From positions 37,913 through 61,912 of the forward strand of contig JBAZMA010000010.1 in NCBI GenBank assembly GCA_041649995.1: a stretch of 24,000 nucleotides of DNA, read 5' to 3'. The position numbers were made by a program, and so were the translations under genes. The DNA is from Candidatus Omnitrophota bacterium. GTDB taxonomy: Bacteria; Omnitrophota; Gorgyraeia; Velamenicoccales; Velamenicoccaceae. How positions within the stretch are numbered: position 1 is the stretch's first letter; the number at the start of each line of letters is the position of its first letter. This document shows positions 1-24,000 of this stretch, piece by piece. Below the pieces are notes generated by a model, which searched no databases, was not told the origin of the DNA, and saw only the letters and a program-made list of their open reading frames with translations.

Positions 1-1239
1 AAAAACGATCTGCCCGGAAACCTTGACCATATCTTTTTTGCGGCCGGCGATATAATACATGCCTTCCGGGTCCCTCCGGCCAAGGTCGCCGGTATGAAAC
101 CATCCGTCCTTCAAAACTTCGCTTGTCAAGGCAGGATCCTTATAATAGCCGTCCATCACGACCCAGCTTTTCATCACGATCTCGCCGATCTCACCCTCGG
201 GAACATCGCGGCCCTCCTCATCCACAAGACGGATATTGATCCAGGGGGCGGGCCTGCCGATCGATTCGATCCTGTCGGAACCCATGGGCGTCACGATATT
301 CGGCGCGTTGGTTTCCGTCATGCCCCAGCCGTTCAAAAGCTTGGCGCGCGGGCAATAGGTCTTGAAACGACGGATCATGTCCGGCGAGTTAGGCGCTCCG
401 AACACATTGACCCAGCGGATGCTGGAGAGATCGAACTTCTCGAATTCCTTCAGGTGCAGGAGCGCGTAATACATGGAAGGCACCATGTGAAAACACGTAA
501 CCTTGTATTTTTCCACATTCTTCAAAAATTCCAGGGGGATAAAGCGTTCCATCAGGACAAGGGTGATGCCGTAAAAAATGCAGTTTTGCAGATAAACCAG
601 CCCGCCGCCGTGCGATAAAGGCAGGCTGGAAAGTTTCACATCCGCGGGCGTCAGGTCCACGAAAAACTCCATGGCGTCGGGAGAGGCGTTGAGATGCCTG
701 TAATTCAGCTGAACGCCCTTGGGCCTGCCGGTAGAACCCGACGTGTAAAGGATCAGGGCGGGGTCTGTTTCGGACAGGGCGAGCTGCGGCAGAGGGCCTG
801 ATGAGTTCTTAAGGAAATCCTCAAAACTCAGGTATCCTTCCTTCTTTTCTCTCACAAGGACGATATTTTTTAAGGCCGGGAGCCGGGCGCGTATCTCTTC
901 TAAAGAAACATCAGGCCGGCTCCGGGCGATCAGAAGCACGGAATCCGAATGAGCCAGGCACGCCTGGAGCTCGTCATTTTTGAGCATGAAATCAAAGGGA
1001 ACAACCGTCGCGCCGATGCTGAAAAGAGCCAGGTAGGAATACACATATTCCGGCCAGTTAGGCAGATACAAAGCGACCTTGTCGCCCTTTTTGATCCCGT
1101 ATTCCAGGAGATTCGAAGCCAGGGAAAATACCTTATTTCTCAGCTCGCTGAACGTGACAGCCTGGTCTTCAAAAATAAGGGCCGGCTTATCCGGAAAATC
1201 CTGCGCCTGCTTGTCTACAAGCTCTCTTATGGTTTTCAT
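1..1239 (-). CDS. AMP-dependent acyl-CoA synthetase/ligase (FadD-like); C-terminus cut by the window edge
   Basis: Absent from the ORF track because it runs off the edge. My translation of the minus strand from ATG 1239..1237 gives MKTIRELVDKQAQDFPDKPALIFEDQAVTFSEL.... It contains the AMP-binding signature LYTSGSTGRPKGV (Leu codon 750..748, in frame with 1239), GWGMTE, and GDLGRRDPEGMYYIAGRKKD near position 1. A GGGAG Shine-Dalgarno lies 5 nt upstream of the ATG. Confidence 0.85.
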   Translation of the reverse strand, partial: MKTIRELVDKQAQDFPDKPALIFEDQAVTFSELRNKVFSLASNLLEYGIKKGDKVALYLPNWPEYVYSYLALFSIGATVVPFDFMLKNDELQACLAHSDSVLLIARSRPDVSLEEIRARLPALKNIVLVREKKEGYLSFEDFLKNSSGPLPQLALSETDPALILYTSGSTGRPKGVQLNYRHLNASPDAMEFFVDLTPADVKLSSLPLSHGGGLVYLQNCIFYGITLVLMERFIPLEFLKNVEKYKVTCFHMVPSMYYALLHLKEFEKFDLSSIRWVNVFGAPNSPDMIRRFKTYCPRAKLLNGWGMTETNAPNIVTPMGSDRIESIGRPAPWINIRLVDEEGRDVPEGEIGEIVMKSWVVMDGYYKDPALTSEVLKDGWFHTGDLGRRDPEGMYYIAGRKKDMVKVSGQIVF

Positions 1240-1306
1240 AACAACTCCCTGATAAGATTGAAAACTCTAAAAACGCTCAAAAGCCCGGGATTTTGCTTCA
1301 AATTAA

Positions 1307-1322
1307 TAGTAAAATTTTACTA
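1307..1322. promoter_or_regulatory. Perfect 16-bp palindrome TAGTAAAATTTTACTA overlapping the -10 element; candidate operator
   Basis: The sequence is exactly self-complementary. It covers the predicted -10 at 1314..1319. A second perfect 14-bp palindrome, AAGACTTAAGTCTT, lies at 1368-1381. Confidence 0.4.
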
Positions 1323-1342
1323 ATTAAATTTAAACAAGTCAA
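1314..1342 (-). promoter_or_regulatory. Candidate sigma70-type promoter for the acyl-CoA ligase gene
   Basis: The minus strand reads TTGACT (1342..1337), a 17-nt spacer, then TAAAAT (1319..1314). This is about 75 nt upstream of the ATG at 1239. Sequence match only. Confidence 0.45.
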
Positions 1343-1431
1343 GAATTATTCTTCTTTGGTTATGACTAAGACTTAAGTCTTTTAAAACAATGGATTTAAA
1401 ACAATAATTCTGGAAAAAAAGATTTGGGGAA

Positions 1432-1995
1432 TTAAGAGGATTTGTGTGGCCACTCTGGTATGCTGATCTTCTCCTTGGCCAATTCCTGGCTGACATTCTG
1501 GATAAAGCGCCTTTCCGCTCTCAGGAGTTCCAAATTATGCTCGACAATGGACTGCAGATGATAGGAAGATTTGACCTTGAGCTGTTCGGTAAGGGATTTC
1601 AAGGCGCCTTCGACTTTGGAAAGGATCCTGAGCCTGCCTTTGAGCCTGCGCAAGGCCACATCCAAAGGCAGATAAGGAAGGAAATACAAGGCCACGTCTA
1701 TGGAAAAATTGGGGCGTTCAGCCGTCAAAAGGCTCTTGGTCAGAAGCTGACGGAAACGCTGGTGCCCTTTTTCCGTCAGGCTGTAAACAAATTTCTCCGG
1801 CCTGACGCCTTCGGCGCTGACCGTCTTCTCGACAAAGCCTTTTTTCTCCAGAAGGTTCAACGAATAATATATGGATTCCACTTCCAGGGCCGCGAACGTG
1901 CTGATGACCTCCTTGATCTGCTTTTTGATCTCATAGCCATGACGCGGCTTATCTTTCAAAAGGCCAAGGATAATGAGTTCCTGTTCGGCTTTCAT
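1432..1995 (-). CDS. PadR-family transcriptional regulator
   Basis: 187 aa. The N-terminal winged helix is typical of PadR ([21 protein letters not shown]...[14 protein letters not shown]...[10 protein letters not shown]). The ATG overlaps the accA stop as ATGA (1995..1992). Confidence 0.85.
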
Positions 1996-2939
1996 TGCAC
2001 ATGCCCCATCTTGCGGAACTTATCGTAGCGCTGCTGGATGAGTTCGTCTTTGGAAAGTTTCATCAATTCGATAAAATATTTTTTCGCCGCGGCCTTGATG
2101 CTCTTGGCCGCCTCTTCCGGGTTATGATGCGCCCCGCCGAGCGGTTCCTTGATCACATCGTCGATGATCCCGAACTTCAAAAGGTCCTGGGCCGTCAGCT
2201 TCAGGGCGTCGGCGGCCAAAGGCGCTTTCGTGCTGCTCTTCCAGAGGATCGCCGCGCAGCCTTCCGGAGAGATGACCGAATAATACGCGTTTTCCATGAC
2301 GCACACGCGGTCGGCGACTCCGATGCCAAGCGCCCCTCCGCTGCCTCCCTCTCCGATGACAATCGCGACCAGGGGGGTGCGGATGCCTGACATCATTTTT
2401 AAATTCCAGGCGATGGCCTGCGCCTGCCCCCTTTCCTCCGCGCCGATTCCAGGATAAGCGCCTGGCGTATCGATGAAGATCAGCACCGGCAAGCTGAATT
2501 TCTGGGCCAGTTCCATGACCCGCATGGCCTTGCGATACCCTTCCGGATGCGCGCATCCGAATGTGCGGATAAGATTCTCTTTGGTGTCGCGGCCTTTCTG
2601 ATGACCCATGACGATCATCTTCTGGCCGTCCAACCGGCCGAATCCGGCGATAATGGCGTGGTCATCCCGGAATGACCGGTCTCCGTGGATTTCCATGAAA
2701 TCCTTGAAAAGCAGCTGGAGATAATCCAGGGTGTAGGGTCTTTGCGGATGGCGGGAGATCTGCACGCGCTGCCAGGGCGTCAATTTTCCATAAATATCCC
2801 TGCGCAGGCGTTCCAGCTTGTCTTCGAGCCTCTTGATCTCTCCGGAGAGGTCAATGTGCTTTTCTTCGGTGAAATTCGTGAGCTCGCGGATCTTCTTTTC
2901 CAGCTCGACAATGGGTTTTTCGAAATCGAGACCGATCAT
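1992..2939 (-). CDS. accA: Acetyl-CoA carboxylase carboxyltransferase alpha subunit
   Basis: [14 protein letters not shown]..., [11 protein letters not shown] and [18 protein letters not shown] are classic AccA motifs. The track ORF starts at TTG 2945. I prefer ATG 2939 (MIGLDFEKP). Confidence 0.93.
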
Positions 2940-2993
2940 AGGCAATCTTTAAAAATAGGGCCGCGTTGAACAGCAAAGGACCGTTTCACGTTA

Positions 2994-3827
2994 TCAATCT
3001 ATGATCGTGACTTCGGTGTTCACGGGAAGCATGTCATAGAGCTCTTCGACTTCCTTGTTGAGCATGCGCACGCATCCGGCCGTCGCCTGCTGTCCGATGC
3101 TTTCCGGCTGCGTAGTCCCATGGATCCCGTATCCGGGAAGATCAAACCCCATCCAGCGCGTCCCCAGGATATTTTTCGGATCCTCAGGAGGATAAAGTTT
3201 GCCTTCATTTGTCCAGGAGGGATTTTTAAGCTTGTTGACGATCTTAAACGTCCCGACGGGCGTGATGTTGTCTTTTCCCGTCGAAACATGATACGTCTTG
3301 ACGACTTCATCCCCCGAGCGCAGCGTCAGGAGATTCTGCGACTTATCCACCATGACATTGAACCGGCCTGTCCATATCCTCAGGCGCATGCCGGGCCTGA
3401 TCACGTCCGATTTCAATCCGTTCTGCAGACGGATCATCTCGACCGTTGTCCGGAATTCATCGGCGATCATGCTCAGGGAATCCCCGCTTTTGACGACGCG
3501 ATAGGCCGTCTCTCCGGGCGCCTCGACGGCCGAGAAGATGATCTTCATATGCACGTCTTCGAGTTTGTCCTGCACCTGCTCAATGCCCGGCCTGGACACA
3601 TTCGCCATCAGGATCGCGCGCAGACGTTCGCGGGCCGCCAGATACTCCCCCTTCTGGATGAGGCCTTCCGCTTCGCTCAAATCTTTCTCAAAACTTGCCG
3701 TGGAAAAACCGTCTTTGACAACCGTCGCTGAAACAGGGCCCGCCCCGCGCATCTTCCAGACCGTAAAAATCGTTCCGGCAGCCAGCACGAGCACGACAAG
3801 CCCGCCAATCATGAATTTCCTTTTCAC
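2994..3827 (-). CDS. LysM domain-containing L,D-transpeptidase (YkuD/ErfK family)
   Basis: GTG start preceded by AGGAGG. It has an N-terminal membrane anchor and a LysM domain (GDSLSMIADEFRTTVEMIRLQNGL...PGMRLRIW). The catalytic motif is YGIHGT...ATAGCVRM. Confidence 0.9.
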   Translation of the reverse strand: MKRKFMIGGLVVLVLAAGTIFTVWKMRGAGPVSATVVKDGFSTASFEKDLSEAEGLIQKGEYLAARERLRAILMANVSRPGIEQVQDKLEDVHMKIIFSAVEAPGETAYRVVKSGDSLSMIADEFRTTVEMIRLQNGLKSDVIRPGMRLRIWTGRFNVMVDKSQNLLTLRSGDEVVKTYHVSTGKDNITPVGTFKIVNKLKNPSWTNEGKLYPPEDPKNILGTRWMGFDLPGYGIHGTTQPESIGQQATAGCVRMLNKEVEELYDMLPVNTEVTIID

Positions 3828-3858
3828 AACATCCTCCTATCTCTCAAAAAGGGAAAGC

Positions 3859-4305
3859 TTATTTAAAAATAATCGCCAGAAGGATCCCGATGATCGACCC
3901 CATGATCACCTCGATCGGCGTATGACCGATCAGCTCTTTGAGCTGGTCTTCCTGGATCTTACCTTTCCAGTAAATGTCATCGAGGATCCTGTTGAGGATC
4001 CCGGCCTGTTTGCCTGTCGAACGTCTCACCCCTTGCGCGTCGAACATTGTCACCAGGGCAAAAACAGCCCCCAGGGCGAAGAACGGAGAACCAAATCCGT
4101 AATCCAGGCCCAGGACGACAGCCAGGGCGCTGGAACCCGCCGCGTGCGCTGAGGGCATTCCCCCGGTCCCGATAAACCAGCGAAAATCAAAGCGCTTGGA
4201 CCTCAAAACGCCCAAAGCCACTTTCAGCGTCTGGGCGATAATCCATGCCAAAAGCGTAACGATCAGGATATGATTTCCGGCCATTTCTGTGATGACTGAT
4301 TTCAT
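3859..4305 (-). CDS. Divergent PAP2 family membrane protein (DUF212 / YuiD-like)
   Basis: 148 aa with AWIIAQTLKV...GTGGMPSAHAA...MFDAQGVRRSTGKQA...LKELIGHTPIEV, which matches this family. Confidence 0.85.
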   Translation of the reverse strand: MKSVITEMAGNHILIVTLLAWIIAQTLKVALGVLRSKRFDFRWFIGTGGMPSAHAAGSSALAVVLGLDYGFGSPFFALGAVFALVTMFDAQGVRRSTGKQAGILNRILDDIYWKGKIQEDQLKELIGHTPIEVIMGSIIGILLAIIFK

Positions 4306-4335
4306 TCAATTCCCCCTATAAGGATTGCAATAGAC

Positions 4336-4980
4336 TCATTCTACGGGAATAACCCGGATATCGACAAGATCCGCGAAGGTGGAACGGCCGTCCTTGAGCA
4401 AAAATCCCTGATTCCCGTCGAGATAAGCGTCCTGCGGAGACGGACGGACAGGGACCCTTTTGCGTTGAGGCTGGGGCTTAGGCCTGGATTTGGGAGCGGA
4501 ACGCGCGACGACGTGCCGTTTGGCCTGTTTTCTGAGGGACGCGATGGCTTTCTTGAGTTCGGAAACAGAAGACAATGTTTTCTTCATCTCCTGATTTTCA
4601 AAAGAAAGGCGGAGATTTTTCTCGCTCATCTCCGCGTTTCGGCTGTAAAGGACTTCGTTGGTTTTCCGGGTGTCCAGCAAATGCCCGGCCAGGTTCATGA
4701 TCCTCTGCTTCTCTTCCGTCAGCTGCTGCTGGACGCGCGCCAGCCGCCTGCGCAAAAAGATCCTGTCGTTATCCAGCTGCGCGTTTTTAAGGTAAGATTC
4801 CCCCAAAAGGACCTGGGTCTTATTCAGGCTGACCTGCGCGGCCGCCAGTTCAATCTGGAGCCGGTCCATCTGACCGCTCAGGTCATTGTTCTTGTGCAAA
4901 AGAACCATGCACTGATAAAACCCGAAGGCGCAAAAACCCGCCAATAATGCTATGACCCCCGCTCCAATTTTAGATCTCAC
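4336..4980 (-). CDS. Hypothetical membrane-anchored coiled-coil protein with a basic Pro-rich linker
   Basis: The track ORF starts at TTG 5025. GTG 4980 has AAGAGG 9 nt upstream and begins directly at the TM helix (VRSKIGAGVIALLAGFCAFGF). A long heptad-like Q/L/E-rich segment follows, then SAPKSRPKPQPQRKRVPVRPSPQ and a short C-terminal domain. I recognise no family. Confidence 0.55.
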   Translation of the reverse strand: MRSKIGAGVIALLAGFCAFGFYQCMVLLHKNNDLSGQMDRLQIELAAAQVSLNKTQVLLGESYLKNAQLDNDRIFLRRRLARVQQQLTEEKQRIMNLAGHLLDTRKTNEVLYSRNAEMSEKNLRLSFENQEMKKTLSSVSELKKAIASLRKQAKRHVVARSAPKSRPKPQPQRKRVPVRPSPQDAYLDGNQGFLLKDGRSTFADLVDIRVIPVE

Positions 4981-5018
4981 AAAAAAATACCTCTTTTGGA
5001 CAGTTTCGCTGCGAAAGC

Positions 5019-5047
5019 TTGACAAGCAAAAGCTTGTATGTTAGCAT
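5019..5047 (+). promoter_or_regulatory. Candidate promoter for comM
   Basis: TTGACA (5019-5024), a 17-nt spacer, then TAGCAT (5042-5047), about 110 nt upstream of the ATG at 5156. The -10 is weak. Confidence 0.3.
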
Positions 5048-5155
5048 GCCTTTAAGTTCTTTTCCCGCCTTTTCTTTCCCTCAAAGGACTTGAATTTTCA
5101 GCAGTCCATTATAACGTAACCTCTCAAAAAATCAAGAGCTTTTAACCCTGTCCGA

Positions 5156-6685
5156 ATGCTAGCCAAGGTCCAAACTCTAGGCCTGATGGGCTTGGATGCC
5201 TATCCGGTGGAAGTCGATGTGGATGTTGCCAACGGTTTGCCTGGCACAACCATAGTCGGCCTGCCCGATTCCTGCCTTAAGGAAAGCCGGGAACGGGTCC
5301 GCTCCGGCATCAAGAACAGCGGTTTACGCTATCCGCAGGATAAGATCACCATCAGCCTGGCGCCCGCGGCTGTCAGGAAGGAAGGTGCTTCCTTTGACCT
5401 CCCCATCGCCCTGGGCATTCTGGCCGCCTCCCAACAGATCAATCCCCTGGTCCTCCAGGACTTCTGTTTTGCCGGGGAATTGGCCTTAGACGGCCAGCTC
5501 AGGCCCATTCGCGGCGCTCTGGCCATGGCGCAGTCTTTGACAGGATGCAGGATCAAAAAACTCATTCTCCCCTTTTCCAACGCGCGGGAAGCGTGTTTTG
5601 TCGAATCCGCGCAGATTTATGCCTTCAAAACGCTCCGGGAACTGGTCGAAGCCCTGCACGCCCCTGATCCGCCCAAGGCCTGCCGTCTGTCCCCTCCATG
5701 GAAAACGCAGAAATATGAAGACCACGCTCCCGACTTTTCGGATGTGAAAGGACAGTTCCTGGCCAAGCGCGCTTTTGAAATAGCCGCTTCAGGAGGGCAT
5801 AACATCCTTTTGATCGGCCCTCCGGGAAGCGGAAAAACCATGCTGGCCAAGAGGCTTCCTTCAATCCTGCCTGAGATGACGGCGCCGGAGGCCGTTGAAA
5901 CGACCAAGATCTATTCGGCGGCAGGCATGACGCGCTCCGAAGAAGGACTGATGACACACAGGCCTTTCCGGGCCCCGCACCACACGATTTCCGACATTGC
6001 CCTGGCCGGAGGAGGCTCTTGCCCCCAACCGGGCGAGATCAGCCTGGCCCATAACGGCGTCCTCTTCCTGGACGAACTTCCTGAATTTCGCCGCAACGTC
6101 CTGGAGATCCTGCGTCAACCCCTGGAAGAAGGCTGTATCCGCGTATCCCGGATCCAAAAATCCCTGAACTTTCCGGCGAGCTTCCTTCTTGTCGCGGCCA
6201 TGAACCCCTGCCCCTGCGGTTTTTTTACCGACCCCCGCAAGGCCTGCCGCTGCCATTCTCTCCAGATCCAGAAATACAGGGGAAAGATCTCCGGCCCTCT
6301 TTTAGACAGGATCGACCTCCACCTGGAATTGCCCGCCGTCTTATATCAGGAGCTGACGGACAGCCGGGAATCAGAGCCTTCCTCGAAGATCAAGGCGCGT
6401 GTGGAGGCGCAAAAAGCCCTGCAGAGAGAACGCTTCAAAAACGAACGGTTTAGCTCTAACGCGCAGATGCATACGCGTCATATCAAAAAATACTGCGTTT
6501 TGGAAGATGACCGCGCCGGCGCGCTTTTAAAAATGGCCATGACGGAGCTCGGATTCACGGCGCGCGCTTATGACAAGATCCTCAAAGTCTCCAGAACGAT
6601 AGCCGATATGGCCGGAAAAGAACTCATCGGCCACGACCACCTCGCCGAGGCCATCCAATACCGCAATCTCGACAGGCAGCGCTAA
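5156..6685 (+). CDS. comM: YifB/ComM family Mg-chelatase-like AAA+ ATPase
   Basis: 509 aa. N-terminal Lon-protease-like fold (GLDAYPVEVDVDVANGLPGTTIVGLPD...ESRERV). Walker A is GPPGSGKT and Walker B is LFLDELPEF. The C-terminal ...ARAYDKILKVSRTIADMAG matches the family. Confidence 0.93.
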   Translation: MLAKVQTLGLMGLDAYPVEVDVDVANGLPGTTIVGLPDSCLKESRERVRSGIKNSGLRYPQDKITISLAPAAVRKEGASFDLPIALGILAASQQINPLVLQDFCFAGELALDGQLRPIRGALAMAQSLTGCRIKKLILPFSNAREACFVESAQIYAFKTLRELVEALHAPDPPKACRLSPPWKTQKYEDHAPDFSDVKGQFLAKRAFEIAASGGHNILLIGPPGSGKTMLAKRLPSILPEMTAPEAVETTKIYSAAGMTRSEEGLMTHRPFRAPHHTISDIALAGGGSCPQPGEISLAHNGVLFLDELPEFRRNVLEILRQPLEEGCIRVSRIQKSLNFPASFLLVAAMNPCPCGFFTDPRKACRCHSLQIQKYRGKISGPLLDRIDLHLELPAVLYQELTDSRESEPSSKIKARVEAQKALQRERFKNERFSSNAQMHTRHIKKYCVLEDDRAGALLKMAMTELGFTARAYDKILKVSRTIADMAGKELIGHDHLAEAIQYRNLDRQR

Positions 6686-6713
6686 TCCTTGCCGCATTTC
6701 AAAACTGTTTCCT

Positions 6714-6754
6714 CAAAAAAAGGCCGCTCTCTTTTTTGAAAGAGAGCGGCTTTT
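6714..6754. terminator. Bidirectional rho-independent terminator between convergent comM and the ompA-like gene
   Basis: A 12-bp perfect stem (GCCGCTCTCTTT 6723-6734 pairing with AAAGAGAGCGGC 6739-6750) has a 4-nt loop. It is flanked by A8 (6714-6721) and T4 (6751-6754). Confidence 0.8.
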
Positions 6755-6783
6755 GAATTCTATCATTCCTCCGGCCGTATTTT

Positions 6784-7410
6784 TTAAGCGGCAGGGATCT
6801 TGATGATTTCCGAAGGCAGGATCACAATCTCCACGCGCCTGTTTTTCTGCTTGCCTTCCCTGGTATCGTTGGAAGCGACGGGCCGTTGTTCGCCGTAAGC
6901 GACAGCGGAAAGGCGGTCGGGCGAAATCCCGCCCGTTTCGATAAAATAATGGAGAACGGCCAGGGCGCGCGCCGCCGATAATTCCCAGTTTGATTTCCAT
7001 CCGGAATGACGGATGGGGTCGGAGTCCGTGTGCCCTTCGACAGCCACGCGGGAATCAGGAACCTCTTTTTCCAGGACCGAAGCGACCTTATCCAAGGCCT
7101 GCTTTCCCTGCTGCCGGATCGCGTCTTTTCCGGGATCAAAAAAGACCTCGGCCAGAAATGTCACGACAAGCCCCCGTTCCGTCATCTCGAGCTTGGCCTT
7201 ATAATCGGACAACTCGCCCTGCAGGCTTTTTGTCAACTCGGCCAGGGCCTTTTGCAGGTCCTGATCTTTTTCCTGTTTAAGGCTTGCCACCCTCGCCCGA
7301 AGGCTCCTGTTCTCCTCTTCCAGAGCCTTTGACCGGCCCAGCGTCGAACAGCCTGTTGTCAAAAGGGCGAAAGCCATAACCAGCAATAACGCCAAGGATA
7401 TCTTTTTCAT
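6784..7410 (-). CDS. OmpA/MotB-family lipoprotein (peptidoglycan-associated)
   Basis: Signal peptide plus lipobox (LLTTGC), a coiled-coil spacer, and an OmpA C-terminal domain (VEGHTDSDPI...SNWELSAARALAV...GYGEQRPVASNDT...NRRVEIVI). Confidence 0.9.
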   Translation of the reverse strand: MKKISLALLLVMAFALLTTGCSTLGRSKALEEENRSLRARVASLKQEKDQDLQKALAELTKSLQGELSDYKAKLEMTERGLVVTFLAEVFFDPGKDAIRQQGKQALDKVASVLEKEVPDSRVAVEGHTDSDPIRHSGWKSNWELSAARALAVLHYFIETGGISPDRLSAVAYGEQRPVASNDTREGKQKNRRVEIVILPSEIIKIPAA

Positions 7411-7472
7411 AAATACCTCTGCATGGGGTGAGAAAATTGAAAAACGGTTTCCCGATCGGCCCTGAGCGCGTC

Positions 7473-7907
7473 TTACAAAAACTTCAAAAGGTTCAGGCCT
7501 GTTTTCGGGTCAAGTTCTTTGGCCGCCTTGACGCCTTTGAGCTCGAAAACAACAGCCTCAATGACCATGAAAATCCCGACGCCCTGACGCACGCAGCCTG
7601 TCAGGGTCTTTCGCTTTTTTCCCATAGAAGCGTGCATATGCACCTGCGGCCCGTTTCCGGGAAAAACAGTGCCCAGACCCAAAACCTCCCATCCGTCTTT
7701 GAAAGCGGCGTAGTTCGGTTCAGGCGGCACCACGGCTTTTTTAGGACCTGTCACCAGACGGCCCTCTCCAAAAGCCCCCAGGAAAACAAACACAGCGGTC
7801 TTAAGCCCCTCTTTTTTCAAAAAACCTTCGAGAGACTTTTTGACGTCCTCTTTGTGGGAAAATTTTAAGACAAAAATCCGGCCGAGACGGCCTTGACGGT
7901 ATTCCAC
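7473..7907 (-). CDS. PPC (DUF296) domain protein
   Basis: 144 aa. GRLGRIFVLKF...GLKTAVFVFLGAF..., VHMHASMG and ...VIEAVVFEL...DPKTGLNLLKF fit the PPC/DUF296 fold pattern. Confidence 0.8.
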   Translation of the reverse strand: MEYRQGRLGRIFVLKFSHKEDVKKSLEGFLKKEGLKTAVFVFLGAFGEGRLVTGPKKAVVPPEPNYAAFKDGWEVLGLGTVFPGNGPQVHMHASMGKKRKTLTGCVRQGVGIFMVIEAVVFELKGVKAAKELDPKTGLNLLKFL

Positions 7908-7914
7908 AAGTATC

Positions 7915-8097
7915 CTATTTCCGGCCTTCTTTTTTTAAAGAGGCCTTCTTGCGCGCGAGGCGCCGCTTTGTGGCCATGGGTTTTCCGCAGCACCAGATCG
8001 TATGCTGCGAACTCCCCGCGGTGCCCACAATGATCTCCCTGCCGCATGGCACGCAGATCAAATGATCGCCCTTCTTCGTCCTTTTTTCTTCCGCCAT
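7915..8097 (-). CDS. Desulforedoxin-like small metal-binding protein with basic tails
   Basis: GDHLICVPCGREIIVGTAGSSQHTIWCCGKPM matches the desulforedoxin pattern (C-x2-C...CC-G-x2-M). I use the internal ATG at 8097 (AAAGGA upstream), not the track start at 8124. The C-terminus is ATKRRLARKKASLKKEGRK. Confidence 0.65.
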   Translation of the reverse strand: MAEEKRTKKGDHLICVPCGREIIVGTAGSSQHTIWCCGKPMATKRRLARKKASLKKEGRK

Positions 8098-8151
8098 TTT
8101 AATCCTTTGAAGACAACAGGACAAGAAAATCCGAAAAAGAAAGGACCTGTC

Positions 8152-8715
8152 TTAACGTCCGCCCTTCATCAGCGCGAGCGTTTCCGAGCGCGTCTTTTCG
8201 TTTTCTTTAAAAACGCCCCTCACCGCGCTGGTCACGGTCGTGATCCCGGGTTTTCTGATCCCGCGCATGCTCATGCAAAGATGCTCGGCCTCAATGACGA
8301 CCATCACGCCATGGGGCTGAAGTTTCTTCATAATGATGTTGGCGATCTGAGTGGTAAGCCTTTCCTGGACCTGCAGCCTCCGCGAAAGGATATCCACGAC
8401 GCGGGCAATCTTGCTTAACCCTGTCACGCGGCCTCCTTTGGGAATATAGGCCACGTGGGCACTGCCGACGAACGGCAAAAGATGGTGTTCACACATGGAA
8501 TACAAGGGGATATCCTTCAGAAGAACGATCTCCTCGTGTTTCTGGTCCAGGACGACCTCCAGCTCTTTTTCAGGGTCTTCACTGAGCCCGGAAAGGATCT
8601 CCTCGTACATGTTGGCCACGCGCGCCGGAGTTTCCAAAAGGTCGGGCCGCGACACATCTTCTCCCGAGGCCTCCAGGATCATCGCCACGGCTTTTGCCAA
8701 TTTCTTCTTGTCCAT
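8152..8715 (-). CDS. folE: GTP cyclohydrolase I
   Basis: [13 protein letters not shown]..., [10 protein letters not shown], ...GLSKIARVV and ...QVQERLT. I use ATG 8715 (AAAGGGG Shine-Dalgarno) rather than the track start at 8760. Confidence 0.93.
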
Positions 8716-8800
8716 TTCAACCCCTTTGGTTTTGAATACAAAACAGTCGGCGCGATCCACCGGTCGAACGCGGATCCGGCCTATCCGCCTTAAAAAGAAT

Positions 8801-10240
8801 CTATTTGCCTATACAAAATCTTGAAAAGATGGAATCCAGCAGCTCCTCATGAAAAACCTCGCCCGTCAACTCGCCCAGTCCGTTCAGCGCCCTGCGGACA
8901 TCAACAGCCGCGAATTCCAGAGGCGTCCCCTTGCGCAAGGTCTCAACGGCATCCTTAAGGGCCTGCGAAACATCCTTAAGGATGGCGATATGACGGACAT
9001 TGGAAACCAGGGGGCTTTCCCCAAGCTCCAGGGGACCGTCAAAAACGGCCTTCACGATCTCTTCTTCCAGCGCGACGATATTGCGCATTTTGAGCGCGGA
9101 AACTTCCGTCACGGGATGCGCGCCGAAGAATTCCCTGAACCGCTCGGCCCCGGGCACACCCGGCAGGTCGCACTTATTGACGACGCCGATCAGTTTTTTC
9201 CGCGCCTTCACGCGGGAATAAAGTTCAACGTCCAAATCTTCCAGGGGCGCGCTGGCGTCCACGACAAATAAAACAAGATCGCTACCCTCCACAGCGGCAT
9301 TGGCGCGCTCAACAGCCCGACGTTCGATCTCATCTCCGGCATCCAAAATCCCTGCGGTATCGATCAGGCAGACAGCCAACCCCTGAATATTCAGACACTC
9401 TTCAATCGTATCGCGCGTCGTGCCGGCGATCGGGGTCACGATGGCCCGCTCCGTCTTCAAAAGGGCGTTGAGCAAGGAAGATTTTCCCGTATTCGGCCGG
9501 CCGTAAATGACAACCTTCAAGCCCTCGCGGAGCAGGCGGCCCCGGAAACTTCCTTCGAGGAGGCTTTGCGTTTGCGAACAGACGCCTTCAAGCTTTTCGG
9601 CGTCCCGCACGTCCTCGGCCCTCAAGACTTCCTCCTCGGAAAAATCAAGCCGCGCCTCCATATCGGCCAGGATCTCCAGAAGGCCCGCGCGCAGGCCTTT
9701 GAAGATTCCGGAAAGTCCACCGGCAAGCTGTCCGAGGCTGTTCCTTAAAGCCAGGTCGCTGTTGGCCTGGATGACGTCTAAGACCGCCTCGGCCTGAGTG
9801 AGGTCCAGGCGGCCGTTCAGGAAAGCCCTTTTGGTAAATTCTCCCGGCTCTGCCGGCCTGGCCCCTTTCTCAACAAGCAATTCCAGGATCGCGCACAGAA
9901 CGCGGCTGCCTCCATGCGCGCTGATCTCCACGTTGTCCTCTTTGGTATAGCTCTTAGGAGCCCGCATCAGGGAAATAACGACTTCATCGACCACGCACGC
10001 GCCGACGGCGCGTGGATCGCTTCCTGATTTCCCAAAGGCCTCCTTGTCGCGCACGATCCAGCCGTATCGCAGGCAAAAACTCTTCATACCCGACAACGGT
10101 TTTGGATTCCGGCCGCAGAACACGAGATCCGCGATCTCCAAAGCCCGCGGCCCGCTCAAACGGATAATGCCTAACGCCCCCTGCCCTGCCGGTGTGGCGA
10201 TCGCCGCGATCGTATCGTTTAAGGACGCTATTTTTGCCAC
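8801..10240 (-). CDS. mnmE: tRNA modification GTPase MnmE (TrmE)
   Basis: GTG start after [34 protein letters not shown] domain [14 protein letters not shown]...DTAG...NKCD, and the C-terminal CIGK. Confidence 0.95.
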
Positions 10241-11604
10241 AGGGACCTCACCTCCCCGACGACAAAAAGGGAACCCGTAATGACAGCCACTTCCTGCGGC
10301 CCCATTTCCCTGCTGAGGATATCCAGGGCCTCTTCCACGCAGGAGGTCATTTTGAAAGGGCTGTTTTTGAAGTGAGTCTTCAAATCCGTCTCAGGGTCGG
10401 CGGCCCTGGGATTGGCCGAACGGGTCAGGATCACGCGATCGGCCAGAGACTCGAAAAGTTCGGCCAGACCTTTCAAATCCTTGTCTTTGGAAGCGCCGAA
10501 CACCAGCCACTTTCTGAACTGCCCGAATTCCTTCTCGATAAAATGCACCAGCCGATGCGCCGATTCCCTGTTATGGGCCCCATCAAGAATGATATAGGGC
10601 TGGGTGCTGATGACCTCAAGACGCCCCGGCCAATACGCCTGTTTCAGGCCTTCAGCCATGGCCGCGTAGGAAATGTCATGCCCGTAAAGGCTCAAGGCTT
10701 CGGCGGCCGCCAGGGCCAGGGCCGCGTTTCCCAACTGATGTTCCCCCAGCATGCGGATGTCAAAAAAATGCGATTTTCCGGCGATCCCCTGATAAAAGAA
10801 TTTCTGAGACAAAAGATCATTGGACAATCTTTTGTAGGAAAAATGCTTGTCCATCTCCAAGAGCGCGGCGCCTTCGGTCGAACAACGGCGGCGCAGAACC
10901 AGGGAAACTTCCTTGAGCTGGCAGGAAGAAACGCAAACACCTGCCTCCTGACGGCTTCTTCGGTTGGAGGACTTAACGATGCCCGCCTTTTCAAAAGCGA
11001 TCTCAGGCAGGGTGGTCCCCAAAACCTGCTCATGGTCGTAACTCACCGGGGTGATGACCGACACAAGCGAAGAGGCGACGTTTGTCGCGTCCAGCCGTCC
11101 CCCAAGACCCGTTTCCAGGACCACGAAATCCGTGTTCCTGGAGGCGAAATACTGAAAAGCCGCCGCGGTCAAAAATTCAAAAAAGGTCAGGGGCCCATGC
11201 TCGCCGGGACCCGCCTCAAACCGCGCTGCTTCCTCTGCCGTCTGTCCGATGAGTTCGGAGAATTCATTTTTCAGGATCATTCCCGGAAAAGATGAATGCT
11301 CGCCTGAGGTATGACGGGGGTCGAAAAGCCGGATCCGTTCGCGGATATCCTGAAGGTGCGGTGAAGTATAGAGGCCTGTGCGGTAACCGGCCTGCCTGAG
11401 GATTTGGGCGATGAAACAGGATGTCGAGCCTTTGCCCTTTGTCCCCGCGACATGGATGACGGACAATCGTTCCTGCGGATCACCGATGCTTTTCAAAAAG
11501 GCCTTGAGCCTCTCCAGCTTAAAAGACGACTTGTAGCCCTTCACAGGCTGTCGTTCGTAATTGATCAATCCTTCCAGATAGCCAAGCGCGTCTTCGTAGG
11601 TCAT
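10228..11604 (-). CDS. folC: Bifunctional folylpolyglutamate synthase / dihydrofolate synthase
   Basis: Mur-ligase P-loop HVAGTKGKGST, YTSPHL, VLETGLGGRLDATN and ILDGAHN. It overlaps mnmE by 13 nt. Confidence 0.93.
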   Translation of the reverse strand: MTYEDALGYLEGLINYERQPVKGYKSSFKLERLKAFLKSIGDPQERLSVIHVAGTKGKGSTSCFIAQILRQAGYRTGLYTSPHLQDIRERIRLFDPRHTSGEHSSFPGMILKNEFSELIGQTAEEAARFEAGPGEHGPLTFFEFLTAAAFQYFASRNTDFVVLETGLGGRLDATNVASSLVSVITPVSYDHEQVLGTTLPEIAFEKAGIVKSSNRRSRQEAGVCVSSCQLKEVSLVLRRRCSTEGAALLEMDKHFSYKRLSNDLLSQKFFYQGIAGKSHFFDIRMLGEHQLGNAALALAAAEALSLYGHDISYAAMAEGLKQAYWPGRLEVISTQPYIILDGAHNRESAHRLVHFIEKEFGQFRKWLVFGASKDKDLKGLAELFESLADRVILTRSANPRAADPETDLKTHFKNSPFKMTSCVEEALDILSREMGPQEVAVITGSLFVVGEVRSLWQK

Positions 11605-11660
11605 ATTTCCAGTTTTTCAGGCAACGGTTACCAGGCAACAGCAACAACTTATGGCTTATA

Positions 11661-11951
11661 GCGTCCGAATCCGATTTCCGACTTCTGATTTCGGACTTCA
11701 GACGTCAGATTTCCGATTTCCGACTTCTATCTTCTGCTTTTGCTATAAGCCATATGCTATAAGCCCTTGCTATAAGCTCTATGCCATACGCTCTAAGCCA
11801 ATCCTTCATTCTTAATTTTTAATTGTTCTTCGTCCCACGTCCGAACGTCCTCACGGTCATCGTCCTTCATCCCTCGGATTCTGACTTCTGCTTTTGCTAT
11901 AAGCCATACGCTATATGCTATAAGCTATACGCCATTCGCCATACGCTATAA
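11661..11951. repeat. Degenerate heptanucleotide tandem-repeat tract filling the purH-folC spacer
   Basis: On the + strand, in phase: GATTTCC GACTTCT GATTTCG GACTTCA GACGTCA GATTTCC GATTTCC GACTTCT (11673-11728). Then GCTATAA GCCATAT GCTATAA ... (11742-11803). Then CGTCCCA CGTCCGA ... (11831-). Then eight in-phase GCYATWN units (11896-11951). A 24-bp exact repeat, CTTCTGCTTTTGCTATAAGCCATA, occurs at 11731-11754 and 11885-11908. No ORF of 60 aa or more is present. Confidence 0.85.
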
Positions 11952-11956
11952 ACCGA

Positions 11957-13507
11957 CTAATGCTTGAAGTGCCTCATACCCGTCAAGACCATGGCCATGC
12001 CCGCCTTGTCGGCGGCGCGGATGATCTCTTCGTCGGCGATAGAGCCGCCGGGCTGAATCAGGGCCGCGATCCCGGCTTTTTTGGCCAGGGCGATATTGTC
12101 GGGCTTTGGGAGAAAAGCGTCGCTGGCAAGGACAGCTCCCCGGCTTCTCCCGCCCGCCCTCTTTACGGCCATAAAGACAGAATCCACGCGGCTTGTCTGC
12201 CCCATTCCAATCCCAACGGTCTTGGTCCCTTTGGCCAGGACAATGGCATTGGATTTGACATGGCGGGCGATCTTCCAGGCAAACCACAACGAGGCCCGCT
12301 GGGACGAAGTCGGTTTGCGGCGCGTCACAACGCGAAGACTCTGCGGATCGGGATCGGAGAGATCCATATCCTGGACCAGGAAACCCCCGTCGATCCTCTT
12401 GTAATCCAGTGGGCTTGGGTCCGCAGCGTTCAAGCCCATCTCCAGAAGCCTGAGATTCTTTTTGGACTTCAGCAAAGCGAGGGCTTCGGGTTCATACCCC
12501 GGGGCCAGCACGCATTCCAGAAATCCGCTTTTCAAAAGTTTTTTAGCGGTAACGGCGTCGACCGCCCTGTTGAGGCCGACAATCCCGCCAAAGGCGGAGA
12601 GCGGATCCGTGGCCCAGGCATCGCTGAAAGCCTTCGAAAGGGTCTTGGCCGTCGCGGCTCCGGCAGGATTGGTGTGTTTAATAACGCAGGCCGCGGGGTC
12701 TTTGAAAGCGCGGATGATGGCCAGGGCCGCGTTCAAATCCAGATAATTATTAAAGGAAAGCTCTTTGCCGTGAAGCTGACGGGCATTCACGAGGGTTTCT
12801 ACGGATTGCGAAGCGGACCAGCGGTAAAGCCCTGCGGTTTGATGCGGGTTCTCTCCATAGCGCAGGGAACAGACGCTGGAGAGGGAAACAACGACCTCTT
12901 CCTGGAGATTGGGTGCGCCCTGTTTTTTCAGATAGCCGGCTATGGCCGCGTCATAGCGGGCCGTCAATTCGAAGGCCTCGGCGGCCAGCTCGGACAACAA
13001 AGGCTCAGGCAAACTCCCCTGGTTCCTGCGCAGCTCCGAGGCGACGCGGGAATAAAGGCCGGGGCGGCAAACAACAGCAACGGAAGAATGGTTTTTCGCG
13101 GCCGACCGCAGCATGGAAGGCCCTCCGATATCGATCTGTTCGACCGCTTCCTCGAAAGAAACACCGGCCTTGCGGACCGTCTGCTCAAAAGGATACAGGT
13201 TGACCACGACCATATCGATAAAACCGATCCCCTGCCCGGCGAGCTGCTCGAGGTGCCCGGGGACATCGCGCCTGGCCAGGAGGCCGCCATGAATTTTTGG
13301 ATGAAGAGTCTTCACGCGGCCGTCGAGCATTTCCGGAAAGCCTGTGTAATCGGACATCTCGATGACAGGGACACCGGCCTCCCTTAAAACCCCGGCTGTC
13401 CCTCCGGTGGAAATGATCTCAACGCCTGCCTGCGCAAGAGTCCTGCCAAACTCGACAATGCCTGTCTTATCCGAAACACTGATCAATGCCCGCTTGATTT
13501 TTACCAT
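11957..13507 (-). CDS. purH: Bifunctional AICAR transformylase / IMP cyclohydrolase
   Basis: 516 aa. ALISVSDKTGIVEF...ISTGGTA..., KTLHPKIHGG and ...RYGENPHQ..., full length, ending ...RHFKH. Confidence 0.96.
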   Translation of the reverse strand: MVKIKRALISVSDKTGIVEFGRTLAQAGVEIISTGGTAGVLREAGVPVIEMSDYTGFPEMLDGRVKTLHPKIHGGLLARRDVPGHLEQLAGQGIGFIDMVVVNLYPFEQTVRKAGVSFEEAVEQIDIGGPSMLRSAAKNHSSVAVVCRPGLYSRVASELRRNQGSLPEPLLSELAAEAFELTARYDAAIAGYLKKQGAPNLQEEVVVSLSSVCSLRYGENPHQTAGLYRWSASQSVETLVNARQLHGKELSFNNYLDLNAALAIIRAFKDPAACVIKHTNPAGAATAKTLSKAFSDAWATDPLSAFGGIVGLNRAVDAVTAKKLLKSGFLECVLAPGYEPEALALLKSKKNLRLLEMGLNAADPSPLDYKRIDGGFLVQDMDLSDPDPQSLRVVTRRKPTSSQRASLWFAWKIARHVKSNAIVLAKGTKTVGIGMGQTSRVDSVFMAVKRAGGRSRGAVLASDAFLPKPDNIALAKKAGIAALIQPGGSIADEEIIRAADKAGMAMVLTGMRHFKH

Positions 13508-13544
13508 AAGATTCCTTGGAAGGGGCCCGTCTCTCCGGCCATTG

Positions 13545-14246
13545 TTAAACGCTGAATTTGAATTCGATCACATCCCCGTCGCGAACAATATACTCCTTGC
13601 CCTCCTGACGCAGAAGGCCTGAGCTTTTGGCTTGGTGGACATTGCCTGTCTTGACCAGTTCGTCAAAACCCATGACCTCGGCCCGGATAAATCCGCGGGC
13701 AAGGTCCGAATGGATGGCGTGGGCGGCCTCGACCGCGTTGGAACCTTTGCGGATCTCCCAGGCGCGGGCCTCTTTCACCCCTCCGGTCAGAAAACAGATC
13801 ATGCCCGCTTCATCATAAGCCTTACGGGCCAGGAAAGGAATATCCGCCATTTCCCCGGCTGAGGCAAAGATCACGGGCTTAATGGAGACGAAATTATTGT
13901 TGGACAGCCATTGCGCGTCTTCTGGAGAGAATTCTCCGCGGCAAAGCGGCGTTTCTTTTTCCAGAAGCGCCTGGCAACGCTCCAGAAGGGCCTTTTCCTG
14001 AGCCTCGGGCTGACGTTCCATCTTATGCTCTATGATCTCCATATCCAGGATCAAAAGGTCCAGGCGCTTGTCCTGGGGGCAGACGATGGCATCAGCGACC
14101 TTGATATCCTTTTCGGTCACGAATTCGACGGAAATGAACGTTGTTTTCTGGGCCTTGTAAAGTTCTTCGATCTTTTTTAAACGGGGTTCCGGCAGGGTTT
14201 TCTTGCCGAAAGGAAAGTCAGGAACGCCAAACACACATATCTTCAT
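13545..14246 (-). CDS. YchF-related protein lacking the canonical P-loop (DUF933/TGS-type C-terminus)
   Basis: The C-terminus (VKEARAWEIRKGSNAVEAAHAIHSDLARGFIRAEVMGFDELV...GLLRQEGKEYIVRDGDVIEFKFSV) is the YchF C-terminal domain. The N-terminus (MKICVFGVPDFPFGKKTLPEPRL) has no GxxxxGK[ST]. I use ATG 14246 (AAGGTG Shine-Dalgarno); the track start is GTG 14252. Confidence 0.8.
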   Translation of the reverse strand: MKICVFGVPDFPFGKKTLPEPRLKKIEELYKAQKTTFISVEFVTEKDIKVADAIVCPQDKRLDLLILDMEIIEHKMERQPEAQEKALLERCQALLEKETPLCRGEFSPEDAQWLSNNNFVSIKPVIFASAGEMADIPFLARKAYDEAGMICFLTGGVKEARAWEIRKGSNAVEAAHAIHSDLARGFIRAEVMGFDELVKTGNVHQAKSSGLLRQEGKEYIVRDGDVIEFKFSV

Positions 14247-14365
14247 AAACACCTTTTTTTAAATGACGGTTAGACATCGTAATTCCCAAATCCCAATATC
14301 CCATAACCCGGTCTGTTTACCTTGAGTATTCTAAGTCATTGGATATCGGCCTTGGTCGCTGATTC

Positions 14366-16324
14366 TTATTCCTCTTCCTGCTTGTGCCTGGGGTTCTGGG
14401 CCACGATCCCCTGCGCGATCCGGGCAGGAACTTCTTCATAGGAAGAAAAATGCATAACGTAACTGCCCCTGCCTCCTGTCATGGACCGCAGATCCGTGGC
14501 GTAGCGGAACATCTCCGCCAGGGGGACCAGGGCCTTGATCGTCTGGTTCTTGGAACGCGCCTCGACGCCCAACACGCGGCCCCGGCGGGAATTCAGGTCT
14601 GCCGGAATAGACCCCATGAACTCTTCAGGCACCGTGATCTCGACCTCCATGATGGGCTCCAGAAGAATGGGCTGCGCCTCCATGGCCGCTTTGCGAAAGG
14701 CGAGGGCCCCGGCGATCTGAAAAGCCATATCCGAAGAATCCACATCATGATAAGAGCCGTCATAGACCGTGGCCCGAACATCCACCATCGGGAAAGACGT
14801 GATGACCCCGCCGTTCATGGCGTTATGCACGCCTTTTTCCACCGAAGGGATAAAATTCCTCGGGATGGAACCGCCCACGATCTTGTCCACAAATTCAAAA
14901 TTCTTTCCGCGCTCCAAAGGCGCCAGCTCAAGCCACACGTCCCCGTACTGCCCGCGTCCGCCGGATTGTTTCTTATGCTTCCCCTGGGCTTTCGCCGTTT
15001 TCTTGAGCGTTTCCTTATACGGCACTTTGGGCGTGCCGATTTCAACATCCACGTGATAGCGCTCCCGGAGGCGTTTGACCATCACATCGATATGCTGGTC
15101 TCCCAGCCCGGAAATTATGGTTTCCTTGGTCTGCGCGTCGTGCGAAATCTTGAATGTCGGGTCGCTCAAACAGAGCTTCGAGAGCGCCTCGGAGATCTTT
15201 TCCTCATCCTGACGCGTCTTGGGTTTGATGGAAGATGAAAAGACGGGTTCCGGAAAGGCCAGGGGCGCGAAAAGCACGGGTTGCTTTTCATCGGTGAGAC
15301 TGTCGCCCAAATGCGTTTCTTTGAGTTTTGTGACGGCGACGATATCTCCGCAGGAGGCGGAGGGAACAGGCCTCTGCTCCTTGCCCTGCAACAGCATGAG
15401 TTGACCGATCCTCTCTTTGATCTGCCGGGTCGCGTTGTAAAAACCCGAGTTGGAAGCGATGGTCCCCGAAAAAACGCGAAGGATCGTCATCTGTCCGACA
15501 AAAGAGTCGGACAAAGATTTGAACACAAGGGCCGCGAAGGGTCCGTCCTGGACGCATCTTAAGGGGACAGGCTCTTTGGTCTTCTCGTCGGTCACGATGA
15601 CAGGCTTGCGTTCCAGCGGCGAGGGCAGATAATCCACAATGAAATCCAGGAGTTCTTTAAGACCCTTGTCTGTGGCGGCGGAACCGGCCAGGACAGGATA
15701 GATCTTCCCGTTGAACACAGCCTCTTTGAGGGCTTTTTTGAGCTCCTCCTCCCCGATCTCCTTGCCCTCAAGATAACGCTCCAGAAGGACGTCATTGGTT
15801 TCCGCGATGGTTTCGGTCAATTGCGCTGAAAAAGGCACGGAAATCAGGGTCGCCCCCTTGGAAAAGGTTTCACCGATCTCCTTCAAAACCTGCGCAAGAT
15901 CGACGTTATCCTTGTCCGTTTTATTGATGAAAATGAGCCGCGGCATCTGCTGCGCGTCCAGGCTGTCCCAGGCACGCTCCGTGCCGACCTCAATCCCGCT
16001 GGAGGCATCAATCAGGACAACGGCGCCGTCAACCGCGCTCAAGGCGCAGATCATATCCGCCGAAAAATCGGCGTACCCGGGCGTGTCGACCAGCTGGATC
16101 AGATGATTTCTCCAGGACAAATGACAAACGCTTGAATTGATGGAATTCTTGCGATGGATCTCGTCCGGATTGTAATCGCTGACCGTATTGCCTTCGGCGA
16201 TCGAACCCTTGCGGGAAACAGCCCCCGCGGCAAAAAGAAGCGCTTCCACGAGGCTCGTCTTTCCCGCTTGCGCATGAGACACAAAAACAACAGTCCTTCT
16301 GGCATCAGGTTTGAAATTATCCAT
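14366..16324 (-). CDS. Elongation factor G paralog (EF-G2-like translational GTPase)
   Basis: 652 aa. G1 is SHAQAGKTS, G3 is DTPGYADF and G4 is NKTD. Domains II-V are recognisable (...GRGQYGDVWLELAPLERG..., YDGSYHDVDSSDMAFQIAG, LLEPIMEVEITVPEEFMG, ...LAEMFRYATDLRSMTGGRGSY). A GGGAGATGAGAG Shine-Dalgarno precedes the start. Confidence 0.9.
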   Translation of the reverse strand: MDNFKPDARRTVVFVSHAQAGKTSLVEALLFAAGAVSRKGSIAEGNTVSDYNPDEIHRKNSINSSVCHLSWRNHLIQLVDTPGYADFSADMICALSAVDGAVVLIDASSGIEVGTERAWDSLDAQQMPRLIFINKTDKDNVDLAQVLKEIGETFSKGATLISVPFSAQLTETIAETNDVLLERYLEGKEIGEEELKKALKEAVFNGKIYPVLAGSAATDKGLKELLDFIVDYLPSPLERKPVIVTDEKTKEPVPLRCVQDGPFAALVFKSLSDSFVGQMTILRVFSGTIASNSGFYNATRQIKERIGQLMLLQGKEQRPVPSASCGDIVAVTKLKETHLGDSLTDEKQPVLFAPLAFPEPVFSSSIKPKTRQDEEKISEALSKLCLSDPTFKISHDAQTKETIISGLGDQHIDVMVKRLRERYHVDVEIGTPKVPYKETLKKTAKAQGKHKKQSGGRGQYGDVWLELAPLERGKNFEFVDKIVGGSIPRNFIPSVEKGVHNAMNGGVITSFPMVDVRATVYDGSYHDVDSSDMAFQIAGALAFRKAAMEAQPILLEPIMEVEITVPEEFMGSIPADLNSRRGRVLGVEARSKNQTIKALVPLAEMFRYATDLRSMTGGRGSYVMHFSSYEEVPARIAQGIVAQNPRHKQEEE

Positions 16325-16493
16325 CTCTCATCTCCCTCTCTTGTCGGCGTTGAGGAAATTGGCTCAAAGTCCCGGGAATTTTCGAAGGAAGCGCTTTCGA
16401 AAAACCAAGACCTTCGCACCATGATGAGCCCGCGTAAGTTGACTGCCGGGGTCCGAAGGTTTAAGTCCCTGCGATAAAAAACGTTAGGTTTCT

Positions 16494-16522
16494 ATTATAA
16501 TTGATAAAACCTTAAGCGTCAA
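16494..16522 (-). promoter_or_regulatory. Near-consensus sigma70-type promoter for the EF-G paralog
   Basis: The minus strand reads TTGACG (16522..16517), a 17-nt spacer, then TATAAT (16499..16494). This implies a 5' leader of about 160 nt before the ATG at 16324. Confidence 0.55.
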
Positions 16523-16590
16523 TAAAATGGGGCAAAAGGAGCTTCACGGGGATCTTTTGAGCGTCTCGAGAGAAAAGGAAGCGGGACTGA

Positions 16591-16627
16591 GGAAAAAATA
16601 AGCCTTTTTCGCAAAAAAAAGGCTTAT
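16591..16627 (-). terminator. Rho-independent terminator after kamA
   Basis: The minus strand reads ATAAGCCTTTTT..loop..AAAAAGGCTTAT (12-bp stem, 16627..16616 with 16609..16598) followed by TTTTT. It lies 25 nt downstream of the kamA stop. Confidence 0.8.
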
Positions 16628-16651
16628 GGGGGACAGCTTTAAAACGGTTTT

Positions 16652-17800
16652 TTATTCCACGTATGTGTAGATCTTACCTTTATAATTGCGCAAAACGTGC
16701 TTGCCCTTATCCTGAGAGATAAGGTAGCTGGGGCCGACAGGGATCTTTCCGCCTCCCCCGGGCGCGTCCACCACATAGGTGGGAACGGCATAGCCGGACG
16801 TGTACCCGCGAAGTTTTTCTATGATATTGATGCCCACGGCCACAGGCGTGCGGAAATGGGCCGTGCCTTTGACGGGGTCGCACTGATAGATATAATAGGG
16901 CCTCACGCGAACCTGCAGCAGCTCATGCATGAGTTTCTTCATGATATACGGCTTGTCATTGATGCCTTTGAGCAGGACGGTCTGGCTGCCCAGGGGGATT
17001 CCCGCCTCAGCCAGCATATCGCAGGCCGCTTTACACCTGCGGGAAACCTCTCTGGGGTGATTGAAGTGGATGCTGACCCACAGAGGCGAGTATTTCTTCA
17101 GGACAGCCACCAGGGATTCCGTGATCCTCTGGGGCAGCGTGACAGGCACGCGCGTGCCCATCCTGACGAATTCCACATGGGAAATAGAAGTGACTTTTTT
17201 CAAAAGTTCGTCCAATTCGTCGTCCTCCAGCATCAGGGGATCTCCGCCGGAAATCAGGACATCCCGTATTTTCTTGTTGCTGCGGATGTAATCGAGGGCG
17301 GCATCGAATGTCTTGGGGGCCATGGAACGCGCCTGCTTTTCGCCCACCAACCTGCGGCGGGTGCAATGACGGCAATACATGGCGCATTGCTCAGTGGCCA
17401 GAAGCAGCACCCTGTCCGGATATCTGTGGACAAGGCCTTCGACCGGGGAGTCTCTGTCTTCGGCGCAAGGATCGATGAATTCGTTGTTGGAAAACTGGAA
17501 TTCCTGTTTGAGAGGAATGGCCTGGCGGCGGACAGGACACTCGGGGTCCTGGGCGTCCATCAAGGAAACCCAATAAGGGGTGATCGACATGGACAGGCGC
17601 CCGCTGGATTTGCGGATACCCTCCTCTTCTTCAGGCGTCAGGATCAAGACTTTAGAGATGGTCTCCAGGGTGTGGACCCTGTTCTTGAGCTGCCAATGCC
17701 AATCCTCCCACTGTTCCTCCGGGACATCTCTCCATAAAGCCACTTTGCGGTAATCGCCACCCGGGCGTCGCGTAATGACCTGTACAGATGTCTGCTCCAA
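16652..17800 (-). CDS. kamA: Lysine 2,3-aminomutase (KamA-family radical SAM/PLP enzyme)
   Basis: WEDWHWQLKNR, ITPYWVSLMD, the radical-SAM cluster motif CAMYCRHCTRR, SGGDPL, YIYQCD and VVDAPGGGGK. By eye it is collinear with clostridial KamA. The start is uncertain: the track start is TTG 17800, while the only strong Shine-Dalgarno (GGAGGG 17831..17826) sits 4 nt before an in-frame CTG at 17821. Confidence 0.9.
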   Translation of the reverse strand: MEQTSVQVITRRPGGDYRKVALWRDVPEEQWEDWHWQLKNRVHTLETISKVLILTPEEEEGIRKSSGRLSMSITPYWVSLMDAQDPECPVRRQAIPLKQEFQFSNNEFIDPCAEDRDSPVEGLVHRYPDRVLLLATEQCAMYCRHCTRRRLVGEKQARSMAPKTFDAALDYIRSNKKIRDVLISGGDPLMLEDDELDELLKKVTSISHVEFVRMGTRVPVTLPQRITESLVAVLKKYSPLWVSIHFNHPREVSRRCKAACDMLAEAGIPLGSQTVLLKGINDKPYIMKKLMHELLQVRVRPYYIYQCDPVKGTAHFRTPVAVGINIIEKLRGYTSGYAVPTYVVDAPGGGGKIPVGPSYLISQDKGKHVLRNYKGKIYTYVE

Positions 17801-17839
17801 AACCGGACTCTGGATTCCCAGCTGACCCTCCTTTTTTAA

Positions 17840-18835
17840 TTAGGCTTTGCCCGTTCGCTTAAGCGCTTCGTCAATGATCCTGACCATCAAATCGTTGTAG
17901 GATATCCCTTCCGCCTCGGCGGCCAAAGGGAAGACATCCGAAATGGTCACCGCCGGTAACGGGTTCACCTCCAGGACGAAAGGACAACCCCTTTCATCCA
18001 CGCGGAAATCAACGCGGCCAAAATCAAGGCAACCCATGGACCGATAGGCCTTAACCGCAAGATCGCGGAGCTTTTTATCAAGGTCCGGGCTGATTTTGGG
18101 AGGACACACATAGACAATATCGTCCCCTTCCAGTCTGCGGGATGTATAGACGAGATTTCCGGCTTCAAGATTCCCGGCGATCTGGATCTGCACAGGCGCC
18201 AGGGCCCACGGCTTTTCGTTCCCTATGACAAGAACGGTAAATTCTCCGCCCCGGATGAATTCCTCGACCAGCGCGGGCTGTTTGTAGAGGCGAAGGATCT
18301 CTTCAACCTGCTGTTTCAGGGCCGTCGTATCGGAAACAATGGACTTATCGGAAATCCCCTTAGAGGACCCTTCGTGGACGGGCTTGACAAAAAAAGGGAA
18401 TTTCATGGAATCCAGGTTCCCGAAATCCGTACCGGCGTCCGCGACGAAAAATCTGGGGGTTAGAACGCCGTCGGCAAGAAAAATTTTCTTGGCCAGGGCC
18501 TTATCCAGCGACAGACCCAGGGTCAAAGCGTCGCTTCCCACATAAGGAATGCCGTAAAGGTCCAGGATGGCCGGCACCTGCGATTCCCTGTTCCTGTTCC
18601 CTATGCCCTCGCAGATGTTCAAAACAATATCCATCGCCCCGACATCCTGAATGCGCTCCAGAAGTTTCCGGGCGTTGCCGATCCGCACGACTTTATGGCC
18701 GGCCGACTCCAGCGCGGCCGTAACCTCATCGATCGTTTCCTCCCTGTCCAATTCGGCGTAAAAATCAGCAGGCAGGCCTTGGACAGGCGCGTGATCGCTT
18801 TTCAAATCGTATGTGAATCCTATCGTTTTTCCCAT
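17840..18835 (-). CDS. D-alanine--D-alanine ligase-family ATP-grasp enzyme (substrate unknown)
   Basis: 331 aa. FTYDLKSDH..., ESQVPAILDLYGIPYVGSD, FPFFVKPVHEGSSKGI, ALVEEFIRGGEFTV and DFGRVDFRVDE...VLEVNPLP give a Ddl-like ATP-grasp layout. Confidence 0.88.
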   Translation of the reverse strand: MGKTIGFTYDLKSDHAPVQGLPADFYAELDREETIDEVTAALESAGHKVVRIGNARKLLERIQDVGAMDIVLNICEGIGNRNRESQVPAILDLYGIPYVGSDALTLGLSLDKALAKKIFLADGVLTPRFFVADAGTDFGNLDSMKFPFFVKPVHEGSSKGISDKSIVSDTTALKQQVEEILRLYKQPALVEEFIRGGEFTVLVIGNEKPWALAPVQIQIAGNLEAGNLVYTSRRLEGDDIVYVCPPKISPDLDKKLRDLAVKAYRSMGCLDFGRVDFRVDERGCPFVLEVNPLPAVTISDVFPLAAEAEGISYNDLMVRIIDEALKRTGKA

Positions 18836-18873
18836 AAAAAAAAGAAAAAAGGGACCCTGACGCTCAGAGTCCC
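18836..18873 (-). terminator. Intrinsic terminator/attenuator hairpin abutting the ATP-grasp start codon
   Basis: The minus strand reads GGGACTCTGA-GCG-TCAGGGTCCC (10-bp stem with one G-U pair, 18873..18851), then TTTTTTCTTTTTTTT running directly into the ATG at 18835. Confidence 0.7.
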
Positions 18874-18938
18874 TTAAAAAATTGAATTTTTGATTTTAAT
18901 CTCCTTGGCATTGAAAGAATTGTTTTACTCTATGAAAA

Positions 18939-18966
18939 AATTATCACAACAAATTACGCTTGTCAA
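18939..18966 (-). promoter_or_regulatory. Candidate sigma70-type promoter upstream of the leader/terminator
   Basis: The minus strand reads TTGACA (18966..18961), then a 15-17 nt spacer, then GATAAT / ATAATT / TAATTT (18945..18938). A TGT precedes GATAAT, which resembles an extended -10. Confidence 0.5.
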
Positions 18967-18994
18967 GCTGTTTCAGCGGTTTAGGAACAGCTTG
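18964..18994. promoter_or_regulatory. 9-bp inverted repeat CAAGCTGTT-N13-AACAGCTTG overlapping the -35 element
   Basis: The arms pair perfectly (18964-18972 with 18986-18994). This could be an operator, or a 3' stem-loop of the upstream ABC transcript. Confidence 0.35.
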
Positions 18995-19090
18995 AAGGCC
19001 GCAATATTTCTTTTTTCCGACGGAAAAGACTTTAAAAAATTTTTTAAGGAATTTTCCGCGCAAAAATGGAAATATTTCTCTCAACGCTTT

Positions 19091-19900
19091 TTAAAACTGG
19101 CTTTTTCTTTCAAAGATCAGGCAGGCGACAATATTCAACAGGATCATCAGGAAGGCGGCGTGAAAAAGATAACCCGCGGGCGCTATGGGGATGCGGAAGA
19201 TCAACAGCTCTTTCAGGGCGATGGCCAGGAGCGCGTGGATCTGGGGAAGAAGGCGCAGGGCCAGGCCGATCATTTGTTCCAGCAATTGCGGCCAGCTCAA
19301 TCCGGCAAAAGCCCGGCCGGCGGAAGGAACTCCGAAACCGGCGATCACCACGAAAACGGCCATCACGCCGGCGATCACATTCGGCAGAAGAGAATAAAAA
19401 AATACGACCAGACTCACATACAAGAGGCCCAAAAGGGCCATCACGGAAAACCCCTTCCAGACAAAAAAGGCGAGGGTCGGCTCATGGGAAACGATCACAA
19501 GCCAAACCCCGGCCGTCATCAAAAACCAGTTGATGAGAATCATTTTGTAAAGCCCCAGGAGAACGCCGGCCATGATCTGCCAGCGTCGCAGCGGCCGAAA
19601 CAAAAGCAATTCCAGCCTTTCAAACGCCAGATAATTCTGCATGGTGCTTAAAGAAACAAAAACGGCGATCAAAAGGATAAAAATATTGATGGCGACAAAC
19701 CCGACCTGGAGGGCTGTGGCCATCGGGAGCTGGTTCTCAAAGACACCCGGATCGTTCACCACATAGGGGACATTGGCCAGGAGGATGAACAAAAACGATA
19801 ACAGCAGAAAACTGTACATCATTTTTTCCCTGAGGGCGCCCCGATAAACATCATGGCCGATCAGGCGGATCAAAAACCAGGAACGAAAAAGAATCTTCAC
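19091..19900 (-). CDS. ABC-2 type transporter permease
   Basis: 269 aa with about 6 hydrophobic helices. GTG start overlapping the ATPase stop (GTGA), which suggests translational coupling. Confidence 0.85.
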   Translation of the reverse strand: MKILFRSWFLIRLIGHDVYRGALREKMMYSFLLLSFLFILLANVPYVVNDPGVFENQLPMATALQVGFVAINIFILLIAVFVSLSTMQNYLAFERLELLLFRPLRRWQIMAGVLLGLYKMILINWFLMTAGVWLVIVSHEPTLAFFVWKGFSVMALLGLLYVSLVVFFYSLLPNVIAGVMAVFVVIAGFGVPSAGRAFAGLSWPQLLEQMIGLALRLLPQIHALLAIALKELLIFRIPIAPAGYLFHAAFLMILLNIVACLIFERKSQF

Positions 19901-20655
19901 CGGTCCTCCTTGATCAGGCGCAGAAATTCCTCTTCCATGCTGCCCTGACGCAGAAAATCCTGCCTCTCCCCGATCTTCAAAACCCTCCCCTTGCTGATCA
20001 AGGCGATCCGGTCCGACAATTTTTCGATCAACGGCAGTGTGTGCGAAGACATGAAAATCGTCTTGCCCCTGTTTTTCAGGATCAGGACGGCTTCCCGGAA
20101 ACGCTCGACAGCCAAAGGATCCAGATACACCGTGGGTTCATCCAGGAAAATGATATCCGGGTCATTGACCAAAGCCAGCATAAAATCGACCAGCCTGCGC
20201 TGCCCCATCGAAAGCTTGCGCACAAGGACAAAGCGCTCCTGGGTCAATCCGGTCATCTCCAGAAGAGACTGGATACGGTCGATGGTGACATCATCGGTTA
20301 AGCCGTAAATTCTGGAAAAAAAAGTCAGAATCTCTGTGACCGTCAAATACTCCGAGGCCAGGGTATTCTCCGGAACAAACCCGATGCGTTCCAGCGGCCA
20401 CGTTTGAGGACAACGGAAGGCTTTGCCAAAAAGCTCAATGGAACCGGCCGAAGGCTTGGAGATTCCGGTAAGCAAGTGAAGGGTCGTGGTCTTGCCGGCG
20501 CCATTGGGCCCCAAAAAACCGAAGATCTCTCCGCGCCGCACTTCAAAATTCAGGTCCCAGACGGCGCGGACACGGGCGCGGGAAAACAGGGCAGAGGACC
20601 GGAACTCCTTGCCCAAGCCGCAAACTTTTATGATCGCAGGGGATTGTTCGGCCAT
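19897..20655 (-). CDS. ABC transporter ATP-binding protein
   Basis: Walker A is GPNGAGKTTTL, the signature motif is LSMGQRRL, Walker B is IIFLDEPT, and the H-loop is SSHTL. Confidence 0.93.
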   Translation of the reverse strand: MAEQSPAIIKVCGLGKEFRSSALFSRARVRAVWDLNFEVRRGEIFGFLGPNGAGKTTTLHLLTGISKPSAGSIELFGKAFRCPQTWPLERIGFVPENTLASEYLTVTEILTFFSRIYGLTDDVTIDRIQSLLEMTGLTQERFVLVRKLSMGQRRLVDFMLALVNDPDIIFLDEPTVYLDPLAVERFREAVLILKNRGKTIFMSSHTLPLIEKLSDRIALISKGRVLKIGERQDFLRQGSMEEEFLRLIKEDR

Positions 20656-21263
20656 AAGCCTAAAAGGTGAAGTTGACGGCGGATATCCTGAGCCGAAGTG
20701 AAGACCAGGGAACGGATGCCTAAGGCCTGGGCCGCCTCCACCAGGTCCTTTCGGTCGTCGATATAAAGGGCGTCGCAGGCCCGGGCTCCGCAGGACGCGA
20801 GGGCGGCCTCATAAATCAAGGGGTGGGGTTTGCGCCGCCCGACCTCATAGGAAAGAATGATCCTGTCGAAGACATCCAGATGGGAAGGAAAATGCTTTTG
20901 AATGTAGCGGTAATGGAGTTCATTGATATTGGAAACAAGATGCAGCCGGAAATCTTTTTTCATCTCCCGCAGCAAAGCCAGCATGCCGCTATTGTCGAAA
21001 AAAATCCCGCTCCAGGATTCCGAGAAATTATCATACGTCAAATCCCGGCCGCCCAGCGCCTGGTTCATCCGCTCAAAAAAAACCTTCGAGGAGATACGGC
21101 CCTCCTCATAATCCTCCGTCAATGAGGAATCAAAAAACAGCTGGTAGGCTTCATCGAAGGACTTGGAACAATAAGGCAGGATGCTCTTAACGGCGATCCG
21201 ATGATCAAAATTGATAAGGACATTTCCGAGATCGCAAAGGATCAGCTTGACTGGGCTTTTCAT
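20628..21263 (-). CDS. HAD-superfamily hydrolase (subfamily IA, YihX-like phosphatase)
   Basis: Motif I variant LILCDLGNVLINFD, ...HLVSNINE and ...GRRKPHPLIYE...LYIDDR. The 3' end overlaps the ABC ATPase start by 28 nt. Confidence 0.85.
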   Translation of the reverse strand: MKSPVKLILCDLGNVLINFDHRIAVKSILPYCSKSFDEAYQLFFDSSLTEDYEEGRISSKVFFERMNQALGGRDLTYDNFSESWSGIFFDNSGMLALLREMKKDFRLHLVSNINELHYRYIQKHFPSHLDVFDRIILSYEVGRRKPHPLIYEAALASCGARACDALYIDDRKDLVEAAQALGIRSLVFTSAQDIRRQLHLLGLWPNNPLRS

Positions 21264-21311
21264 CGACGCCGGCTCGTTAAGTTATTATGCTTGCTGCCCC
21301 ACCCCGCTTCG

Positions 21312-21433
21312 TCGCGGGGTTTCGCTCTATCGATACATTATGGAGCTCAAGTTCGGACAATAAGTTAGTTCGCCGCCTACGGCTACCGGCTCTCTAAGTT
21401 ATGCTTCTTGCTCACCCCGATCACCTCGAAGCT
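21312..21433. repeat. 122-bp repeat core, copy 1
   Basis: By eye it is base-for-base identical to 21501-21622 (TCGCGGGGTTTCGCTCTATCGATACATTATGGAGCTCAAGTTCGGACAATAAGTTAG...CACCTCGAAGCT). Confidence 0.9.
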
Positions 21434-21500
21434 TGCAGGTGACGATGGGACCCCGCTTCGCACGATATCACAAAAATTTCTTCGATATTTTTGTGATACT

Positions 21501-21622
21501 TCGCGGGGTTTCGCTCTATCGATACATTATGGAGCTCAAGTTCGGACAATAAGTTAGTTCGCCGCCTACGGCTACCGGCTCTCTAAGTTATGCTTCTTGC
21601 TCACCCCGATCACCTCGAAGCT
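21501..21622. repeat. 122-bp repeat core, copy 2
   Basis: Identical to 21312-21433, offset by 189 bp. Confidence 0.9.
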
Positions 21623-21723
21623 GCGCAAATTTCTTACGAAATTTGCTTGCAGGTGACGGGGTTAGTTCGGGCAATAACTTAGTTCGCCGCCTACGGCTAC
21701 CGGCTCTCTAAGTTATGCCCTCA

Positions 21724-22689
21724 CTAATTATCCTTCTTGCGGGGCTTTTTGAACAGGTCCAGGAAGCTGTCCTCATACTGCTCGTAGACGCTCCATTTAT
21801 CCAGTTCTTTTTTCAGCTCAATGGCTTTGGAAAGGTCTTTTTTGGCCATGCGGAAAAGATCGTTGATCCTTTTGCGGGCTGAGTCGGGCAGGCTTGGAGC
21901 CTCTGCCAGGCCCTGCTTGATGATATCGATCTCTTTCTGGTCGATCGGCTTCTCGTCTTCCGGCGGGTTCTTCAGATACTCGATGAGATGTTCGATCTCC
22001 TGGTTTATCTCCGCGGCGCGTTTTTTGAGTTCCGTCAGGTCCAAAGACAGGTTCAGAAGCCGGCTCAAAACCTCGAGAACCATCATGGAGGCCAGGGGAT
22101 TCTCGATCTGAATGGTGTAAAGGGGAATCTCGCCCAGTAGGCAAACGCCCTCCAGCCCCCTCTCCTTGGCCACCCCCAGGATCAGACCGTTCAAACCGCT
22201 GATCTGTCCAGAAGGCATGCTTTTGACTTTCGCCTTCTCAAAATTGGACAGAAGGTCCTTGTTCGTGGCCACGGCGTAGACCTCCGGGACCTGCGTATGT
22301 TCGATCGGCAGCGGCATGGCGGCAAACGTATAGACAATACGGACCTTCATCGTCTGAATGAACTCCACGATCTCGCTGGCGTAATCGTATCCCTTTTCAA
22401 TGAAGGGTTGCGCGTCGCTGATAAAAATGATCAGGTCGGAGGCCTGGGGATTACGGAAAAAATAAAATCTGCCCACGGGGTGCTGGGGAATATCGATCAG
22501 GTTGTTATCAATCCAGACACCGGATGGGTGAAAATATTCGCAGGACTCAAGGCTGGCGAACTCTTCGGCCCCCAGCGTATCCTTAAGATAGGTCGCGGCC
22601 TTCAAGGCGACATCCCCCATCCCCGGCCAGGCGGCGATCAGAACGGGATCTTTGAGCCGTATGCGTTTTTTAATGTGTATGGATTTCAT
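21724..22689 (-). CDS. PAC2 (proteasome assembly chaperone 2-like) family protein with a C-terminal coiled-coil extension
   Basis: LKDPVLIAAWPGMGDVALKAATYL...FHPSGVWIDNN...FYFFRN...DLIIFISDAQP...VYTFAAMP resembles the PAC2-family core. The last 110 aa or so are charged and helical. Confidence 0.7.
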   Translation of the reverse strand: MKSIHIKKRIRLKDPVLIAAWPGMGDVALKAATYLKDTLGAEEFASLESCEYFHPSGVWIDNNLIDIPQHPVGRFYFFRNPQASDLIIFISDAQPFIEKGYDYASEIVEFIQTMKVRIVYTFAAMPLPIEHTQVPEVYAVATNKDLLSNFEKAKVKSMPSGQISGLNGLILGVAKERGLEGVCLLGEIPLYTIQIENPLASMMVLEVLSRLLNLSLDLTELKKRAAEINQEIEHLIEYLKNPPEDEKPIDQKEIDIIKQGLAEAPSLPDSARKRINDLFRMAKKDLSKAIELKKELDKWSVYEQYEDSFLDLFKKPRKKDN

Positions 22690-22698
22690 GGCGGAGTT

Positions 22699-22727
22699 AT
22701 TTTATCCCTTTTTAAGTTCGTGTTCAA
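22699..22727 (-). promoter_or_regulatory. Candidate promoter placing the transcription start almost at the PAC2 ATG
   Basis: The minus strand reads TTGAAC (22727..22722), a 17-nt spacer, then TAAAAT (22704..22699). Only 9 nt separate the -10 from the ATG at 22689, and there is no Shine-Dalgarno. Confidence 0.35.
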
Positions 22728-22783
22728 TAAAAGATTTGCGCGGGCAAAAGCGACCCTCGTCAAAAAAGGAAAACAGCCTGCAT

Positions 22784-23926
22784 TTAGACGAAAGAGGACA
22801 TCTTTTTGTCAAAAATCCGGACAAAGCGTTCCAGCTGCCGCGCCCCGGCCAAAAGGTCGTGGACGCGGACATATTCATCGGTGGCGTGGGCGCACCCCTT
22901 GGCCCCCCAGCCTGTGGCGACGGCGGGAATACCTTTGTTCTTGAAGAACGTGATGACTGTGGCGCCTTCACTGCCCTTGACGCGCGGCTCCATTCCCGTT
23001 TCCTCCCCGGCCTTCAGCAGACACCTGACAAGGGGATGCGTCCGGGAAATCTCATACGGTTGCTGGATGTCCTGCGCGCGAAGATGGAAGGCGATCCCCG
23101 TTTTCTTCCAGGCCGCCCTGATCGCCGCAAGGATTTCACGGGCTTCCATCCCGGGAACAAAACGCAGGTCCGCTTCAAACTCACACCAGTCCGCGACCAT
23201 ATTGACCTTGTCTCCCCCGTGGATCGTCCCGATATTGATTGTGGGCGGGTTGAGCAAGGTATGGGAAGGAGCCTTGAATTTCAACGTCTTCAATTCCTTG
23301 ATCAAAACCAGGGCCCCGTCGATCGCATTGACCCCTCTCTCGGGATAAGCGCCATGGGCTTTTCTCCCTCCCACCTCCACCTTAAAGTGGATCAGGCCTT
23401 TTTGCGCGATAATGACATGCCCTTCATCAGAATCCAGGATCACGGCGAAATCAGGTTTTCGCCTGTTTTTTTCCAGCCACGGCAGAAGCCCGCGTCCGGA
23501 GCCTGTTTCCTCATCGGCTGTGGCCAAAAACATCCAATCTCCCTGCAGAGGGGCGCCGTCCTCTTTAAGGCTGATCATGACCTCCAGGGCCACGGCCAGA
23601 TTCCCCTTGCAGTCCGTGGCGCCGCGGCCGTAGATCCTGCCTGCGCGGATAATACCGGAAAACGGATCCAGACTCCAGCCGTTGCCCGCGGGCACCGTAT
23701 CCAGGTGCGGGGACAAAAGACAGCAAAATTTTCCTCCGGCGCCTTTCAAAAGGGCTGAACAATTGTCCCGGCGGGGAGAATAGCGAAAAATTCCGGGAGA
23801 ATATCCGGCGCGGCGCAATTCTTTCGCGACAAAAGCGGCAATCGAGCGCTCGTCACCAGGCGGGTTCTCGGAATTGATCCGGATCAACTGCCGTGTCAAC
23901 CGAATCAAACGTTCTTTATTAATCAC
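22784..23926 (-). CDS. M20-family metallopeptidase (ArgE/DapE-like deacylase)
   Basis: LLSPHLDTVPAG...W..DPF, GRIYGRGATDCKGNLA, TADEETGS and the dimerisation-domain segment HGAYPERGVNAI. Confidence 0.88.
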   Translation of the reverse strand: MINKERLIRLTRQLIRINSENPPGDERSIAAFVAKELRRAGYSPGIFRYSPRRDNCSALLKGAGGKFCCLLSPHLDTVPAGNGWSLDPFSGIIRAGRIYGRGATDCKGNLAVALEVMISLKEDGAPLQGDWMFLATADEETGSGRGLLPWLEKNRRKPDFAVILDSDEGHVIIAQKGLIHFKVEVGGRKAHGAYPERGVNAIDGALVLIKELKTLKFKAPSHTLLNPPTINIGTIHGGDKVNMVADWCEFEADLRFVPGMEAREILAAIRAAWKKTGIAFHLRAQDIQQPYEISRTHPLVRCLLKAGEETGMEPRVKGSEGATVITFFKNKGIPAVATGWGAKGCAHATDEYVRVHDLLAGARQLERFVRIFDKKMSSFV

Positions 23927-24000
23927 GGAATCCTCATTTTTAAACGCGGGCCGAACTGACCCCTCTTCAAAATATCACGGGGATTTCGGAAGGCTCCCCT

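Follow-up and report, generated by a model that had tools for sequence, protein, structure and literature searches.

A modular interspersed repeat array, probably inserted between PAC2 and HAD genes in one lineage of Candidatus Omnitrophota

The window analysed here, a stretch of 24,000 nucleotides, belongs to the MAG of a Candidatus Omnitrophota bacterium related to Ca. Velamenicoccus. The Omnitrophota are uncultivated, ultra-small bacteria, many of them probably predatory or host-dependent. In this window, the genes encoding a PAC2-family protein and a HAD-family phosphatase, both on the minus strand, are separated by a gap of 460 nt (21264-21723). An ORF scan found none of at least 60 aa in the gap, the largest ORFs that overlap it being of 55 and 49 aa; a tRNA/tmRNA scan found none, and no promoter or terminator consensus was found within the region. 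The repeat search of the window revealed a 122-nt exact direct repeat with a period of 189 nt and a 55-nt submodule (the A unit) that starts at 21350, 21539 and 21664, with identities of 100%, 100% and 96%, respectively. The same search located a truncated fourth A copy plus linker, at 78% identity (family D3), at the end of the array that faces the HAD gene. Four GC-clamped hairpins of two types, H1 and H2, each in a short and a long form, were positioned by a regular-expression map (Table 1). In addition, a 33-nt core is seen three times in the region against none expected in shuffles, and the predicted folding is much stronger than that of shuffled sequences on both strands (z -4.6 and -6.0). 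The positions that the initial annotation had given for the 122-bp cores, the 55-nt submodules, the hairpins and the ORF-free gap were all confirmed base for base.

Table 1. Modules of the PAC2-HAD array and its flanking genes, in window coordinates.
Feature	Position	Strand	Description
PAC2 family protein, upstream flank	21724..22689	-	Pfam PF09754, E 1e-37; MFA5039438.1
Conserved array terminus ("head")	21712..21727	-	minus strand reads TTAGTGAGGGCATAAC; includes PAC2 stop TAG 21724-21726; stops in all three frames
A unit 3 (head unit)	21664..21718	-	9-bp hairpin ATAACTTAG/CTAAGTTAT, extended by GGGC/GCCC, around invariant core GAGCCGGTAGCCGTAGGCGGCGAA
H2-long	21604..21661	-	GC clamp CCCCGATCACCT/AGGTGACGGGG with inner palindrome GCAAATTTC/GAAATTTGC; also in L039 (twice) and L040
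Linker copy 2	21594..21603	-	minus strand TGAGCAAGAA, then G; joins hairpin to next A unit
A unit 2	21539..21593	-	derived G, giving G/G mismatch in stem
"Link" module copy 2	21510..21538	-	plus strand TTCGCTCTATCGATACATTATGGAGCTCA; homologous link modules in L039, L040 and L025
H1-long	21450..21509	-	GC clamp ACCCCGC/GCGGGGT; inner 12-bp palindrome TATCACAAAAAT/ATTTTTGTGATA
H2-short	21415..21449	-	clamp of H2-long without inner palindrome; only in the PAC2-HAD array; missing from the ENA allele
Linker copy 1	21405..21414	-	pattern map
A unit 1	21350..21404	-	identical to A unit 2
"Link" module copy 1	21321..21349	-	pattern map
H1-short	21301..21320	-	ACCCCGC-TTCGTC-GCGGGGT; occupies the place that the H1v hairpin (CCCGCCGAAGGCGGG) has after "link" elsewhere
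Array tail	21269..21300	-	linker + truncated, diverged A unit; minus-strand end ...CATAATAACTTAACGAGCCGG, 5 nt before HAD start codon
122-nt exact repeat, first copy	21312..21433	.	3' arm of H1-type hairpin to 5' arm of H2-type hairpin
122-nt exact repeat, second copy	21501..21622	.	exact duplicate of first copy
HAD-family phosphatase, downstream flank	20628..21263	-	Pfam PF00702 + PF13419; MFA5039437.1

Throughout, arrays are read in the sense of the PAC2 and HAD genes, hence along the window's minus strand. The features listed for the gap stand, but the element had been drawn too short at its upstream end: it reaches 21726/7 and so takes in the stop codon of the PAC2 gene.

The comparison with related genomes points to an insertion at this site. 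In L043, whose PAC2 is at least 90% identical, PAC2 and HAD are 8 nt apart; the distance is 6 nt in L012 (PAC2 89% identical) and 44 nt in L008-L011 (85%). None of the array modules occurs in the syntenic DNA of the relatives (96 kb). Since the two genes lie 6-44 nt apart in three close relatives, the array is an insertion; judged by these syntenic sequences, the 271-460 nt that it occupies are a recent, lineage-specific addition between otherwise almost contiguous genes. An empty site is also found in relatives between the GH57 and uppS genes, where they read GGCTTTTTTT^GTCATCC and the filled site reads GGCTTTTTTT^AGTGAGGGC.

The immediate borders of the PAC2-HAD array were inspected as well. 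The HAD start region (21245-21263, ATGAAAAGCCCAGTCAAG) resembles the 3' end of PAC2 (21735-21750, AAAAAGCCCCGCAAG), the two having AAAAGCCC..CAAG in common (p about 0.008 by shuffling). Additionally, the N-terminus of the HAD protein is unlike that of all three relatives, and the GTG start codon of L008 corresponds to GTC in the window. The likeness may represent a decayed target duplication that was recruited as a new start codon.

The modules of the array are not confined to this locus. A 22-mer core scan of JGI metagenomes returned 18 stretches, five of which are contigs of a single metagenome (Ga0265297) carrying array modules. Twelve of the 18 are chance matches within unrelated coding sequences, mostly a high-GC gene of Solirubrobacterales type (...FAAYGYRLYS...), and one further match (L027) was rejected, as nothing else of the repeat family matches there. 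The three matches of a 25-mer scan of GTDB species representatives likewise lie inside Solirubrobacterales coding sequences (...FAAYGYRLYS...) and are attributed to chance. Such exact 22-25-nt matches to the A core in coding sequences (L005, L006, L007 and 12 loci of L013-L030) would mislead any copy count made with k-mers only. Chance coding matches aside, no module was found outside the one MAG in the GTDB, JGI, viral, phage, plasmid or Rfam searches; the viral contigs and the phage and plasmid collections gave no match to the array, and about 41 kb of the window's own contig hold no further copy.

The proteins beside the JGI arrays are MFA5038276, 8277, 8716, 9051 and 9651, and the PAC2, HAD and EF-G proteins of the window are MFA5039438, 9437 and 9432. 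Given that these NCBI accessions run consecutively from MFA5038276 to MFA5039651, the contigs and the window were taken as one MAG, whose GH57 branching enzyme clusters at 90% identity or more with the enzyme of Ca. Velamenicoccus archaeovorus. Two of the JGI contigs end within a single array in the ENA assembly ERZ27247363, and since the ENA contigs join them at one locus, the genome contains five arrays. Three full A units plus a truncated one are found at PAC2-HAD, four in the DUF362-pyrG spacer, four between a 2-hydroxyacid dehydrogenase and a cupin gene (downstream of the dehydrogenase), one plus a partial unit at GH57-uppS, and one at NfeD-Band_7, which amounts to 13 full A units in the family. 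A unit 3 of the window obtains 67 bits in nhmmer searches, and the equivalent units of L025, L039, L040 and L021 obtain 65-67 bits. The genes next to the arrays (pyrG, uppS, NfeD, a dehydrogenase, PAC2-HAD) are unrelated to one another; four of the five arrays lie between co-oriented genes and in sense orientation. The proposal of the initial annotation that the gap holds a modular, BOX/REP-like mosaic repeat is thus borne out by four further arrays with shuffled modules, making five unrelated loci, and by the empty site in the nearest relatives.

The five arrays have a common, polar architecture. All of them share the head, TT^ARTGAGGGCATAACTTAG, with a fuller start of the form TT^ARTGAGGGCATAACTTAGRGAGCCGGTAGCCGTAGGCGGCGAA(G)CTAAGTTAT. 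On its 5' side the head is flanked by TTTT in three arrays, by TCTT in one and by AATT in one, and three of the five flanks are T-runs of intrinsic-terminator hairpins; the upstream gene takes its stop codon from the TAG of the head both in the window and at the dehydrogenase locus. Beyond the head follow one to four units, all in the same orientation, the order of modules being distinct in each array. Each unit, of about 125-190 nt, comprises a linker (TGNCAGTAAG-like), an A hairpin, a tail or "link" module, and a GC-clamped hairpin of H1 or H2 type; TGCCAGTAAG, TACCAGTCAG and TGTCAATCAG are among the linker variants at the equivalent position in other arrays. The far ends, on the other hand, are five different truncation points: twice within A, once after A, once in the A-tail hairpin and once in the linker.

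Comparison across the family also allowed us to polarize two differences between the copies in the window. The central stem base of the A hairpin had been correctly recorded as G (G/G) in copies 1 and 2 and as C in copy 3, while the idea that copy 3 restored the C-G pair does not hold: the pairing base (C) is present in 11 of the 13 full units and is the family consensus, and the G of units 1 and 2 is a derived mutation common to the two duplicated units. As regards the hairpins, three arrays have H2-long and three have H1-long, the H1-long homologues being those of L021, where a compensatory change has turned an A-T pair into G-C, and of L040, with two copies, one of them without the 5' inner arm. 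Because other arrays carry the long forms, while H2-short is confined to the array of the window, deletion or fusion is a more likely origin for the short forms than nested insertion is for the long ones; the inner palindrome would have been lost, or the hairpin fused at the common ACCCCGCG/CGGGGT clamps. The nested AT-rich palindromic insertions of the initial annotation are accordingly doubtful, as the inner palindromes are seen exclusively within their GC clamps and it is the long forms that are usual in the family.

The strong folding of both strands, the sense orientation of most arrays and the presence of compensatory changes in the stems would agree with a structured non-coding RNA, or a tandem cis-regulatory RNA for HAD or PAC2, in which the clamps and variable distal stems were conserved RNA helices; structured RNAs with conserved clamps had also been considered by the initial annotation. 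Comparison of the arrays revealed three compensatory double substitutions in H1 and H2 stems. Two of them separate H2-long from H2v, a diverged form present in L039 and L025, and the third separates the H1-long of the window from that of L021; the H2-long/H2v changes were read by eye, the MAFFT alignment having had the 3' arms out of register. Pair counting on the five-sequence H1 alignment gives one compensatory pair, a level that 186 of 500 shuffles reach, and with only five H1 sequences covariation is uninformative. The stem changes of the A units, moreover, are one-sided. The palindromes are maintained, and a DNA hairpin would explain the compensatory changes as well as an RNA one. Rfam at gathering thresholds gave no match in the window, L039 or L040, in agreement with the earlier statement that no known RNA family was recognised; the permissive search (E up to 10) returned only noise at E values of 0.096 and above (HOTAIR_2, FourU, snoR64, Acido-Lenti-1), far below gathering scores. 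In this regard, an RNA gene or cis-regulator is hard to reconcile with a locus that lacks the array in three close relatives and carries no promoter or terminator consensus inside it, with modules that adjoin unrelated genes and are thus tied to no gene family, and with a module order that changes from array to array. We therefore regard the RNA reading as a distinctly poor candidate and favour the mosaic repeat.

The repeat family differs between assemblies at two loci. At PAC2-HAD, the ENA contig is exactly 189 nt shorter, being without H2-short, H1-long and one 122-nt repeat; a single recombination between the 122-nt repeats would convert the 460-nt form into this 271-nt form. The Logan contigs (SRR8542065) break in the A unit, pass from "link" to H1-short without a branch and fit the 271-nt form. 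The extra 189-nt unit thus rests on one assembly, and it might be argued that the true locus is 271 nt long, the additional unit having been threaded in from elsewhere by the assembler, as the ENA and Logan contigs would allow. However, the repeats enclose 67 nt of unique sequence, so the 460-nt form is not derivable from the 271-nt form; as the conversion fails in this direction, the extra unit is unlikely to be a simple assembly artefact. Indeed, H2-short and an H1-long variant distinct from the L021 and L040 copies, both contained in the extra 189 nt, occur only there in the data. To cycle through the 122-nt repeat, moreover, an assembly requires reads that truly join repeat, 67 nt and repeat, and both flanks remain syntenic. 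An artefactual tandem copy is hence improbable, and the 271-nt array is in any case present in the ENA contig and in part in two Logan contigs.

A second difference concerns NfeD, where the JGI contig has one unit and the ENA contig none, the NfeD protein being identical and intact in both. The filled site (L021 1-330, compared with the empty L042 6330-6480) is accompanied by a perfect 38-nt duplication of the 3' end of the gene. Its junctions can be parsed in two ways, each of which requires one coincidence, and the microhomologies at the junctions (TTGTCAAT, AACCCC) are fit by no single simple model. No target duplication was found at the arrays of L025, L039 and L040, so a clean one is seen at the NfeD locus only. 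The remaining three arrays do not differ between the two assemblies. What our results show, then, is a family that has dispersed over five loci of one genome and is polymorphic between assemblies with identical flanking proteins.

The arrays resemble several known classes of bacterial repeats, yet they fail one or more defining features of each. Like the BIME/REP elements of enterobacteria and pseudomonads, which are mobilised by RAYT, they are non-coding, intergenic and often located just past a gene end or terminator, and consist of mosaics of palindromes and short linkers that are combined in varying ways and whose unit number varies between strains; the two GTAG motifs in the A core add to the likeness. 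A REP, however, is an imperfect palindrome of 20-40 nt with GTAG at its 5' foot, whereas the A hairpin is of about 45 nt and carries both GTAG motifs in its loop (GGTAGCCGTAGG). Furthermore, BIME units of about 35 nt alternate in orientation, and the units here, of 125-190 nt and in only five arrays, all point one way and are polar with one conserved end. The BOX elements of Streptococcus pneumoniae (boxA-boxBn-boxC) are similarly modular, intergenic and strongly structured by prediction, with a conserved terminal module and a variable internal number. Compared by architecture, BOX has two defined ends (boxA and boxC), whereas only the head is conserved in our arrays and the tail differs in all five; the family is also of lower copy number and was found in one MAG only. 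With the MIRU-type VNTRs of mycobacteria the arrays have in common the location between co-oriented operon genes, mostly in sense, the overlap with the upstream stop codon (at PAC2-HAD and the dehydrogenase locus) and a unit number that varies between assemblies. MIRUs, by contrast, have units of 40-100 nt with small ORFs that couple translation, while the arrays are strongly palindromic, and their head stops all frames and leaves no through-reading ORF.

The pattern of insertion has parallels of its own. Class C group II introns insert after terminators, as do the three of five heads directly behind a terminator T-run, and the target-primed retroposition of LINE/SINE elements also leaves one end fixed and the other variably truncated, in line with the 38-nt target duplication. 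The likeness is one of pattern only: the arrays have no intron domains or ribozyme motifs in Rfam and, unlike LINE/SINE elements, no poly(A) tail. MITEs are distinguished by terminal inverted repeats and a short duplication of fixed length, whereas the two ends of an array do not form inverted repeats, and one array has a 38-nt duplication and three have none. PATEs derived from IS200/IS605 have subterminal hairpins at both defined ends and insert 3' of a fixed tetra- or pentanucleotide; the arrays have a head hairpin, a flank limited to TT and a variable other end.

The A hairpins might also be regarded as attC sites of an integron cluster without integrase (CALIN), the H modules then being cassettes without ORFs. 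In integrons, attC sites carry an inverse core RYYYAAC (R'') and a core GTTRRRY (R'), and the A unit is bounded by the similar GCATAAC...GTTATGC; polar, same-oriented units with variable "cassettes", in arrays scattered as CALINs are, would also be in line with this idea. Each of the two cores (GCATAAC and GTTATGC), however, is off consensus at one position, the helix is a perfect 9-bp one with neither extrahelical bases nor an unpaired central spacer, and the "cassettes" are themselves repeated palindromes. In addition, the head junction TT^ARTGAG is incompatible with G^TTRRRY, and no integrase was found in the approximately 107 kb of the MAG examined. A CALIN is consequently extremely improbable; CRISPR, retron ncRNA and group II intron remnant readings, like that of attC, were set aside on anatomy.

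Taken together, these findings make it likely that the 460-nt gap is a lineage-specific, non-coding, modular interspersed repeat array, inserted between genes that are adjacent in the nearest relatives. The family is probably a previously undescribed one: a young, probably still active, non-autonomous mosaic of BIME/BOX/MIRU-like type. Its copy number (five arrays, 13 full A units) counts against this view, being far below that of the classical REP, BOX and ERIC families, and RAYT genes were not found in the same 107 kb.

With regard to mechanism, the fixed head and variable tails suggest that units would be copied from the head outward, the tail ending at variable points, and that a trans-acting enzyme would place the copies beside T-rich sites. 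Candidate routes include an HUH-type nuclease with one-ended rolling-circle copying, target-primed reverse transcription and microhomology-driven template switching. Local changes could then follow, with unequal recombination or slippage between the 122-nt segments giving rise to variation in unit number, and palindrome excision or fusion at the common GC clamps producing the short and long hairpin forms. For the host, the effect would be incidental: PAC2 would be uncoupled from HAD and stable hairpins would be placed in the operon transcript where, by analogy with REP/BIME elements, they could protect the upstream mRNA or dampen read-through.

A more specific proposal, which we consider unlikely, is that the arrays are a bacterial SINE-like retroposon. 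A host RT would copy an RNA in the plus sense of the window, ending in ...GCCCUCAYUAA, into DNA, starting from a nicked T-run such as that of a terminator or at a gene end, which would yield a fixed 3' end, variable 5' truncation, microhomology joins and long target duplications of variable length. We know of no description of this combination of fixed end, truncation and long duplication for non-intron elements in bacteria. As a lead and not as evidence for retroposition, Ca. Velamenicoccus archaeovorus is reported to have an expressed retron-type RT "between a gene duplication" (PMC13153191).

If the head, the tail and the duplication do reflect reverse transcription or one-ended rolling-circle copying, the arrays would represent a new route by which repeats spread in bacteria. 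No intergenic repeats are described in the Omnitrophota and Velamenicoccus literature searched. As the family was found in a single MAG among the collections searched, with alleles that differ beside identical flanking proteins, it constitutes a rare case for study near its origin, in which one can see sites with and without the element, units gained and lost, and modules shuffled at common GC clamps. On the practical side, the family breaks short-k-mer assemblies at its loci and separates formerly coupled genes, and differences in unit number could act as a strain marker.

Other sequences of note were observed in the same genome and in its relatives. Upstream of pyrG, L039 6505-6632 contains a perfect sigma-70-like promoter (TTGACT-17-TATAAT) followed, after about 70 nt, by a strong terminator hairpin; the head of the array is inserted exactly after the T-run of this terminator, and the segment may be a pyrG leader/attenuator or a small RNA. 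Upstream of purH, window positions 11640-11951 hold a second dispersed repeat family, whose heptamer-based tandem runs (TCCGACT, GCTATAA/GCC) together form a large imperfect palindrome and which matches L039 6180-6339 and 1795-1860, L018 10643-10802 and L040 6963-7032 at 72-84%. This purH-type repeat and the A array are both found in the DUF362-pyrG spacer of L039. Between a D-Ala-D-Ala ligase-like gene and the next minus-strand ORF, the window also carries an AT-rich, near-perfect palindrome (19003-19076; self inverted match of 82% over 76 nt). Finally, in Ca. Velamenicoccus archaeovorus (CP019384; L032 4579-4680) the GH57 stop codon and the terminator behind it are set apart by an unrelated hairpin insert (ACTCCTTCGGAGATAG...CTATCTCCAAGAGGAGT) of about 100 nt, against 12 nt in the relatives L033-L038, which suggests that related genomes may harbour other intergenic repeat families.
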